Assembly: GCA_963749075.1 (NCBI GenBank)
Contig: CAVVLJ010000021.1
Coordinates: 672,001-736,000 of the forward strand
DNA length: 64,000 nt
Reading direction: 5' to 3'
Source of the DNA: an uncultured Pseudomonadota bacterium
Lineage (GTDB): Bacteria > Pseudomonadota > Alphaproteobacteria > JACZXZ01
The notes under the pieces are model-generated. The model made no database searches and was not told where the DNA came from. It was given only the letters and a program-made list of their open reading frames with translations. Made by a program: the position numbers and the translations under genes. Below are positions 1 through 64,000 of this stretch, in pieces (the first letter of the stretch is position 1; the number at the start of each line of letters is the position of its first letter).

Positions 1-129
1 AGGACGACCGATCTCCGTCCGCTCTCGAGTCCCGCGGCCGCGCTTTCGGTCAAGGCGCGGTTGTGCTACCGTCCGCGGTGTTCGGGAGGGAGCCATCTGG
101 GGAGTCCCGCGAAAAAGGGGGGAGCGAAA

Positions 130-450
130 ATGCCGAAATTCCTGATCAAGGGGAGCTACAGCGCCGAGGGGCTGAAGGGCCTGCAGAAGGACAAGGCGTC
201 AGGCCGCGAGAAGTCGATCGCGGCCGCCTGCAAGGCGCTCGGCGGCAAGCTCGATGCCTTGTACTACGCGCTCGGGGATGACGATGTGTTCGCCGTCGTC
301 GATATGCCGAGCCACGTGCACATGTCCTCGCTCTGCGTCGCGGTCGGGGCGAGCGGGATGGTGAGCACGCGCACCGTGCCGCTACTCACGGTCGCGGAAA
401 TGGACAAGGCGCTCGGCGAGGGCACGAAATACCGGCCGCCCGGCGGCTAA
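130..450 (+). CDS. GYD domain-containing protein
   Basis: ATG at 130 after GGAG. The sequence MPKFLIKGSYSAEG...LGGKLDALYYALGDDDVFAVVD fits the small GYD family. Confidence 0.8.
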   Translation: MPKFLIKGSYSAEGLKGLQKDKASGREKSIAAACKALGGKLDALYYALGDDDVFAVVDMPSHVHMSSLCVAVGASGMVSTRTVPLLTVAEMDKALGEGTKYRPPGG

Positions 451-540
451 GCTGCGCGACCGGCCCTGCCGCCCACGCGATTGGCGCCCGGCGAGGATAC
501 GGGGCTGGGCGGGCATTGGGCCGTGGCCGCTCGCCGTCGC

Positions 541-591
541 ATGACCGTTCTGGCGTTCCTCCTCGCCCAAGCCGACGAGGTGATCGAATGA
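541..591 (+). pseudogene. 3'-terminal remnant of an ABC substrate-binding protein gene (MTVLAFLLAQADEVIE*)
   Basis: Translates to the family's diagnostic C-terminus. Its last 21 bp are identical to 1539-1559, and its TGA overlaps the ATG at 588. Confidence 0.65.
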
Positions 592-1559
592 TCTCGCGGC
601 GCGAAATCTTGGGCGCGCTGTTCGGCTGCGGCGCGCTTGCCTGGACCATCGCTGCGCGGGCCCAGCAAACGGCACGAGTACCCCGAATAGGCCTCCTCGA
701 TCCCGGGCTTGCACAGCTCTTTGCGGCCTTTCTCAAAGGGATGCAGGATCTGGGCTATGAGGAAGGACGGAACGTGGCCTACGTGCGGCGTTCCGCCGAG
801 GGCCACGCCGAGCGCATTCCCGCCCTCGCCGCCGAGCTCGTGGACCTCAAGGTCAATGTGATCGTGACTGCCGCCCCGCAGGCGGTCCGTGCCGCCATGG
901 CCGCCACCGCGACGATCCCGATCGTCTTCGCGGCGGTCGGCGATGCGGTCGGACAAGGCATCGCGCTGAGCTTGGCGCGGCCCGGCCACAACGCGACCGG
1001 GTTCTCGTTCCTCAACACCGAGATCAGCGCCAAGCGCCTCCAGCTGCTTCACGAGGCGTTTCCGTCCGCGCGGCAAATCGCGGTGCTCGCGGATGGCAGC
1101 GGCCCGTCGAACAGCCTGGATGCCACCAAAGAGGCGGGCAGCAGCCTGGGGCTAGCACTTCAGATCCTGAGCGTGAGCGGCTCCGGCGAGTTCGAGGGCG
1201 CCTTCCAGGCCGCCGTCGCCGGCCGCGCCGAGGCGCTCGATGTTCTGGCATCGGCCTTCTTCAACGCAAACAGAGTACGCCTCGTCGAGCTGGCCGCACG
1301 CTACCGCCTTCCCGCCATGTACGAAACCGACGACTATGTGCATGCGGGCGGGCTCATGTCCTATGGGCCCAGCCTCACCGACCTCTTCCGGCGTGCCGCG
1401 AGCTATGTGGACAAGATTCTCAAGGGAGCGAAGCCCGGCGACCTCCCGGTCGAGCAGCCGACCAAGTTCGAGCTGGTGATCAATCTCAAGACCGCCAAGG
1501 CGCTCGGCCTCGCCATCCCGGCGTTGCTGCTTGGCAGCGCCGACGAGGTGATCGAATGA
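571..1559 (+). repeat. Identical 21-bp direct repeats GCCGACGAGGTGATCGAATGA (571-591 and 1539-1559) bracketing the substrate-binding gene
   Basis: Both copies read directly from the sequence. Confidence 0.9.
588..1559 (+). CDS. ABC transporter substrate-binding protein (ABC_sub_bind family)
   Basis: Tat-like MISRREILG signal, GGLMSYG, KILKGAKPGDLPVEQPTKFELVINLKTAKALG, terminal ADEVIE. Confidence 0.9.
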   Translation: MISRREILGALFGCGALAWTIAARAQQTARVPRIGLLDPGLAQLFAAFLKGMQDLGYEEGRNVAYVRRSAEGHAERIPALAAELVDLKVNVIVTAAPQAVRAAMAATATIPIVFAAVGDAVGQGIALSLARPGHNATGFSFLNTEISAKRLQLLHEAFPSARQIAVLADGSGPSNSLDATKEAGSSLGLALQILSVSGSGEFEGAFQAAVAGRAEALDVLASAFFNANRVRLVELAARYRLPAMYETDDYVHAGGLMSYGPSLTDLFRRAASYVDKILKGAKPGDLPVEQPTKFELVINLKTAKALGLAIPALLLGSADEVIE

Positions 1560-4500
1560 GGCGCTTCAAGCTCAGCCTCTTCGTCAAATACGCCGCCCTC
1601 ATCGTCGGCCTGGTGATCGCCGTGCTGGTGATCAACGGCGCAATCGATCTCTGGTTCACTTATCAGGACAAGAAGCAGGAGCTGGTCGACCTGCAGAAGG
1701 AGAAGGCCGAGGCGGCGGCCCAGCGCATCGAGGAGTTCGTCACCGAGATCGAGCAGCAGGTGGGCTGGACGACCTTCGCGCAGTGGGCGCTGACGCCGGT
1801 CGAGCAGCGCCGCTACGATTACGTGCGCCTCTTGCGCCAGGTGCCGGCGATCACCGAGCTCGTCGAGCTCGACGGCCAGGGCAAGGAGCAGCTCAAGGTC
1901 TCGCGCCTCGCCATGGACGTGGTCGCGAGCGGCGCCGACCACTCGCGCGACGCGAGCTTCACCGAGGCGGTCGCCAAGCGCGTCTATTTCGGCCCGGTCT
2001 ACTTCCGCAAGGAGTCCGAGCCCTACATGACGATGGCACTCGCCGGCAGCGGGCGCAATGCCGGCGTCACCGTGGCCGAGGTCAATCTCAAGCTCATCTG
2101 GGACGTGGTCACGGCGCTCAAGGTCGGCAGGGAGGGCTACGCCTATGTGGTCGATCGCCGCGGCCGGCTCATCGCACACCCGGACATCAGCCTCGTGCTG
2201 CGCGACACCGACCTTGGGTCCCTGCCCCAGGTCGCGGCCGCGCGCGCGGGTGCGGGCGACACCGTGGCACTCGCGCGGAACCTCGCGGGCCGCCAGGTCT
2301 TGAGTGCCAGTGCCGCGATCCCGGAGCTCGGCTGGCACGTCTTCGTCGAGCAGCCGCTCGCCGAGGCCTTCACCCCGCTTTACGCGGCGGCCCTCCGGGG
2401 TGCCGCCATCGTCTGCTTCGGCCTCCTCTTAGCAGGACTCGCCGGGCTCTACCTCTCGCGCCGCATGATCGGGCCGATCCGCACGCTCGAGGCGGGCGCA
2501 CGGCGCATCGGCGGCGGCGAGCTCGCGCACAAGATCGAGATCTCGACCGGCGATGAGCTCGAGGAGCTCGCCGGCCAGTTCAACCGCATGAGCGAGCAGC
2601 TCCAGGAATCCTACGCCGGCCTGGAGCGCAAGGTGGAGGAGCGGACCAGCGAGCTGCAGGAGTCCTTGGCGCAGCAGACGGCGACGGCGGACGTGCTCAA
2701 GGTGATCAGCCGCTCCACCTTCGACCTCGAGCGCGTTCTCGATACGCTCGTAGAAACCGCCGCACGGCTCTGCGCTGCGGACCGCGGCAGCGTCTTTCGG
2801 TTGGAGGGCGATGCTTTTCGGGTGGCGGGGTCCTATGGCCAATCACAGGAATTCATGAGGTTCCTCGAGGAAAATCCCCTCCGCCGGGACCGCGGATCGC
2901 TCGCCGGCAGAACAGTTCTGGAGGGCCGCTTGGTTCACATCGTCGATGTCCTGGCCGACCCCGAGTATATAGTGGCGAACTACGCGAAGCTTGGGGGTTT
3001 CCGGACGGGGCTTGGCGTACCGCTGGTGCGGGAAGGGGTGCCTTTTGGGGCGTTCGTGCTCGTCAGAAAAGAAGTGCGCGCCTTTACCGACAAGGAGATC
3101 GAGCTTATCGCCACCTTTGCCGACCAGGCGGTCATCGCGATCGAGAACGTGCGCCTCATCACCGAAACCCGCGAGGCGCTGGAGCGGCAGACCGCCACGG
3201 CCGAGGTGCTACAGGTCATCAACGCCTCGCCCGGCGACTTGGCGCCGGTCTTCGACGCGATGCTGGAGAAGGCGACGCGAATCTGCGAGGCGGGTTTCGG
3301 CACGCTTTATCTTCGCGAGGGCGAAGCGTTCCGCGCGGTCGCCATGCACGGCGTCTCACCGGCGTTCGCCGAGACCCGGCGTGGCCTCATCCAACCCGGC
3401 CCCAACACCGCCCTGGCACTCGTTGCCCAAACCAAGAGCACGGTTCATATGGAGGACATTCGCACGCAGCAGGCCTATGCGGAGCGCGATCCGATGGCCG
3501 TCGCCAGCGTCGAGCGCGGCGGATTCCGAACGCTCCTCGCTGTGCCGATGCTGAAGGAAAGCGAGCTGATCGGCGTATTTTCCATATACCGCCAAGAAGT
3601 GCGTCCCTTCACCAAGAATCAGATCACGTTGGTCACGACCTTCGCCGACCAGGCGGTCATCGCGATCGAGAACGTGCGCCTCATCACCGAAACCCGCGAG
3701 GCGCTGGAGCGGCAGACCGCCACGGCCGAGGTGCTACAGGTCATCAACGCCTCGCCCGGCGATCTGGCCCCGGTCTTCGAGGCGGTGCTGGAGAAGGCGC
3801 TGCGCCTCTGCGCGGCGTCGTTCGGACACGTCTTTCGCTATGACGGTACGTCCATGCGCCTTGCCGCGAGCCAGGGCATGCAGATCGAGGAGGCCGGCTA
3901 TTTCCGCGAATGGGTGCCCGACGCGGGCAGCGCCGTGGACGAGGTGGTGCGGGGTGCCGCCAAGGTTCACATCGTCGACGTGGTCGATACCGATGCCTAT
4001 CGCTCCGGCATCGTGTCCCGCGTGAAGCTCGTCGAGATTTTCCGCGCCCGCACCGCGCTGTGGGTTGCCTTGCGCAAGGACGAGGCGCTTCTCGGCGTCA
4101 TCGTCATCTACAGACGGGAAGTCCGCGCCTTTACCGACAAGCAGATCGCACTCCTCGAGACCTTCGCCGATCAGGCGGTGATCGCGATCGAGAACGTCCG
4201 CTTGCTCAACGAGCTGCGCGAGCGGAGCGCCGAGCTGGCGCGCTCGGTCGAGGAGCTCGAGACGCTGGGCGAGGTCGGCCAGGCGGTGAGCTCGACGCTC
4301 GATCTCGAGACCGTGCTGACGACGGTCGTGACCCGCGCGGTGGAGATCGCCGAGGCGGATTCCGGGGCGCTCTTCCGTTATAGCCGCGAGCGCCGCGAAT
4401 TCCGTCTCTACCGGGCCGTCGGCTTCGACGCGGCGCTCTTGGCCGAGGCCCGCGCCGTCCGCATCCCGCTCGAGCAGAGCACGCTCGGCCTCGCGGCAAC

Positions 4501-5481
4501 GCGCCGCGCGCCGGTCGAGACAACGTCCTTGGCCGACATGCCGGCGAACGCGATGCGCGATCTCCTGATCGGGGCGGGATTCCACTCGAGCGTGGTGGTG
4601 CCGCTCGTCTATGGCGAGCGCATCCTCGGCGGCTTCACGCTGCAACGCCGGACCGAGAAGCCGTTTCCCGCCAACGTGCTGAGCCTGCTGCTCACGCTCG
4701 CGAACCAATCGGCCATGGCCATCCAGAACGCGCGCCTCTTCCGCGAAATCCAGGAGCAGAGCCGCCAGCTCGAGCTCGCGAGCCAGCACAAATCGCAGTT
4801 CCTCGCCAACATGAGCCACGAGCTGCGCACGCCCCTGAACGCGATCCTCGGCTATACCGAGATGATGGCCGACGGGCTCTACGGCGAGCTCGGCGAGAAG
4901 GCGAAGGGCGTCCTGGAGCGCGTGCAGGCGAACGGCAGGCACCTCCTCGGCCTCATCAACGACGTGCTCGATCTCTCCAAGATCGAGGCCGGGCAGCTCA
5001 AGCTCAGCATCGACAATTACTCGCTGCCCGCCGTCGTGCAGCAGGTGCTGTCCGCGACCGAGTCGCTCGCGCGCAACAAGTCGCTTCAGCTGACCGCGAC
5101 CATCGCGGAGGCCATGCCCGCGGGACGCGGCGACGAGCGGCGGCTGACCCAGGTGCTGCTCAATCTCGTCGGGAACGCGATCAAGTTCACCGACAAAGGC
5201 TCGGTCACGATCCGCGCCTTGGCCGAGGGCGGGCGTTTCGAGATCGCGGTCGTCGACACCGGCCCGGGAATCAAGCCCGAGGACCGCGCGCGCATCTTCG
5301 AGGAGTTCCAGCAGGTCGACGACACCAACACGCGCAAGAAGGGCGGCACCGGGCTCGGCCTCGCCATCTCGCGGCGCATCGTCGAGATGCACGGCGGCCG
5401 CATCGAGGTGGACTCGGCCGTGGGACAGGGCTCCACCTTCCGTGTCATCATCCCCCAACGCGCCGAGGAGGTACTGGCCGC

Positions 5482-5485
<4 letters not shown>
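1556..5485 (+). CDS. Sensor histidine kinase: TM-Cache-TM-HAMP-4xGAF-HisKA-HATPase
   Basis: H-box FLANMSHELRTPLN, N-box NLVGNAIKF, G boxes DTGPGI and GGTGLGL; repeated FADQAVIAIENVRL GAF ends. Confidence 0.93.
3119..3762 (+). repeat. Identical 119-bp intragenic direct repeats (3119-3237 and 3644-3762) encoding the inter-GAF linker
   Basis: GCCGACCAGGCGGTCATCGCG...GCCTCGCCCGGCGA occurs twice, 525 bp apart. Confidence 0.88.
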
Positions 5486-5847
<362 letters not shown>

Positions 5848-5865
5848 TCGGACTGGTGCGGCACC

Positions 5866-6981
5866 ATGCGCAACCCCGCCCGCATCCTCGTGGTCGACGA
5901 CACGCCCGACAACGTCGAGGTGCTCAAGGTGCGCCTGGAGAGCCAGGGCTACGAGGTGGCGACCGCCTTCGACGGCGAGGAGGGGCTCGCGAAAATCCGG
6001 TCGGAGAGCCCCGACCTCGTGCTCCTCGACATCATGATGCCCAAGCTCGACGGCATCGAGGTGTGCCGGCGCGTCAAGGCGGATGCCACGCTGCCGTTCA
6101 TCCCCATCATCATGGTGACCGCCAAGGCGGACACGCGCGACGTGGTCGCCGGCCTGGAGGCGGGCGGCGACGACTATCTCGCCAAGCCCGTCGACCACGC
6201 CTCCCTCACAGCACGGGTGCGCTCGATGCTGCGCATCAAGGCGCTGCACGACCAGGTCCAGGCGCAAGCCCGCGAGCTCGCCGCCTGGAACCGCAGCCTC
6301 GAGGAGCGCGTCCAAGCGCAAGTGAAGGAGATCGAGCGCGTCGGCCGCCTCAAGCGCTTCCTGCCGCCCCAGGTCGCCGAGCTCATGGTCGGCTCCGGCG
6401 ACGAGCGCATCATGGAGAGCCACCGGCGGGATATCGTGGCGCTCATGTGCGATCTCCGCGGCTTCACCGCCTTCGCGGAGACCGCCGAGCCCGAGGACGT
6501 GATGGCGCTCCTGCGCGGCTATCACGAGACGGTCGGCCCCCTCGTCTTCGCGCACGAGGGCACCCTCGAGGGCTTCATCGGCGACGGCATGCTGGTCTTC
6601 TTCAACGATCCGCTGCCGTGCCCGGATCCCGCCGAGCGCGCGGTCAGGCTCGCCATCGCCATGCGCGAGGCGGTCGAGCGGCTCAAGGGCGAATGGCGCC
6701 GGCGCGGCCACGCGATCGGCTTCGGCGTCGGCATCGCTCAGGGCTATGCCACGCTCGGCCGCATCGGCTTCGAGGGCCGGCAGGAATACAGTGCCATCGG
6801 CACGGTCATCAATCTGGCAGCCCGGCTCTGCTCCGAAGCAAAGGACGGTCAGATCCTGATGAGCGAGCGCGTCGCCGTCGCCGTCGAGCACATCGTCGAG
6901 GCGAGCTCGATCGGCGAGATTGCGCTCAAAGGGCTGTCGCGCCCGGTCGTCACCTTCGACATAACGGGTCTCAAAGCATGA
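5866..6981 (+). CDS. Receiver domain + class III adenylate/guanylate cyclase
   Basis: N-terminal REC domain; cyclase motifs CDLRGFT, FIGDGMLVFF, IGTVINLAARL. Confidence 0.92.
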   Translation: MRNPARILVVDDTPDNVEVLKVRLESQGYEVATAFDGEEGLAKIRSESPDLVLLDIMMPKLDGIEVCRRVKADATLPFIPIIMVTAKADTRDVVAGLEAGGDDYLAKPVDHASLTARVRSMLRIKALHDQVQAQARELAAWNRSLEERVQAQVKEIERVGRLKRFLPPQVAELMVGSGDERIMESHRRDIVALMCDLRGFTAFAETAEPEDVMALLRGYHETVGPLVFAHEGTLEGFIGDGMLVFFNDPLPCPDPAERAVRLAIAMREAVERLKGEWRRRGHAIGFGVGIAQGYATLGRIGFEGRQEYSAIGTVINLAARLCSEAKDGQILMSERVAVAVEHIVEASSIGEIALKGLSRPVVTFDITGLKA

Positions 6982-7017
6982 TCGCCTGACCCGCGCGCTC
7001 GGCGGCGGCGGGCGATC

Positions 7018-7206
7018 TCAATCGCTTCCCGCTGCGCGCCCGGCGAGGCGCGCGAGGATCGCCGCGCGCTCGGCAGGCTCCAGCCCCGGCCAGCCGGCGA
7101 TCTCGGCGATGGTGCGCCGGCAGCCGAGGCAAAGCCCGCTTCTCGGGTCGAGCCGGCAGATGCCCACGCAGGGCGAGGCGGCAGGGGCGAGGCGCTCGCC
7201 CGCCAT
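7018..7206 (-). CDS. DUF1289 small cysteine-rich protein
   Basis: SPCVGIC..D..SGLCLGCRRTIAEIAGW signature. Confidence 0.85.
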   Translation of the reverse strand: MAGERLAPAASPCVGICRLDPRSGLCLGCRRTIAEIAGWPGLEPAERAAILARLAGRAAGSD

Positions 7207-7207
7207 G

Positions 7208-8320
7208 CTAGCTCCCCTCGCGCCCGGCGAGCCGGGCCTCGGCGGGCGGCGCCGGCGCCTCGGGCTCGTCGAACTCGAGCTGCTCGATGCGCTCGGCGCG
7301 CCGGGTCACCTTGTCGCTCGAGATGCGGATCTGGCGCACGTCCTCGCTGGTCTGGGCGAAGTGGCTCTGCAGCTTGGCGACGCGCTCGTCGAGGCGCACG
7401 ATGTCCTCGAGCAGGACATGGACCTCCTTCTGCACCACGCTTGCGAGCTCGCGCATGCGCACGTCCTTGAGCACGGCGCGGATGGTGTTGAGCGTGGCCC
7501 AGAGGGTCGTGGGCGAGACGATGAAGACGCGCTTGCGGTAGGACTGCTCGACCACGTCGGCGAAATTGACGTGGAGCTCGGCGTAGACCGCCTCGGAGGG
7601 GAGGAAGAGGAGCGCTGATTCGGCCGTCTCGCCGGGGACGATGTATTTCTCGGCGATGTCGGCGATGTGCTTCATCATGTCGCTGCGGAAGCTGCGCGCC
7701 GCCTGCTGGCGCTGGGCGTCGTCGGCCGCCAGGTGCAGCGCCCTATAGCTCTCGAGCGGGAACTTGGCGTCGATCGCGATGGGACCCGGCGGCGTCGGCA
7801 GGGCGAGCAGGCAATCGACGCGCTTGCCGTCGCCGATCTGGGCCTGGAAGCGGTAGGCGGCGGGCGGCAGCACGCTCGACACCAGCTCCTCGAGCTGCAG
7901 CTCGCCGAAGACGCCGCGCTGCTGCTTGTTGGAGAGGATCTGGTTGAGGCTCACCACCTGGCTCGAAAGCTCGCTGATGTTGGCCTGCGCCGCGTCGATG
8001 CGGGCGATGCGCTCGCGGAGCTCGCCGAGCTGCGCCGCCTGGGCCTCCGCCGTCCGCCCGAGCGTCTCGGCAACACGGCTCGCCACCTGGTCGAGGCGTT
8101 CCTCGAGGAGCTTCGAGAGCAGGCGCTCTTGGGCCTGCAGGCGCTCCGCCATCTGCGCGAGCGAGCCCGACTGGGCGCCCGCCATCTGGTCGAGCCGGCC
8201 GGCAAGCGATGCCATCTGGCGCTCGCCTTCCCCAGAACCGCCGCGGCGGAGGAGCAAGAGCAGTGTAGCGACGGCCGCCAGGACGACTAAACCGGCCACA
8301 ATGGCGGTAACGCTCTCCAT
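7208..8320 (-). CDS. rmuC: DNA recombination protein RmuC
   Basis: N-terminal TM and coiled coil, RGVFGELQLE, IAIDAKFP, FLPSEAVY, VFIVSPTTL. Confidence 0.92.
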   Translation of the reverse strand: MESVTAIVAGLVVLAAVATLLLLLRRGGSGEGERQMASLAGRLDQMAGAQSGSLAQMAERLQAQERLLSKLLEERLDQVASRVAETLGRTAEAQAAQLGELRERIARIDAAQANISELSSQVVSLNQILSNKQQRGVFGELQLEELVSSVLPPAAYRFQAQIGDGKRVDCLLALPTPPGPIAIDAKFPLESYRALHLAADDAQRQQAARSFRSDMMKHIADIAEKYIVPGETAESALLFLPSEAVYAELHVNFADVVEQSYRKRVFIVSPTTLWATLNTIRAVLKDVRMRELASVVQKEVHVLLEDIVRLDERVAKLQSHFAQTSEDVRQIRISSDKVTRRAERIEQLEFDEPEAPAPPAEARLAGREGS

Positions 8321-8472
8321 CTCTCCATCTCTCGTTGGTCCGGGCCAAGGCTATCACGCCCGCCGCGCGCTTATCGAGACGCTGATATCGGTCGGGACTC
8401 TTGACGCGCTTGCGGCGAAGCCATACCTAAGGCAAGACGCAACCGATTGGAACCGTTCCAAAGTACCTTGCC

Positions 8473-8997
8473 ATGGCCCTGCTGCCGATCATCACGGCCC
8501 CGGACCCGCGCCTCAAGGTCAAATGCACGCCCGTCGAGCGCGTGGACGGCACTGTCCGCCGCTTGATGGACGATCTGCTCGAGACCATGTATGCCGCCCC
8601 CGGCATCGGCCTTGCGGCCCCCCAGGTGGGCGTCGCCAGCCGTGTGCTCGTCGTCGACATCGCCAAGGAGGGCGAGGAGCGGGCGCCGCTCCGCATGGCC
8701 AACCCCGAGGTGCTGTGGCGCTCGGACGAGCTCGCGAGCTACGAGGAGGGCTGTCTCTCGCTCCCCGATCAATATGCGCCGGTCGCGCGTGCCTTGCGCT
8801 GCCGCGTGCGCTACCTCGACGCCGAGGGCGAGATGCGCAAGCTCGAGGCGGAGGGCCTGCTCGCCACCTGCATCCAGCACGAGATCGACCATCTGGAAGG
8901 CGTCCTCTTCGTCGATCACCTCTCGGCCTTGAAGCGCGGCATAATCCTGCGCAAGCTCCAGAAAGCGAGGAAGCAGAGGGAGGCCGTCTCCGCGTGA
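8473..8997 (+). CDS. def: Peptide deformylase
   Basis: GIGLAAPQVG, EGCLS, QHEIDHLEG motifs. Confidence 0.97.
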   Translation: MALLPIITAPDPRLKVKCTPVERVDGTVRRLMDDLLETMYAAPGIGLAAPQVGVASRVLVVDIAKEGEERAPLRMANPEVLWRSDELASYEEGCLSLPDQYAPVARALRCRVRYLDAEGEMRKLEAEGLLATCIQHEIDHLEGVLFVDHLSALKRGIILRKLQKARKQREAVSA

Positions 8998-9019
8998 GGC
9001 GCTCTCGAGGGCGCCTGCC

Positions 9020-9949
9020 ATGAGCCTCATGAGGCTTGCCTTCATGGGAACCCCCGACTTCGCCGTCCCGGCGCTGGCGGCCTTGGTTGCGGCCGGCCAT
9101 ACGGTCGCGGCCGTCTATAGCCAGCCCGCGCGGCCGGCCGGCCGCGGGCGGCACTTGAGGGCGACGCCGGTCGCGCGCTTCGCCCAGGCGCACGCGCTCG
9201 CCGTGCGCACGCCCGAGAGCCTGCGCGCGCCGGAGGAGCAGCGAGAGTTCGCCGAGCTCGGGCTCGACGCGGCGGTGGTGGCCGCCTATGGCCTGCTGCT
9301 GCCGCCGGCGGTCCTCGCCGCGCCGCGCCTCGGCTGCCTCAACATCCATCCCTCGCTCCTGCCGCGCTGGCGGGGCGCCGCCCCCATCGAGCGCGCCATC
9401 CTCGCGGGCGACGCCGAGACCGGGGTCAGCATCATGCAGATGGACGAGGGGCTCGATACCGGCGGCGTGCTCCTCCAGGAGCGCCTGGCCATCGACCCCG
9501 ACATGACGGCGGGCACGCTCGGCGAGGCGCTCGCCCGGCGCGGCGCGCGCCTCATGCTCGAGGCGCTCGGCGGCCTCTCGGCAGGCCGCCTCGCCGCGGT
9601 GCCGCAAGGGGAGCACGGCTTGAGCTACGCGCGCAAGATCGACAAGGCCGAGACGCGCCTCGACTGGCACCGCACGGCCGAGGACGTGGCACGCCAGGTG
9701 CGCGCCTTGAGCCCCTCGCCCGGCGCCTGGTTCGAGCTCGCGGGCGAGCGCATCCGCGTGCTCGCCGCCGTGGCGCTGGCGGGGAGAGCCGCGGCCCTTC
9801 CCGGCATGGCGCTCGACGACCGGCTGACCGTCGCCTGCGGCGCCGGCGCCTTGCGCCTCCTCAAGCTGCAGCGCGCGGGCGGCAAGGTCATGGCGGCCGA
9901 GGTCTACCTCCGCGGCCGAGCGCTCCCGGCCGGCACGGCGCTGGCGTGA
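9020..9949 (+). CDS. fmt: Methionyl-tRNA formyltransferase
   Basis: [33 protein letters not shown]; follows def. Confidence 0.97.
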
Positions 9950-10683
9950 CGCGCTACAGGCTCACCCTCGAATACGACGGGCGCGGCTTCGTCGGCTGGC
10001 AGCGCCAGGCGAACGGCCTCTCGGTGCAGGAGGTGCTGGAGACGGCGATCCGGCGCTTCTGCGGCGAGACCGCCTCCGTGCAGGCCGCGGGCCGCACGGA
10101 TGCCGGCGTGCATGCGCTCGGCCAGGTGGCGCACGTCGATCTCGCGCGCGAGGCGGCGGCCGACACGGTGCGCGACGCGCTCAATTTCCACTTGAAGCCT
10201 CACGCGGTCGCCGTGCTGGCGGCCGAGCGGGCGGCGGCCAACTTCCACGCGCGCTTCTCGGCGCGCGAGCGTGCCTACCGCTACCGCATCGTGAACCGCC
10301 GCTCGCCCTTGACGCTCGAGAGCGGCCGCGCCTGGCTGGTGCAGCCGCCGCTCGACCACGCGGCGATGCAGGCGGCCGCAGCCGGGCTCGTCGGCCGCCA
10401 CGACTTCTCGAGCTTCCGCGCCGCGGAGTGCCAGGCGAAATCGCCGCTCAAGACGCTCGATGCGCTGACGCTCGAGCGCGAGGGCGAGGTCATCGCGGTC
10501 GAGGCGCGCGCGCGCTCCTTCCTCCACCACCAGGTGCGCAACATGGTCGGTACCTTGAAGCTGGTGGGCGAGGGCAGCTGGACGCCCGCCGACGTGGGAC
10601 GCGCGCTCGCCGCGCGCGACCGCACCAAGGCGGGGCCCACGGCGCCCGCGGAGGGGCTTTATCTCGTCGAGGTGCTCTATTGA
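9946..10683 (+). CDS. truA: tRNA pseudouridine(38-40) synthase
   Basis: [34 protein letters not shown]. Confidence 0.97.
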
Positions 10684-10690
10684 GGGCGTC

Positions 10691-11263
10691 TCAGGCGAGG
10701 CCGAGGCGGCCGGCGACGATGCTGTTCACGGCGATGGTGAGCACGAGGTCGAGCGCCACCAGCGCCGCCGCGGTGAGCCGCGAGATCTGCAGCGCGGTGC
10801 GCGCGATGAACCACAAGATGACGACGGTGACGGCGAGCACCAGGAGGTCGACGAAGTTGGCGACCTCGGGTGCCACCCCGCTCGCCACGAAGGCCTTGGA
10901 CGGCAGCTCGAGCCCGTTGAGCAGCACGCCCGTCCAGTTGTAGGCGACGATGTAGAGGATGTAGTTGCGCTGGCGGCCGAGCGCCTCTGAGATGTAGTGC
11001 ATGGCGAGCGGGTAGAGGAAGACGAGGATGATGTAGGCGAGGCTCTCGAGGAGGAGGATGCGCGCGAGGCTCGCCTCGATGGCGTCGAGATCGAGATCGA
11101 GGAAGACGATGATGAAATAGATGGGTGCCGCCAGGAGCGCCGAATAGAACGAGCGCCAGAAGCCCTCGACCGTCGCGTTGAAATAGCCGAGCCCCTGGGG
11201 ATCGAGACGGCAGAGGCGATAGCCGCCGTAGAGCCCGTGGAGGATCTCCGGGAGGCCGATCAT
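10691..11263 (-). CDS. Conserved hypothetical inner-membrane protein
   Basis: ATG overlaps the dapE stop; about 5 hydrophobic segments ([20 protein letters not shown]). Confidence 0.75.
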
Positions 11264-12420
11264 GGCGCCTGGAAATAGCCGTCGAGCACGGCTTCGTAGA
11301 TGCGTGCGAGCTCCTCGAGATCGGCCGTGGCCACGCGCTCGTCCACCTTGTGCATGGTGCGGCCAACGAGGCCGAACTCGACGACCGGGCAATGGTCCTT
11401 GATGAAGCGCGCGTCGGAGGTGCCGCCCGTGGTGCTGAGCTCGGGCGTGAGCCCGGTCACCCGCTCGACCGCCGCGGCGACGGTTTGGCTCAAGGGGCCG
11501 GGTGCCGTGAGAAAGGCCGTGCCCGAGACCTGGATGGCGAGATCGTAGTCGGCGCTCACGGCGTCGAGGCGGCTCTTGAGCCAGCGCTCGAGGCTCGCCG
11601 GCGTGTGCGCGTCGTTGAAGCGGATGTTGAAAGAGGCCATGGCCTCGCCCGGGATGACGTTCGCCGCCGGATTGCCGATGTCGATGCTGGCGATCTCCAG
11701 CGTCGAGGGCTGGAAATGGGCGGTGCCCTCGTCGAGCGGCCCGCGGATGAGTGCTGCCAGCATGCGCACGATCTTGTGCGCGGCGTTGTCGGCGAGATGG
11801 GGATAGGCGGTGTGGCCCTGCACGCCGCGCACGGTGAGCCGCCCGTTCAAGCTGCCGCGGCGGCCGATCTTGATCATCTCGCCGAGCCGCGCGGGGTTGG
11901 TCGGCTCGCCCACGACGCAGGCGTCGAGCCGCTCGCCGTTCGCCGCCATCCACTCCAGCACCTTGCGCGTGCCGTTGATCGAGGGTCCCTCCTCGTCGCC
12001 GGTGATGAGGAGGCTGAGCGAGCCCGCGAAGCCGCCGCCGCGCCTGGCCAGGAAGCGGCTCGCCGCGGCGACGAAGGCGGCGATGGCACCCTTCATGTCC
12101 GCGGCACCACGGCCGTAGAGCTCGCCCGCCCTGAGCTCGGCGCCGAAGGGCTCGGCCGTCCACGCCTTGGCATTGCCCACCGGCACCACGTCGGTGTGGC
12201 CGGCGAAGCAGAAATTTGGCGCAGCACTGCCGATGCGGGCGTAGAGGTTCTCCACCTCCGGCGTGCCCGCTTGGCTGAAGGCCAAGCGGCGGCAGGCGAA
12301 GCCGAGGGCGGCGAGGCGGTCCTCGAGGAGGGCGAGTGCTCCGCCCTCGTGGGGTGTTACACTCGGGCAGCGGATGAGCGCCTGGGCGAGCTCGACCGGG
12401 TCGACGGCGACGTTGCCCAT
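11260..12420 (-). CDS. dapE: Succinyl-diaminopimelate desuccinylase
   Basis: [40 protein letters not shown]; start approximate. Confidence 0.96.
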
Positions 12421-12458
12421 GGCTGCCATCGCGTGTGGTGCCATCTCGTGCGGCGTCC

Positions 12459-13316
12459 TCACGTGCGCAACAGCTCGTTGATCGAGGTCTTGGCGCGCGT
12501 GCGCTCGTCGACCCGCTTGACGATGACGCAGCAGTAGAGCGCCGGCGCTGTCTGGCCGTCGCGTGCGGGCTTGGCCGGCAGCGCACCCGGTACCACGACC
12601 GAATAGGCGGGCACGCGGCCGCTCAGCACCTCGCCCGTCTCGCGGTCGACGATCTTGGTGGCGGCACCTATGTAGCAGCCCATCGACAGCACGCTGCCGG
12701 TCTCGACCACCACCCCCTCGACCACCTCGCTGCGCGCGCCGATGAAGCAATCGTCCTCGATGATCACGGGTCCCGCCTGCAAGGGCTCGAGCACGCCGCC
12801 GATGCCGACCCCGCCGGAGAGGTGGCAGTTCTTGCCGATCTGGGCGCAGGAGCCGACGGTCGCCCAGGTGTCGACCATGGTGCCGGCGCCGACATGGGCG
12901 CCGAGGTTGACGAAAGAGGGCATGAGCACGACGCCGGGGGCGATATAGGCCGAGCGGCGCACGATCGAGCCCGGCACGGCGCGGAAGCCGGCTGCGCGGA
13001 AGCGCTTGTCGTCCCAGCCCGCGAACTTCGAGGGCACCTTGTCGAACCACGCAGCGCCGCCCGTCTCGGGCGCACCCGGTCCGCCGGGGATCGTCGCCAT
13101 GTCGTTCAGGCGGAAGGAGAGCAGCACCGCCTTCTTGGCCCACTGCCGCACGAGCCAGCCGCCGGGGCCTTTCTCCGCCACGCGCAAGCTCCCGGAATCG
13201 AGCGCCTCGAGTGCCGCCTCGACCGCCTCGCGCACCTCGCCCCGCGTCGCCGGAGTGAGCGCCTCGCGCGTCTCCCAGGCGGCGTCGATGACGCGTTCGA
13301 GCTCGAGGAAATCCAT
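12459..13316 (-). CDS. dapD: Tetrahydrodipicolinate N-succinyltransferase
   Basis: [48 protein letters not shown]. Confidence 0.97.
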
Positions 13317-13473
13317 GGCGGGCGCTGCCTTAAGGATCGGATGCGGCGGCACAATGGGACAGCGCCGCCGCCCCTGTCAACCGGGCGGGGATGGCTACGC
13401 CCTTGTAAACCTCGCCGCCAGTCCCTCGAGGGTCGCGGTGGTCGCCTTAGCCTGGTTCACCGGGTCCGATAGC

Positions 13474-13545
13474 TCATTTGAACTTGCGGGCATTGTCGAG
13501 AATGTCGTTGAGATAGTCGATAAAGTCGCGCTCCGCGGGATTCAC
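13474..13545 (-). pseudogene. Truncated HepT/DUF86 (HEPN) toxin, first 23 codons only
   Basis: GTG overlaps the MNT stop. VNPAERDFIDYLNDILDNARK resembles a DUF86 N-terminus, then TGA with no continuation seen. Confidence 0.65.
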
Positions 13546-13835
13546 AGCATCACGACCTCGGACATGATCCGCCGGCCGATCCGTCGCCTGAGCGCGTCCT
13601 TCATGACGAGATCGACCTTGACGCCCAGGGCGTCGCTCAATGCCTGCTGAAGACCGGCGACTTCCAGGAGGCCGATCCCCTCGCCTAGCTCCACGAGCAC
13701 GTCCAGATCGCTCGACTCGGTTTGCCGCCCATGGACGCAGGAGCCGAAGACGCCCATCCCGCGAATGGGATAGCGGCGCCGCAGGTCCGGCTGCATGCGG
13801 CGCAATCGGCTGATGACTTCGTCGAGGCTGGGCAT
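13542..13835 (-). CDS. Minimal nucleotidyltransferase (MNT/MntA-type antitoxin)
   Basis: GVFGSCVHG..TESSDLDVLVE, LGVKVDLV; 97 aa. Confidence 0.9.
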   Translation of the reverse strand: MPSLDEVISRLRRMQPDLRRRYPIRGMGVFGSCVHGRQTESSDLDVLVELGEGIGLLEVAGLQQALSDALGVKVDLVMKDALRRRIGRRIMSEVVML

Positions 13836-13889
13836 GAGCGTCGCCTTTCCGCGTCCGCATCATACGCGAAAGAGGGCCCGGTTGCCAGT

Positions 13890-14597
13890 TCAGGGCGCTG
13901 CGCCGCGCGCCGCGAGGACCGCTTCGAGGAAGCCCGTGAGATCGTCCGTGCGGTGATGGATGTGGGCGTCCGTCTCGTCGAGTTTGCCGAACTCGCTCTC
14001 GGCCATGAGCCAAACGGTCGTCATGCCGAGGGCCGCGGCCGGCTCGAGGTTGCGCGGGATGTCGTCGACCATGGCGGCCGCCTCGGGGGCGATGCCGTGG
14101 CGCTCGATGAGGAGGCGGTAGGAGGCCGGGTCGGGCTTGGGGAGGAAGCCGGCCGCGACCACGTCGAAGACGGCCTCGAAGTGGTGGCGCACGCCCAGGC
14201 GCGCCATCACCTTCTCCGCATGGTCGGCGGAGCCGTTGGTGAAGACGAGCTTGCGCCCGGCCAAGCGGCCGAGGGCGGCGTCGAGGGCGGGCGCCGCCGG
14301 CACCGCGCTGCGGTCGATCTCGTGCACGTAGTCGAGGAACTCGTGCGGGTCGACGCCGTGCTCGCTCATGAGGCCGCGCAGCGTCGTGCCGTGCGCGCGG
14401 AAATACTGCTTCTGCAGCGCCCGCGCGGCCTCAGGCTCGAGCCCGAAGCGCTCGGCGATGAAGGCGCCGATGCGGCGGTCGACCTGGTCGAAGAGCCGGC
14501 ACGACGCCGGATAGAGCGTGTTGTCGAGATCGAAGATCCACACCTCGACGTGGGCGAGGGAGAGGGGGGGCGCTCCTGGGTCGTGTCGCGCGGTCAT
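13890..14597 (-). CDS. Pyrimidine 5'-nucleotidase (HAD superfamily)
   Basis: WIFDLDNTLYP, HGTTLRGLM, VFTNGS, PKPDP, MVDDIPRNL; usual argB-dapD neighbour. Confidence 0.9.
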   Translation of the reverse strand: MTARHDPGAPPLSLAHVEVWIFDLDNTLYPASCRLFDQVDRRIGAFIAERFGLEPEAARALQKQYFRAHGTTLRGLMSEHGVDPHEFLDYVHEIDRSAVPAAPALDAALGRLAGRKLVFTNGSADHAEKVMARLGVRHHFEAVFDVVAAGFLPKPDPASYRLLIERHGIAPEAAAMVDDIPRNLEPAAALGMTTVWLMAESEFGKLDETDAHIHHRTDDLTGFLEAVLAARGAAP

Positions 14598-14636
14598 TGG
14601 CTTGCTTGACAAGGGGAGTGCTCGGCCGACGCGGCG

Positions 14637-15049
14637 CTAATCCGACATTGGCCGCGCGCGCCAGGATGCGGCCGCCGCGAGCTCGACGGCGTGCTGCTTC
14701 TGGATGTCGCGGCCCTCGCTGGCATGGGGGACATTCAATTCGATCTCGGCGTGATAGGGATTGCCCGGTAACGGCGCCGGTCGGACGCTTCTCCGGCCTC
14801 GAGCGGCATTTGCGCCGTCACGGCGGCCCAACCATGAAACGCCTGTCTTCGCTGCTGGGCATTTGCATCCCCTATTTCTGCCAATACTGTGTCGTCGGCA
14901 AGGCCCAACTTGTCCACGGAGAGCGTCTCGGCCTCGAGCTACTCGAGAAATATCTTGTGCGCGACGTTGACTCGCGCGGCCCCGACTGCGTCTCTTTGCG
15001 AAAACACCTCGCGCCCGAGCAGGTCCGCCGGCCGTATGGGCTCGGTCAC
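14637..15049 (-). pseudogene. Disrupted hypothetical gene (possible ART/RES-like toxin fold)
   Basis: GTG at 15049 overlaps the upstream stop; in-frame TAG at 14939-14941; frameshift near 14815. Joined reading contains LSVDKL...FHGWAAV...NPYHAEI. Confidence 0.55.
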
Positions 15050-15477
15050 ACCGAAGTCATGCGACTGAGCTCGGCCCGGACGAACGCATCGGGGACCGCG
15101 CTTGCACGGTCATATCGCGCTCTGCGGTTCTCGCCGGCAATGGAGGAGAGGCACATCGCGCCGCCGGACGCATCGCAAAGCACGAGCACCGCTGCGGGTA
15201 CATCGCGCCTCTGAAACATGATGCCGATTTCGCCGTCCTCCGTGGGATAGGCCGCCGGGCATGGCAAGGAGCCGCCGGCCAGACCGCGAAGAATTCGCCG
15301 CGCATGGGTCTTGGCCGAAGCGGATGGCTCCGGATAGCCTTCCTCGAGCGCTTCCTCCTCCACGCGCGCAAGCTCGCCGAGAGCGTCCGCGAGCCATGCC
15401 GCAACGTGCAAGTTACGCTGCCGATCCCTCCCGATCGTCATCCAGAAACTCCCAGCATGCGCTCCCTCCGCTGGCAT
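15046..15477 (-). CDS. Hypothetical protein (putative antitoxin-like partner)
   Basis: 143-aa ORF with YPTEDGEIGIMF, translationally coupled to the downstream pseudogene. Confidence 0.6.
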   Translation of the reverse strand: MPAEGAHAGSFWMTIGRDRQRNLHVAAWLADALGELARVEEEALEEGYPEPSASAKTHARRILRGLAGGSLPCPAAYPTEDGEIGIMFQRRDVPAAVLVLCDASGGAMCLSSIAGENRRARYDRASAVPDAFVRAELSRMTSV

Positions 15478-15628
15478 GACTCACCGAAGCGGCTAGTCGC
15501 GAGTCTCGACGATAACCCGCATGAGGGCACCAAAACCAATCTGCCATAGCGCAGGACAGCGGACAAGCGTTGCACCGCGCGCCGCGCAGGCAATCGGGCG
15601 GCAATGGAGCAGCCGCGGTCGGCCTGCC

Positions 15629-16540
15629 TCAGCCCCGCGCGATCATGGTGCCGACGCCCGTCGCGGTGAAGACCTCGAGCAGCAGCACGTGCTGCACGCG
15701 GCCGTCGAGGATGACCGCGGCCTCGACGCCGCCCTCGACCGCCGCCAGGCAGGTCTCGACCTTGGGGATCATGCCGCCGCTGATGGTGCCATCGGCGATG
15801 AGCTCGTGCACCTGGCGCACCGTGAGGTCGGCCAGGAGCTCGCCCTCCTTGTCGAGCACGCCGGGCACGTCGGTCAGGAGATAGAGGCGCGCGGCACCCG
15901 CGGCGGCGGCGATGGCGCCGGCCACCGTGTCGGCATTGATGTTGTAGGTCTCGCCGTCGGGTCCGGCGCCCACGGGTGCGATCACGGGGATGATTTTCGA
16001 GTTCTTGAAGATCTGCAGCACCTCGGTGTTGATGCGCGCGGGCTCGCCCACGTAGCCAAGGTCGAGCACCTCCTCGATGCGCGAATCGGGATCGCGCTTG
16101 GCGCGCGCGAGCTTGCGCGCGACCACGAGGTTGCCGTCCTTGCCCGAGAGCCCGACGGCGAGGCCGCCGGCGCGGTTGATGGCACCCACGATCTCCTTGT
16201 TGATCTTGCCCGAGAGCACCATCTCGACGACCTCGACGGTGGCCGCGTCGGTGACGCGCAGGCCGTCCACGAAGGAGCTCGCGATGTTGAGGCGCTTGAG
16301 CATCTCGCCGATCTGCGGGCCGCCGCCGTGCACGACGATGGGGTCGATGCCGATCTGCTTGAGCAACACGATGTCGCGCGCGAAGTTCTCGGCCAGCCGC
16401 TCGTCGCCCATGGCGTGGCCGCCGTACTTGATGACGAAGCTCTTGCCGGCGTAGCGCCGCATGTAGGGCAGCGCCTCCGAGAGGATGCCGGCCTTGGCGA
16501 GCCACTCGATGTGCCGCGTGCGATGGTCCTTGGTCGCCAT
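15629..16540 (-). CDS. argB: Acetylglutamate kinase
   Basis: [37 protein letters not shown]. Confidence 0.97.
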
Positions 16541-16551
16541 GGGCGCGGACT

Positions 16552-17220
16552 TTAGCCGAACTGCCGGCCGCCTGCCAGCGCTGCGAGAACGGCGCGCAGC
16601 TCGGGAATGCCGCGTCCGCCCGCCGCACTCGTCGGCAGGGTCTCCGGGTGCCCGGCTGGATGCCGCGCGAGCTCGCCCGCGAGTGCGGTCGAGCACGCGG
16701 CAAGCGCCGCCTCGCTGCATTGGTCCGACTTGGTGAGCACGAGCTGGAAGCCGACCGCGGCCTCGTCGAGCCGCCCCATCATCTCGCGGTCGCTCTCCTT
16801 GAGCCCGTGGCGCGCATCGACGAGCAGCATGAGGCGCTTGAGGCTCGCGCGCCCGCGCAAGTAAGCGCCGATGAGGCGCTGCCAGGCCGCGGTCTCGGAT
16901 TTCGACACCTTGGCATAGCCGTAGCCCGGCATGTCCACGAGGAGGAGCTTGCCGCCCAAATCGAAGAAATTGAGCTGGCGCGTGCGGCCGGGCGTATTCG
17001 AGATGCGCGCCAGGCCCTTGCGTCCGGCGAGCGCGTTGATGAGGCTCGACTTGCCGACGTTCGAGCGGCCGGCGAAGGCGACCTCCGGCAGCGTCGCCGC
17101 CGGCAGCCCTCCGGCATCGGTCGCGGCGAAGACGAAGCGCACCTCGCCCGCGAAGAGGCGGCGGCCGGCCTCGAGCGCCGCCGCCTTCTCGGCGGCCTCC
17201 GCTCTGCCGGCCTCCGTCAG
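16552..17220 (-). CDS. engB: Ribosome biogenesis GTPase YihA/YsxC
   Basis: [31 protein letters not shown]; start uncertain (CTG overlapping the yidC stop). Confidence 0.93.
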
Positions 17221-18983
17221 GGCTTGACCCCGGCGCGGCGCATGATGAGCCATTGCTGCAGGATCGAGAGGCAGTTGTTCCACGCCCAATAGATCACCAG
17301 CCCCGAGGGGAAGCGCGCCAGCATGAAGGTGAAGACGACCGGCAGCACCATGAACATCTTGGCCTGCACGGGATCGGCCGGCGCCGGGTTGAGCTTCTGC
17401 TGCGCCCACATGGTGAGGCCCATGATGAGCGGCCAGACGCCGATCATGAGGAAGGGAGGCGGCATCCAGGGGATGAGCCCGAAGAGGTTGAAGACGGTCG
17501 ACGGGTCCGGCACCGAGAGGTCGTGGATCCAGCCGTAGAACGGCGCCTGGCGCATCTCGATGGTGACGAAGAGCACCTTGTAGAGCGAGAAGAACACCGG
17601 GATCTGGATCACCATGGGGAGGCACCCCGAGGCCGGGTTGGCCTTCTCGCGCTTGTAGAGCTCCATCATCTCCTTGTTCATGCGCTCGCGGTCGTCCTTG
17701 AAGCGCTCGCGGATTTTCACCATCTCGGGCTGCAGCTTCTTGAGCTTGCTCATCGAGCGGTAGGATTTGTTGGCGAGCGGGAAGAACAGGCCCTTGATGA
17801 TGACGGTGAGCAGCAGGATGGCGATGCCGAAGTTGCCGACCAGCTTGTTGAGATAGTCGAGCAGATAGAAGATCGGCTTGGTGAAAAACCAGTACCACCC
17901 CCAGTCGATCGCGTAGGAGAGCCGGACGATGCCGTCCTTCTCCTCATAGCGGTCGAGCAGGTGGACCTCCTTGGGCCCCGCGAACATGCGGCTCGAGGCT
18001 TGCGCGGACTGTCCGGGCTCGACGGTGAGCCCCGCGGTCGTCACGTAGTCGGCCTGGTACTTGTTGCGTCCGCCCGTGACGGTGTCGCTGAAGCGGCCGC
18101 GGATCGCGACTTTCTGATCCGGGATGAGGACGACGAGCCAGTATTTGTCCGTGAAGCCGAGCCAGCCGCCGGTCGTGGTGTCCGCGAAGGGGGCCTTCAC
18201 AAGGTCGCCGTATTTGATTTTCGCGTGATCGAGGAAGGAGCCGTCATGAAGGACGCCGTTGAACACGCAGAGCGGCCCCTCGGTGAGGATATAATAGCTG
18301 GTCGTCGGCGGATTGCCGCTGCGCGAGACGAGCCCGTAGGGGAAGAGCGTCACCGGCGCCGAGCCGTTGTTCTCCACTTTCTGGGTGATCTGCAGCATGT
18401 ACTCGTCGTCGACCGCGTAGGTGCGCAGGAAGGTGAGGCCCGCGCCGTTGTCCCAGCTGAGCGTCACGGGGGTCTGAGGCGTCAAGTTGGTGCGGTCGGC
18501 CCGCCACAGGGTGTCGGCGTCCGGCAGCTTGACGCCCGAGCCGCCCGCCACCCAGCCGAACTCGGCGTAATAGGCGTCGGTCATGCCGGGCGGGGTAAGG
18601 AGGATGATCTTCGGACTCTTGGGATCGACCGTCTCGCGGTAGTCGGCCAGCACGAGGTTGTCGAGGCGGGCGCCCTTGAGCGCGATCGAGCCCTTGAGCC
18701 GCGGGGTCGCGATGACGACGCGCGGGCTCTCGGCGAGGAGGGCGGCCTTGTCCGGTGCCGCGGCTGCGGCCGCCGCCGCCGCCGCCGCGGGCTGTCCGCC
18801 CGGCACGGGAGGTGCCGTCGCCGCGGGAGCCGCCTCTTTCGCGCCATGCTCGGCGGTCGCGTGCGGCAGCGCCTGCTGGCGCTCGCGCTCCTTCTCGTGG
18901 CGCGGCATCTCGACGAGGAACTGGAAGCCAAGCACGATCGCGATGGAGAGGAGGATCGCCGCGATCAGGTTGCGTTGTTCCAT
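17217..18983 (-). CDS. yidC: Membrane protein insertase YidC
   Basis: [38 protein letters not shown]. Confidence 0.97.
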
Positions 18984-19047
18984 CAGGGTCCGCTTCCAGG
19001 CTGTCGGGCGTCGTCAGGGGCTGCGGCCCGCGCGCTGCGGCGGCACC

Positions 19048-19314
19048 TCAAGAGGGGCCGCCGGAGGGGAGCCGCGATAGAGATTCCTCGCCCTTCCCGG
19101 GCAGCGGATCGTAGCCGCCGGCGCTCCACGGGTGGCAGCGCAGGAGCCGTCTCAGCGCCAGGAGCGAGCCCTTCACGGCACCCTCCTCCCGGAGTGCTGC
19201 CAGCGCATAGTTGGAGCAGCTCGGATGGAAGCGGCAGGCGCTCGGCAGGAGCGGGCTTAAGAGGAGCTGATAGCCGCGCACGAGCGCTGCGAGGAGCCGG
19301 GTGATCGCCGTCAT
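19048..19314 (-). CDS. yidD: Membrane protein insertion efficiency factor
   Basis: YQLLLSP..CRFHPSCSNYA..RCHPW..GGYDP. Confidence 0.95.
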   Translation of the reverse strand: MTAITRLLAALVRGYQLLLSPLLPSACRFHPSCSNYALAALREEGAVKGSLLALRRLLRCHPWSAGGYDPLPGKGEESLSRLPSGGPS

Positions 19315-19431
19315 GGTCGAGCCTCTATGATGCTTGCCGGCAGCACCCTGCGGCAGCTTGCCGCAGCGCCGCCCGAGCGTGCGCCGCTCGTTCGTCGGCA
19401 GGCGAACTCTTACACCCTTCCCCCATCGCCG

Positions 19432-19806
19432 TCACGCCTTGGCGCCGCCGACGCCAAGGCGCTCGAGGGCGGTCCGCAGGTCCTCGAGGAGCGCCGCGAA
19501 GGGCCGCCGAAGCGTGCCCGCGCGCGCGACGAGGACGAGGTCGTAGCCGGCTGCGGCAGCGGCCGGCAGGAGGCGGCGAGCCGCCTCGCGCAGACGCCGC
19601 CGCGCGCGGTTGCGGGCCACCGCTCCCCCCACCTTGCGGCTCGCGGTGAGGCCGAGGCGCACCTCATGCGCCGGCACGCTGGCGGGCTCCGCCGGCTTGC
19701 GCTGGTAGGCCTGGAGGATCAGCCCCGGCGCCACCCATTTGCGCCGGGCGGCGGCGACCCGCAGGAATTCCGGGCGCCGCTTGAGGCGGCCGAGCGGCTC
19801 GGCCAT
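19432..19806 (-). CDS. rnpA: Ribonuclease P protein component
   Basis: RLKRRPEF, RLGLTASRKVGGAVARNRARRRLR. Confidence 0.95.
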   Translation of the reverse strand: MAEPLGRLKRRPEFLRVAAARRKWVAPGLILQAYQRKPAEPASVPAHEVRLGLTASRKVGGAVARNRARRRLREAARRLLPAAAAAGYDLVLVARAGTLRRPFAALLEDLRTALERLGVGGAKA

Positions 19807-19811
19807 GGCGC

Positions 19812-19946
19812 TCAGGCCGAGAGGCGCTTGCGCCCCTTGGCCCGGCGTGCCGCGAGGACGTTGCGCCCGCCGACCGTCTTCATGCGCGCACGGAAGCCGT
19901 GCCGGCGCTTGCGCACGAGGCGGCTCGGCTGATAGGTTCGCTTCAC
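19812..19946 (-). CDS. rpmH: 50S ribosomal protein L34 (below the ORF-track cut-off)
   Basis: Manual translation: (M)[43 protein letters not shown]. Confidence 0.97.
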
Positions 19947-20074
19947 GGGTCTTTCCTCCGTCGATCGAGGCGGGCTTTGTAGGGGCTCCGGCCGGCGCTG
20001 TCAATTGCGCGCCTGGCGCTAAACTTGCCGGGCCTTGGCCGCATTAGGGTGCTGCATGCCTGCCGGCGTCGGTT

Positions 20075-20815
20075 ATGATCGCCGCCATGCGCGCACCGGA
20101 GCAATCGACGGCAGGTCCCTTCCCGCTCAAGCGCTGGCTGCCGCTCGCCGTGCTGCTCCTCGGCCTCGCCCTCTTCTTCGCCCTCGGCGGGGAGCGCTAC
20201 GTGAGCTTCGAGACGCTGCGCGAGCGCCGCAGCGAGCTCATGCAGTTCGTCGCCGCCCACGCCCTCTTGGCCCCGCTTTGCTATCTGCTGGCCTACGCGG
20301 CGATGGCGGCCTTCTCGCTTCCCGGCGGAGCCGTCATGACCGTGCTCGGCGGCTTCCTCTTCGGGCCCTATGCCGGCACCGCCTATACCGTGGTGGGGGC
20401 GACGCTCGGTGCCTCCGTGGTCTTCCTCGTGGCGAAGAGCGCCTTCGGCGCCGTGCTCGCCGCCAGGGCCGGGCCGCAGCTCTCCAAGATGGAGGCGGGC
20501 TTCGGGAGGAATGCCTTGAGCTATCTTCTCGTGCTCCGCCTGGTGCCGCTCTTCCCCTTCTGGCTCGTCAATCTCGTCCCCGCCGTGCTCAACGTCCCGC
20601 TCGGCACCTATGTCCTCGGCACCTTTCTCGGCATCATTCCCGGGAGCTTCGTCTTCGCCCTTCTGGGCAGCGGCGTCGGCAGCGTTCTGGAAGCGGGCGA
20701 GCGGCCCGACCTCGGCGTCATTTTTCAGGGGAGGGTGCTTCTGGCACTCTCAGGCCTCGCGCTCCTCGCACTCCTGCCGGTCGCCTGCAAGGCGCTCAGG
20801 GCGAGGCGGCGCTGA
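20075..20815 (+). CDS. TVP38/TMEM64 (DedA/VTT) family membrane protein
   Basis: FSLPGGAVMTVLGGFLFG, LRLVPLFPFWLVNL, TFLGIIPG. Confidence 0.9.
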   Translation: MIAAMRAPEQSTAGPFPLKRWLPLAVLLLGLALFFALGGERYVSFETLRERRSELMQFVAAHALLAPLCYLLAYAAMAAFSLPGGAVMTVLGGFLFGPYAGTAYTVVGATLGASVVFLVAKSAFGAVLAARAGPQLSKMEAGFGRNALSYLLVLRLVPLFPFWLVNLVPAVLNVPLGTYVLGTFLGIIPGSFVFALLGSGVGSVLEAGERPDLGVIFQGRVLLALSGLALLALLPVACKALRARRR

Positions 20816-20850
20816 GGTGCCGAGGCGGGCAGCAGGCGGAGGGAGAAGCG

Positions 20851-22275
20851 ATGGTTGAGCCGCTCGAGGTCGACATCTGCGTCGTGGGAGGCGGCTCGGG
20901 CGGGCTGCTCGTCGCCGCCGCGGCTGGCCTCCTCGGCCGTCCCGTGGCACTCGTCGAGCGCGGCAAGATGGGCGGCGACTGCCTCAATTACGGCTGCGTG
21001 CCCTCGAAGTCGCTCATCGCGGCGGCGCGCATCGCCGCACTCGCCCGCAAAGGCCCGGCGTTCGGCATCGACTTGGGCGAGCCCGCCGTCGACTTCGCGC
21101 GCGTCCACGATCACGTCCACGGCGTCATCGCCGCCATAGCGCCCCACGATTCGGCGGAACGCTTCGAGGGCCTCGGCTGCAAGGTGATCCGCGCCGAGGG
21201 CCGCTTCGTCGGCCGCGGTCTTCTCGCGGCCGGCGAGTGGCGCATCCGCGCGCGGCGCTTCGTGATCGCGACCGGCTCCTCGCCCACAGTACCGCCGCTT
21301 CCGGGCCTGGCCGAGGTGCCCTATCTCACCAACGAGACGATCTTCGAGCTCAAGGGGCTGCCAAAGCATCTCGTCGTGCTGGGCGGCGGGCCGATCGGGG
21401 TCGAGCTCGCCCAGGCTTTCGCCCGGCTCGGCGCTCAAGTGAGCGTCGTCGAGCTCCTCGGCATCCTCGGCAACGACGATCCCGAGGCCGTGGACGTAGT
21501 GCGCCAGGCCCTCAGGCGCGACGGCGTGGCGCTCTATGAGGGGAGCCGGCTCGCGGCCCTCGAGCGCGCGGACGAGGGCATCGCGGCCGTGATCGAGCGC
21601 CAAGGCGAGAGCGTGAGGCTCGCGGGCTCCCATCTCCTCCTCGCCGCCGGACGCAGCGCCAACGTGGCCGGGCTCGGCCTCGAGGCGGCAGGGGTCGCCT
21701 ATAGCGCGAAAGGGATCGCGGTCGACCGCCGGATGCGCACCACCAACAAGCGCATCTTTGCCGTGGGCGACGTGGCCGGGCGCTTCCAGTTCACCCACAT
21801 GGCCGCCCATCATGCCGGCGTCGTCGTGCGCAACGCGCTCTTCCGCCTGCCCGCCAAGGTGGAGGAGCGCGCCATACCGTGGGTCACCTACAGCGATCCC
21901 GAGCTCGCCCATGTCGGCCTGAGCGAGGCCGCGGCTCGCCAGGCGCACGGTCGCTTGCGCATCCTGCGCTGGGCCTTTGCCGAGAACGACCGCGCGCGGA
22001 CGGAGCGCGCGTGCGACGGCTTCGCCAAGGTGATCGCCTCGCGGCGCGGCCGCGTGCTCGGCGCCACCATCGTGGGCGCGCAGGCGGGCGAGCTCATCCT
22101 CCCCTGGTGCCTGGCGGTCGCACGCCGGCTCAAGCTCGCGGCGCTCGCCGGGCTCATCGCCCCCTACCCCACGCTCGGCGAGATCAGCAAGAGCGCCGCC
22201 GGCAGCTATTTCACCCGCACGCTCTTCAGCGAGCGCACCAAGGCGCTCGTGCGGCTCCTGGCGCGGCTCGGATAG
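20851..22275 (+). CDS. Flavoprotein disulfide oxidoreductase (LpdA/MerA-like)
   Basis: GGGSGG FAD site, GGDCLNYGCVPSK redox disulfide, GGGPIG, YPTLGE; no C-terminal Cys pair. Confidence 0.9.
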   Translation: MVEPLEVDICVVGGGSGGLLVAAAAGLLGRPVALVERGKMGGDCLNYGCVPSKSLIAAARIAALARKGPAFGIDLGEPAVDFARVHDHVHGVIAAIAPHDSAERFEGLGCKVIRAEGRFVGRGLLAAGEWRIRARRFVIATGSSPTVPPLPGLAEVPYLTNETIFELKGLPKHLVVLGGGPIGVELAQAFARLGAQVSVVELLGILGNDDPEAVDVVRQALRRDGVALYEGSRLAALERADEGIAAVIERQGESVRLAGSHLLLAAGRSANVAGLGLEAAGVAYSAKGIAVDRRMRTTNKRIFAVGDVAGRFQFTHMAAHHAGVVVRNALFRLPAKVEERAIPWVTYSDPELAHVGLSEAAARQAHGRLRILRWAFAENDRARTERACDGFAKVIASRRGRVLGATIVGAQAGELILPWCLAVARRLKLAALAGLIAPYPTLGEISKSAAGSYFTRTLFSERTKALVRLLARLG

Positions 22276-22326
22276 GGGGAAAGTCCGCACTGCCCCGCCA
22301 CCCGCTTTCGGCTATAATCCGGCGAA

Positions 22327-23736
22327 ATGGCGGAGACCCATCCGAGCCTTCCCAAGCCCCAGCACAGCCTTTCGGCCAAGCTGCTGGTCTTCACCGTGCT
22401 CTTCGTCATGGTCGCCGAGGTGCTGATCTACACGCCCTCGATCGCGCGCTTCCGCTACGACTACCTCATGGGGAAGATCGGCATGGCGCACTTGGCTGCC
22501 ATGGCGCTCGAGGCCACGCCGACCCACATGCTGAGCCCGCAGCTCGAGATCGAGATACTGCAATACGTCGACGCCTATTCGGTGGTGCTCGACATGCACG
22601 GCACCGAGCGCATGCTGGTGATGAACCGCGACATGCCGCCCACCGTCGACAAGAATTACGACCTGCGCAAGTCCAACCTCTTCTCCCTCATCGCCAACGC
22701 CTTCGTGACGCTGGCGCAGACCCAGAACCGGGTGATCCGCGTGGTCGGCCCCTCGCCGCACAACCGCGGCATCTTCGTCGAGCTGGTGATCGACGAGGGG
22801 CCGCTGCGCCGCGCCATGTACGAGTTCTCCTGGCACATCCTCTCGCTCTCCATCGTCATCTCGCTGATCACCGCGGGCCTCCTCTATTTGAGCCTGCAAT
22901 GGCTCCTCGTGCAGCCGATGCGGCGCATCACCGAGGGCATGGAGCGCTTCCGCACGGCGCCCGAGGACGAGGAGAGCGTCATCGTGCCGAGCCAGCGGCG
23001 CGACGAGATCGGCATCGCCCAGCGCGAGCTGCAGCGCATGCAGGCCGACCTGCGCTCGGCGCTCCACGAGAAGACGCGGCTCGCCGCCCTAGGTGCTGCG
23101 GTCACCAAGATCACCCATGATCTGCGCAACATGCTGGCGACCGCCCAGCTCGTCTCCGACCGCCTCGGCGACAGCAAGGACCCCACGGTCAAGCGCGTGA
23201 CGCCGACGCTGGTCGCCTCGCTGGACCGCGCCATCTCGCTCTGCGTCAATACGCTGCGCTTCGCGCGCGAGGAGAAGCCGGTGGTCGAGGCGCGGGTCTT
23301 CTCGCTCTCGCTCCTCGTCGAGGACGTAGGTGCGGTGCTCAGGCCCCAGGCGCCGGAGGGGAGCCGCTGGGTCAACGAGGTGGCGGACGGCTTCGCGCTC
23401 GCCGCCGACCGCGACCAGATGTTCCGCGTGCTCGTCAACCTCGGGCGCAACGCCTATCAGGCGGGCGCCACCGAGGTGGCGCTCGCCGCCTACCGCAACG
23501 AGGAAGGCGTCGTCCTCGAGATCCGCGACAACGGCGAGGGCATCGCACCCGCCGCGCGCGAGCGCCTCTTCGAGGCCTTCTCCGCCGCCGGCAAGCCGGG
23601 CGGCACCGGCCTCGGACTCGCCATCTCGCGCGACCTCCTGCGCGCCCACGGCGGCGACATCGAGCTCGCCGAGAGCCGCCCGGGCGAGACGCGCTTCCTC
23701 CTCATCCTGCCCCAGCGCCGCGCGGCGGCGGAATAG
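22327..23736 (+). CDS. Membrane HAMP sensor histidine kinase
   Basis: Two TMs, KITHDLRNML H-box, NLGRNA, DNGEGI, GGTGLGL. Confidence 0.9.
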   Translation: MAETHPSLPKPQHSLSAKLLVFTVLFVMVAEVLIYTPSIARFRYDYLMGKIGMAHLAAMALEATPTHMLSPQLEIEILQYVDAYSVVLDMHGTERMLVMNRDMPPTVDKNYDLRKSNLFSLIANAFVTLAQTQNRVIRVVGPSPHNRGIFVELVIDEGPLRRAMYEFSWHILSLSIVISLITAGLLYLSLQWLLVQPMRRITEGMERFRTAPEDEESVIVPSQRRDEIGIAQRELQRMQADLRSALHEKTRLAALGAAVTKITHDLRNMLATAQLVSDRLGDSKDPTVKRVTPTLVASLDRAISLCVNTLRFAREEKPVVEARVFSLSLLVEDVGAVLRPQAPEGSRWVNEVADGFALAADRDQMFRVLVNLGRNAYQAGATEVALAAYRNEEGVVLEIRDNGEGIAPAARERLFEAFSAAGKPGGTGLGLAISRDLLRAHGGDIELAESRPGETRFLLILPQRRAAAE

Positions 23737-23776
23737 GGCGCCGCCCGCCGCGCTCCAGCAACGGCAATCGGACGTC

Positions 23777-24286
23777 ATGACCGACCTGCGGATCGAAGCG
23801 ATCGCGATGCAGGACGGGGCGACGCAGGCGGCACTGCTCGCGCTCAACAACGCGAACGCCCAGGCGACATCGCTGCTCGCGCCGGAGGAGTGGCGAAGGA
23901 TGGCCGGCCGCGCCTTCGCCGCCACTTGCGCGGGCGGGTCGGCTGCCCTTCTCATCGCCTTCGAGTACAATGCCGATTACGGCAGCCCCAACTTCATCTG
24001 GTTCCGCGAACGCCTCGCCCGCTTCGTCTATGTCGACCGCATCGTCGTCGCCGGCAGCCACCGCGGAGGAGGGCTCGCCACGCTCATGTATCGCGATCTT
24101 TTCCGTCTGGCACTGGCAGCGGGGCATGACCGCGTCGTCTGCGAGGTCAATCTCTCCCCGCCCAATCCCGTCTCCGACGCCTTCCATGCCAAGCTGGGTT
24201 TCACGGAGATCGGGCGCGCCGCTTTCGCCGGGAGCGGCAAGACGGTGCGCTATCTTGCGAAGCATCTGGCCGCAGCGGCGATCTGA
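23777..24286 (+). CDS. GNAT-family acetyltransferase
   Basis: YGSPNFIWF, YVDRIVV..HRGGGLA, CEVNLSPPNPVSDAFHAKLGF. Confidence 0.85.
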   Translation: MTDLRIEAIAMQDGATQAALLALNNANAQATSLLAPEEWRRMAGRAFAATCAGGSAALLIAFEYNADYGSPNFIWFRERLARFVYVDRIVVAGSHRGGGLATLMYRDLFRLALAAGHDRVVCEVNLSPPNPVSDAFHAKLGFTEIGRAAFAGSGKTVRYLAKHLAAAAI

Positions 24287-24431
24287 TTGGGGCCGGCTGA
24301 CTGCGGCCGGCTGATTGCGGCAGGATGACGCCCGCGGGTTTGCCCCACTCGCGCTCCCATGCCATCTTGCCGCTGTCGCGCGCCTTCTTGCGCGCGCAAG
24401 CGGAACGCAGGTGCCGATGTTCGCGCATGTC

Positions 24432-25340
24432 ATGTCGTGGGTGTGGATCCCCATCACCGTCTGGGCAGCACTCGCCCAGACCTTCCGCAATGCCGCACAG
24501 CGCCATCTCACCAAGGATCTCGGGACCTACGGTGCCACGCTCGTGCGCTTCGTCTACGGCCTGCCCTTCGCGGTGCTCTGGCTCGCGGTCCTCGATGACC
24601 TGCTCGGCCTCGAGATCCCGGCGCCGAACTGGCGCTTCCTCGCCTGGACGCTCGCCGGCGCGTTCGGCCAGATCGTGGCGACGGCGCTCCTGCTGCGCAC
24701 CATGGAGGAGCGTAATTTCGCGGTCGGCGTCATCTATTCGAAGACCGAGATCGTGCAGATCGCCCTCTTCGCCATCGTGCTGCTCGGCGATCCGCTCTCG
24801 CTCGAGGCCGCGGCGGCGATCCTCCTCGTGACGGCCGGCCTCGTTTTCCTCTCGCTCCGGGGCGGGGAGGCGGGTGCGGAGGCCCTGGCGCGCTCCTGGA
24901 GCTCGCGGGCGGCCCTCATGGGCCTCGGCTCCGGCGCCACCTTCGCCATCTCGGCCGTGGGCTACCGCGGTGCTGCCCTGGCACTCCACGCGGACTCGGC
25001 CTTCATGGCGGCGAGCTACGTGCTCGTCTGGGCGCTCGCCATCCAGGTGGCGGTGCTCGGCGGCTGGCTCGCGGCGGGGAACCCGCGCGTGCTCGTCGCC
25101 GTGGCGCGCGAGTGGCGCCTCTCGCTCGGCGCCGGGTTCGCGGGTGCCGCCGGCTCGGCGGGCTGGTTCACCGCCATGACCCTCGAGCCCGTGGCGCACG
25201 TGCGCACGCTCGGCCTCGTCGAAGTGTTCTTCAGCCTCGCTGTCTCCCGCCGCATCTTCAAGGAGCGCTTTGGCCGCCTAGAGGTCGCCGGCATCATCCT
25301 CGTCGCATTGGGCGTGGCGCTCATCGCAGCCGCAAAGTAG
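24432..25340 (+). CDS. DMT/EamA-family transporter
   Basis: About 10 TM segments; AQTFRNAAQRHL, NFAVG..YSKTE, VRTLGLVE. Confidence 0.85.
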   Translation: MSWVWIPITVWAALAQTFRNAAQRHLTKDLGTYGATLVRFVYGLPFAVLWLAVLDDLLGLEIPAPNWRFLAWTLAGAFGQIVATALLLRTMEERNFAVGVIYSKTEIVQIALFAIVLLGDPLSLEAAAAILLVTAGLVFLSLRGGEAGAEALARSWSSRAALMGLGSGATFAISAVGYRGAALALHADSAFMAASYVLVWALAIQVAVLGGWLAAGNPRVLVAVAREWRLSLGAGFAGAAGSAGWFTAMTLEPVAHVRTLGLVEVFFSLAVSRRIFKERFGRLEVAGIILVALGVALIAAAK

Positions 25341-25354
25341 CGGCCGCGGTGGAA

Positions 25355-25405
25355 TTGACAGGAGGAGCGTGGTGCAGTAAATCATACGATAAGGAGTATG
25401 ATTTA
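25355..25405 (+). promoter_or_regulatory. Sigma70-like promoter (TTGACA-N17-TAAATC) overlapped by a perfect 10-bp inverted repeat (putative TA operator)
   Basis: TTGACA at 25355-60; TAAATCATAC-N8-GTATGATTTA at 25378-25405 spans the -10 box and RBS. Confidence 0.7.
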
Positions 25406-25980
25406 TGTCCGTGTCCTCCGCACCTCGGCGCTACACGCCCCAGGAGGCTGCAGCTCTCGCTGGGGTGCGACTCCAGCGCATCCAGAATGCCATTACGGAT
25501 CGCCTGATCCGCGGCGCGTTCAAGCGCGCGCGGGGCGGCCGGCGCAGCGTCGATCTGCCGGGGGTCCTGACCTTCGCCGCGGTGGAGCGGCTCGGCGAGG
25601 TGCGGATAGCACCGGCCGTCCTCTACAAGGCGTTCCGCAAGACCGGCCTGCCGCGGGGGCCCGTCGCCGTGAGCGAGGCGGTCACCATCGACGCGCCGCG
25701 GCTCCTCCGTACCGTCGTGCGCAATGTGGAGCTCTATGAAAGGGCACGCGAGAGCATCGTGTCGGACCCCGAGGTCATGGGGGGTCTGCCCGTCGTGCGC
25801 GGAACGCGGATTCCGGCGCGCACGCTCCACGCGCGGGTCAGGGGCGGCGATACGATCGAGTCGATCTTGGCAGACTATCCCTATCTCGACCGGGAGACGG
25901 TCGAGGCCGCCGTTCTCTTTGCCGAGGCCAACCCCGCGCGTGGGCGCCCGCGACGGCGCGTCGGCTCGGCCGGCGAGTGA
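25405..25980 (+). CDS. HTH + DUF433 antitoxin (VapB45-like)
   Basis: N-terminal YTPQEAAALAG HTH; C-terminal IVSDPEVMGGLPVVRGTRIP..ILADYPYL. Confidence 0.88.
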   Translation: MSVSSAPRRYTPQEAAALAGVRLQRIQNAITDRLIRGAFKRARGGRRSVDLPGVLTFAAVERLGEVRIAPAVLYKAFRKTGLPRGPVAVSEAVTIDAPRLLRTVVRNVELYERARESIVSDPEVMGGLPVVRGTRIPARTLHARVRGGDTIESILADYPYLDRETVEAAVLFAEANPARGRPRRRVGSAGE

Positions 25981-26375
25981 CGCGGCCACTTCGTCTCCTG
26001 ATCGACGCCTGCCTGACGCCCGCCGCCGCGGCGCACTTGAACGAGGCGCTCGGCCGGTCCGTGATCGACGTCATCCACCTCGATAGAGTGCTACCGCGAG
26101 CGACGCCCGATGACGAGGTCTTGGACTGGGCTATCGCCCATGAGCGGATCGTCGTCACCGCTGACCGCGCCGGCTTTCCGCTCCTCGCCCGACGCCGGCC
26201 GAGGCATTGCGGCATCGCCCTCATCGAAGATCAAGACACGCAAGCCCGACAAGTCGCGGCGGTCGCGCGCTTGGCGCGTGCGCTGCTCGTCCATAGAGCC
26301 GGCGGCAAGTCCATCATAGGGCACGTCTTCACGCTTCGAAGGTCCGGGCGGCTCGCGGCCCGCCGCATCCCATAA
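25977..26375 (+). CDS. DUF5615 PIN-like toxin (VapC45-like)
   Basis: LLIDACL, TPDDEVLDWA, RIVVTAD, HCGI; coupled to the DUF433 gene. Confidence 0.85.
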   Translation: MTRPLRLLIDACLTPAAAAHLNEALGRSVIDVIHLDRVLPRATPDDEVLDWAIAHERIVVTADRAGFPLLARRRPRHCGIALIEDQDTQARQVAAVARLARALLVHRAGGKSIIGHVFTLRRSGRLAARRIP

Positions 26376-26394
26376 GGACAGATGGGGCCCCTTC

Positions 26395-27582
26395 TCAATC
26401 GAGCTCCAAGAGCTGCGACTTGAGATAGGCGGACTCGGGCAGGAAGGGGTGCACCGGGTGGTCGGGGGCGGCACCCGCACTCCGGAGGATGCGCCCGCTG
26501 CGGCCGGCCTGGGCCAAGCCGCGGCGGACCTCCTCGGCGAAGCGCTCGGGCGTCACGTTGTGCGAGCAGGACGCGAGGAAGACGAAGCCGCCGGGCAAGG
26601 CGAGCTCGGCCGCGAGGCGGGCGAGCTTGCGATAGCCCTTGGCACCCGGCTCGAGCTCGCGCTTCGACTTCACGAAGGCGGGCGGGTCGCAGATGACGAG
26701 CCCGAAGCGCTCGCCCGCGGCAGCCATGCGCTCCATCTCGCCGAAGGCCTGGCCGCGGCGGAAGTCGAGGCGCCCGGCCAGGCCGTTCAAGGCGGCTGCC
26801 TCGAGGGCGAGCGCCAGGGCCGGCTCCGAGCGGTCGATCGCCAGCACCTCGGCCGCACCGGCGGCCGCGGCCTGCACGGCAAAGCCGCCGCTGTAGCAAT
26901 AGAGGTCGACGACCCGCCTGCCGCGCGCGAGCGAGGCCGCGAAGGCGCGGCTCTCCCGCTGATCGTAGAACCAGCCGGTCTTCTGTCCGAGGCTCAAGTC
27001 GGCGAGAAAGCGGCAGCCGTTCTCCTTGAGCTCGACGGCGCCCTCGATCGTGCCCTTGGCAAGGCGCACCTCGTTAGCCAAGCCTTCGAGGGCGCGGGCC
27101 GGACTGTCGTTGCGCAAGAGAATGGCGCGCGGCGCCAGGAGCTCGTCGAGGGCGGCTATGAGCTCGTCCGTGAGACGCTCCATGCCGGCGCCATTCACCT
27201 GGACCGCGAGCACGTCGCCGTAGCGGTCGACGGCGAGACCGGGGAGGCCGTCGGCCTCGGCGTGGACGAGGCGGTAATAGGGCTCGCCATAGAGGAGGCT
27301 GCGCAGGGCGAGGGCGCGGGCGAGGCGCTCGCCGAGGAAATGCCGGTCGATGACGGCCTCGGTGTCGCCCGTCACGAGGCGCGCCGCGACGAGGGTGTGG
27401 GGATTGAAGAAGGCCAGGCCGAGCGCTTCGCCGTTCGCCGCCGCGAGCCGGACGAGCGTGCCTGGCTGCAGCGCCTTCGCCGCGGCGTCCAGCGCCACCT
27501 CGTTGGAATAGACCCAAGGGTGCCCGTGGCGCACGCGCTGGTGGCGGCCCGGCAGGAGGCGGACGAGGGGGGATGCGGACAT
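26395..27582 (-). CDS. rlmI: RlmI-family 23S rRNA SAM-dependent methyltransferase
   Basis: GHPWVYSNE, HAEADGLPGL, GQKTGWFYDQR, DLYCYSGGF, DPPAF. Confidence 0.88.
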   Translation of the reverse strand: MSASPLVRLLPGRHQRVRHGHPWVYSNEVALDAAAKALQPGTLVRLAAANGEALGLAFFNPHTLVAARLVTGDTEAVIDRHFLGERLARALALRSLLYGEPYYRLVHAEADGLPGLAVDRYGDVLAVQVNGAGMERLTDELIAALDELLAPRAILLRNDSPARALEGLANEVRLAKGTIEGAVELKENGCRFLADLSLGQKTGWFYDQRESRAFAASLARGRRVVDLYCYSGGFAVQAAAAGAAEVLAIDRSEPALALALEAAALNGLAGRLDFRRGQAFGEMERMAAAGERFGLVICDPPAFVKSKRELEPGAKGYRKLARLAAELALPGGFVFLASCSHNVTPERFAEEVRRGLAQAGRSGRILRSAGAAPDHPVHPFLPESAYLKSQLLELD

Positions 27583-27657
27583 GGCGCGGCAGCATAGCGG
27601 CGCGCGGCGGGCGGGCAAGGGGAATGGTGCTGCGGTTGGGGCGCGCGGGCGCTCTCG

Positions 27658-29418
27658 CTAATCCCCCGCCGCGGTGCCGCCGCGCCGCGGGTCGGCGACG
27701 CCGTAGAGCGTGCCGTCGCGGAGCTGGATGGCGTTGAGCCCGCTCTCCATGGGGAGGAGGGCGATGTCGTGGCCCATCGCCGCGAGCGCGTCGGCGCGGT
27801 CCTCGAGCTCGCTGCCGCTCTCGATCTCGGTGCGGCCGTTGCGGTTGTCGATGTGGGGGAGGGCGATCGCCTGCTCGATCGGCAGCTTCCAGTCGAGGGC
27901 CGCCACCAGCGCCTCGCTCACGAAGCCGATGATCTCGGCGCCGCCGGGCGTACCGATGACGAGGGCCAGCTTGCCGTCGGCGCCCACCACGATGGTCGGC
28001 GCCATCGCACTCCTCGGCCGCTTCCCCGCCTCGACGCGGTTGGCGACGGGCTTGCCCTCGACCGTGGGGCGGAAGGCGAAGTCGTTGAGCTCGTCGTTGA
28101 GGAGGAAGCCCCGCACCATGAGGCGGGCGCCGAAGGGCTGGCCGATGTCGGCGCTGAGCGCCGCCGCGTTGCCGGCGCCGTCGACCACCGAGACGTGGGT
28201 GGTGGAGGGCGGCTCGTGGCCGCCCGAGCCGGAAAAGGGCCAGAGTGCGGCATGGCGCGGTGCGCCGGGTGGCACGTGGCCGCCGCGCGCGCGGCCGGGT
28301 GCGATGAGCTTGGCGCGCTCCGCGAGATAGCCGGCCGAGAGCAGCTGGGCGACCGGCACCGGCACGAAATCCGGATCCGCCACATACTCGTCGCGGTCGG
28401 CAAAGGCCAGGCGGCCGGCCTCGGCGAGGAGATGGAGGGCGGGCGTCGAGAGCGGCGCCATCTTGCCGAGGGGGAAGCGCTCGAGGAGGCCCAGGGTCTC
28501 GAGCACGGCTAAGCCGCCCGAGCTCGGCGGCGGCATGCCGCAGACGAGCCACGCGCGATAGGGCTGGCAGAGCGCCTGGCGCAGGCGCGGCTTGTAGCCG
28601 GCGAGGTCGCCCGCCTTGAGCCGGCCGGGCCGCGCGCCGCTCGCGGCGGCTGCCACCATGTCGGCGGCGATGTCGCCCTCGTAGAAGGCATGGGCACCCT
28701 CGGCCGCGAGCTTGCGCAAGGTGGCGGCGAGTGCCGGGTTGGCGATGCGGCTCCCCGCTGGCTTGGCGATGCCGCGGCCCTGGTAGAAGAGCTGCGCCGC
28801 GGCGGGCGAGGTGCCGAGCCGGCGGTCGCCCGCGAGGAGCTCGTGCAAGCGCGGGCTCACGGTGAAGCCGCCCGCGGCGAGCGCGATGGCCGGCTCGAAG
28901 AGGGTCTGCCAGGCGAGCTTGCCGCGCCGCGCATGGGCCGCCTCGAGCATGGCGAGGAGTCCGGGGACGCCGACGCTGAGGCCGCCCACCGCCGCCTCGC
29001 TCGCCTCCAAGGGCGTGCCGTCGGGCTTGAGGAACATGTCGGCGGTGGCGGCGGCGGGGGCAGTCTCCCGTCCGTCGAGCGCGTCCATGTCGCCGGTTGC
29101 GGCGTCGAAATAGAGGAGGAAGCCGCCGCCGCCGATGCCGACCGCCTCGGGTTCCTCCACGCCGAGCACCAGGATGGCCGCGATCGCCGCGTCGACGGCA
29201 CTGCCGCCTTGGCGCAGCATGGCGCGTCCGGCCTCGGCCGCCTCCGCGGTGTCGGCGACGACCATGTCGCGCCGCCCTTCCGCGGCGCGCGGGACCGCGG
29301 ACGCGTCGGGGACGGCACTCTGCGCCGATGCCGCTCCGGGCATTGCCGCAAGGAGGGCGAGCGCCACGGCGGCGCCGTAGGGCGAGTCGTGCTGCCGGCG
29401 CTCGGGAGGTGCCGCCAC
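27658..29418 (-). CDS. ggt: Gamma-glutamyltransferase (exported)
   Basis: GGSAVDAAIA, GIGGGGF, DGRETAP, STTHVSVVD nucleophile, NDELNDF, GKRPRS, ADPRRGG. Confidence 0.92.
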   Translation of the reverse strand: MAAPPERRQHDSPYGAAVALALLAAMPGAASAQSAVPDASAVPRAAEGRRDMVVADTAEAAEAGRAMLRQGGSAVDAAIAAILVLGVEEPEAVGIGGGGFLLYFDAATGDMDALDGRETAPAAATADMFLKPDGTPLEASEAAVGGLSVGVPGLLAMLEAAHARRGKLAWQTLFEPAIALAAGGFTVSPRLHELLAGDRRLGTSPAAAQLFYQGRGIAKPAGSRIANPALAATLRKLAAEGAHAFYEGDIAADMVAAAASGARPGRLKAGDLAGYKPRLRQALCQPYRAWLVCGMPPPSSGGLAVLETLGLLERFPLGKMAPLSTPALHLLAEAGRLAFADRDEYVADPDFVPVPVAQLLSAGYLAERAKLIAPGRARGGHVPPGAPRHAALWPFSGSGGHEPPSTTHVSVVDGAGNAAALSADIGQPFGARLMVRGFLLNDELNDFAFRPTVEGKPVANRVEAGKRPRSAMAPTIVVGADGKLALVIGTPGGAEIIGFVSEALVAALDWKLPIEQAIALPHIDNRNGRTEIESGSELEDRADALAAMGHDIALLPMESGLNAIQLRDGTLYGVADPRRGGTAAGD

Positions 29419-29427
29419 CTGCGAGCC

Positions 29428-29916
29428 TCAGCGCAGCCGATCCATGCCGGCGAGCGGCTGGACGAATTGCAGCTCCGTGTCCCAGGGGAAGTGGATCCAG
29501 GTGTCCTGGCTCACCTCGGTGACGAAGGTGTCGACGAGCGGCCGGCCCGCCGGCTTGGCATAGACCGTCGCCATGTGGGCGAGCGGCAGGAGCTCGCGCA
29601 CGACGCGCGCGGTGGCGCCGGTATCGACGAGGTCGTCGACGATGACCCAGCCCCGGCCGTCGCCCGGCGGCGCGCTCAGGATGCGCACCTCGGCTTGCGA
29701 CTGATGGGCGTAGCTCGCGACGCAGATCGTCGTGATGAGGCGCAAGTTGAGCTCGCGCGCCACGATCACCGCCGGCACCAGCCCGCCGCGCGCGATGCCG
29801 ACCACGCCGCGCCACGGCCCGGTCTCGTTGAGCCGCCAGGCGAGCGCCTTGGCATCGCGGTGGAGCTCCTGCCACGACACCGGAAAGGCCTTGGCGAAAC
29901 GGTCGTTGGCGCTCAC
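29428..29916 (-). CDS. gpt: Xanthine/guanine phosphoribosyltransferase
   Basis: [24 protein letters not shown] loop, [11 protein letters not shown]. Confidence 0.95.
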
Positions 29917-30004
29917 GGCGGCTCCCCCATCAAAGTTGCGGCGATTTAAGCGGATCGGCGGGGGCGAGGCAATCGCGGGGACGGACATTCGCGCCGCTGC
30001 GGGC

Positions 30005-30439
30005 TCAGGTGGTGCGCTCCTCGGGCTTGACGAGGACGCAGCCCGAGATGCGCCAGCTGCCGTCCGGCTCGCGCTCCATGCAGTAGAGCGCCAGCACCAG
30101 GCGGCCGTCGGGACCGGCGAAGAGCACCTTCTGCACGGGACCGTCGGCGGTGACCACGAGGCTTGCGAATTCCGTCCCGCGCGGCCGGTAGACCGGCGCA
30201 TAGCCGCGGCGCACCATCTCCATGAAGGCCTCGGCGGTTCCGAAGATGGCCTGGATGGCGGGTGCCGCAAAGGCGAAGGCCGCGGCGTCGTCGTCGCGCT
30301 GGAAGGCCGCGAGCTGGCGCTCGATGACGCTTCGGATCGCCGCCGCGTCGGCACTGCCGAGGGTGCTGCCGCCCGCATCCTGGCCCCAGCTCGCGAGCGG
30401 CCAGACGACAAGAGCGAGAACGACGAGCATGCGCTGCAT
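30005..30439 (-). CDS. DUF4864 secreted protein
   Basis: Signal peptide; [38 protein letters not shown]. Confidence 0.85.
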
Positions 30440-30600
30440 GGCGAGTGCTCCGGGAAGAGGCGATCCTAGCGGAAGTCGCGGGCGAGCGCCATGCGGCAGC
30501 CGCGGCTCAGCCGCCGAGGCTTGATCGAATCGGTTGCGCCGCCGCCGCCGCCGCATTAGGGATGGGTACACTCGCAACGGCGCGGACGCGGACAATTGCC

Positions 30601-32191
30601 ATGCTGAATACCTTGAGGGCGACGCGGGGGATGGTCGTAGCACCCCATCACCTGGCGGCGGAGAGCGGGCTGGCCGTGCTGCGCGAGGGCGGCAACGCGA
30701 TCGAGGCCATGGTCGCGGCCTCGGCCGTCGCCATGGTGGTCTATCCGCACATGACCGGGCTCGGCGGCGACGGCTTCATGCTGATCTCGCCCCGCGGCGG
30801 CGCAGTGTCGGCGATCGAGGCCTGCGGCCGCGCCGCCGCTGCCGCCGATCTGGCGCTCTACCGCCGCCACGGCCTCGCGGCCATCCCGGCGCGCGGCCCG
30901 CTCGCCGCCATCACGGTCGCGGGCACGGTCTCCGGCTGGCAGGCAGCGCTCGCGGCAAGCGCCAGGCTCGGCGGCCGCATGAGCCTGGCACGCCTCCTCG
31001 ACGACGCCGCGTTCTACGCCCGCGAGGGTTATGCCGTCACCGCCACCCAGGCGGAGAACGCTGCTGCGAAGTGCCGCGAGCTCGCCGAGGTGCCGGGCTT
31101 CGCCGAGATCTACCTTCCCGGCGGTGCGGCGCCGGCGGAGGGCGGCCGCTTCAAGAACCCGGCACTCGCGGAAAGCCTGACCCGGCTCGCCGTGGCCGGC
31201 CTCGACGATTTCTACCGCGGCGAGCTGGCGCGGAGGATCGCCGCCGATCTCGCGCGCGCGGGCAGCCCCTTGGCGTACGCCGACCTCGCGGCCCATGGCG
31301 CGCGCGAGCCGGCTCCCCTCTCGCTCAAGCTCCGCTCCGCGCGCGTCTATAACGTGCCGCCGCCGAGCCAGGGCCTGGCCTCACTCGTCATTCTCGGCAT
31401 CTTCGACCGTCTCGGCGTTGCCGAGGCGGACGGCTTCGCCCATGTGCACGGCACCGTCGAGGCGACCAAGCACGGCTTCCGCGTGCGCGACGAGCAGCTC
31501 ACCGACCCCGACCATATGCGCGTGCCCGCCGAGGATTTCCTCGCCGATGGGGCGCTCGCGGAGATGGCGGCAAGGATCGACCGCGCGCGCGCCGGCCCCT
31601 GGACGCTCAATCCGGCGCCGGGCGACACCGTGTGGATGGGGGCGGTCGACGGGAACGGGCTCGCCGTGAGCTTCATCCACAGCATCTATTGGGAGTTCGG
31701 CTCGGGCGTGGCGCTGCGCGATACCGGCATCCTGTGGCAGAACCGCGGCATGGCCTTCTCGCTCCGGCCCGGCGCGCTCCACGAGCTCCTGCCGCGCCGC
31801 CGGCCCTTCCACACCAACAACCCGGCGCTCGCGCGCTTCGACGACGGGCGCGTCATGGTCTACGGCGCCATGGGCGGCGACGGCCAGCCGCAGAGCCAAG
31901 CCGCGGTCTTCACGCGCTACGGCCTCTTCGGCCGGCCGCTCCAGGAGGCGGTGACGGCGCCGCGCTGGGTGCTCGGGCGCACCTGGGGTCAGGAACGCAC
32001 GGGCCTGCGCCTCGAGAGCCGCTTCGACGCCGCCGCGGTGGAGGCGCTCGAGCGCGCCGGGCACGACGTTCGAGCTCGTCCCCGCCTTCTCGTCGGTCAT
32101 GGGCCATGCGGGCGCCGCCGTGCAGCGCCCGGACGGGATCATCGAAGGCGCCGCCGACCCGCGCTCGGACGGCATCGCGGCGGGCTTCTGA
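30601..32191 (+). CDS. Cytoplasmic GGT-family Ntn hydrolase (HpxW/oxamate amidohydrolase-like); frameshift near 32069
   Basis: GMVVAPHHLA, VVYPHMTGLGGDGF, GDTVW, GAMGGDGQPQ. The true C-terminus (MGHAGA..GAADPRSDG..GF*) lies in another frame. Confidence 0.88.
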
Positions 32192-32217
32192 AGGGGACAG
32201 GCGGCCGCGGCGGCGGC

Positions 32218-33423
32218 TCAGCGCACGTAGAGATGCACCTCGTTGGTCTCCGCCGTCCTGCTCGTGGTGGCGGAGAGCGTCACCCGGTTGGCCGGCAGGC
32301 CCATGTTGGTGAGCGAGCGCATCACGGCGTCGGCGTTCCTCTTCGACTCGTCCAGCGCGAGCGCGGACTGTCCGGCGCTGCCGTGGCTGGGAGCGACCGC
32401 CACGAGGTCGAAGTCGGCGTTGGGCTTGCGCTGCAGCGCCTGGCTCACCGCCGTGTAGAGCGCCGATTCATAGTCCACGTTGGCGCGGTCGAAGCGGATC
32501 ACCACGAGCGGGCGGCGGTTGACGAGGCTGGCGGTCGAGCGCGCCCTTTCCGCCGGCGCGCGCGAGGCGAGCGGTGCTGCCCTGGCATAGGCGAGGTTCG
32601 AGAGGCTCGCGCCGAAGAGCTCGCCGTTCTGCACCGCGACCGCGAGGGTGGTGAGGTTGCCGCGCTCGCGCGCAAGATAGAGATTCTGGCGGCTGGTGTC
32701 CTCGGCGAGCTCGTTGGCCAGACGGTCGATGGTGACCACCGTCTTATTGGTCTCGTCCTCGAGCACGGAGAGCTGGCGATGGTCCTGGTCGACGGCGCCC
32801 GAGACGCCGTAGGTGGCGCGCGTCGATTCGAGAAGGAATGCCGCAAGCGAGGAGTCGTTCGACACCTCGGTGGCGAGCGAGTTCATCCCGGCCACGTCGC
32901 CGTCGATCTTGCCGAGCACGGACTGCGCCTGGTTCCATTGCGCCACGAGGATGGGATTGCCCGGCGTGGTGCCGACCTGCAGCTTGGCATTGATGGCGCC
33001 GATGAGCTGCTGGTACTGCTGCGCGTTGCTCACCGTCTCCGCGCGCAGCTTCTGCAGCTGGCCGTTGTGATCGCCGATGGCGCTCTCCAGCTTGACGAGC
33101 TCGCCGCGCATGGTCTCGACCTTGCGCCCGACCGCGGTGCCGGTCGACGATCCGGACTCGACGGGCACCGGTTGGAAATTGGTCGTGTTGAGCTGCGGCA
33201 CCGGAGCGGGCTGCGTCGTCACCTCGCCCGGCGCCCCGGCCGCCGCGGACGTAGCCCCCGCCGGCGCCGCGGCAGCTTGAGCGGCGGGTTGGGCGCTCGC
33301 TTCCGTCTTGGCCTTGCCGGAAGGCTCCTCTCCGGTCAGCGTCGGCAACAGGGAATCGCTCGCGAATGAGCAGCCCCCGAGGAGAACTCCCACGCCCACG
33401 AGGGCCATTTTCCATTGGGCCAT
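32218..33423 (-). CDS. Conserved hypothetical coiled-coil lipoprotein
   Basis: Lipobox LLGGC, GTTPGNPILV, C-terminal PLVVIRFD...NEVHLYVR. Confidence 0.75.
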   Translation of the reverse strand: MAQWKMALVGVGVLLGGCSFASDSLLPTLTGEEPSGKAKTEASAQPAAQAAAAPAGATSAAAGAPGEVTTQPAPVPQLNTTNFQPVPVESGSSTGTAVGRKVETMRGELVKLESAIGDHNGQLQKLRAETVSNAQQYQQLIGAINAKLQVGTTPGNPILVAQWNQAQSVLGKIDGDVAGMNSLATEVSNDSSLAAFLLESTRATYGVSGAVDQDHRQLSVLEDETNKTVVTIDRLANELAEDTSRQNLYLARERGNLTTLAVAVQNGELFGASLSNLAYARAAPLASRAPAERARSTASLVNRRPLVVIRFDRANVDYESALYTAVSQALQRKPNADFDLVAVAPSHGSAGQSALALDESKRNADAVMRSLTNMGLPANRVTLSATTSRTAETNEVHLYVR

Positions 33424-33681
33424 TACTGACCTTGGGTTTTTAACGGGCACGCCTTCCCATCCTTACGGCCTCGTATTATGGCGCGTAACATGCCAGCAAA
33501 GACAAGCCATTGCAACGCCCTTGTCTTCCGGCAAGCGGCGGCGGAGAGGTGCGCGGGCGGCGCCGCGGCGGCGTCCCCGGCCGCCATTCTTGGCCTTGCC
33601 TTCCCGCCGCGATTTGAGTAGGGTCCGAGCCCTTCGGCGATCCGGTGCCGCACGGTGCCAAGTGCCGCCGCGGGTTGCATT

Positions 33682-33758
<77 letters not shown>

Positions 33759-33898
33759 TTTCCATACCGCCGCCGCTGCCGCAGCGGAGTTTGCGCGGGC
33801 GTTCGGGCCGCCGGGCCCGGTGTTCCGCAGCCCGTCATCGCCCCGTCACCCGAATGTAAGATTAGTGCGGCGCTTTCGCGCCGGACGGCGCTCTTGCC

Positions 33899-34783
33899 TC
33901 AGGCGGCAGCGCTCGCGGCACGCGCGGCGTTGCCGGCGCGCATCGCCTTGCCGAGCTTCTCGAGGGCGCGCGCCTCGATCTGGCGCACGCGCTCGCGCGA
34001 GACGCCGAAATGGGTGCCGAGATCCTCGAGGGTCGGCGGCTCGTCGCTCAGCCGGCGCGCCGCGAGGATGTGGCACTCGCGCGGCGAGAGCTTGCCCATG
34101 GCCTCGGCGAGGCTGCCGCGGCGCTTCTGGAGCTCCTCGGCGTCGGCGAGCTCGGTCTCCTGATCCGCCGCGTCGTCGACGAGAAAGTCCTGGCGCTCCG
34201 CCTCGCCGTCGGCGTCGAGCCGCTCGTTGAGCGAGGCGTCGCGTCTGGCCATGCGGCGGCCCATCTCGACGACCTCGCGCTCGCGCACGCCGAGCTCGCG
34301 CGCGATCGCGGCCACCGTCTCGGGCGAGAGCTCGCCCGTCTGCAGCTCGCCGTGCGCGGCGGCGAGGCGGCGCAGGTTGAAGAACAGGCGCTTCTGCGCC
34401 GCGGTCGTGCCGATGCGGACGAGCGAGCTCGCGCGCATGACGTAGTCCTGCAGCTGCGCGCGGATCCACCAGACGGCATAGGTGTTGAGGCGGAAGCCGA
34501 GTGCGGGGTCGAAGCGCTCGATCGCCTGCATGAGGCCGAGGTTGCCCTCCGAGATGAGGTCGTCGAACGGCAGCCCGTAGGCGCGGTAGCCGCGCGCGAG
34601 CTTGATGACGAGCCGCAAGTGGCTGCCGGCGAGCTCGTCGAGCGCCTTGGCGTCGCGCCCGCTCAGCCAGCGCTCGACCAGCTGCTCCTCGCGCTCGCGC
34701 GATAGCAGAGGATATTTGCGCACCTTGGCAACATAGTGCCCGAGGGCCGAGTCCGGGGAAGAGTTAGCCTGTGCCACGAGCAT
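33899..34783 (-). CDS. rpoH: RNA polymerase sigma-32 family factor
   Basis: DLISEGNLGLM, RFDPALGFRL, RpoH box TTAAQKRLFFNLR, GVSRERVRQIE. Confidence 0.9.
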   Translation of the reverse strand: MLVAQANSSPDSALGHYVAKVRKYPLLSREREEQLVERWLSGRDAKALDELAGSHLRLVIKLARGYRAYGLPFDDLISEGNLGLMQAIERFDPALGFRLNTYAVWWIRAQLQDYVMRASSLVRIGTTAAQKRLFFNLRRLAAAHGELQTGELSPETVAAIARELGVREREVVEMGRRMARRDASLNERLDADGEAERQDFLVDDAADQETELADAEELQKRRGSLAEAMGKLSPRECHILAARRLSDEPPTLEDLGTHFGVSRERVRQIEARALEKLGKAMRAGNAARAASAAA

Positions 34784-34958
34784 AGAATCCCTGACAGTTC
34801 CAACCGTGAGTGCCCAATCCGTGAACGCCCGGCTCTGCATTTGGTTGCCCAAGCCGAAGGCGCCGGCCCCGGCACCTGCCGCCAAGCGGCGGAGCGCCGC
34901 TCGCACCTTGAGCCTGGCGTTGCCGTCGCAGCAGAGGTTTGCGGGGGGATGTCTCTCG

Positions 34959-34987
34959 ATATGGCCGGGACGGCGGCGTTTTTCAAG
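34959..34987 (-). promoter_or_regulatory. Putative RpoH-dependent promoter upstream of rpoH
   Basis: Minus strand reads CTTGAA-N17-CCATAT, resembling alphaproteobacterial sigma32 promoters. Confidence 0.55.
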
Positions 34988-35023
34988 GGCATGCGGCGTG
35001 CCGTCGGCCGCCGCGGGCAGGCG

Positions 35024-35951
35024 CTAATCGCGGCCGAGCCAGCTCTCGACCAGCCGGCGCGCGATCGAATCGCGCCGCGGCAGCCGGAAGCGCTCGTCCT
35101 CGGGGCTGGCGAGGAGCTCGCGGCGGGTGAACCAGCGGGCGTCCTCGAGCTCGTCGCGGTTGACGCGGAGCGCCGGCTCCACGGCGTCGGCGTGGAAGCC
35201 GAGCATGAGCGAGCCCGGGAACGGCCAGGGCTGCGAGGAGTGGTAGCGCACGTTGGCCACGCGCACGCCGGTCTCCTCGAGCACCTCGCGCGCCACCGCC
35301 TCCTCGAGACTTCTCGCCCGGCTCGACGAAGCCGGCGAGCGTCGAATGCATGCCGGGCGGCCAGACGCGCTGGCGGCCCAAGAGGCAGCGCTCGCCCTCC
35401 GTCACCAGCATGATGACCGCCGGATCGGTGCGCGGGAAGTGCTGCGCCTTGCAGGCGGCGTTGCTGCAGGCGCGCACGTGGCCGGCCTCGGCACTCAGCG
35501 TCCCGGCGCCGCACACGCCGCAGAAGCGATGGCGCGCGTGCCAGTGGAGGATGCCGCGCGCATAGGCGAGGATGGCGCCGTCGCTCTGCGCGAGAAGCGG
35601 GCCGTAGCGGCGCAGATCGGCGAATTCGCCGCCGAAGCGAGCGCCCGCCGCGGCGGCATCCTCGAGATCGGAGAGGTCGAGGGCGAAATGCGCTGCCGCC
35701 CCGGCGAGGCCGAGGAGCACGAGCGGCCGCTCGCCGTCCGAGAGCGCGCCGAGCTCCGCACGCGTCGGGAAAAGCGGCGCCGGCGGCATCTCCGGCGCCG
35801 CGGTCGGGCGAAAGAGGTTCTGGCCGCGCCACACCGGCACGAGCCGCGTGCGCGGATCGGCGAGGAGGCCCTTGAGCCAGGCCTCGTCGCCGCGCAGCGC
35901 GCCCGCGCGGTCGAGGCCGCTGCCGGCATAGAAATTGGGCTGACCCGTCAT
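35024..35951 (-). CDS. nudC: NAD(+) diphosphatase NudC; frameshift near 35311
   Basis: HRFCGVCG, FPRTDPAVIM, LAGFVEPGE; the Nudix box REVLEETG and SSQPWPFP continue in the adjacent frame. Confidence 0.92.
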
Positions 35952-36077
35952 GCGGCGTTTCTGGCACGGCGCGCGCCGCCGCGCAATCGCCGGCTCCTGT
36001 CGCGGGGCTGTCGGTCTCGAGGCTGTCGGTCGCGAGGCTTGCCACCGATGCCGCCGATCCTGATATAGTGCGCACTT

Positions 36078-36173
36078 GGGAGGTTGGCGGCGGACGGGGC
36101 TCTCGCCAACCCGGCCAGATCCGGAAGGAAGCAGCCGTAACGAGCCGGTCCCGGGTCGTCTGCCAGCCTCCCA
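36078..36173 (+). ncRNA. ffs: Signal recognition particle RNA (4.5S)
   Basis: Conserved CAGATCCGGAAGGAAGCAGC domain IV; terminal stem GGGAGGTTGGC/GCCAGCCTCCC; canonical position before dnaX. Confidence 0.93.
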
Positions 36174-36234
36174 GCCAGCAGGCCCGCGGCCCGCCGCCAA
36201 CTCAACCAGAACCGAGGGATCGCCACCGGCCGTC

Positions 36235-38046
36235 ATGACCGCAAGTCCCGTGACCGGCGACGCCGCTGCCTACCGCGTGCTCGCGCGCAAGTACCGGCCC
36301 GGCCGCTTCGCCGAGCTGATCGGCCAGGCGGCTATGGTGCGCACCCTCACCAATGCCTTCAAGGCCGGCCGCCTGGCGCACGCCTTCATCCTCACGGGCG
36401 TGCGCGGCGTGGGCAAGACCACCACCGCCCGCATCATCGCCAAGGCGCTCGACTGCGTGGGTGCCGACGGCAAGGGCGGACCGACCATCGAGCCCTGCGG
36501 GCTGTGCGAGCACTGCCTGGCGATCGCCGCCGACCGCGACGTGGACGTGATCGAGATGGACGCGGCGAGCCGCACCGGCGTCGACGACATCCGCGAGCTC
36601 ATCGACGGCGTGCGCTACCGGCCGATCGCGGCGCGCTACAAGGTCTACATCATCGACGAAGTGCACATGCTCTCGAAGAACGCCTTCAACGCGCTCCTCA
36701 AGACCCTCGAGGAGCCGCCCGAGCATGTGAAGTTCGTCTTCGCCACGACCGAGATCCGCAAGGTGCCGATCACCGTGCTCTCGCGCTGCCAGCGCTTCGA
36801 CTTGCGCCGCGTCGAGCAGGCCGTGCTCGCGGCCCATCTCGCCAAGGTGGCGGCGGCGGAGGGAGCGTCGGTGCCCGAGGAGGCCATCCGCCTCATCGCG
36901 CGCGCGGCCAACGGCTCGGTGCGCGACGGCCTCTCGCTCCTCGACCAGGCCATCGCCCACGGCGCCGGCCAGCCCGCGGCCGAGGAGGTGAGGGCCATCC
37001 TCGGCCTCGCCGACCGCGCCGCCACGCTCGACCTCTTCGACCTCCTGATGCAGGGCGAGATCGCGCGCGCGCTCGAGCTCGCGGGCGAGCTCTACAAGGG
37101 CGGTGCCGATCCCGTCGTCATCCTCCAGGACCTCCTCGAGGTCTGCCACTGGCTCACCCGCCTCAAGATCGACCCCGCCGCGGAGGGCCCGCTCGCCTCG
37201 GATGCGGAGCGTGCGCGCGGAGGCGGGATGGCGGCGAAGCTCGCCGTGGCCGCCCTCTCGCGCGCCTGGCAGATGCTGCTCAAGGGCTTGGGCGAGACGC
37301 AAACGGCGCCGCAGCCGCTCGCCGCTCTGGAGATGGCGCTCATCCGTCTCGCCTATGCCGCCGAGCTGCCCACTCCGGCCGAGCTCGTGCGCGCGCTGAG
37401 CCCGGGCGGCAGCGCGGCAGCGGCCGCAGCTCCCGCGCCCCGAGCCTCTCCTGCGGGCGGGAGAGGGGCAGCACCGGCGCGCGCGAGCCCGGAGGCGGGC
37501 GGCGGCCGGCCGCAAGCAGCGCTCGCGCGGGCGGCGGAGCTGCCGGCCGCGGCAGCGGACGCTCTGCCGCACGCGAAGCCCGCCGAGCCCGCAAGCTTCG
37601 CCGAGCTCGTCGAGCTCGTCGAGCAGCGCGAGCCCATCCTCGGCGCCCATATGCGCAACAATCTGCATCTCGTGCGCTTCGAGCCCGGCCGCCTCGAGTT
37701 CCGCCCGAGCCCGCACGCGCCCGCCAGCCTGGGAACGCGCTTGAGCGCGCTCCTTCAGGAATGGACGGGCCGGCGCTGGGCCATCTCGGTGTCGAACGAG
37801 GCGGGCGAGGCGACGCTCTCGGACCAGGCCAAGCGCCGCGCCGCCGACCGCCTCGCCGAGGCGCGGGCGCTGCCGCTCGTCGAGGCCGTGCTGGCGAGCT
37901 TCCCCGGCGCCGTGGTCGAGACCGTGCGCGAGCTCGGCCCCGAGGCCGCAGCCGAGGCCGCAGCCGAGGCCGCGGCGGCGGACGAGGTCAAGGCCGAGGA
38001 CGAGCCCGCCGTCGAGCCCGCCCCTCAAGGAGACGCCCTCACATGA
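36235..38046 (+). CDS. dnaX: DNA polymerase III subunit gamma/tau
   Basis: VLARKYRP, GVRGVGKTT, IIDEVHML, SRCQRF. Confidence 0.97.
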   Translation: MTASPVTGDAAAYRVLARKYRPGRFAELIGQAAMVRTLTNAFKAGRLAHAFILTGVRGVGKTTTARIIAKALDCVGADGKGGPTIEPCGLCEHCLAIAADRDVDVIEMDAASRTGVDDIRELIDGVRYRPIAARYKVYIIDEVHMLSKNAFNALLKTLEEPPEHVKFVFATTEIRKVPITVLSRCQRFDLRRVEQAVLAAHLAKVAAAEGASVPEEAIRLIARAANGSVRDGLSLLDQAIAHGAGQPAAEEVRAILGLADRAATLDLFDLLMQGEIARALELAGELYKGGADPVVILQDLLEVCHWLTRLKIDPAAEGPLASDAERARGGGMAAKLAVAALSRAWQMLLKGLGETQTAPQPLAALEMALIRLAYAAELPTPAELVRALSPGGSAAAAAAPAPRASPAGGRGAAPARASPEAGGGRPQAALARAAELPAAAADALPHAKPAEPASFAELVELVEQREPILGAHMRNNLHLVRFEPGRLEFRPSPHAPASLGTRLSALLQEWTGRRWAISVSNEAGEATLSDQAKRRAADRLAEARALPLVEAVLASFPGAVVETVRELGPEAAAEAAAEAAAADEVKAEDEPAVEPAPQGDALT

Positions 38047-38366
38047 AGAACCTCGGCCAGCTCATGAAGCAGGCGCAGGAGATGCAGAGCCGCATGCAGG
38101 CGATGCAGGAGAAGCTCGCCGAGCTCGAGCTCGAGGGTGCCGCCGGCGGCGGCATGGTCAAGGTGACGATCAACGGCAAGAGCGAGATCCGCCGCGTCAA
38201 GATCGATCCCTCGCTCGCCGACCCCAAGGAGGTCGAGGTGCTCGAGGACCTCATCGTCGCCGCCTGCAACGACGCCAAGGCGAAGGTCGAGGCACGCGTC
38301 GCCGAGGAGATGCAGAAGTTGACCGGCGGGCTCAATCTGCCGCCCGGTCTCAAGCTGCCGTTCTGA
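38043..38366 (+). CDS. ybaB: Nucleoid-associated protein YbaB/EbfC
   Basis: [27 protein letters not shown]; dnaX-ybaB-recR synteny. Confidence 0.95.
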
Positions 38367-38403
38367 GCCGGCGCCGCGCCGAGCCGAGAGGGACGGCGTC
38401 GCC

Positions 38404-38997
38404 ATGGGCGGACCCGAGATCGAGCGCTTGATCCAGCTCCTTGCCAAGCTGCCGGGCCTGGGACCGCGCTCGGCGCGGCGTGCGGCACTTCATCTCCTGA
38501 AGCGGCGCGAGGCGCTGCTCGAGCCGCTCGCCTCAGCCCTCGCCGAGGCGGCGGAGCGCATCCGCCCGTGCTCGCGCTGCGGCAATCTCGACAGCACCGA
38601 CCCCTGCGCCATCTGCGCCGACGCGCGCCGCGAGGCGGGCCTCCTCTGCGTCGTCGAGGAGGTGGCCGATCTCTGGGCGCTCGAGCGCGCCGCCGTCTTC
38701 CGCGGGCGCTATCACGTGCTCGGCGGCACGCTCTCGGCACTCGACGGCGTGGGACCCCAGGAGCTCAACATCCCGCGGCTCCTGCATCGCGTACGGGAGG
38801 AGAAGATCGCCGAAGTCATCCTCGCCACCAACGCGACGGTCGACGGCCAGACCACGGCGCACTACATCGCCGAGCGCCTCGCCCCCTTGGGCGTTATCGT
38901 CTCGCGCCTGGCCCACGGCGTGCCGATCGGCGGCGAGCTCGACTATCTCGACGACGGCACCCTCGCGGCCGCCCTCAAGGCGCGGCGGCCGGCGTGA
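38404..38997 (+). CDS. recR: Recombination mediator RecR
   Basis: [12 protein letters not shown]4 zinc finger, [18 protein letters not shown]. Confidence 0.97.
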
Positions 38998-39006
38998 GGC
39001 GGCACC

Positions 39007-39717
39007 TCACTCCGTGCTTTCGCCGAGCTCGGGCACGCTGTGCTCGAGGCCGGCGAAGTTGCGCACCAGGAGGGCGTCGCTCTCGCGCTTGACGAGGCCC
39101 TGGCGCGTGAGGTCGGCGAAGACGCGGGCCACGGTCTCGCGCGCCGTCGAGACGCGGCTCGCGATGTCCGAGTGGATGGGGATCGGGCTGATGCGCGCGG
39201 TGCCGTCCGGCTTGAGGTTGGGCCGCGCCATGCGCAGGATCTCTGCGCACACCCGGTCGTAGGCGCCGAGCGTCGAGAGGTCCATGATGCGCCCGGTCGA
39301 GACGCGCACGATGGTGGCGAGACGGCGCATGATGACGAAGGCCGCCGCGGGGTGCTCGCTCAGCATCTTGCGGAAGCTCTCGCCCGACATGGTGGCGAGG
39401 AGGGTTGGGGCCGTCGCCACGGCGCTCGCCGAGCGCGGCTTGCCGTCGATCGCCGCGAGCTCGCCGAAGAGCTCGCCGGCGTTGAGATCGCCGAAGCTGA
39501 TCTCGCGGCCGGAGAGCGAGTAATTGACGATGCGCACGCGGCCCTCGACGACGAAGAGCACGTCGTGGGTATCGCTCAGCCGGTCGATGATCTGCTCCTC
39601 CGGCTTGAAGCGGCGCCAGGTGCAGGACTGCTCGTAGCGCTGGCGCGCCGCCTCGGGCATGCCCGCGAAGAGGCTGATGCCCCTGAGCGTGTGCGCGCTC
39701 TCTTTTGCCTGGCGCAT
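39007..39717 (-). CDS. Crp/Fnr family transcriptional regulator
   Basis: cNMP-binding FGELAAIDGKPRSASA; C-terminal HTH STARETVAR. Confidence 0.92.
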   Translation of the reverse strand: MRQAKESAHTLRGISLFAGMPEAARQRYEQSCTWRRFKPEEQIIDRLSDTHDVLFVVEGRVRIVNYSLSGREISFGDLNAGELFGELAAIDGKPRSASAVATAPTLLATMSGESFRKMLSEHPAAAFVIMRRLATIVRVSTGRIMDLSTLGAYDRVCAEILRMARPNLKPDGTARISPIPIHSDIASRVSTARETVARVFADLTRQGLVKRESDALLVRNFAGLEHSVPELGESTE

Positions 39718-39740
39718 TCCCCGTCCCCCTGAAACGCCTC

Positions 39741-39901
39741 GAGGGATGCACAAATCCAGCTACGCGTCACGCCCGCGAGAGCGGGCATCCACGAGGCACA
39801 AGTGTTGTCAGCCAACACGCAGCTTCTGGGTTCCCGCTTTCGCGGCAACGACGAATGAGCTGTTACGAGCGCGATGTCCTTCGAGATGTGCGCATACCCT
39901 C
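39741..39901. mobile_element. MITE-like element with GGGATGCACA-type termini carrying an internal REP palindrome pair
   Basis: Ends are GAGGGATGCACAAATC and GAGATGTGCGCATACCCTC; inner GTCACGCCCGCGAGAGCGGG ... TTCCCGCTTTCGCGG. Confidence 0.6.
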
Positions 39902-40012
39902 GGCGAAACCCGGGCATTCTAGCCTGTCGCGCGCGCTCTTGACAGGGGCGCTTGCAAGCGCTCGAAGCTCGGGCGTTGACGGCGGCCCGCCGCTTTGCTC
40001 CACTCGGCTGCG

Positions 40013-41419
40013 ATGGGGGAGGAGCTCCACAAGCTGACCGCCCGTGAGGCCGTGGCGCTCCTCAAGCGCGGCGAGGTCACGCCGCTCGAGCTCGTCGAGG
40101 CCTCGCTCGCCCGCATCGCCGCGGTCGAGCCGCGCGTCAACGCACTCCCCACGCTCTCAGCCGAGCGCGCGCGGAAGGCCGCAGGGGCAGCCAAGCGCAC
40201 GAGCCTCCTCGGCGGCCTGCCGCTCGCCATCAAGGACCTCGTCGAGGTGGCAGGCGTGCGCACCACGCGCGGCTCGCCCCTCTTCGCCGACCACGTCTCG
40301 CCCCGTTCCGATATCCTGGTCGAGCGCCTCGAGCGCAATGGCGGCATCGTCATCGGCAAGTCCAACACGCCCGAGTTCGGCGCCGGCGGCAACACCTTCA
40401 ACGAGGTGTTCGGCCGCACGCTCAATCCCTGGAATACGGCGCTCACCTGCGGCGGCTCGTCGGGCGGTGCGGCGGTGGCGCTCGCCACCGGCGAGGTCTG
40501 GCTCGCGCAGGGCTCCGATCTCGGCGGCAGCCTGCGCACGCCGGCGAGCTTCTGCTCGGTGGTGGGCCTGCGCCCGAGCCCGGGCCGCGTCGCGGCGGGG
40601 CCGCTCGCCGACCCCTTCGACAGCCTCGCGGTGCAGGGGCCCATGGGCCGCACCGTGGCCGACGTGGCGCTCATGCTCGACGCCATGGCGGGCAGCGATC
40701 CCCTGGACCCGCTCGCCTTGCCGCCGCCTAAGCGCAGCTTCACGGCCGGGCTCGCGCGCCCCCGCCTCCCGAAGCGCGTCGCCTTCAGCCCCGACTTGGG
40801 CGGCCTCGCCATCGCCGCCGAGGTCAAGGAGGTCTGCGCCAAGGCGGTGCTGCGCCTGGAGACCCTCGGCGTCAGCCTCGAGGAGGCCTCGCCCGACGTC
40901 TCCGACGCGCGCGAGATCTTCCAGGTGCTGCGCGCGCTCAAGTACGCCACCAACCACGAGGAGAAGCTCAAGCAGCAGCGCGACAAGCTCAAGCCCGAGG
41001 TGATCTGGAACATCGAGCGCGGCCTCAAGCTCGGGGCTGGCGAGATAGCAACGGCGGTGCGCGGACGTGCTGCACTCTTCTACCGCATGGCGCGCTTCCT
41101 CGGCGGCTACGAGCTCCTCCTCTGTCCCGCCGCCCCGGTGCCGCCCTTTCCCGTCGAGGAGCGCTACGTGCGCGAGATCGACGGCCGCCCCTTCGAGAAC
41201 TACATCGACTGGGTCGGCGTCACCTACGCCATCACCTTGACCGGCTGCCCGGCGCTCTCGCTGCCCTGCGGCTTCACCCGCGACGGCCGCCCCGTCGGCC
41301 TCCAGATGGTGGGGCGGCCGCGCGGCGAGGCGGCCCTCCTCGCCGCGGCCCACCTCCTCGAGGCGGAGCTCGGCCTCAAGGATCTCGTCCCCATCGAGCC
41401 CCGCCCGATCCGGCCTTAG
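40013..41419 (+). CDS. Amidase signature family protein
   Basis: LPLAIKD, GKSNTPEFG, GGSSGG, GSDLGGSLRTPA. Confidence 0.93.
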   Translation: MGEELHKLTAREAVALLKRGEVTPLELVEASLARIAAVEPRVNALPTLSAERARKAAGAAKRTSLLGGLPLAIKDLVEVAGVRTTRGSPLFADHVSPRSDILVERLERNGGIVIGKSNTPEFGAGGNTFNEVFGRTLNPWNTALTCGGSSGGAAVALATGEVWLAQGSDLGGSLRTPASFCSVVGLRPSPGRVAAGPLADPFDSLAVQGPMGRTVADVALMLDAMAGSDPLDPLALPPPKRSFTAGLARPRLPKRVAFSPDLGGLAIAAEVKEVCAKAVLRLETLGVSLEEASPDVSDAREIFQVLRALKYATNHEEKLKQQRDKLKPEVIWNIERGLKLGAGEIATAVRGRAALFYRMARFLGGYELLLCPAAPVPPFPVEERYVREIDGRPFENYIDWVGVTYAITLTGCPALSLPCGFTRDGRPVGLQMVGRPRGEAALLAAAHLLEAELGLKDLVPIEPRPIRP

Positions 41420-41519
41420 CAGGCGCACAAGAGGCGGCCGCGGCCGGCTCCGGCGGGCAATGCCATTGATTCCATGGATTTTTTATTAGAACAGGAAGAT
41501 TTTATTGCGGTTGCCGCGG

Positions 41520-41570
41520 TGCATCGCATCGTTTAGAGTGCGCCGCAAAATCCCCCATTGCACTGCACCA
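41520..41570. promoter_or_regulatory. Three TGC-N3-GCA palindromes (PhaR-box-like) upstream of the MaoC hydratase
   Basis: TGCATCGCA at 41520, TGCGCCGCA at 41539, TGCACTGCACCA at 41559, after an AT-rich tract. Confidence 0.6.
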
Positions 41571-41628
41571 ATGAAAGGACCGCCCCATGGCCTTGGACGT
41601 GGTGGAAGAGCCGCGGCGGAACGCTCTG

Positions 41629-42066
41629 ATGATGAGCGAGCTGCATGGCTATTACCTCGAGGATCTGTCGCCCGGCATGACGGCGCTCTATGCGCGCACG
41701 GTGACCGACGCCGACATCGTGCTCTTCGCCGGCATCTCGGGCGACGTGAACCCGGTCCACCTCAACCATGAGTTCGCCGCCAATACGGTGTTCGAGGGCC
41801 GCATCGCCCACGGCATGCTGACGGCGAGCTTCATCTCGACGGTGCTGGGCACCAAGCTGCCCGGCCCGGGCTGCGTCTATCTCGCCCAGAGCCTCAAGTT
41901 CAGGGCGCCGGTGCGCGCCGGCGATACGGTGAACGCCCGCGTCACGGTGACCGCCGTGAGCCGCGAGAAGGGCCGCGTCACCCTCACCACGGTCTGCACG
42001 GTGAGCGGCGGCGTGGTGCTCGAGGGCGAGGCGCAGGTCATCGTCCCCTCGCGCGCCGCACCTTGA
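41629..42066 (+). CDS. MaoC-family (R)-specific enoyl-CoA hydratase (PhaJ-like)
   Basis: FAGISGDVNPVH, RIAHGML, LPGPG, FRAPVRAGD. Confidence 0.9.
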   Translation: MMSELHGYYLEDLSPGMTALYARTVTDADIVLFAGISGDVNPVHLNHEFAANTVFEGRIAHGMLTASFISTVLGTKLPGPGCVYLAQSLKFRAPVRAGDTVNARVTVTAVSREKGRVTLTTVCTVSGGVVLEGEAQVIVPSRAAP

Positions 42067-42158
42067 CCCTGTCGCCCGCGCGCTCCTCGGCTGCGATGCC
42101 ATAGCCAATCGCGGCACAAGCTCCTAACCTTGGCGCCGGACAAGGGGACCGCCTCGCC

Positions 42159-43139
42159 ATGCGCGTCTTTCGCCACACCACGGAGCTGCCCGCGAGCGCC
42201 AAGGGTGCCGTCGTCGCCATCGGCAATTTCGACGGCATCCACCGCGGCCATCAGGCCATCATCGCCGAGGCCGGCCGCCTGGCACGCGCGGCCGCGGCGC
42301 CGCTCGCCGTCCTCACCTTCGAGCCGCACCCGCGCAGCTTCTTCCGCCCGACCCTGCCGCCCTTCCGCTTAACACCCTTCCGCATCAAGGCGCGCCTCAT
42401 AGCCTCCCTCGAGGTCGACGAGCTCTTCGTGCTCGCCTTCGACGAGGCACTCTCGCGCCTTTCGCCCGAGGGTTTCGTGCGCCAAGTCCTGGCCGACGGC
42501 CTCGCCATCCGCCACGCGGTGGTGGGCGACAATTTCGCCTTCGGCCACAAGCGCGCCGGCAACGCCGAGACGCTCGCCGCCCTCGGCCGGCACTTCGGCT
42601 TCGCCGTGAGCCGTCTTGAGCGCCTGGCGGGAGCCGAGGGCGAGATCTATTCCTCGACGCGCATCCGCGAGGCGCTCCAGGCGGGCGGCCCAGGGCGCGC
42701 CGCCGCCCTCCTCGGGCGCCATTGGGAGATCGAGGGCCGCGTGCTGCCCGGCGACCGCCGCGGCCGCAGCCTCGGCATGCCGACGGCGAACCTGGCGCTC
42801 GAGGGCTATCTCGAGCCGGCGCGCGGCGTCTATGCCGTGCGCGCCGGGCTCGACCGCGGCCGCGACATCGACTGGCACGACGGCGTCGCCAACCTGGGCG
42901 TGCGGCCGATGTTCGACGGCAAGACGCTCCTCCTCGAGGCGCACCTCTTCGACTTCGCGCGCGATATCTACGGCCGCCATCTGCGCGTATCGCTCGTCGA
43001 GCGCCTGAGGCCCGAGCTCGTCTTCGACGGCATCCCCGCCCTCATGGCCCAGATGGCCAAGGACGGCAGGGAGGCGCGCGCCGTGCTCGCCGCGGCGGGC
43101 GCACGCCAGGGCGAGCCCGTGCGGGGCGAGCGTGGCTGA
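42159..43139 (+). CDS. ribF: Riboflavin kinase/FAD synthetase
   Basis: IGNFDGIHRGHQ, TFEPHP, SSTRIR, GMPTAN, LEAHLFDF. Confidence 0.97.
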   Translation: MRVFRHTTELPASAKGAVVAIGNFDGIHRGHQAIIAEAGRLARAAAAPLAVLTFEPHPRSFFRPTLPPFRLTPFRIKARLIASLEVDELFVLAFDEALSRLSPEGFVRQVLADGLAIRHAVVGDNFAFGHKRAGNAETLAALGRHFGFAVSRLERLAGAEGEIYSSTRIREALQAGGPGRAAALLGRHWEIEGRVLPGDRRGRSLGMPTANLALEGYLEPARGVYAVRAGLDRGRDIDWHDGVANLGVRPMFDGKTLLLEAHLFDFARDIYGRHLRVSLVERLRPELVFDGIPALMAQMAKDGREARAVLAAAGARQGEPVRGERG

Positions 43140-43653
43140 GGACGAGGCTCAGCACGCCGGCCGGGCGCCGCGGCGCTCGACGAGTGTCCTTACGCTGGCA
43201 CTCGCCGCCCTCGTGATCCTCCTCGACCAGCTGAGCAAGTGGTGGATCGTCGCGCTCGTCATGAAGCCGCCGCGCGTGGTGCCCCTGGGGCCGTTCCTCA
43301 ATCTGGCGCTCGCCGAGAATACCGGCGTCAGCTTCGGCCTGCTGCGCCTCGGCGGCAGCTGGGGTCCCTGGCTGCTCTCCGTCTTTGCCCTCGCCATCGT
43401 GGCCTGGCTCTTCCTCTGGCAGCGCCGCATGGGCGAGCGCTGGCTCGCCCTGAGCGTGGGCCTGATCATGGGCGGGGCGCTCGGCAACGTGGTCGACCGC
43501 CTCTTGCGCGGGGCGGTCACCGACTTCATCGACGCCCATTGGGGCACCACCCACTGGCCCGCCTTCAACCTGGCCGATTCGGCGATCACCGCAGGCGTGG
43601 CGCTCCTCCTCTTCGAATCCTTGTTTAGGCGGCGCGAAAGCCCTAATACTTAG
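43132..43653 (+). CDS. lspA: Lipoprotein signal peptidase II
   Basis: DQLSK, NTGVSFG, GGALGNVVDR, VTDFI, PAFNLADSAI. Confidence 0.97.
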   Translation: MAEDEAQHAGRAPRRSTSVLTLALAALVILLDQLSKWWIVALVMKPPRVVPLGPFLNLALAENTGVSFGLLRLGGSWGPWLLSVFALAIVAWLFLWQRRMGERWLALSVGLIMGGALGNVVDRLLRGAVTDFIDAHWGTTHWPAFNLADSAITAGVALLLFESLFRRRESPNT

Positions 43654-43752
43654 GGCTGGCTCCTTGCGGTTTAGGCGCGCGGCGGCGGAGACGGGCTATA
43701 CTCCAGCACGACGCCGGCTGCGCGAGCGCCGGAGAGGCGCTCCCAGCGAGAG

Positions 43753-43791
43753 AGGCCAGCGGGAAAGGCCAGCGGGAAAGGCCAGCGAAAA
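43753..43791. repeat. 13-bp tandem repeat AGGCCAGCGGGAA, about 3 copies
   Basis: Copies start at 43753, 43766 and 43779. Confidence 0.75.
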
Positions 43792-43807
43792 AGGGTTGAG
43801 AGGTCGA

Positions 43808-44347
43808 ATGCACAGCAAGATGTTCGTCAGGGCGCTGGCGCTTGCCGCCGTCCCCCTGATGCTCGCCGCCTGCGATACCATCGACAGCACCTTCAAGGCG
43901 CTGACCGGGAGCGGCGCCTCCAACCCCAACTACGACCAGGAGCTGCGCGCCGCCGACGACAGCGTGCGCCGGCCGCCCTTGACGCTGCCGCCCGACTTCA
44001 ACCTGCGGCCGCCCTCGGCCACCAGTGCTGCTGGCGCCACCGACCTCACGGCGGCCCAGCAGGGGCGGCAGACCGTCTTCGGCATCGATCAGCCGAACGA
44101 CGCCAAGACCCAGCGCAGCGCCGGCGCCAGCACCGGCGAGGGGGCCCTCCTGCAGCACGCCGGCGCCACCGCGGGCTCCGCCGCGATCCGCCAGAAGGTC
44201 GACAAGGAGACCGACGCCCTCACCAACCAGCAGAAAGGCTTCGACAACAACCTCCTGAACCCGCAAGGGGCCGCGCAGGCGGACAAGGATTCGGGCTGGT
44301 TCAGCGGCCTCTTCGGCGACAGCAGCAAGCCCAGCATCGAGCGCTGA
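43808..44347 (+). CDS. DUF3035-like lipoprotein
   Basis: Lipobox LAAC, RPPLTLPPDFNLRPP, STGEGALL; usual lspA neighbour. Confidence 0.8.
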   Translation: MHSKMFVRALALAAVPLMLAACDTIDSTFKALTGSGASNPNYDQELRAADDSVRRPPLTLPPDFNLRPPSATSAAGATDLTAAQQGRQTVFGIDQPNDAKTQRSAGASTGEGALLQHAGATAGSAAIRQKVDKETDALTNQQKGFDNNLLNPQGAAQADKDSGWFSGLFGDSSKPSIER

Positions 44348-44420
44348 GCGCCTCCGCCGGCAGGCCTCATAAGGACGGCCCGCTTTGAGCACGGCCGAAG
44401 CCAAGGGACGGGAGCGGCGG

Positions 44421-45779
44421 GTGCCGCCGGAGGCGCGAGCGGCGGCGCTCGATTTCGAGCTGCCGCCGGGGCATCCCGCGGCCTATCACCAGACCATCGA
44501 GGCGTGCTTTGCCGAGCGCATCGGGCGGCAGGGGCTCGCGCGCGGCGACTACGAGGCGGTCCTCGCCGCGGCCGCACCGGCACTCGGCCGGCTCAAGGCG
44601 GCGCACGCGGCAGGCTCGCTCCCCTTCCTCATGCTGCCCGAGGCGACGGACGATCTGGCCCTCATCGAGCGCGAGGCCCGGCGGCTTGCCGCCTCCTTCG
44701 CCGAGCTCGTGGTGCTCGGCACCGGCGGCTCGAGCCTGGGCGGGCAGGCGCTCGCCGCCCTCGCCGACCAGGAGTTCGCGCGGCCCGAGGGGAGGCCGCG
44801 CCTCCACTTCCTCGACAACATCGACCCCGAGCGCTTCGCCTCGCTCTTCGCGGCGCTCGATCACGCGCGCACGGGCTTTCTCGCCATCTCGAAATCGGGC
44901 TCGACGCCCGAGACGCTGGCCCAGCTCCTCGTCTCCTTTGCCGCCCTCTCCGAGCGCCTCGGCACGGCGGAGGCAGCACGCCGCTTCACGGTGATCGGCG
45001 AGCCCGGCGACAGCCCCATGCGGCGGCACGCCGAGCGCTTCGCCATTCCCGTGCTCGACCATGACAAGGGTTTGGGCGGGCGCTTCTCGGTGCTCTCGCT
45101 CGTGGGCCTCTTGCCGGCGCGGCTCGCGGGCGTCGACATCACGGCCGTGCGCGCCGGTGCCGCGGACGTGGTGCGGGCGCTCCTCGCGGCACGCGAACCC
45201 GCCGCCTCGCCGCCCGCCGTGGGGGCGGCGCTCGCCGTGGCGCTCAAGCGCCGGCGCCGCATCGCCGGCACCGTCGTCATGCCCTATGCCGACCGCTTGG
45301 CCGCCTTCGGCATGTGGTTCCGCCAGCTCTGGGCGGAGAGCCTGGGCAAGGGCGGCGAGGGTACCACGCCCACCCGCGCGCTCGGCACCGTCGACCAGCA
45401 CAGCCAGCTCCAGCTCTATCTCGACGGCCCGGCCGACAAGATGTTCACCCTCGTGGTGGCGCGGCAGGCGGGAAAGGGCTTGGCCGTCCCCGCCGAGCTC
45501 GCCCGCGACCCGCGGCTCTCCTACCTCGCCGGCCGCACCATGGGCGACCTCCTGGCCGCCGAGCAGCGCGCCACCTACGACACGCTCGCCGCCGCCGGCC
45601 GGCCGGTGCGCGTGCTCGCCCTCGAGCGCGTGGACGAGCGCGCGCTCGGCGCCCTTCTCATGCATTACATGCTGGAGACCGTCATCGCCGCCGATCTCCT
45701 CGGCGTCGATCCCTACGACCAGCCCGCGGTCGAGGACGGCAAGCGCCGCGCCCGCGCCTATCTCGCGGGGCCGGGCTAG
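44421..45779 (+). CDS. pgi: Glucose-6-phosphate isomerase
   Basis: GTGGSSLG, ISKSGSTPET, GGRFSVLS, QLWAESLGK, DQHSQLQ, DQPAVEDGK. Confidence 0.95.
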   Translation: MPPEARAAALDFELPPGHPAAYHQTIEACFAERIGRQGLARGDYEAVLAAAAPALGRLKAAHAAGSLPFLMLPEATDDLALIEREARRLAASFAELVVLGTGGSSLGGQALAALADQEFARPEGRPRLHFLDNIDPERFASLFAALDHARTGFLAISKSGSTPETLAQLLVSFAALSERLGTAEAARRFTVIGEPGDSPMRRHAERFAIPVLDHDKGLGGRFSVLSLVGLLPARLAGVDITAVRAGAADVVRALLAAREPAASPPAVGAALAVALKRRRRIAGTVVMPYADRLAAFGMWFRQLWAESLGKGGEGTTPTRALGTVDQHSQLQLYLDGPADKMFTLVVARQAGKGLAVPAELARDPRLSYLAGRTMGDLLAAEQRATYDTLAAAGRPVRVLALERVDERALGALLMHYMLETVIAADLLGVDPYDQPAVEDGKRRARAYLAGPG

Positions 45780-45810
45780 GGCATGTCCGCTTTGCCGGAA
45801 CCGCGGTACT

Positions 45811-46122
45811 CGTCACCCCCGCGAAAGCGCTATGGGATGCACACATCTCGAGGAAGCTTGCAGAGCCATCGTGGGTCCTTCGAGACGCGCCCCTTCGGGG
45901 CGCTCCTCAGGATGAGGAAAATTTGTATGTGGCACAAAGACTTAACCTCATCCTGAGGAGCGAGCGCAGCGAGCGTCTCGAAGGACCCGCCGTAGCCGGT
46001 CCGAGGCTCCTTTTGCAAAGCGCAACACCATGATTTGCCGACGGTCTTCGGGCTTGTGTGCATCCCGTAGCGCGCAAGCGGGGGTCCGCGGCCGATGGAT
46101 TCCCGCTTTCGCGGGAATGACG
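45811..46122. mobile_element. Three-layer nested REP / MITE / palindromic element
   Basis: Outer REP (GTCACCCCCGCGAAAGCG...TTCCCGCTTTCGCGGGAATGAC) split by an element with TIRs at 45827-45845 and 46055-46073, which contains a CCTCAGGATGAG/CTCATCCTGAGG palindrome at 45871-45990. Confidence 0.75.
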
Positions 46123-46186
46123 ATGATGGCGGCAATGGCAATCGGGGTTATCCTCATTTAGCGGAGCGTCAGGCGGAAAGCGATCC

Positions 46187-47981
46187 ATGAGCATTCGCCG
46201 GCTGCCCTTGAACCTGGTCAACCAGATCGCCGCCGGCGAGGTGGTGGAGCGCCCGGCCGCGGCCTTGAAGGAGCTCATCGAGAACGCCCTCGACGCCGGG
46301 GCTAGCCGCATCGAGGCGGCGCTTCGCGAGGGCGGGCGCACGCTCATCGCGGTCGCGGACGACGGCTCAGGCATGACGGCGGACGAGCTCCTCCTCGCCG
46401 TCGAGCGCCACGCCACCTCGAAGCTCCCCGAGGACGATTTGACGCGCATCGCCACCTTGGGCTTCCGCGGCGAGGCGCTGCCCTCGATCGGCGCCGTCTC
46501 GCGCATGACGATTGCGAGCCGCGCGCGGGGTGCGTCCGACGCCTGGAGCCTCGCGGTCGAGGGCGGCGAGGTCGGCCGGCCGCAGCCGGCAGCGCAACCG
46601 ACGGGCACGCGCGTCGAGGTGCGCGACCTCTTCTACGCGACGCCGGCCAGGCTCAAATTCATGAAGTCCGAGCGCAGCGAGCTCTTGGCCGCCATCGACG
46701 TGGTGAACCGCCTCGCCATGGCGCATCCGGCGGTGGCCTTCGCGCTCTCCGACGGCGCCCGCGCCTCCGTCAAGCTGCAGGCGGCCCAAGGCGATCTCCT
46801 GGACGCGCGGCTCGGGCGGCTCGAAGCGGTGATGGGCCGCGAGTTCGCCGACAATGCGCTGCCAATCGCCGCCGAGCGCGAGGGCATCGGCCTCTCGGGC
46901 TATGCCGGCGTGCCGACGCTCAACCGTGCGACCGCGCAGCACCAGTACCTCTTCGTCAACGGCCGGCCGGTGCGCGACAAGCTCCTCTTCGGCGCCGTGC
47001 GCGGCGCCTACCAGGATTTCCTCGCGCGCGACCGCCACGCCATGCTCGCCCTCTTCCTCGAGCTCGCACCCGAGCTCGTCGACGTGAACGTGCATCCGAG
47101 CAAGGCCGAGGTGCGCTTCCGCGATGCCGGCCTGGTGCGCGGCCTCATCGTGAGTGCCTTGAAGCACGCGCTGGCGGCTGCCGGCCACCGCGCCTCGACC
47201 ACCGTGGCCCACGCCGCGCTCGGCGCCTTCCAGCCGGCGTCGTCACCGGCCTATGGCCGCGGCGCGGGCCACCTGCCGCGCGGCCTCGCCGAGGCGGCGG
47301 CGGCCTATTTCGCACCGGCCGCGGGCGAGGCGTTGCCGGGCCTGGCCGCGGCGCCCGAGGTGCGGCCGCTCGCGGCGGACGCTGGCGAGGACGAGACCGC
47401 CTATCCCTTGGGCGCCCCGCGGGCCCAGCTCCACGGCACCTACATCGTGGCCGAGACGGCCGACGGCATCGTCATCGTCGACCAGCACGCGGCCCACGAG
47501 CGCCTCGTCTACGAGCGCATGAAGCGGGCCCTCGAGGGGCGCGGCGTCGCCCGCCAGCTCCTCCTCATCCCCGAGGTCGTCGAGCTCGACGAGCCCGCGG
47601 CCGAGCGCCTCTCGCGCCGTGCTGCCGAGCTCGCCGAGCTCGGCCTCGTCCTCGAGCCCTTCGGCCCGGGTGCGGTCGTCGTGCGCGAGATGCCGGCGCT
47701 CTTGGGCGAGTGCGACATTGCGAGGCCTCGTGCGCGATCTCGCCGACGAGCTGGCCGAGCTCGGCCAGGCGCTCTCCTTGAAGGAGCGCCTCGAGGAGGT
47801 CTGCGGCACGCTCGCCTGCCACACGAGCGTGCGCGCCGGAAGGCGCTTGGGCCGCGCCGAGATGTCGGCGCTCCTGCGCGAGATGGAGGCCACCCCCCAC
47901 TCCGGCCAGTGCAACCACGGCCGCCCCACCTACGTCGAGCTCAAGCGCGCGGATATCGAGCGGTTGTTCGGGCGGCGCTAA
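46187..47981 (+). CDS. mutL: DNA mismatch repair protein MutL; frameshift near 47723
   Basis: [33 protein letters not shown]; C-terminal ACH..VRAG..CNHGRPT lies in the adjacent frame. Confidence 0.95.
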
Positions 47982-47982
47982 G

Positions 47983-48137
47983 TTCCCCTCTCCTCCTTCA
48001 GGAGGAGAGGGTCAGGGTGAGGAGGTCGCGCTGCAAGGCACGTTGTCGGCCGCAGAAGCGCGCAAGCACCCGGCCTCCTCACCTTCCCATCGCTTCGCGA
48101 TGGGCCCCTTCCTCTCCTCCTGAAGGAGGAGAGGGAA
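47983..48137. repeat. REP-like palindromic element (CCCTCTCCTCCTTCAGGAGGAGAGGG family), copy 1
   Basis: Terminal hairpins in inverted orientation; near-identical to 59914-60069; lies between convergent genes. Confidence 0.85.
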
Positions 48138-48140
48138 TGG

Positions 48141-48740
48141 TTAAGGGCTTGCTTCTGCCGCCTGCCAGCGCAGGAAGAGGAGGCGGGTGCGGCCGTAGTG
48201 GCGCTCGTCGAGTAGGGCGAAGCCCGCGGGGAGGGGAAAGGATTCGCGGCGGTCGAGCTCGACGACGGCGAGCGCTCCGGGCTTGAGCCAGCCGGCCGCG
48301 GCGAGGGCTTGAAGTGCCGCGGGTGCGAGGCCGCTCCTATAGGGCGGGTCGAGGAAGACGAGATCGCGCGGGCCCGGGCCGCCGCGCACCTTCTCGCGCA
48401 ACGGCGGGCGGCAGACGTTGGCCTGGAGGAGGGTGGCGTGCGCCTCCTCGCCGAGCGATTTCAAATTTCGCCGGGCGCATTCGAGCGCGCTCAGGTCGGA
48501 ATCGAGGAACACCACATGGGCAGCACCGTGGGAGAGCGCCTCGAGGCCGAGGGCGCCCGAGCCGGCGCAGGCGTCGAGCACCGCTGCCTCCTCGACGAGC
48601 GGGCCGTCCTCGGCGGCGATGCGGCCTTGGAGGAGGATGTTGAAGAGGCTCTCGCGCACGCGGTCCTGGGTCGGCCGCACCGATTCGTCCTCGGGCGCCG
48701 CGATGGTGCGGCCGCGGTGCCTACCCGCGGTGATGCGCAT
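48141..48740 (-). CDS. rsmD: 16S rRNA m2G966 methyltransferase
   Basis: [40 protein letters not shown]. Confidence 0.95.
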
Positions 48741-49503
48741 GACGGCCGCCAGCACCCGCGAGCTCCTTCCAGGCAGCACCCAGCTGGTCGCGCAGGACCC
48801 GCCGCTGCACCTCCTCGACGCGGCCGCGCGGCAGCTCGCCCAACTGGAACGGCCCGTAGGCGATGCGGATGAGGCGGTTCACCCTGAGCCCGAGATGCTC
48901 GAGCACGCGCCGCACCTCGCGGTTCTTCCCCTCGCGCAAGCTGACCGTGAGCCAGACGTTCGCCCCCTGCACGCGGTCGCGGGTGGCATCGATCGCGCCA
49001 TAGGCCACGCCGTCGATGCGGATGCCGCGCGCGAGGTCCTTGAGCCGCCCCTCCTCGACGCTGCCGTAGGCGCGCACGCGGTAGCGCCGGAGCCAGCCGG
49101 TCGCCGGCAGCTCGAGGTGGCGCGCGAGCGCCCCGTCGTTGGTCAAGAGCAAGAGCCCCTCGGAGGCGAGGTCGAGGCGGCCCACGGCCACCACGCGCGG
49201 AAGCTCGGGCGGCAGCTTCTCGAAGACCGTGGCGCGGCCTTGCGGGTCGCGCGTGGTGGTCAAGAGGCCGGCGGGCTTGTGGTAGCGGAAGAGGCGCGGC
49301 GGCTCGCGCTCGGGGAGCGGCTTCCCGTCGACCACGATTAGGCTCGCCTCGCCCACCACGACCGCGGGCGTCTTCAAGACCTTGCCGTCGACCGCGACGC
49401 GGCCGTCTGCGATCCAGCGCTCGGCCTCGCGCCGCGAGCAGAGGCCGGCGCGCGCGAGGCGCTTGGCGATGCGCTCGCCCTTGGCTTCCCCGCCGTCCGC
49501 CAC
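48721..49503 (-). CDS. rRNA pseudouridine synthase (RluB/RsuA family)
   Basis: S4 domain (SRREAERWI), YHKPAG, VGRLDLASEGLLLLTNDG, EGKNREVRR. Confidence 0.93.
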   Translation of the reverse strand: MADGGEAKGERIAKRLARAGLCSRREAERWIADGRVAVDGKVLKTPAVVVGEASLIVVDGKPLPEREPPRLFRYHKPAGLLTTTRDPQGRATVFEKLPPELPRVVAVGRLDLASEGLLLLTNDGALARHLELPATGWLRRYRVRAYGSVEEGRLKDLARGIRIDGVAYGAIDATRDRVQGANVWLTVSLREGKNREVRRVLEHLGLRVNRLIRIAYGPFQLGELPRGRVEEVQRRVLRDQLGAAWKELAGAGGRHAHHRG

Positions 49504-49507
49504 CGGC

Positions 49508-50221
49508 TCAGCCTGCCGCGGCGGCCACGAAGGCGGCGAGGATGCGCCCGTCGCCCGGGCTGATGAGGAACTCGGGATGCCACTGCACGCCCAAGCAGAA
49601 GCGGTAGCCGCGGTGCTCGATGCCCTCGATGATGCCGTCCTCGGCGAGCGCGTTGACGACGACGCCGGAGCCGACCTCCTTGGCCGCCTGGTGGTGGGCG
49701 GAATTGACGGCGAGCTCGTCCAAGCCGGTGATCTCGTGGAGGAGTGTCCCGCGCTCGACGCGCACGGTGTGGCCCGCCTCGGTGCGCGGGTTGGGCTGCT
49801 CGTGGGGGAGCGCTCCCTCGACCTCGTCCGGGATGTGCTGGATGAGGGTGCCGCCGAGGGCCACGTTCAAGAGCTGCTGGCCGCCGCAGATGCCGAGCAC
49901 CGGCATATTGCACCTGAGCGCCGCCTCGAGGATGGCGCGCTCGAAGGCCGTGCGGCCGTCCTTGGTCTTGACCGTGGGGTGGCGCGTCGTGGCGCCGAAG
50001 AGGGCGGGGTCCACGTCGAAGGCGCCGCCGGTGACGACGAGGCCGTCGAGCCGCTCGAGATAATCCTCCGCGCGCTCGGGCTCGTGGGGCAGCAAGACCG
50101 GCAGCCCGCCCGCCGCAACGATGGTCTCGGCATAGTTCTGGCGCAGCGCATACCACGGCAGCTTGGAATAGCCGCCCGGCGGCTCCGCATCGAGGGTGAG
50201 GCCGATGGCAGGGCGAGTCAT
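49508..50221 (-). CDS. Gamma-glutamyl-GABA hydrolase family (peptidase C26)
   Basis: LVVTGG, LGICGGQQ, VNSAHHQ, GVQWHPE. Confidence 0.92.
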   Translation of the reverse strand: MTRPAIGLTLDAEPPGGYSKLPWYALRQNYAETIVAAGGLPVLLPHEPERAEDYLERLDGLVVTGGAFDVDPALFGATTRHPTVKTKDGRTAFERAILEAALRCNMPVLGICGGQQLLNVALGGTLIQHIPDEVEGALPHEQPNPRTEAGHTVRVERGTLLHEITGLDELAVNSAHHQAAKEVGSGVVVNALAEDGIIEGIEHRGYRFCLGVQWHPEFLISPGDGRILAAFVAAAAG

Positions 50222-50402
50222 GGCGGGGAATGTAGGGCGGTTCGGGGGGAAGGGCAATGCGGGGGGGCCTGTGTGTTGTGCCAAGGACGGACATGTACGC
50301 ATCCGTGCCGAGTCACGATCAGCGACTGGAAACGAAACCGGTCGTTGGCCTCGCAAAGCGACTAGAGCCGCCGCCGCGCAGGAGCCCTGACGTGCCCACG
50401 GA

Positions 50403-52862
50403 TCACGGCTTGGCTAGAAGATTGAGGTTTAGCGCACCGCAACCGCATCGCAAGCCTTCCTTCTTCTCCCCTTGTTCGGGAACGACATAGAACATTTCTT
50501 GGCATGTGGAGCAGGTGAACGCCCCGGTGAAGCCTTTGAAGGCGGCCACCACTGGTTCGAAATCCGGCTTCTGTAGGTTCGCCCATGCGTTGAAATGGAC
50601 AGCTGTGTTTATCTGCCATTGCTCATGACCAGTCTTTGTCTTGGCGTCCGCAAAAGCCGCGTCGCGAGTCGCAATCGAACCGACGGCGTCCTTCTGGCCC
50701 CAAGAGTTCGCTGCGGCCTTTGCCCTCTTGAAGAGCTCGCCGAGCGCACGCGTTGCGCTGGGGAGAAGGTCGCCGAGGGTAAACTGGGCATCACCACGAA
50801 ACTCGACGTTGGCACGGAGGCGATCGCAGGTTTCCTTCGCGAAGTGTTCAAGATAGTGTCGTAGGAGGGCGGCTGCTGCGCGAATGTCATTCTTAGCGAG
50901 ATGGGCGTCCAATTCGGCCCAGACATCATGATCATTCCATTCGGTTGGCCCCATGTCGACGTTCCACGTCCTGAAGTGGGCGAAGCTGCGTCCCTTGATC
51001 AAGCCCTCCGACCTCATGTGCTTGAGCCAAATCTCGTCGTGGGTCGTGAAGATGAACTGCGTGCTCGGAAAGTGCTCCTTGAGAAGTGTGCAAACCTGCC
51101 GCCGATGTCCGGTGTCGACCGACATCAGCACGTCGTCCAAGACTGCAAGGGTGAAATTGTCTCCGAGCAGATAGCGCATCAGTGCCAGGTATAGACACAG
51201 ACCCATTCCATCTTGGTGTCCTTCGCTATGGTAGGCACCCGGCGGGAAGTGCCCGCGACCGTAAAAATCCACATCGAACCCCAGCTTGCCGATGGATGGC
51301 ATCAGCCTGGCTGTGAACGTGCTCTCGTCCTCATGGTTCATCTCGCGGTAAAATTCCGAGAAGGTCGCTTCGACATCCTTGTAGATGCCTTCAAGAGCCT
51401 TTGTGGTAACCTGAGCGTATAGATCGAAGACCTTTGATGCGCGTTCGGCGCGCAACTTGCCGATGGCGACCTTCTGCCTGGCCCTACGGTATTGCTCGAG
51501 CCGCTCCTGAGCTACCACCAGAAATTCGCGTGCGGCGTCTTGCTTGGTCGGCTCTGGAATTGCGGCGACGCCGGCCGCCAGCGCCGTGATCGTCGTCGCG
51601 AGATCAGGTGCCTGGTGCGCCGCAAGCAACACGGCGCGAGTATCGTCGAGTGGCAACAGTTTTTGCAGTTGCGCGTAGCGGCCGGCCAGAATGGCCTTGA
51701 AGTCATTTAAGGCGGTGACCTCGACGGGCGGATTGAGCTGAGCGCCGTAGCCGATGACCGTTGCCAGCGCGCTTCCAACCGCATGAATAACATCCATCAA
51801 CGGACCGATCTGTGCTTCCAAGGCTCTTCGTTTTACGGTCACGGCCTCGAAGTGTTTCAGTTTTTCTGCTACGTGCTGTCGGAAAGCATCCGGTTCAAAA
51901 GGCGTGTCGCAGACCGGACAGACCTTGTCATCATAGAAATCGAGCGCGGACCGGAGCAATGCTTCGCGGGATACGGCGTCGAGGCTGTCAGCGTCCTTTG
52001 TGAGTTCGGCCGCTGCGGATGCAGCCGCGACGCATGTCTCTTTAAACGCTTCAGACCGCAGCTTCTCAAGGGCGTCCTTTAGCGTCGTCAAATCGCCCGT
52101 TGCTTGGACCTTTGGAACGCGAGCGGGTGCTGCGCCGGTGGAAGCGGTTGCCAAACCGTCCTTCACGGAGGTTGTCGCATCGAGCACTGTAAAAGCGGGT
52201 AGGCCCAAAAGCTCGCGCTTGGGGTTGACGGCCCCAAGGACGCTGGATTTGGACAATTGGGCGACACCGAGCGCGGCCAGGAGATGTGAAATGGCATCCA
52301 TTTCCGTGCGCTCCAGCGGCGGAAGCTCGCGGGCGCACGCATTAGAAATCTTTTGCAGGACCGTTCGCAGTTTTTCGATATCGTCAAGCCGTAGGAGAGC
52401 CTGCACCTCTTTAGAGCGTTGGCCTGGTTCGGACAGGACGTAACGGATCAACTCACGCCGGGACAAGACGAACTCGGGATGAAGCTTCACATTGTCGAAC
52501 GCGGCCTGGACGTCAACATCATTCGGCGTGATTGTCGGAACGCCCGCTGCTTTGACGGTCCGGTGAATGGTCGCCCTTTTTCCGCCCAGCGACGGGATGA
52601 CGACATCAAGAGTGACGAAGGATCGATCGGGCTTGTTCCGGCTGTCGACGTGCGGACCGTGTGCTTTTACCGAAAGTCCGCCCGTGCCGCTTCCGGACAG
52701 GCGAGAAATGCTCCCAGTCAGCCCAAACTCAATGGCGTCGACGATGCCGCTTTTGCCGGTTCCGTTCGGACCGCATGCGGCAAAGTTCTGGTCTTTGGTA
52801 TCCAGCGTGAGGTCGCGAATACCGCGAAACTCATGTATCCGCAGCTTCTCGATCCGGATCAT
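50403..52862 (-). CDS. Rad50/RloC-like ABC ATPase with zinc hook, HEPN-like C-terminal region and terminal Cys cluster
   Basis: Walker A GPNGTGKS; coiled coil with central CPVC; signature HSEGH; Walker B LAVLDD; FTTHD; tail LLRHYLE...INTAVH, then CSTC...CGC. Confidence 0.85.
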   Translation of the reverse strand: MIRIEKLRIHEFRGIRDLTLDTKDQNFAACGPNGTGKSGIVDAIEFGLTGSISRLSGSGTGGLSVKAHGPHVDSRNKPDRSFVTLDVVIPSLGGKRATIHRTVKAAGVPTITPNDVDVQAAFDNVKLHPEFVLSRRELIRYVLSEPGQRSKEVQALLRLDDIEKLRTVLQKISNACARELPPLERTEMDAISHLLAALGVAQLSKSSVLGAVNPKRELLGLPAFTVLDATTSVKDGLATASTGAAPARVPKVQATGDLTTLKDALEKLRSEAFKETCVAAASAAAELTKDADSLDAVSREALLRSALDFYDDKVCPVCDTPFEPDAFRQHVAEKLKHFEAVTVKRRALEAQIGPLMDVIHAVGSALATVIGYGAQLNPPVEVTALNDFKAILAGRYAQLQKLLPLDDTRAVLLAAHQAPDLATTITALAAGVAAIPEPTKQDAAREFLVVAQERLEQYRRARQKVAIGKLRAERASKVFDLYAQVTTKALEGIYKDVEATFSEFYREMNHEDESTFTARLMPSIGKLGFDVDFYGRGHFPPGAYHSEGHQDGMGLCLYLALMRYLLGDNFTLAVLDDVLMSVDTGHRRQVCTLLKEHFPSTQFIFTTHDEIWLKHMRSEGLIKGRSFAHFRTWNVDMGPTEWNDHDVWAELDAHLAKNDIRAAAALLRHYLEHFAKETCDRLRANVEFRGDAQFTLGDLLPSATRALGELFKRAKAAANSWGQKDAVGSIATRDAAFADAKTKTGHEQWQINTAVHFNAWANLQKPDFEPVVAAFKGFTGAFTCSTCQEMFYVVPEQGEKKEGLRCGCGALNLNLLAKP

Positions 52863-53068
52863 GCCGCGTCCGGAAATAATGCGGCCCGAATTGCCGGCTC
52901 AGCGAAGACGCCATCATCTAGGACCACCTCCCGTAACTTCGGGGCGATGTCTGCAAGCCCTTCCGTTTTCGCGAGCTCGTCGAAGAATTTGGAGAGCACA
53001 GCATGGGCAACGGTTGTCACCGGAGCGGAGCTTTCTTCGGATTCTGATGTCGGCTCGTTTTCCGTCAT
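52859..53068 (-). CDS. Small acidic hypothetical protein coupled to the ATPase
   Basis: AGGAGG RBS, 69 aa, ATGA overlap with the ATPase start. Confidence 0.8.
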   Translation of the reverse strand: MTENEPTSESEESSAPVTTVAHAVLSKFFDELAKTEGLADIAPKLREVVLDDGVFAEPAIRAALFPDAA

Positions 53069-53424
53069 GGCTTTCCTCCTACATGTATTATAAGTTGCGT
53101 GGAGTTGTTCGTCACGCGCGTATTTGGGGAACTACTGGAGCGGGAACCGGCAAGACGGAATTTGTGCGCATCGGCCGCAACAAAGATGGCGCGGTCCGGC
53201 AGGAATCCGGTCTGGCCGATAACCGGTGCGAATACGTCTCGTCGCGCCGCACGCAACAGCACTTTTTGGGCCGGGGACAGCAATGGTCGCTCCTGGCGAC
53301 TTACGGAGGGGCGTGATCGCGGAACGGGGTCCAGAGGGGGTTCGAGCCGGATCAGATCACGACGTTCGGCATCGTGAATTGCTACGTCAGCTAAGTGCCG
53401 ATAGACGCGTCCAAGGAGAAAACA

Positions 53425-53916
53425 ATGATTGAGGTATGTCATAATCTCTTTGTTGGCTCACAGGATGATGAGGTCAGCATTCGTGGCCAAACCGGCTGGT
53501 TCGTTGTTCACGCCTGCAAAGAGCCTTATCACCGGGAAGCGTTGGGTTACAGAGGTCAAGGTGCGCCGAAAGCTCATCCCGAATATCTCGTCGCCCGGCG
53601 CAAAGGTTGCGTGATTCTCAATCTTATCGACGCCGATGATGTCAAATTCATTCCGCCAGAATTAATCGATGCCGCGTTAAGCGACATTCATCAGAACATC
53701 GCATCAAGCAAGGTTCTGGTTCACTGCAACCAAGGCATGTCTCGATCACCGACGATTGCCTTTTTGTATTTGTTGAGATTCTCCGATTTGTTTGATGGGC
53801 AAGATCACCAAAAAGGTTTGCAGAACTTCAAAAGGCTCTATCCGGTCTATGTTCCGAAGCAGGGCATGGCCGATTATGTCAAACTAAACTGGCTCAGATA
53901 TGCGTCTAGAGAATAA
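53425..53916 (+). CDS. Dual-specificity phosphatase (CX5R) family protein
   Basis: AAGGAG RBS; NLFVGS; active-site loop VLVHCNQGMSRS. Confidence 0.9.
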   Translation: MIEVCHNLFVGSQDDEVSIRGQTGWFVVHACKEPYHREALGYRGQGAPKAHPEYLVARRKGCVILNLIDADDVKFIPPELIDAALSDIHQNIASSKVLVHCNQGMSRSPTIAFLYLLRFSDLFDGQDHQKGLQNFKRLYPVYVPKQGMADYVKLNWLRYASRE

Positions 53917-53926
53917 GTGCAGACCC

Positions 53927-54490
53927 TCACCCCGTACGACCGAATTGATAATCCACGCCCGTCATCCGAATTCGCCACTTCAGCATGTCAAGGCTAACGC
54001 CAAAGTGTTGGGCCGCCGTCGAATCAGTCATGCGATTGGCGCGCATCCAGAGCAAGGCAGGCCTGGGCAGTAACATTGTGCCACCAAGCCAATCCGCCTC
54101 TGCCTCCTGCGCTTCGTCGTAATTGCCATTGAGGAAATGGCCATCTGCTGTCCGGCCGGCCGTGGCTAATTCGTGGCCTAGCATGATGTGAGACAGCTCG
54201 TGCATGAGCACGCTGTTAATTCGAGCCGCGGCCAGCTTTGGATTGTAGACCACGAGATAGTGGTCGTCCTCGCGCAGGACGAATGCCGACCATTCGTCGC
54301 TGGCCACTTTGAGTAGATGGTTGCGGTCTTTATCCGGCCAGCCCGGAATTTCGGATGCCGACCAAATGGTGACCCCGAGGTGCACACCTAGACGCCTCGC
54401 GTCTAGTCGCGCGGCCAACTCGATGCCAAGTGTCTTTCTAATCTCCAGCGAGCGGCGTTCACACTGCGCTTTGAACCCGCGCCGAAGCAA
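53927..54490 (-). CDS. ImmA/IrrE-family metallopeptidase (CapP-like)
   Basis: HELSH zinc motif, QEAEADWLGGTMLLPR, C-terminal HTH (AQHFGVS). Confidence 0.9.
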   Translation of the reverse strand: MLRRGFKAQCERRSLEIRKTLGIELAARLDARRLGVHLGVTIWSASEIPGWPDKDRNHLLKVASDEWSAFVLREDDHYLVVYNPKLAAARINSVLMHELSHIMLGHELATAGRTADGHFLNGNYDEAQEAEADWLGGTMLLPRPALLWMRANRMTDSTAAQHFGVSLDMLKWRIRMTGVDYQFGRTG

Positions 54491-54492
54491 TC

Positions 54493-54852
54493 TCAGTGCC
54501 CTTCTGACCCGATCTTCTCGACAAATTTTTTGTGTGCCGCAATGATAAGACTCGCGAGGGACTTCGCCGTCTGGGCGCTGAAAGTACGGCCTTGCTTGAA
54601 GCCGATTTGAACCGCAGGCATTGACGGCGCCTTTACACCGTGGCTACCCGCTCCACCGATTACCAGCGCGGGGTCAATGTTCAGCCACGCGCAAACTTTG
54701 CCCAGCGTTCGACTGTCCGGAAGATGTCCGCGCTCGATTCGAGATAGGGTCGCGGGGCTAGTGCCAATTTCGTGCGCCGCCGCTCTGATGCCCATGCTCC
54801 CGCGCTTCTGGGCCACTTTTTGTCCCAATGCTTCAGGGGAAAGTTGTGCCAT
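54493..54852 (-). CDS. XRE-family HTH repressor (CapH/ImmR-like)
   Basis: IRAAAHEIGTSPATLSRIERGHLPD HTH; directly upstream of the IrrE gene. Confidence 0.9.
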   Translation of the reverse strand: MAQLSPEALGQKVAQKRGSMGIRAAAHEIGTSPATLSRIERGHLPDSRTLGKVCAWLNIDPALVIGGAGSHGVKAPSMPAVQIGFKQGRTFSAQTAKSLASLIIAAHKKFVEKIGSEGH

Positions 54853-54862
54853 GCCGTCTCCT

Positions 54863-54928
54863 GTCTCAGATTGGAAAAAACAGTTTCAATTGTGATACAA
54901 ATGCGCTAGTATGTCTTAAAGCTGAAAC
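54863..54928. promoter_or_regulatory. Three imperfect palindromic boxes (consensus GTYTCA-N4-TGAAAC) in the divergent promoter region
   Basis: GTCTCA-gatt-GGAAAA at 54863, GTTTCA-attg-TGATAC at 54883, GTCTTA-aagc-TGAAAC at 54913. Confidence 0.65.
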
Positions 54929-54997
54929 AGCCACATCGAATCACGGCGATTCGTGGCCGTCAAGCGGAAGTTGGCTCATTGAGAGGATCACGAGGCA

Positions 54998-55423
54998 ATG
55001 GCTGCTAAATCCTATGCCCTGACTTTCAAGGGGTACTACCTAGAGTCCGGTATTGGCGGGCTTCCGGCCGAGTCGGGAATCTATTGCGTGTATGCTTGCA
55101 CCTATGACGCAGCAAAAGATACGGTCAGTCTCCGCCGGCTGATTTACATCGGAGAATCCGATGACGTGCAAGACCGGGTGAAGAACCACGAGAAGTGGTC
55201 CGTTTGGCGCAGAGAGCTGAGGTCGGGCGAGGAACTTTGCTTCAGCTGCGCGCTCATCTCCGGGGAAGACGATCGGCAGCGCGCCGAGGCAGCGGAGATT
55301 TTCGAGCATAAGCCGCCCTGTAATACCGAATATAAACATGAGTTTCCGTTCGATCGAACTACGATCACGAATAGCGGCAAGGCTGCGCTGCTTCACAGCC
55401 ACTTCACGGTTGAGCGGACTTAA
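54998..55423 (+). CDS. Stand-alone GIY-YIG nuclease
   Basis: LPAESGIYCVY ... LIYIGES..VQDRVKNH ... AEAAEI ... PPCN: full GIY/YIG/R/E/N pattern. Confidence 0.88.
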   Translation: MAAKSYALTFKGYYLESGIGGLPAESGIYCVYACTYDAAKDTVSLRRLIYIGESDDVQDRVKNHEKWSVWRRELRSGEELCFSCALISGEDDRQRAEAAEIFEHKPPCNTEYKHEFPFDRTTITNSGKAALLHSHFTVERT

Positions 55424-55489
55424 GCCTGCGCGGCGATGTCCTAGACTGCGTGTGTGCGTTGTCGACGGTTGTAACCAGGAGGTGAGAAG

Positions 55490-55807
55490 ATGTCCGAGAG
55501 TGATACTCATAAGCGGGCGAAATCTCGTGCGGCCGGCGCTGGGGGTCAGACGGAGGTGCCGTTGACGGGTGGCCGCCGGCTGGACGCGTTGTCGGATGCC
55601 GGGCGCGCGACAGAGGTCGAGCGGAGCGGCAACATGAACAGTCTCAAGGCGGCTGCCCGGCGTCTTCGGGATGCACCCGGGAATCAGAGGGTGTTGCAGG
55701 TGCCTCAGCAAGACATGGACAAAGCTGCTGCGGCGATGAGGCAGATTGAAGTCGCCGGAACCGTGAAAAATTTGATCGGGACGAAGCGCCGCAGCATTCG
55801 GCCTTAA
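55490..55807 (+). CDS. Small basic hypothetical protein, possibly a minimal PD-(D/E)xK nuclease fold
   Basis: AGGAGG RBS; H..AK..., TEVPLTGGRRLDA, ATEVERSG spacing resembles E...(P)D...ExE. Confidence 0.65.
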   Translation: MSESDTHKRAKSRAAGAGGQTEVPLTGGRRLDALSDAGRATEVERSGNMNSLKAAARRLRDAPGNQRVLQVPQQDMDKAAAAMRQIEVAGTVKNLIGTKRRSIRP

Positions 55808-56118
55808 TTGCAATCGCCGAGCATGCGTCGGAGGCCTGTCGCTGCTGGAGAGGTTCCCTTTTTGCGGCTGAAAGCGCTGAACTTGCCGATCTCCGGGATT
55901 GGGATGATACTGCTTCGGGCCCGATGGCCCGCTGCGGATCATTGCCGCCCACCGACCCCATGAAACCGATATCCGGAGCCGTTACTCGAGTCATACGGCT
56001 ATAGTGCCAGCCACCAGCCTTGTTCGTTCACCTGCGTCGCGGCATGCCGCCCGCCCTCGCGCCCACCCACCCCCTCCCCGCTTGACGGCCCACCCCCTCT
56101 CCCGCCAACCTTCCCCCC

Positions 56119-56604
56119 ATGCCGCCGCGCAAGCTCTCCTACATGGCGACCGCCCTCGCCCGGGCCGAGGCCGCCGCCGCGCGCGGCGAGGTGCCGGTGG
56201 CGGCGCTCATCGTCGACGGCCGCGGCGAGATCGTGGCGGCGGCGGAGAACCGCATGCGCGAGGCGGGCGATCCCACGGCGCACGCCGAGATGCTCGCCAT
56301 CCGCGAGGCCTGCGCGCGGCTCGGCGAGGGGCGGCTCGGGGCGTGCGACATCTACGTCACCCTCGAGCCTTGCGCCATGTGCGCGGCTGCCATCTCGTTA
56401 GCGCGGCTACGCCGGCTCTACTTCGCGGCCTATGATGCCAAGGGCGGCGGCGTCGAGCATGGCGCGCGCGTCTTCGCGCAAGTGACCTGCCACCACCGGC
56501 CCGAGGTCTATGGCGGCATCGACGAGCGGCGCGCGGCGGCCCTTATGGCGCGTTTCTTCGCCGCGCTCCGCGCCGCCGCGGGCGGCACGCAAGAGGAAGG
56601 ATGA
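56119..56604 (+). CDS. tadA: tRNA-specific adenosine deaminase
   Basis: GEVPVAA, DPTAHAE, YVTLEPCAMC. Confidence 0.93.
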   Translation: MPPRKLSYMATALARAEAAAARGEVPVAALIVDGRGEIVAAAENRMREAGDPTAHAEMLAIREACARLGEGRLGACDIYVTLEPCAMCAAAISLARLRRLYFAAYDAKGGGVEHGARVFAQVTCHHRPEVYGGIDERRAAALMARFFAALRAAAGGTQEEG

Positions 56605-56608
56605 TGCC

Positions 56609-57073
56609 ATGAAGCAGCGCATCGATTACGCCAAGGCGGCGCCCAAGGCGGTTGCCGCCATGCGCGCACTCCAGGCCTACGTCGACGCGACCTCGCTCGA
56701 CCACCGCCTCGTCGAGCTCTTGAAGACGCGCGCCTCGCAGATCAACGGCTGCGCCTATTGCGTCGATCTCCACACGCGGACGCTGAGGAAGGCGGGCGAG
56801 AGCGAGGCGCGGCTCTATGCGCTTCCCGTGTGGCAGGAATCGCCCTTCTTCAGCGCGCGCGAGCGCGCAGCACTCGCCTGGTGCGAGGCGGTGACCAAGG
56901 TCGCGGACGGCCACGTGCCGGACGACGTCTTCGCGGAGGCGAGCGCCCACTTCTCCGAGGCCGAGCTCGTCGAGCTCACGCTCGCGATCGTGGCGATCAA
57001 CGGCTGGAACCGCATCGCGGTCTCCTTCCGCCAGCAGGCGGCCATGCCCGCGGCGGCGGCGGCGGCGGAGTAG
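56609..57073 (+). CDS. Carboxymuconolactone decarboxylase / AhpD-like protein
   Basis: [29 protein letters not shown]. Confidence 0.92.
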
Positions 57074-57101
57074 GCTCGGCAGCGGCAAGGAGGGCTCGAG
57101 G

Positions 57102-57500
<399 letters not shown>

Positions 57501-57540
57501 CGGCTGTCGCGCTGCGCGAGGGTGCCTCGGACTGAGCGCG

Positions 57541-57750
57541 GTGGGTCCTTCGAGACGCTCGCTCCCGCTCGCTCCTCAGGATGAGATAAAGTCTTTCTGC
57601 CACACACAATTTTTCCTCGTCCTGAGGAGCGCCCCGCGGGGCGTAGGCCCGCTCTCTTGCGTCACGCAAGAGAGGCGCGCTTAGCGCGCCGGGGGCGCGT
57701 CTCGAAGGACCACGGTGGCACTGCAAGCCTCCTCGATATCTGTGCATCTA
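57541..57750. repeat. Inverted copy of the 45834-45990 element, with an extra ~50-bp double hairpin inserted
   Basis: Matches the reverse complement of 45834-45990 including the spacer; insertion contains CTCTCTTGCG-TCA-CGCAAGAGAG and GGCGCGC-TTA-GCGCGCC. Confidence 0.8.
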
Positions 57751-59172
57751 CTAGCGCGAAAGCGGCAATGACGAACGAGGCGGCGGCACGCGCCCGAGGA
57801 GGCCCGCCGGCATGGCGCGGAGCTCGAGCGTGGCCACCGCCACGGCGAGGGAGGCGAGCCAGATCAAGCGGCTCTGGTAGCGCCCGACCGGCGTCGAGAA
57901 GACCCCGCAGATGGCGGCGTTGAGCAGGAGCCCCAGGAGGACGACGGCCAGGAGCTCGGCCGGCTCGCGCGCGCGGCGCCGCCAGCACCAGGCGAGCAGC
58001 ACTGCCAAGGCCGCGAGCGAGCCATAGGCGACCGGCGTATAGAGGCGATCGAGGGCCTCGGCCAAGGGCTTGATGCGGCCGTCCTCCTGGCCGGCGGCGA
58101 GATAGGCGGGCACCAGCTCCGGGGCGTATTTCTCGAGCATGTAGCGCGTGTGCCAGAAGGGGCCGGCGATCTCCTCGGCCGCGGCGAAGCGCACGAACTG
58201 CTCTGCCGCCGACGAGGCCGCGGCGGCGAGGTGCATGGCGGGATAGGCCGCGAGCGTCTCGAGCGTGATGTGCCGCGTCTCCTCGCGGTAGCCCTCCCAG
58301 CCGCCCAGTGCCGCGAAGGGGCTGTCGTCGTCCCAGATCCACTCGCGTGCGCTCTTGGGCAGGCTCGCGCGGTAGGCGCAGAGGCGGTACTCGGGCGTGG
58401 GGCAGCGCTCGTCGAGAAAGCGCGCGACGATGCCGCTCTCGACCAGCCGGCCGAAGAGGAAGGTCTCGCCACCGGGCGTGAAGCCGAGGTAGCGCGAGGC
58501 CATGAGGTTGGCGAGCGGCACGGCGAGGAGGGCTAATCCCAGCACGCCCGCCGCAAGCGCCAGGCCGCGGCGATCGGCGAGGCCGGGCCGGCGCAAGGAA
58601 GCCGCGGCGGCGGTCGCGAGCGCCAAGCCGATGGCCAGCGCCAGATGGGCCATGTGCACGGCCAATGCGGCGAAGAGCAGTGCCGCCGTGAGCGCCGTCT
58701 CCAAGCGGCTCAGCCGCGCGCCGCGAAAGGCGAGGAGATACCAGCCCAGCACCACGACCGGCGCGAAGGCGTCCGGCATCACCTTGGCGCTGACCCAGGC
58801 GACGCCGGTCAGCGCCGCGAGCGCCAGCGTCACCAGTGCCGAGAGGAGGGCGCTCCCGAGGCCGTGGCTCTTGAGCGTGAGATGGACGAGGTAGAGCAGC
58901 ATCGCCGCCTGGGCGGCGATCACCGGCCACAGGCTTCCGGGCGCGCCCAAGAGGGCGATGAAGAAGCCGTAGAAGGGGCCGCGGCCGGGCTCGAGCGCTC
59001 CCTCGAAGGCGCGCGCCAGATAGGCGCCGGTATCGTAGAAGGTGAGGGGAAAGCCGTTGACGAGGGCAGGGTAAAGGAGGGCGAGGAGGGCCGCGGCCGA
59101 GGCCGCGATGGCGGCGAGGCGCCGCGCCGGCAGCGCCTCGATGAGTCTGCGATCGGCGGGCCGGGGGCTCAC
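57751..59172 (-). CDS. Multi-pass membrane protein (possibly glycosyltransferase-C-like)
   Basis: GTG overlaps the bfr stop; many TMs; NGFPLTFYDTGAY, VMPDAF, RYQSRLIWL. Confidence 0.75.
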   Translation of the reverse strand: MSPRPADRRLIEALPARRLAAIAASAAALLALLYPALVNGFPLTFYDTGAYLARAFEGALEPGRGPFYGFFIALLGAPGSLWPVIAAQAAMLLYLVHLTLKSHGLGSALLSALVTLALAALTGVAWVSAKVMPDAFAPVVVLGWYLLAFRGARLSRLETALTAALLFAALAVHMAHLALAIGLALATAAAASLRRPGLADRRGLALAAGVLGLALLAVPLANLMASRYLGFTPGGETFLFGRLVESGIVARFLDERCPTPEYRLCAYRASLPKSAREWIWDDDSPFAALGGWEGYREETRHITLETLAAYPAMHLAAAASSAAEQFVRFAAAEEIAGPFWHTRYMLEKYAPELVPAYLAAGQEDGRIKPLAEALDRLYTPVAYGSLAALAVLLAWCWRRRAREPAELLAVVLLGLLLNAAICGVFSTPVGRYQSRLIWLASLAVAVATLELRAMPAGLLGRVPPPRSSLPLSR

Positions 59173-59633
59173 ATCTGCGCTTGCAGGTAGTTCTCGAGGC
59201 CGAGGGTCGCGATGAGGCGGAGCTGGGTCTCGAGCCAGTCGACGTGCTCCTCCTCGCCCTCGAGGATCTTCTCGAGGAGCTCGCGGCTCACGTAATCGCC
59301 CTTGGCCTCGCAATCGGCGATGGCCTCCTTGAGCGGCGGGATCGCCTTCATCTCGAGCGCCAGATCGCACTTGAGCACCTCGGCGGCCAACTCGCCGATC
59401 ATGAGCTTGTCGAGGTCCTGGAGGTTGGGCAGCCCCTCGAGGAAGAGGATGCGCTTGATGAGCGCGTCCGCGTGCTTCATCTCGTCGACCAATTCGCCGT
59501 GCTCGTGCTCGGCGAGCTTCTTCAAGCCCCAGTTCTCGAGCATGCGGGAATGGAGGAAGTACTGGTCGATCGCCGTGAGCTCGTTGGTCAGCACCTTGTT
59601 GAGGTGCTGCACGATCGCGCGATCCCCCTCCAT
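59169..59633 (-). CDS. bfr: Bacterioferritin
   Basis: LTNELTAIDQYFLH, DEMKHAD, RILFLEGLPN, EEEHVDWLETQL. Confidence 0.97.
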   Translation of the reverse strand: MEGDRAIVQHLNKVLTNELTAIDQYFLHSRMLENWGLKKLAEHEHGELVDEMKHADALIKRILFLEGLPNLQDLDKLMIGELAAEVLKCDLALEMKAIPPLKEAIADCEAKGDYVSRELLEKILEGEEEHVDWLETQLRLIATLGLENYLQAQM

Positions 59634-59653
59634 CGCCGCCCTCCTCGTTGCGC

Positions 59654-59836
59654 TCAGCGCTCGGGCGCCGCGCGGGCGGACGTCTGCCGCACCATGTCGC
59701 GGATCAAGGGGATGCACTTGCCGCACTGCGGGCGCACGCCGAGCAGGTCGTAGACCTCCTCGACCGACGCCGCCCCGGCGCTGGTACTCTCGCGGATGCG
59801 GCTCTCGCTCAGGGCATTGCAGATGCAGACGTACAC
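59654..59836 (-). CDS. bfd: Bacterioferritin-associated ferredoxin
   Basis: (M)YVCICN...CGKC; upstream of bfr. Confidence 0.92.
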   Translation of the reverse strand: MYVCICNALSESRIRESTSAGAASVEEVYDLLGVRPQCGKCIPLIRDMVRQTSARAAPER

Positions 59837-59875
59837 CGGCTCTCTCCACCGCTCGCCGCGGGCATCATGCACGGC

Positions 59876-59891
59876 TGCGAATGATTGTCAA
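59876..59891. promoter_or_regulatory. Putative iron-responsive (Fur-type) box upstream of bfd-bfr
   Basis: TGCGAAT-G-ATTGTCA imperfect 7-1-7 palindrome. Confidence 0.55.
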
Positions 59892-59913
59892 TAGCGCTTG
59901 ATCGCGGGGCCGA

Positions 59914-60069
59914 TTTCCCTCTCCTCCTTCAGGAGGAGAGGGTCAGGGTGAGGAGGCGATTGGGCCGATCACGTCGGACGCCAGCGTGCGCTTGTTGCGG
60001 TGGCCCTCCTCACCCTCCCATCGCTTCGCGATGGGCCCGGCCCTCTCCTCCTGAAGGAGGAGAGGGAAA
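59914..60069. repeat. REP-like palindromic element, copy 2
   Basis: Same arms as 47983-48137, with a different central spacer. Confidence 0.85.
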
Positions 60070-60081
60070 TCGGCCGCGCGC

Positions 60082-60510
60082 TCACCCCTCGGGCGGGCCT
60101 TTGAGCTCGATCTGGTTGCCTTCGGGGTCGAGGAGATAGAGGGAGGGGCCCTCTCCGTCGGCGCCGTAGCGGCTGGCGGCCTCGCCGGCAGCTATGCCGT
60201 GGGCCGCGAGGTGGCGGCGGATGGCGGCCTCGTCCCAGGGCTCGACGCGCAGGCAGAAATGCTCGAGGTTGCGCGCCTCCTTCCCGGGTGCCGCGCCGCC
60301 CGCCTTGCCGATCGGCCCTGCCACGTCGGCCAAGTCGATCAGGCTCGCGCCGGCGCGCAGCTGGACGAGGCCGATCGCCGGCTGGCGCTTCTCGACCGTG
60401 CAGCCGAGCACCTCGCAATAGAAGCGCACGCCCGCCTCCACGTCGCGGTAGCGCAGCACGACATGGTCGAGGCGATGAAGCGCAAAGGGAAGGGTGGTGC
60501 TTATCGGCAC
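60082..60510 (-). CDS. VOC/glyoxalase family protein
   Basis: LDHVVLR, FYCEVLG, HFCLRV, YLLDPEGNQIELK. Confidence 0.9.
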   Translation of the reverse strand: MPISTTLPFALHRLDHVVLRYRDVEAGVRFYCEVLGCTVEKRQPAIGLVQLRAGASLIDLADVAGPIGKAGGAAPGKEARNLEHFCLRVEPWDEAAIRRHLAAHGIAAGEAASRYGADGEGPSLYLLDPEGNQIELKGPPEG

Positions 60511-61569
60511 TCAGGCCCTCGCGAAGCGATGGACCCCGTCAGAGCCGCATTCGCGCTCGAGCTCGCCGCGGCTTACGAGGAAGTGGAGATGGGCGAGCGC
60601 CTCGCCGATGGCGAAGGAGAGCTGGTGGAGATCGAGCTGGCGGCGGAAGAGGACCGGGATGATCTCGGCCCCCGTGCGCGGCTCGGCACAGGCTTGAAGC
60701 GTGCGGGCGAGGCGCTCCTCGTGGTGCTCAACGAGATCGTCGAGGCGGCGGTGGAGGCCGTAGAAGGGGAGGCCGTGGGAGGGCAGCACCAGCGTCTCCT
60801 CCGGGAGCGCACGGAACTGCGCGAACGAATCGAGATAGAGCTTGAGCGGGTTGCCCTCGGGCTGGTCCGGCCAGACGCTCACGTTGGTGGTGATCTTGGG
60901 CAGCACCTGGTCGCCCGAGATGAGCACGCCCGTCTCGCGGCAATAGAGGCAGGCGTGCTCCGGCGCATGGCCCTCGCCCACGATGACGCGCCACTTGCCG
61001 CCGCCGATCGCGATCTCGTCGCCCGCCCTGATGCGCCGGTAGGTGGGCGGCACCGGCGTCACGTTCTGGGCATAGAGGTTGCCGCGCCGCGAGAGTGCCT
61101 CGAGCTCCGCGGCGGGGAGGCCGTTCCGGCGGTAGTGCCGCGCGCGCTTCTCAACGTCGCCGCCGCCCCAGCCCTGGCGCACGAGCTGGGCCGTGAGCCA
61201 CTCGCCTTGCGTCATCCAGAGCTCGACCGCGAAGCGCTCGCAGAGCCAGCCCGCGAGGCCGATGTGGTCGGGATGGAAGTGGGTCACGATGACGCGGCCG
61301 ACGGGCCGGCCGCCGAGGCTCGAGGCGAAGACGCGCTCCCAGAGCAGCTTCGTCTCCTCGCCGCGCCCGAAGCCGCTGTCGACGATGGTCCAGCCGTCGC
61401 CATCCTCGAGGAGCCAGAGGTTGATGTGGTCGAGGGCGAAGGGGAGCGGCATCCTGAGCCAGCGCACCCCCGGCGCCACCTCGCGCGAGGTGCCCGGCTC
61501 GGGCGGTTCGGCTTGCGGGAAGGCAAGCGCGTCGCGGGTCGCTCTCAGCAAGGCAGGCGCGCCGTTCAT
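60511..61569 (-). CDS. MBL-fold metallo-hydrolase
   Basis: THFHPDH, GHAPEH, SGDQVLP, LPSHG. Confidence 0.92.
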   Translation of the reverse strand: MNGAPALLRATRDALAFPQAEPPEPGTSREVAPGVRWLRMPLPFALDHINLWLLEDGDGWTIVDSGFGRGEETKLLWERVFASSLGGRPVGRVIVTHFHPDHIGLAGWLCERFAVELWMTQGEWLTAQLVRQGWGGGDVEKRARHYRRNGLPAAELEALSRRGNLYAQNVTPVPPTYRRIRAGDEIAIGGGKWRVIVGEGHAPEHACLYCRETGVLISGDQVLPKITTNVSVWPDQPEGNPLKLYLDSFAQFRALPEETLVLPSHGLPFYGLHRRLDDLVEHHEERLARTLQACAEPRTGAEIIPVLFRRQLDLHQLSFAIGEALAHLHFLVSRGELERECGSDGVHRFARA

Positions 61570-61652
61570 GCGATCTCCGATTGCGGCCTCGAGCGCAGGA
61601 CCGGGGCAAAACTATGGCGCAGTGCGGCAAAGGTCAAATGGCCGTGCCGCGC

Positions 61653-62446
61653 TCAGGACTTCTGCGCGCGCTCGGGATAGCTCACCGCCATGCCGGCGCG
61701 CACGTCCTGCTGGATGCCGTATTGCGCGAAGGGGTAGCGGAAGCCGTTCTTGGCGAGTGCCGCCATGCCGGCGAGCGCCTTGGCGAGCCCCTCGGGCGGC
61801 AGCGCCATGAGCATCTCGTCGTCGAGCACGCCGCCGTAGCGGCGCTCGGCGAAGCAGGGGATGGAGAGGCTCGGCTCGCGCGTCTTGAGCGCACGTCCCA
61901 GGAATCGGCGCAGGCCAATTCGCCGACCACGCTCCACTCGAAGCGCTTGTAGCCCGACCACTGCAGGCCGTTGATGAAATAGATCATCGCACCCGGCGTG
62001 GCGTAGAAAAGGGCGATGTCGGGCGGGTCGAGCCGGCCGCTCGCCAGCGGTGCCACGGCGAGCGCCTCGAAAGTGCCGTCCTCGACGCAGTTCATCGCCG
62101 CCTGGTGCGCGCTTGCGTCCTCGAGGGTGCCGTACCACACGCCGGCCATGTGGCGGCCCGAGCGCCAGGCCGCGTCCTTGGCGAGGCCGAGGCCAACCAC
62201 GGCGCGGCACTGGGCGCCCACCAGGTCCTCGGCCGTGATGCCGACGGTCCAGCCGAGGCGGGCCGCCTGCGCCACGACCTGGTCGAGCGTGTGCACCGAC
62301 TGCGGCCGGCGGATGCGCGGGATCGCCTCCATCTCCGCGCGCGTCTTGAAGAGCTTCATGCCGAAGGGGATGGCGCGCAGGCGCAAGCGCTGCTCCAACT
62401 CGGCGGCAAGCTTCGCCCAATCCTCTGTCATCGTCATCGTCGTCAT
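61653..62446 (-). CDS. DUF169-like protein; frameshift near 61898
   Basis: HTLDQVVAQAARLGWTVG, GELACADSW; continuation (G)RALKTREPSLSIPCFAERRYGG is in the adjacent frame. Confidence 0.75.
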
Positions 62447-62467
62447 CGCACCCTCCCCTTCGAGAAG

Positions 62468-62493
62468 TCCCTCTCCCGCAAGCGGGAGAGGGA
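62468..62493. repeat. Single REP-like hairpin TCCCTCTCCCGCAAGCGGGAGAGGGA
   Basis: Perfect stem, related to the CCCTCTCC family. Confidence 0.7.
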
Positions 62494-62524
62494 TTTATCG
62501 CCATTGGCGCCGTCCGCGCCCATA

Positions 62525-63794
62525 TCAGCGCCCGAGCGCGCGCCAGCCGATGTCGCGGCGGCAGAAGCCTTGCGGCCAGTCGATGAGGTCGACGGCGCGG
62601 TAGGCGCGCGCTTGCGCCTCCTTGAGCGTGGGAGCGCGCGCCGTGACGTTGAGCACGCGGCCGCCGGTGGCGAGGAGCCGGCCGCCGTCGCGCGCGGTGC
62701 CGGCGTGGAAGATGGTCACCCCCTCCACCTGGCGTGCGGCCTCGAGGTTGCGGATCTCGCTGCCCTTGGCGTAGTCGCCGGGATAGCCCTTGGCCGCCAT
62801 GACGACGGAGAGCGAGGGCTCGGCGTGCCAGCGCAGATCGAAGAAGCGGAGCTCGCCGTCGCGCGCCGCGACGAGGGCCGGCAGGAGGTCCGACATGAGC
62901 CGCACCATGAGCGCCTGGCATTCGGGATCGCCGAAGCGCACGTTGAACTCGACGAGCCTGGGCCCCGCGTCGCCGATCATGAGCCCGGCATAGAGCACGC
63001 CCTTGAAGGGGCGGCCCTCGGCGGCCATGGCGGCGACCGCGGGCTTCAAGATGCTCTCCTCGATCTCTGCGGCGGCGGCGGGCGTCACCACGGGGGCGGG
63101 AAGTCGGCGCCCATGCCGCCTGTGTTCGGCCCCTTGTCGCCGTCGTGGACCGCCTTGTGGTCCTGCGCCGAGGGAAGCGCCAGCACGTGGCTGCCGTCGA
63201 CGAGCGCCAGCACGCTCGCCTCCTCGCCCTCGAGGAACTCCTCGATGACGAGCTCCTGGCCGGCGCGGCCGAAGCGCCCGCCCACCAGTGCCGCATCGAC
63301 CGCGGCGTCGGCCTCGGCCAGGCTCGCCGCCACCGTCACCCCCTTCCCCGCGGCGAGGCCGTCGGCCTTGACCACGATAGGGGTGTCGTGCGCGCGGATG
63401 AAGGCCTTGGCCTTGGCGGGATCGCGGAAGCGGCCGTAGGCAGCGCTCGGGATGCCGTATTTCCGCGCCAGGTCCTTCATGAAGCCCTTGGAGCCCTCGA
63501 GGAGGGCCGCCTTGGCGCTCGGGCCGAAGGCCTTGATGCCGGCCTCCTCCAGGCGGTCGACGAGGCCCAAGACGAGGGGTGCCTCGGGCCCGACCACGAC
63601 GAAGTCGATCGCCCGATCCCGCGCGAAGCGCACCAGCTCGCGATATCCTCGGCGGCGAGCGGCACGCACTCGGCCTCCTCGGCGATGCCGGCATTCCCCG
63701 GCGCGCAGTAGATCTTGTCGGCGAGCGGCGAGGCCGCGATCTTCCAGGCGAGCGCATGCTCGCGCCCGCCCGAGCCCACGATGAGAATGCGCAT
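62525..63794 (-). CDS. purD: Phosphoribosylamine-glycine ligase; frameshifts near 63640 and 63100
   Basis: [54 protein letters not shown], spread over three frames. Confidence 0.95.
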
Positions 63795-63847
63795 CCCGAA
63801 ACTGCTCTCCGCTGCCGCCTAGCGCTCACATTCGCCGAAGCGAGCGT

Positions 63848-63889
63848 CACCCCCTCCCCCCTTGAGGGGGAGGGTAGGGGAGGGGGGTG
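63848..63889. repeat. REP-like half element (CCCTCCCCCTTGAGGGGGAGGG)
   Basis: Hairpin plus GGGGAGGGGG tail, same architecture as the other CCCTC-type REPs. Confidence 0.7.
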
Positions 63890-64000
63890 TGCCGCGCATC
63901 GACAATTCCACATGGTAGCCGCAGGCTCTTCCCGCCGTTAACGCGCCATGGCGGCTCGGCCTCTCGTCTTGTAACATAAGCGTCCAAGCCATGAGCGAAA

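Follow-up and report, generated by a model that had tools for sequence, protein, structure and literature searches.

What do a Rad50-like ATPase with an unfamiliar C-terminal tail and a very small acidic protein, encoded directly before it, do together? The question is raised by two overlapping genes in the window, i.e., the whole 64,000-nt stretch of DNA analysed here. PrrC and RloC, which are ABC-ATPase-plus-HEPN nucleases, represent the classic 'second line' of anti-phage defence, and to our knowledge they are the only nucleases of this build that have been studied. In our best reading, drawn from sequence, the two genes would encode an abortive RNase module that is RloC-like, linked to R-M, and not described so far, in which the small partner has a regulatory part. 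The cassette and its surroundings comprise the following elements:

50403..52862, minus strand: ORF (stop codon included) of the 819-aa ABC ATPase of the Rad50/SMC type, which has a zinc hook and a C-terminal effector-like tail
52859..53068, minus strand: ORF of the 69-aa acidic partner
53087..53115, minus strand: sigma-70-like promoter ahead of the small gene, GTGACG-17 nt-TATAAT (consensus match only)
50400..56100, no strand: 5.7 kb low-GC island with the cassette (GC 48-64% vs. 69-76% in the flanks)

The TGA of the small ORF overlaps the ATG of the ATPase gene in the tetranucleotide ATGA (52859-52862), and an AGGAGG ribosome-binding site lies 6 nt before the ATG of the small gene (at 53068). 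The promoter-like site, with 10 of 12 consensus matches, is located approximately 20 nt upstream of the AGGAGG. These signals point to one transcript with translational coupling of both genes. An earlier note on this DNA had described the upstream ORF as small, acidic, and translationally coupled, which agrees with the ATGA overlap and with the composition of the protein (14 D+E vs. 5 K+R). A 125-aa ORF (53065..53442, minus strand) was considered as a third gene of the cassette and rejected, since it belonged to no family, contained the promoter-like site and the ribosome-binding site of the cassette, and did not recur beside the homologues.

The pairing of the two genes was found to be a general property of the family. 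In 73 of 73 loci that could be assessed, drawn from many bacterial phyla, the gene immediately upstream of the ATPase encoded a partner homologue, and the same held for all seven inspected plasmid loci, haloarchaeal ones included, so that the small ORF is conserved beside homologues and the two-gene unit proposed in the earlier note is real. The 4-nt overlap was retained in 62 of 72 loci, and the partner profile and the ATPase matched the same three of 401 genomes of the class. The partner itself has a variable N-terminus followed by a conserved, helical-looking core of approximately 45 residues, with F28, L32, and L45 conserved in at least 90% of sequences (alignment A8, 56 sequences). No relatives of the partner were detected in Pfam, PADLOC, NCBIfam, or PDB: Pfam gave nothing consistent for the 56 partners, and the partner profile retrieved only designed helical repeats from PDB. 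The ESM Atlas returned unnamed clusters only. The search for longer proteins containing the partner gave one 139-aa protein and no ATPase fusion, which is weak evidence.

The ATPase was recognized in Pfam as SMC_N (5.5e-15, residues 4-617) and AAA_23 (2.1e-11). Its conservation was analysed in 60 full-length homologues of 29-84% identity; in total, 1364 relatives were found at E<=0.001 among the 8000 candidates scored. The head and the hook contain the following motifs:

52749..52772, minus strand: Walker A GPNGTGKS, residues 31-38 (G31, N33, G34, G36, K37, and S38 invariant)
51453..52292, minus strand: variable insert between the halves of the head, approximately residues 191-470 (the SMC_N match is split over 4-617)
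51909..51920, minus strand: zinc hook CPVC, residues 315-318 (C315, P316, and C318 invariant, n = 60)
51210..51230, minus strand: variant ABC signature HSEGHQD, residues 545-551 (all seven residues invariant in 60 homologues)
51114..51149, minus strand: Walker B and D-loop LAVLDDVLMSVD, residues 572-583 (with the Asp-Asp pair that RloC has in IDDPISSLD)
51036..51047, minus strand: H-loop TTHD, residues 606-609 (T606, T607, H608, and D609 invariant)

All the ABC motifs, the HSEGH signature, and the CPVC hook listed in the earlier note were thus recovered at the places given there for the 819-aa protein. The insert was poorly conserved except for the hook (alignment A4); by analogy with Rad50 and RloC, it is presumed to fold into an antiparallel coiled coil. 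The Pfam model Rad50_zn_hook matched weakly, under its cut-off (7.8e-4).

The tail, which follows the H-loop, carries the residues of the predicted nuclease site. Its elements are as follows:

50406..51008, minus strand: tail domain, residues 619-819, built of a beta-hairpin, a helical domain, and a C-terminal zinc ribbon (AF2 model)
50847..50861, minus strand: R668-x3-E672 in the second tail helix (LLRHYLE, residues 666-672), invariant and aligned to the R and E of RloC
50595..50618, minus strand: W749-x2-N752-x3-H756 (WQINTAVH, residues 749-756) where the long third helix becomes distorted at its end
50439..50513, minus strand: terminal zinc ribbon C784-x2-C787 ... C806-x-C808 (CSTC, residues 784-787; CGC, residues 806-808)

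LLRHYLE, WQINTAVH with Trp at the expected Arg, and CSTC...CGC had all been noticed before, and each is present as listed. Among the 60 full-length homologues, R668, E672, N752, H756, C787, C806, and C808 were invariant, and W749 and C784 were conserved in at least 90%. In the alignment of 69 tails, W131, N134, and H138 (corresponding to W749, N752, and H756) and all four cysteines of the zinc ribbon were invariant. Hence, 'degenerate', the word chosen earlier for the tail, is wrong, since the site with its invariant R, E, N, and H is a strictly conserved variant. The canonical HEPN motif Rx4-6H at the end of helix 3 is absent, and its place is taken by W749-x6-H756 with N752 and with Trp at the Arg position. 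H673, which would turn RHYLEH into an Rx4H motif, is not conserved, the position being occupied by H, Y, F, or W. As outlined in PMC3710099, some HEPN families have other basic residues instead of the Arg.

The AF2 model of the tail was obtained with pLDDT 89 and pTM 0.82, the pLDDT being only 59 around the N..H motif; the zinc ribbon is modelled as three short strands. The HEPN superfamily has a four-helix up-down core. In its layout as described in PMC3710099, helix 2 carries an acidic residue, an insert separates helices 2 and 3, and helix 3 has its His where it ends in a distortion. The modelled secondary structure is compatible with this layout, E672 (tail residue 54) lying on the helix 42-63. 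When the model was compared with 48,161 chains, six of the top 20 neighbours had HEPN in their titles (2hsb, 4nqf, 3o10, 1wol, 9bj5, and 7ae2), all with weak Z only, and two further ones in the top 20, 1wwp and 1ylm, are called HEPN in PMC3710099 as well. Foldseek searches of PDB and BFVD with the model gave nothing at E<=0.001. No HEPN, RloC, or PrrC model of Pfam or PADLOC matched the 69 tails, for which only scattered weak zinc-ribbon or chance matches were seen, and the sequence-profile search of PDB with the 69 tails found nothing meaningful. The sole tail neighbour in the ESM Atlas that bore a family was a cluster with 29% PF13166 (score 0.82), which serves as a lead only. The HEPN likeness proposed in the earlier note is backed by the weak-Z structural neighbours and finds no counterpart among HEPN sequence models or among Foldseek matches at E<=0.001. 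Altogether, these results suggest that the helical domains of the tails are probably HEPN-like and probably distant relatives of the anticodon-nuclease domain of RloC and PrrC.

The family was also compared with RloC over the whole protein. The full-length profile matched that of 17 RloC proteins with 98.7% probability (E 2.3e-16), and the alignment ran unbroken from the signature, where HSEGHQD pairs with LSEGEKT of RloC, via Walker B, which reads DD in both, past the H-loop and on into the tail, placing R668 and E672 on the R and E of RloC. The tail-only profile compared with RloC tails gave no significant match (E 0.077, probability 0.7%), although its single hit was the R-x3-E helix. The RloC tails contain R[RK]xLE and N-x-x-S-H vs. 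RxYLE and N-x-x-V-H in the new family, and RloC often has R or K seven residues before the His, the position of the invariant Trp in the 69 tails. The proposal of a PrrC/RloC-style site is thus supported indirectly, by the invariant R-x3-E and N-x-x-V-H, by the similar motifs of RloC tails, and by the alignment to RloC via the R-x3-E helix, and the tail matched no HEPN or RloC sequence model. AAA_13 (PF13166) was not among the eight Pfam families matched by the ATPase at E<=0.1. At E<=1e-40, PF13166 was absent from the genome of the window, and 20 of 401 genomes of the phylum had a match.

A DNA-directed immunity of the Lamassu/Wadjet type, based on an SMC-like protein, would account for the same genes differently, with the Rad50-like protein sensing foreign DNA and acting on it, the tail as a non-catalytic zinc-binding domain for DNA or protein recognition, the partner as an LmuC-like middle component, and any nuclease acting in trans. 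LmuB was the best PADLOC match of the ATPase (6.5e-17), with PtuA, mad3, and GajA close behind; a zinc ribbon on the tail and the lack of matching HEPN sequence models would suit this explanation too. According to the description of Lamassu in 10.1101/2025.03.14.643221, LmuB is Rad50-like with a zinc hook, and the small single-domain LmuC touches the hook region and a head; the two systems share a Rad50-like zinc-hook sensor and a small single-domain accessory protein. However, the LmuB match covered only residues 259-618 and stopped short of the tail, and Walker B reads DD as in RloC, not D-Q as in LmuB, for which the same source describes a Glu-to-Gln variant. Lamassu has a separate effector gene, LmuA, whereas in the new family the effector-like tail is fused to the sensor and no LmuA-like or other third conserved gene was found in 74 loci, the commonest other neighbour family occurring in six of them. 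The partner (approximately 60-70 residues) had no detectable relation to LmuC in a comparison that did not extend to LmuC profiles, and the four invariant polar residues on the helical domain resemble an active site. We consider a Lamassu/Wadjet-type mode of action unlikely.

The distribution of the family also bears on the RloC-like reading. The genes flanking the island are separated by approximately 125 nt in a same-genus genome and by approximately 281 nt in a same-family genome, which corresponds to an empty site. Neither a tRNA gene nor convincing flanking direct repeats were found at the ends of the island, and no integrase within it. The ATPase was detected in three of 401 genomes of the class and in neither of two same-genus genomes. 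The scan of contigs with the single ATPase sequence gave no relatives; the alignment-based scan succeeded, with 853 of 896 pattern-matched genome stretches encoding a relative. The tail was carried by 689 clusters at 50% identity; in the 150 of the 689 representatives that were listed it was C-terminal, mostly in proteins of 800-850 aa, with about 50 entries shorter. The family extends over many bacterial phyla and haloarchaeal plasmids, although PADLOC 2.0, Pfam, and NCBIfam all overlook it. It was not described in the literature searched, the supplements of PMC3710099 and PMC12839542 aside, and the ABC ATPase classification of Krishnan et al. 2020 may list it. None of 50,697 phage records matched the ATPase or the partner.

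Several loci connect the pair with other defence genes. In one type I operon, hsdR-hsdM-small-ATPase-hsdS, the pair lies between hsdM and hsdS (L056); in two loci it follows type III mod-res (L047 and L083), and in two others the nearest upstream neighbour is a ResIII gene (L085 and L091). On a Halorhabdus plasmid the pair is inserted between BREX-5 pglX and pglZ, and elsewhere BrxL, DUF1156, DUF499, SIR2, and caspase genes adjoin it. The nearest neighbour was an R-M or BREX gene in no more than about 10 of some 70 loci.

The frequent location on plasmids (31 records, seven of them conjugative), with T4SS genes and recombinases in the neighbourhood, brings up the explanation that the genes are a toxin-antitoxin pair, in which a labile small antitoxin and an ATPase-RNase toxin would stabilize plasmids and islands rather than act against phages. 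The antitoxin-first gene order, the translational coupling, and the existence of inactivated copies, IS-disrupted or broken, speak for it as well. Nevertheless, neither a DNA-binding fold nor a known antitoxin fold could be recognised in the partner, a regulated 819-aa zinc-hook ATPase exceeds typical type II toxins by far in complexity, and the pair is found tightly nested within operons of R-M and BREX systems, which leaves this explanation with a low probability. Toxin-antitoxin and defence functions are not mutually exclusive.

A housekeeping DNA repair ATPase of the Rad50/SbcC type is highly improbable despite the names 'recombinational DNA repair ATPase RecF' and 'chromosome segregation protein SMC' in the source and the Rad50 heads as the best PDB sequence matches of the ATPase (1.4e-7), being already contradicted by the sparse distribution and the context on a low-GC insertion, by NCBIfam scores of 12-25 bits against cut-offs of 478-1087 for Rad50, SbcC, and SMC (sbcc 16.6 vs. 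478.5) and far below the cut-offs for RecF and RecN, and by the missing Mre11/SbcD-type partner, whose absence had been noted before and was borne out by the eight island ORFs scanned and by the genes conserved beside homologues.

The balance of the evidence tips slightly towards a defence module of two genes that is complete in itself, moves horizontally, and acts in the manner of RloC and PrrC. In such a module, by analogy with Rad50 and RloC, the ATPase would dimerize via the CPxC zinc hook and the ABC heads and would sense DNA ends, foreign DNA, or the breakdown of an adjacent restriction or BREX system. ATP-driven movements of the heads could then bring two C-terminal helical domains together, and the predicted R668/E672/N752/H756 site would cut tRNA or other RNA without a metal, leading to a stop of translation and aborted infection. 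The small acidic partner may bind the ATPase and either hold it silent or couple it to the trigger, as LmuC and the PrrC-masking R-M enzyme might suggest. Speculatively, the terminal zinc ribbon might help to bind nucleic acid or to pair the nuclease domains.

A bolder version of this hypothesis, possible but rather doubtful in our view, is that of a fused 'Lamassu-RloC hybrid', an unrecognised pan-prokaryotic immune module composed of a Rad50-like zinc-hook sensor, a C-terminal RNase of its own (of HEPN type, with the Trp variant and a zinc ribbon), and an obligatory acidic lock of approximately 65 residues from a new fold family. The lock would occupy the sensor until phage DNA ends or anti-restriction factors displaced it, and the module would be the back-up layer behind type I, type III, and BREX systems, with a range from candidate-phyla-radiation (CPR) bacteria to haloarchaea. 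If the RloC-like model holds, it would provide a simple two-gene system for a Rad50-like switch gating an RNase and a new small regulator fold, explain unannotated genes inside type I, type III, and BREX operons, and improve the annotation of defence systems in soil, rhizobial, and CPR genomes.

Among known systems, Rad50-Mre11/SbcCD shares with the new family the ABC head, the coiled coil (presumed in the new family), and the CPxC hook, but in the new family a nuclease partner is missing, the presumed coiled coil is much shorter, a tail is added, and the distribution is accessory. In PMC3710099, the APECO1_4465 and ERFG_01251 families are presented as ABC ATPases that end in a HEPN RNase and are encoded on mobile islands; the likeness of these fusions to the new family is one of description only. 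PrrC is likewise an ABC ATPase with a C-terminal R/E/H nuclease domain, although, unlike the new family, it has neither the coiled-coil/zinc-hook insert nor a small partner. In the type Ic prr locus PrrC is silenced by its R-M enzyme, as reported in PMC2610378 and PMC3710099. The pair inside the type I operon of L056 recalls this arrangement, whereas most loci are not R-M linked.

RloC, a Rad50-like anticodon nuclease that excises the wobble nucleotide, combines an ABC head, a long insert bearing a CxxC hook, and a helical C-terminal tail of approximately 200 aa, as described in PMC2610378 and PMC3458546, and the new family resembles it in each of these respects as well as in size (approximately 720-800 aa) and the Asp-Asp Walker B; 16 of the 17 RloC sequences used had hooks of the CPFC type, which lay at residues 255-301. 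RloC is also sporadic, mobile, and sometimes adjoins R-M or Pgl genes (PMC2610378, PMC3710099), and sporadic occurrence, mobility, and occasional R-M linkage are common to both families. The RloC triad, given in PMC2610378 as Arg-X3-Glu-X36-52-His, has its R, its E, and a later invariant His in the new family, the Glu-to-His spacing being 83 instead of 36-52, and the HSEGHQD signature is unusual compared with RloC. Two features go beyond RloC: the obligatory small upstream partner, seen beside none of the 17 RloC genes, and the extra terminal zinc ribbon on a nuclease-like domain with a Trp-for-Arg variant.

The cassette lies on the minus strand of the window, with the following features.

53115-53087, minus strand, promoter-like site GTGACG-17-TATAAT upstream of the small ORF (consensus match)
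52859..53068, minus strand, small partner ORF, 69 aa
50403..52862, minus strand, ATPase ORF, 819 aa
ATPase residues 31-38, Walker A GPNGTGKS
ATPase residues 315-318, zinc hook CPVC
ATPase residues 545-551, ABC signature HSEGHQD
ATPase residues 572-583, Walker B/D-loop LAVLDDVLMSVD
ATPase residues 606-609, H-loop TTHD
ATPase residues 666-672, LLRHYLE
ATPase residues 749-756, WQINTAVH
ATPase residues 784-787, CSTC
ATPase residues 806-808, CGC

Each ATPase motif named in the earlier note was located by a script motif search. The acidic small ORF coupled upstream was also confirmed, its stop overlapping the ATPase start in ATGA and its product containing 14 acidic vs 5 basic residues. AGGAGG is placed six bases ahead of its ATG. 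A 125-aa upstream ORF, considered as a third gene, had no family match, encloses the promoter-like and ribosome-binding sites and was treated as spurious.

The two-gene reading depended on the small ORF being kept beside homologues, and it is kept. Seven of 31 matching plasmid records were opened, and all seven had a CDS of 53-69 aa annotated directly upstream of the ATPase, overlapping it by 4-14 nt; two were haloarchaeal plasmids with ATPase identity of 25-28%. The genome pattern scan (one genome per species) gave 896 matched stretches and 853 relatives, from which 80 loci were kept. At 62 of the 72 loci with the ATPase N-terminus and upstream DNA, the overlap between the stop of the upstream ORF and the start of the ATPase was exactly 4 nt. 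A partner HMM built from 55 clear partners matched within the upstream 500 nt at 73/73 assessable loci, including 18 outside the training set; seven loci, in which the N-terminus of the match or the upstream DNA was missing, were left out of this count. The ATPase family occurred in 3/401 genomes of the window's class and in 0/2 same-genus genomes, and the partner profile matched the same three genomes, directly upstream each time. Median values for the partners (n=55) are 66 aa in length and -6 in net charge, and their variable N-terminus precedes a conserved core of ~45 residues. The partners had no relatives in Pfam, PADLOC, NCBIfam or PDB, and a search for longer partner-containing proteins, weak evidence in itself, found no partner-ATPase fusion. 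Judged from these sequence comparisons, the small partner gene is real and obligatory. Clustering of 2135 flanking ORFs from 74 loci revealed no third conserved gene; the next commonest neighbour families, at 6 and 5 of 74 loci, both look like DNA methyltransferases, one being confirmed as N6_N4_Mtase.

The ATPase itself had 1364 relatives at E<=0.001 in a word-indexed search with 8000 candidates scored. Among the 120 listed, identity was 61-100%, length was 749-835 aa and source names, where given, were generic (AAA ATPase, SMC, RecF). Pfam assigned SMC_N (5.5e-15, residues 4-617) and AAA_23, with the Rad50 zinc hook below threshold; NCBIfam models of Rad50, SbcC, SMC, RecF and RecN scored far under their cut-offs. 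The best PADLOC matches were LmuB (6.5e-17, residues 259-618) and mad3, the many PtuA and GajA matches were confined to the P-loop region, and the top PDB sequence matches were Rad50 heads (1.4e-7). Because of these results, the 819-aa protein is classified, on sequence, as a Rad50-like coiled-coil ABC ATPase outside every curated family. An alignment of 60 full-length homologues (29-84% identity) showed well-conserved heads and tail and a central insert variable except for the hook. C315, P316, C318, the entire HSEGHQD, D576, D577 and H608 were invariant, as were R668, E672, N752, H756, C787, C806 and C808 in the tail; W749 and C784 were at least 90% conserved.

The tail (residues 619-819) was also analyzed alone. 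An exhaustive search returned 689 cluster representatives at E<=0.001, and 517 of these passed E<=1e-10. Among the 150 matches listed, the tail formed the C-terminal end, mostly of ~800-850-aa proteins; about 50 were shorter and were taken to be fragments. R50, E54, W131, N134, H138 and all four Cys (tail numbering; add 618 for the protein) were invariant in 69 tail-only sequences. Reading RHYLEH as a conserved Rx4H was rejected because H673 varies (H/Y/F/W). AlphaFold2 gave a confident model from a 56-sequence alignment (pLDDT 89, pTM 0.82), with these elements in tail numbering.

12-23, beta-hairpin
26-38, helix
42-63, helix with R50 and E54
78-102, helix
106-126, helix
128-133, helix
135-143, helix with N134 and H138 (local pLDDT 59)
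147-162, helix
three-stranded zinc ribbon

The Foldseek comparison with which the earlier note proposed to check its HEPN-like tail gave no match for this model in PDB or BFVD at E<=0.001. The passages of PMC3710099 that deal with HEPN traits describe an acidic residue conserved on helix 2, common inserts between helices 2 and 3, a catalytic His at the distorted end of helix 3, and some families that lack the motif Arg and use other basic residues instead. The predicted tail can be read as such a HEPN layout.

The cassette is carried by 5.7 kb of DNA with 48-64% GC; its flanks, at 69-76% GC, hold a Peptidase_C26 amidotransferase gene on one side and a tadA-like deaminase gene on the other. This island is an insertion, since its flanks nearly adjoin in relatives: the flank-to-flank gap is 5.9 kb in the window vs about 125 nt in a same-genus genome and about 281 nt in a same-family genome. 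In a second same-genus genome (L116/L118; G283:C202, about 3027-4616) the gap is about 1.6 kb, and the DNA in it differs and contains no clear gene; the site may be a variable hotspot. The other island genes, none of which recurs beside cassette homologues (74 loci), are as follows.

53395-53916, plus strand, DSP-like phosphatase ORF (DSPc 5e-7, below cut-off)
53927-54490, minus strand, ImmA/IrrE M78 peptidase
54493-54852, minus strand, XRE HTH partner of ImmA/IrrE
54998-55423, plus strand, weak GIY-YIG-like ORF

Two dispersed repeat families were observed outside the island and away from its borders: a palindromic intergenic repeat in two direct copies (47983-48149 and 59899-60084, 94-98% identical) and an intergenic element of ~120 nt in inverted copies (45891-46010 and 57521-57641, 84-89% complementary). 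The mutL ORF (46187-48286, plus strand, 699 aa) begins as a normal MutL, its last ~190 residues are Arg/Pro-rich and out of frame, and a typical MutL C-terminus is encoded in another frame by an ORF starting at 47619 (47619-47981, plus strand). The gene looks frameshifted; a genuine mutator allele and an assembly error could each explain this.

Elsewhere the cassette was found inside defence operons. On the Halorhabdus plasmid pHTIA, pglX, small gene, ATPase and pglZ lie head-to-tail within a BREX-5 operon, and a passage of PMC3710099 notes RloC-family HEPN genes inside Pgl operons. The order in a Patescibacteria genome (L056) is hsdR, hsdM, small, ATPase, hsdS, with a 4-nt overlap at either junction of the small gene; at L047 and L083 it is type III mod, res, small, ATPase, and at L085 and L091 the nearest upstream neighbour is a ResIII gene. 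Further nearest neighbours included AlwI REase, DUF4011/MTES_1575 helicase-REase, SIR2_2, caspase, BrxL, DUF1156, C5 methylase, DUF262, HipA and, in Halobacterium, DUF499/DUF1156. Linkage to R-M or BREX is recurrent, short of universal, since such a gene was the nearest neighbour at about 10 of roughly 70 loci. Mobile-element genes (T4SS coupling proteins, integrases, serine recombinases, RecT) were common nearby. At L012 (1195-4770) and L031 (1200-4778) a ~1190-aa AAA_27 ATPase gene lies directly upstream and a T4SS coupling protein gene follows the cassette. In L031, from a Minwuia MAG, the ATPase is interrupted after residue ~368 by an insertion of ~1 kb (6100-7150) with two transposase-like opposite-strand ORFs of 147 and 218 aa, which we take to be an IS630-type transposase; L009 and L011 of G100 show the same arrangement. 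Among 71 loci checked, L015, L028 and L037 had premature ATPase stops after 129, 271 and 705 codons, which may represent pseudogenes or sequencing errors.

The sequences show co-transcription signals, translational coupling, strict co-occurrence of ATPase and partner, a putative site that is invariant, a mobile accessory status and placement inside R-M/BREX operons. By analogy with RloC, as described in PMC2610378 and PMC3458546, the ATPase would form a zinc-hook dimer and, responding to DNA, would switch on a nuclease against RNA, probably tRNA anticodon loops, with abortive infection as the outcome. The small partner, by analogy with Lamassu and PrrC masking, might keep the complex silent or connect it to a trigger; any role of the zinc ribbon is speculative.

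For comparison with RloC, 20 AAA_13 proteins were collected from 401 genomes of the phylum and 17 were aligned, the other three (a truncated copy, a partial match and a protein lacking the motif) being excluded. The aligned proteins carry CPFC-type hooks, the Walker B/D-loop IDDPISSLD and the tail motifs N-x-x-R-[RK]-x-L-E and [RK/S]-x-[IV]-N-x-x-S-H; the corresponding motifs of the window family are R-x-Y-L-E and W-x-x-N-x-x-V-H. Both place Asn four residues ahead of His, but RloC often carries Arg/Lys where the window family has Trp, so the earlier remark on W at the expected Arg was accurate. No comparable small partner was seen beside RloC genes (0/17). The full-length profile matched RloC with 98.7% probability (E 2.3e-16, columns 451-678 against 433-686), running from the end of the coiled coil across the signature, Walker B and H-loop into the tail, where a beta region common to both and a helix containing W precede R668/E672, aligned with the RloC R/E. 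Compared tail to tail, the sole match was the R668/E672 helix, which was not significant (E 0.077), and in the ESM Atlas the only family-bearing neighbour of the tail, a lead only, was a cluster with 29% PF13166 (score 0.82). The triad given in the relevant passage of PMC2610378 is Arg-X3-Glu-X36-52-His, whereas the Glu-His spacing in the window ATPase is 83; as we read the model, the additional residues would form an inserted helix. The ATPase probably works like RloC as a distant relative and is not filed as a family member on sequence grounds, because it does not match the Pfam AAA_13 model at E<=0.1.

The window family was recognised by none of the Pfam, PADLOC and NCBIfam model libraries. 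Our literature searches turned up no description of it; it may already be listed in the classification of Krishnan et al. 2020 or in supplements of the HEPN and BREX papers. ABC ATPases that carry a fused HEPN-type RNase and back up restriction are already known as a class. What distinguishes the window family within this class, as read from sequence, is the Trp-variant site, a putative nuclease domain that is enlarged and bears a zinc ribbon, and the obligatory small partner.

Follow-up and report, generated by a model that had tools for sequence, protein, structure and literature searches.

A low-GC island of defence-like genes with an obligate pair of a small helical protein and a zinc-hook ATPase in an alphaproteobacterial genome

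Within the window, the whole stretch of 64,000 nucleotides analysed here, a low-GC island carries a zinc-hook ATPase gene and a small gene upstream of it. The two form an obligate pair, a widespread module so far without a name, and the ATPase family extends over many bacterial phyla and the haloarchaea. The island as a whole is best explained, with a probability of about 0.75, as the product of accretion: a defence island at a recurrent insertion site that combines three independently travelling pieces. Piece A would be the pair, a two-gene RloC/Lamassu-like module; piece B, a CapH/CapP- or ImmR/ImmA-type switch placed over a unit of a GIY-YIG protein and a 105-aa protein (p105); and piece C, a phosphatase gene that would have arrived separately.

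An insert between two divergent genes

The seven open reading frames of the initial annotation are all present at 50403..55807 (Table 1), and their defence-like character was borne out. They are contiguous, without remnants between them. Gene orientation yields the four transcription units that had been described, as predicted units. The lower GC content reported for the region was found by each measure: 0.49 to 0.62 in the island versus 0.65 to 0.76 in the flanks (500-nt windows), 0.476 to 0.629 per island gene, differing from gene to gene, and a GC3 of 0.52 to 0.70 for the island genes versus 0.87 to 0.94 for tadA, rlu, and mutL.

Table 1. Features of the island and of its flanks (positions in the window)
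Feature	Position	Strand	Remarks
GATase gene, left flank	49508-50221	-	divergent from tadA-like gene
Low-GC insert	50261..56080		ends approximate; between promoter-like motifs that are conserved at the divergent GATase and tadA-like genes
819-aa Rad50/SbcC-like ABC ATPase	50403-52862	-	Walker A, Walker B, zinc hook, C-terminal helical domain
69-aa helical partner protein	52859-53068	-	stop codon overlaps ATPase start
163-aa dual-specificity (VH1/DUSP-like) phosphatase	53425-53916	+	intact C-x5-R loop (C101, R107)
187-aa ImmA/IrrE-family (PF06114) metallopeptidase	53927-54490	-	HExxH at 97-101, no GAF domain
119-aa XRE-family HTH, putative repressor	54493-54852	-	homologous to plasmid switch HTH genes
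Intergenic region between divergent genes, presumed site of operator and promoters	54853-54997		imperfect inverted repeats
141-aa stand-alone GIY-YIG nuclease-like protein	54998-55423	+	Pfam below cut-off (E 0.036); plasmid homologues annotated GIY-YIG
105-aa minimal PD-(D/E)xK/REase-fold protein, unnamed family	55490-55807	+	predicted fold, invariant residues
tadA-like gene, right flank	56119-56604	+	divergent from GATase gene

Insertion between core genes, as had been proposed, was confirmed by comparison with relatives. The site is empty in 4/5 genomes of the same genus, with a gap of approximately 110 to 140 bp between the GATase and tadA-like genes, and the fifth congener (G002) carries a different insert, a Fic gene, at the same place. 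The two flanking genes lie at most 1.5 kb apart in 8/10 genomes of the family. An assembly chimera was ruled out, as single contigs of run X1 bridge the left junction (50194-52195) and the right junction (54557-56160); run X1 probably derives from the source sample, which limits the bridging to a check of the assembly, and no one piece covers the whole island. No tRNA was found at the junctions, and no terminal repeats, attachment sites, or target duplication were evident at the island ends. A promoter scan was uninformative, with 3 sites versus 2.0 ± 1.3 expected by chance. As had been claimed, none of the seven island proteins matched an integrase, RM, or cyclase family.

The ATPase and its upstream partner

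The ATPase has a CxxC zinc hook (C315/C318), the signature variant SEGH, and a histidine at H608. Its C-terminal helical domain contains R668-x3-E672 and N752-x3-H756 and is followed by a four-cysteine zinc ribbon (784/787/806/808). The hook was kept in 81/81 ATPase homologues, and R668, E672, N752, and H756 were likewise invariant in 81/81; among 150 distant representatives, they were present in 149, 150, 149, and 150, respectively. The tail forms a five-helix domain in the predicted structure. HEPN domains were taken as all-helical with E-x3-[KR] and R-x4-6-H, or as the PrrC/RloC variant; the tail has R-x3-E and N-x3-H of the RloC type and no R-x4-6-H. The RloC-like motif behind the HEPN label of the initial annotation is thus present, and the label stands on this motif by itself. 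A profile of the tail gave nothing significant against PDB, Pfam, or RloC-like tails, and hhalign against RloC-like tails returned a probability of 5.4%, the R-x3-E helix alone being aligned. No HEPN family of Pfam appeared among the matches listed (25/57 families; 60 members); the structure searches used the whole ATPase model, and their match lists were filled by the ATPase part. The tail alone is matched by 660 clusters at 50% identity, which makes this a large family. We consider the tail a probable RNase.

The initial annotation had identified the genes correctly and missed the role of the 69-aa gene as obligate partner of the ATPase. A partner gene encoding approximately 65 aa (ORFs of 55 to 80 aa) lies directly upstream of the ATPase gene in 86/87 loci, haloarchaea included (85 detected by HMM and one annotated archaeal ORF; the single miss is at a contig edge), and in 7/7 further ATPase loci. 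The partner comes first and overlaps the ATPase gene by 4 nt in 76/84 called ORFs. Apart from the pair, no gene family within 5 kb recurs in more than 6/80 loci (the best 80 of 364 hits). The partner family has a mean column identity of 31% and a median net charge of -4. The protein had no meaningful match in PDB, Pfam, or the atlas and no match in PADLOC. Partner and ATPase distances are correlated (Mantel rho of 0.66, 59 pairs), a correlation due to linkage and not to a co-evolving interface.

We modelled the complex of the two proteins and obtained a score of 0.65, versus 0.00 for the best of 3 controls; of the solved pairs, 116/157 attained this mark, as did 2/215 of the mismatched ones. 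The runs shared at least 91% of contacts, with a partner pLDDT of at least 70. The contacts involve ATPase residues 157-172 and 471-493, and the partner is accordingly predicted to bind the head-proximal coiled coil, i.e., the Mre11/SbcD site, occupied on Rad50 by the Mre11 helix-loop-helix, although the pass may stem from resemblance to solved Mre11-Rad50 structures. The arrangement recalls Mre11-Rad50/SbcCD, as far as that system is covered by the relevant part of PMC7752040, in its zinc-hook ATPase and in a helical, acidic element whose gene lies immediately upstream and which is predicted to bind the coiled coil near the head. It differs in that a 55- to 80-aa ORF alone stands upstream, without a nuclease subunit, and in that the ATPase carries an extra tail of approximately 175 aa. 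No sequence similarity was detected between the partner and Mre11/SbcD.

In another reading, the pair serves DNA repair or the maintenance of mobile elements as a clamp that binds DNA ends in the manner of SbcC, and its tail would be structural or DNA binding instead of an RNase. We regard this as unlikely. Catalysis is favoured by the invariance of four polar residues (R, E, N, and H) on a helical domain, and the pair lacks an Mre11/SbcD nuclease. Its distribution is patchy, at 1/400 other genomes of the phylum sample (a single-sequence ATPase scan of genome contigs was empty or nearly so), and copies of the pair are found inside BREX and adjoining RM, CBASS, and Abi genes; one archaeal pair sits between pglX and pglZ of BREX-5.

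The analogy to RloC drawn in the initial annotation held. In the parts of the literature that describe it (PMC2610378; Pfam AAA_13), the anticodon nuclease RloC is similarly a Rad50-like ABC ATPase of approximately 800 aa with a coiled coil and a CxxC zinc hook. Both have a C-terminal R-x3-E...H triad pattern and, in the portion of the record covering RloC loci, a rare association with RM loci. However, the E-to-H spacing is 83 residues in the island ATPase versus 36 to 52 in RloC, whose triad is given as R-X3-E-X36-52-H in that section of PMC2610378. The island ATPase also has an extra helical hairpin and the zinc ribbon, and the obligate upstream partner of island-type loci (86/87) was found in 0/27 AAA_13 loci. 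AAA_13 was not listed for the island ATPase at E<=1, and none was found in G000 at 1e-30. With Lamassu LmuABC, the pair shares a small partner gene preceding an SMC/SbcC-like ATPase gene; the sections of PMC12663957 dealing with this system propose that long LmuC derives from the SbcD C-terminal domain and sits at the LmuB heads. Here, in contrast, there is no LmuA gene, the putative effector is fused to the ATPase C terminus, and the partner, of approximately 65 aa, had no LmuC match in PADLOC. PADLOC LmuB matches to the ATPase were partial (best E of 6.5e-17, residues 259-618). DndD/CxC-DndE was rejected on the basis of the relevant part of PMC10853773, as the hook is CxxC here and the partner has an all-helical fold in place of RHH; HEC/PDC candidates, as far as their published descriptions extend, matched at the Walker-A level only.

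We lean slightly toward the following chain of events for piece A. The zinc-hooked ATPase dimer would detect DNA ends or intermediates of phage replication, and head movement would be coupled or restrained by the partner. ATP turnover would release the R-E-H tail, which would act as an RNase, probably on tRNA, and lead to abortive infection. The pair might instead be toxin-antitoxin-like, with a small, acidic, fast-evolving protein locking the ATPase-RNase off and with its loss or its displacement by a phage protein, not DNA ends, triggering killing. The position and overlap of the partner gene, its low column identity, and its negative charge agree with such a lock. However, the model places the interface at the coiled coil, not at the tail, and, as in the DNA-end-sensing RloC, the zinc hook is invariant; the lock is quite unlikely. 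The trigger is the sole difference between it and the chain proposed for piece A.

The switch, the small nuclease-like proteins, and the phosphatase

The divergent layout of the HTH and peptidase genes was confirmed by gene orientations, and we class the two from their sequences as a candidate CapH/CapP- or ImmR/ImmA-type switch. The HTH protein is 41 to 42% identical to those of four plasmid HTH+M78 switches, and the plasmid matches inspected (4 of 18 records) were in 4/4 cases HTH+M78 pairs that diverge from an operon of ubiquitin-like or CBASS-like type; CapH/CapP is likewise resembled in that the nearest homologues of the island switch flank such operons. The M78 model covers peptidase residues 75-174, and PADLOC capP covers 41-120 of 242 positions. 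A search for M78 in 300 genomes of the class was empty or nearly so. The inverted repeats of the intergenic region are imperfect, of 7 to 8 nt only, and may be chance occurrences.

As in the parts of the literature on CapH/CapP and ImmR/ImmA that describe gene layout, the HTH and HExxH peptidase genes precede a putative defence unit and point away from it. The island peptidase has 187 aa and no GAF domain, versus 288 aa for E. coli CapP in its published description, where the architecture is peptidase-HTH-GAF with a groove that binds ssDNA; the GAF domain is required for ssDNA sensing by CapP, according to the relevant sections of bioRxiv 10.1101/2022.04.27.489752 and 10.64898/2026.05.16.725639. 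Induction by DNA damage is therefore an analogy here. A GIY-YIG plus minimal REase-fold cargo is also absent from the cargo section of the CapH/CapP literature.

The GIY-YIG label was supported by the annotation of plasmid homologues and weakened by the sub-threshold Pfam score. For p105, the predicted structure suggests an REase-like fold, in keeping with its PD-(D/E)xK-like label. Residues H7, D32, E42, and E44 are invariant in 52/52 homologues, and in the D...(D/E)xK motif (D32, E42-x-E44), the K position holds E. An E in place of K is a variant of BamHI-type enzymes. Members of the p105 family are overrepresented near M78 peptidases and defence operons: PF06114 peptidases occur in 12/80 p105 loci (458 kb of flank) versus 1/87 ATPase loci (1,413 kb). 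A strict peptidase motif, too insensitive for this comparison (2/80 versus 2/87 loci), was replaced by a loose motif and Pfam; an iterated M78 HMM gave 13 to 15/80 p105 loci, having been trained on both sets and leaning toward the p105 set. Searches for p105 in plasmids and viral contigs and for GIY-YIG in viral contigs were empty or nearly so, and outside the island no locus sampled, the 3 read for GIY-YIG included, combined GIY-YIG with p105 or an M78 switch.

We think it rather probable that the HTH protein represses the divergent GIY-YIG-p105 unit until the peptidase cleaves it under stress. The signal might be DNA damage, but not via the GAF groove of CapP, and the two small nuclease-like proteins would act as effectors or accessories made on induction. 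The phosphatase gene has the lowest GC content in the island (0.476), and a search in 10 relatives was empty or nearly so. The enzyme likely removes phosphate from a protein or from a nucleic acid end; no link to other island genes, and no sign that it serves piece A or B, was found in the island or the sampled loci.

One system or several, and what the pair may be

The modules did not co-occur in the HMM matrix. The phosphatase was found in 0/87 ATPase and 0/80 p105 loci; GIY-YIG in 0/87 ATPase, 0/80 p105, and 0/26 phosphatase loci; p105 in 0/87 ATPase and 0/26 phosphatase loci; and the partner and ATPase tail in 0/80 p105 and 0/26 phosphatase loci. A GIY-YIG motif pattern that matches the island's own protein found none in the 87 ATPase or 80 p105 loci. 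The samples are uneven, so that a rare joint form could be missed: 364 ATPase hits, of which the best 80 were kept; 268 p105 hits, likewise cut to the best 80, many on short contigs (more than 700 bp upstream in 58/80); phosphatase loci from viral contigs only (26/29 counted, the weak L252-L254 being dropped); and the 3 GIY-YIG loci. The seven-gene system of the initial annotation was rejected on this zero co-occurrence; of the co-occurrence it had expected, the ATPase pair, phosphatase, and GIY-YIG were never found together, and the enrichment of p105 beside M78 peptidases stood. One integrated DNA damage system, in which DNA ends made by the induced nucleases would trigger the ATPase effector, with the response tuned by the phosphatase, is thus very unlikely, as its modules never met in the sampled loci, the switch lies 1.8 kb from the pair without facing it, and GC varies by gene, even though the seven genes are contiguous and DNA breaks activate RloC in the account given in part of PMC3458546.

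No full PADLOC match was obtained, as had been anticipated, and none of PADLOC, Pfam, and NCBIfam has a model of the ATPase pair family, which current defence catalogues therefore miss. As a tentative and somewhat doubtful joint reading, the pair would be an undescribed anti-phage family, an evolutionary intermediate from SbcCD to Lamassu/RloC, and p105 a new minimal nuclease of HTH/M78 switches. If so, a Rad50-like DNA-end sensor would have lost its Mre11 nuclease, kept the Rad50-binding helices as a free regulatory subunit of approximately 65 aa, and gained a fused divergent HEPN-type RNase and a zinc ribbon; p105 would be a recurring first-induced gene of switches preceding CBASS, Thoeris, and Shedu operons. 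The link between p105 and M78 peptidases points to an overlooked accessory gene in inducible defence operons. The island also indicates that a compact, integrase-free block of defence genes is not necessarily one system. Should the partner prove to be a Rad50-binding domain that became detached, the pair would offer a two-gene test of how a repair clamp is converted into an immune sensor and would show the role of such a subunit when it has no nuclease to carry.

Insertion site and modularity of the island

All seven ORFs have the positions given in the initial annotation and, judged from orientation, form four units. Their GC content does drop from about 0.70 to 0.49-0.62, the phosphatase gene being the lowest. 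In 4 of 5 same-genus genomes the GATase and tadA-like genes that flank the island are direct neighbours, and in the fifth, G002, a different low-GC gene, coding for a 404-aa Fic/DOC protein, fills the gap. The insertion point has thus been used at least twice, indicating that this short divergent-promoter gap repeatedly acquires foreign genes with no integrase nearby; as previously noted, no island protein matches an integrase family. Both core genes have retained their promoter-like motifs, which bounds the insert, and contigs of sequencing run X1, probably the source sample, bridge both junctions. We found neither a tRNA nor a clear terminal repeat at the junction, and no paralogues of any of the seven genes elsewhere in the genome.

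Coordinates of the features
Feature	Sequence	Position	Strand
Repeat-like sequence	window	near 45900-46150	
mutL	window	46187-48286	
mutL, C-terminal part	window	47619-47981	
GATase	window	49508-50221	-
Insert bounds	window	about 50261-56080	
Island	window	50403-55807	
ATPase	window	50403-52862	-
69-aa partner	window	52859-53068	-
tadA-like	window	56119-56604	+
Short repeat	window	57520-57720	
Fic/DOC gene	L220 (G002:C202)	3325-4539	
Two-gene module in BREX-5	L023	7805-10469	
Leptospira-titled locus	L028	72368-94818	
105-aa gene locus	L143	6082-9030	
105-aa gene locus	L180	445-3913	

Elsewhere in the window, mutL is seemingly frameshifted near 47600, its C-terminal part lying in a separate frame, which may be an assembly error. 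The short repeat, of very high depth and with many loose ends in runs X1-X3, is probably a REP-like element, and a similar sequence was seen by eye near 45900-46150.

The initial annotation proposed one seven-gene system. Co-occurrence was scored by six-frame HMM searches of 87 ATPase loci (80 from genome contigs, the best of 364 matches there, and 7 of 24 plasmid records), the best 80 of 268 metagenome loci of the 105-aa protein, 26 of 29 viral phosphatase loci, 4 of 18 plasmid records with the peptidase and 3 GIY-YIG loci. In these best-match samples the phosphatase was absent from all 87 ATPase and 80 105-aa loci, and GIY-YIG from both sets and from the 26 phosphatase loci. The 105-aa protein was found in 0/87 ATPase and 0/26 phosphatase loci, and the ATPase tail with its partner in 0/80 105-aa and 0/26 phosphatase loci. 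Cross-module co-occurrence was zero and the sampled loci lend the proposal no support, although the sets are unequally sampled and metagenome contigs are often short, so that a rare joint form could escape. The island is real, but judged by these samples it is not one system.

The ATPase and its small partner

The ATPase gene is preceded by a 55- to 80-aa ORF whose end meets the ATPase start; of the 84 such ORFs called, 76 overlap it by 4 nt. A profile HMM trained on 63 of these proteins detected the partner in 85 of the 87 ATPase loci (best 80 of 364 plus 7 plasmid); this is circular for the training proteins, and the independent evidence is positional. Of the two misses, one is a contig edge and the other a haloarchaeal locus in which a 68-aa ORF is annotated at the partner position. 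The partner was also present in 7/7 further loci, with ATPase identity down to 24%. The pair is obligate, and among the best 80 of 364 loci every other neighbour family is confined to 6 or fewer.

The ATPase family is sizeable: 2626 of 8000 scored candidates pass E<=1e-20, and the tail alone accounts for 660 50%-clusters. Its distribution is patchy, with 1 of 400 other genomes of a phylum sample carrying it. We scanned 142 of 150 nearest neighbours, most of which had no Pfam match at 1e-8. An uncontrolled manual count assigned about 17 of them to defence (type III RM helicases, methylases, BrxL, SIR2, Ymh, KAP NTPase) and about 17 to mobility. On a plasmid of the archaeon Halorhabdus (L023), pglX and pglZ of a BREX-5 system flank the two-gene module. 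On a contig titled Leptospira interrogans (L028), the pair is 68% identical to alphaproteobacterial copies, reflecting either recent transfer or a contaminant contig. The ATPase was not recovered as an intact ORF in L080, L082, L096 and L042, and the L080 partner is broken too, which would fit a costly gene being gained and lost.

Searches of Pfam, PADLOC, NCBIfam and PDB yielded no family for the partner. The score of the modelled complex was 0.65 and that of the best of 3 controls 0.00; among solved complexes 116 of 157 reach the 0.65 mark, among mismatched pairs 2 of 215, counts that apply only roughly with our own alignments. Model runs agreed on at least 91% of contacts, with a partner pLDDT of at least 70. 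The predicted interface comprises ATPase residues 157-172 and 471-493, on both coiled-coil strands adjoining the head; it is hydrophobic and varies less than the distal coil (top-residue frequency 0.60 vs 0.44), and the near-invariant F28 of the partner lies at its centre. It may be that the model passed through likeness to solved Mre11-Rad50 structures; no sequence similarity of the partner to Mre11/SbcD was detected. Given the head-proximal position of the modelled interface, where the Mre11 helix-loop-helix grips Rad50, the partner is most readily interpreted as a free-standing Rad50-binding domain.

The phosphatase and the 105-aa gene

The DUSP-like phosphatase, with an intact C-x5-R loop, comes from a family with 1266 or more members, and no link to other island genes was found in the sampled loci. 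Its occurrence in 26 viral contigs (L226-L251) suggests that phages also use this family.

In L143 and L180, the 105-aa REase-fold gene is flanked by an HTH/M78 switch on one side and a CBASS operon on the other, a position held by DUF2188 in two plasmid loci (L107, L108). Adjoining the 105-aa gene in 6 of the best 80 of 268 loci is a 92-aa Cys/His-containing protein with no Pfam match, directly downstream in five (L125, L162, L165, L166, L183) and upstream in L128; L162, L165 and L166 are near-identical.

Novelty and proposed functions

As the initial annotation anticipated, PADLOC-DB 2.0 returned no full match. Literature searches brought up no description of the pair in the consulted passages of PMC2610378, PMC3710099, PMC12839542, PMC10853773, PMC12663957, PMC7752040, PMC3458546, 10.1101/2024.01.29.577857, 10.1101/2022.04.27.489752 or 10.64898/2026.05.16.725639. 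It may already be catalogued computationally, Krishnan et al. 2020, who classified ABC ATPases, being the likeliest source. The present analysis adds a prediction of where the partner binds, evidence for a hotspot and a link of the 105-aa family to M78 peptidases.

The insertion, the modular make-up, the obligate pairing and the invariant residues are direct observations, and the folds and the partner's binding site come from models. By analogy with Lamassu and with RloC (PMC3458546), the ATPase pair would sense DNA ends and cleave RNA. The HTH/peptidase module would act by repression followed by proteolytic release, as in CapH/CapP and ImmR/ImmA. The two modules may react to DNA damage side by side, neither depending on the other.
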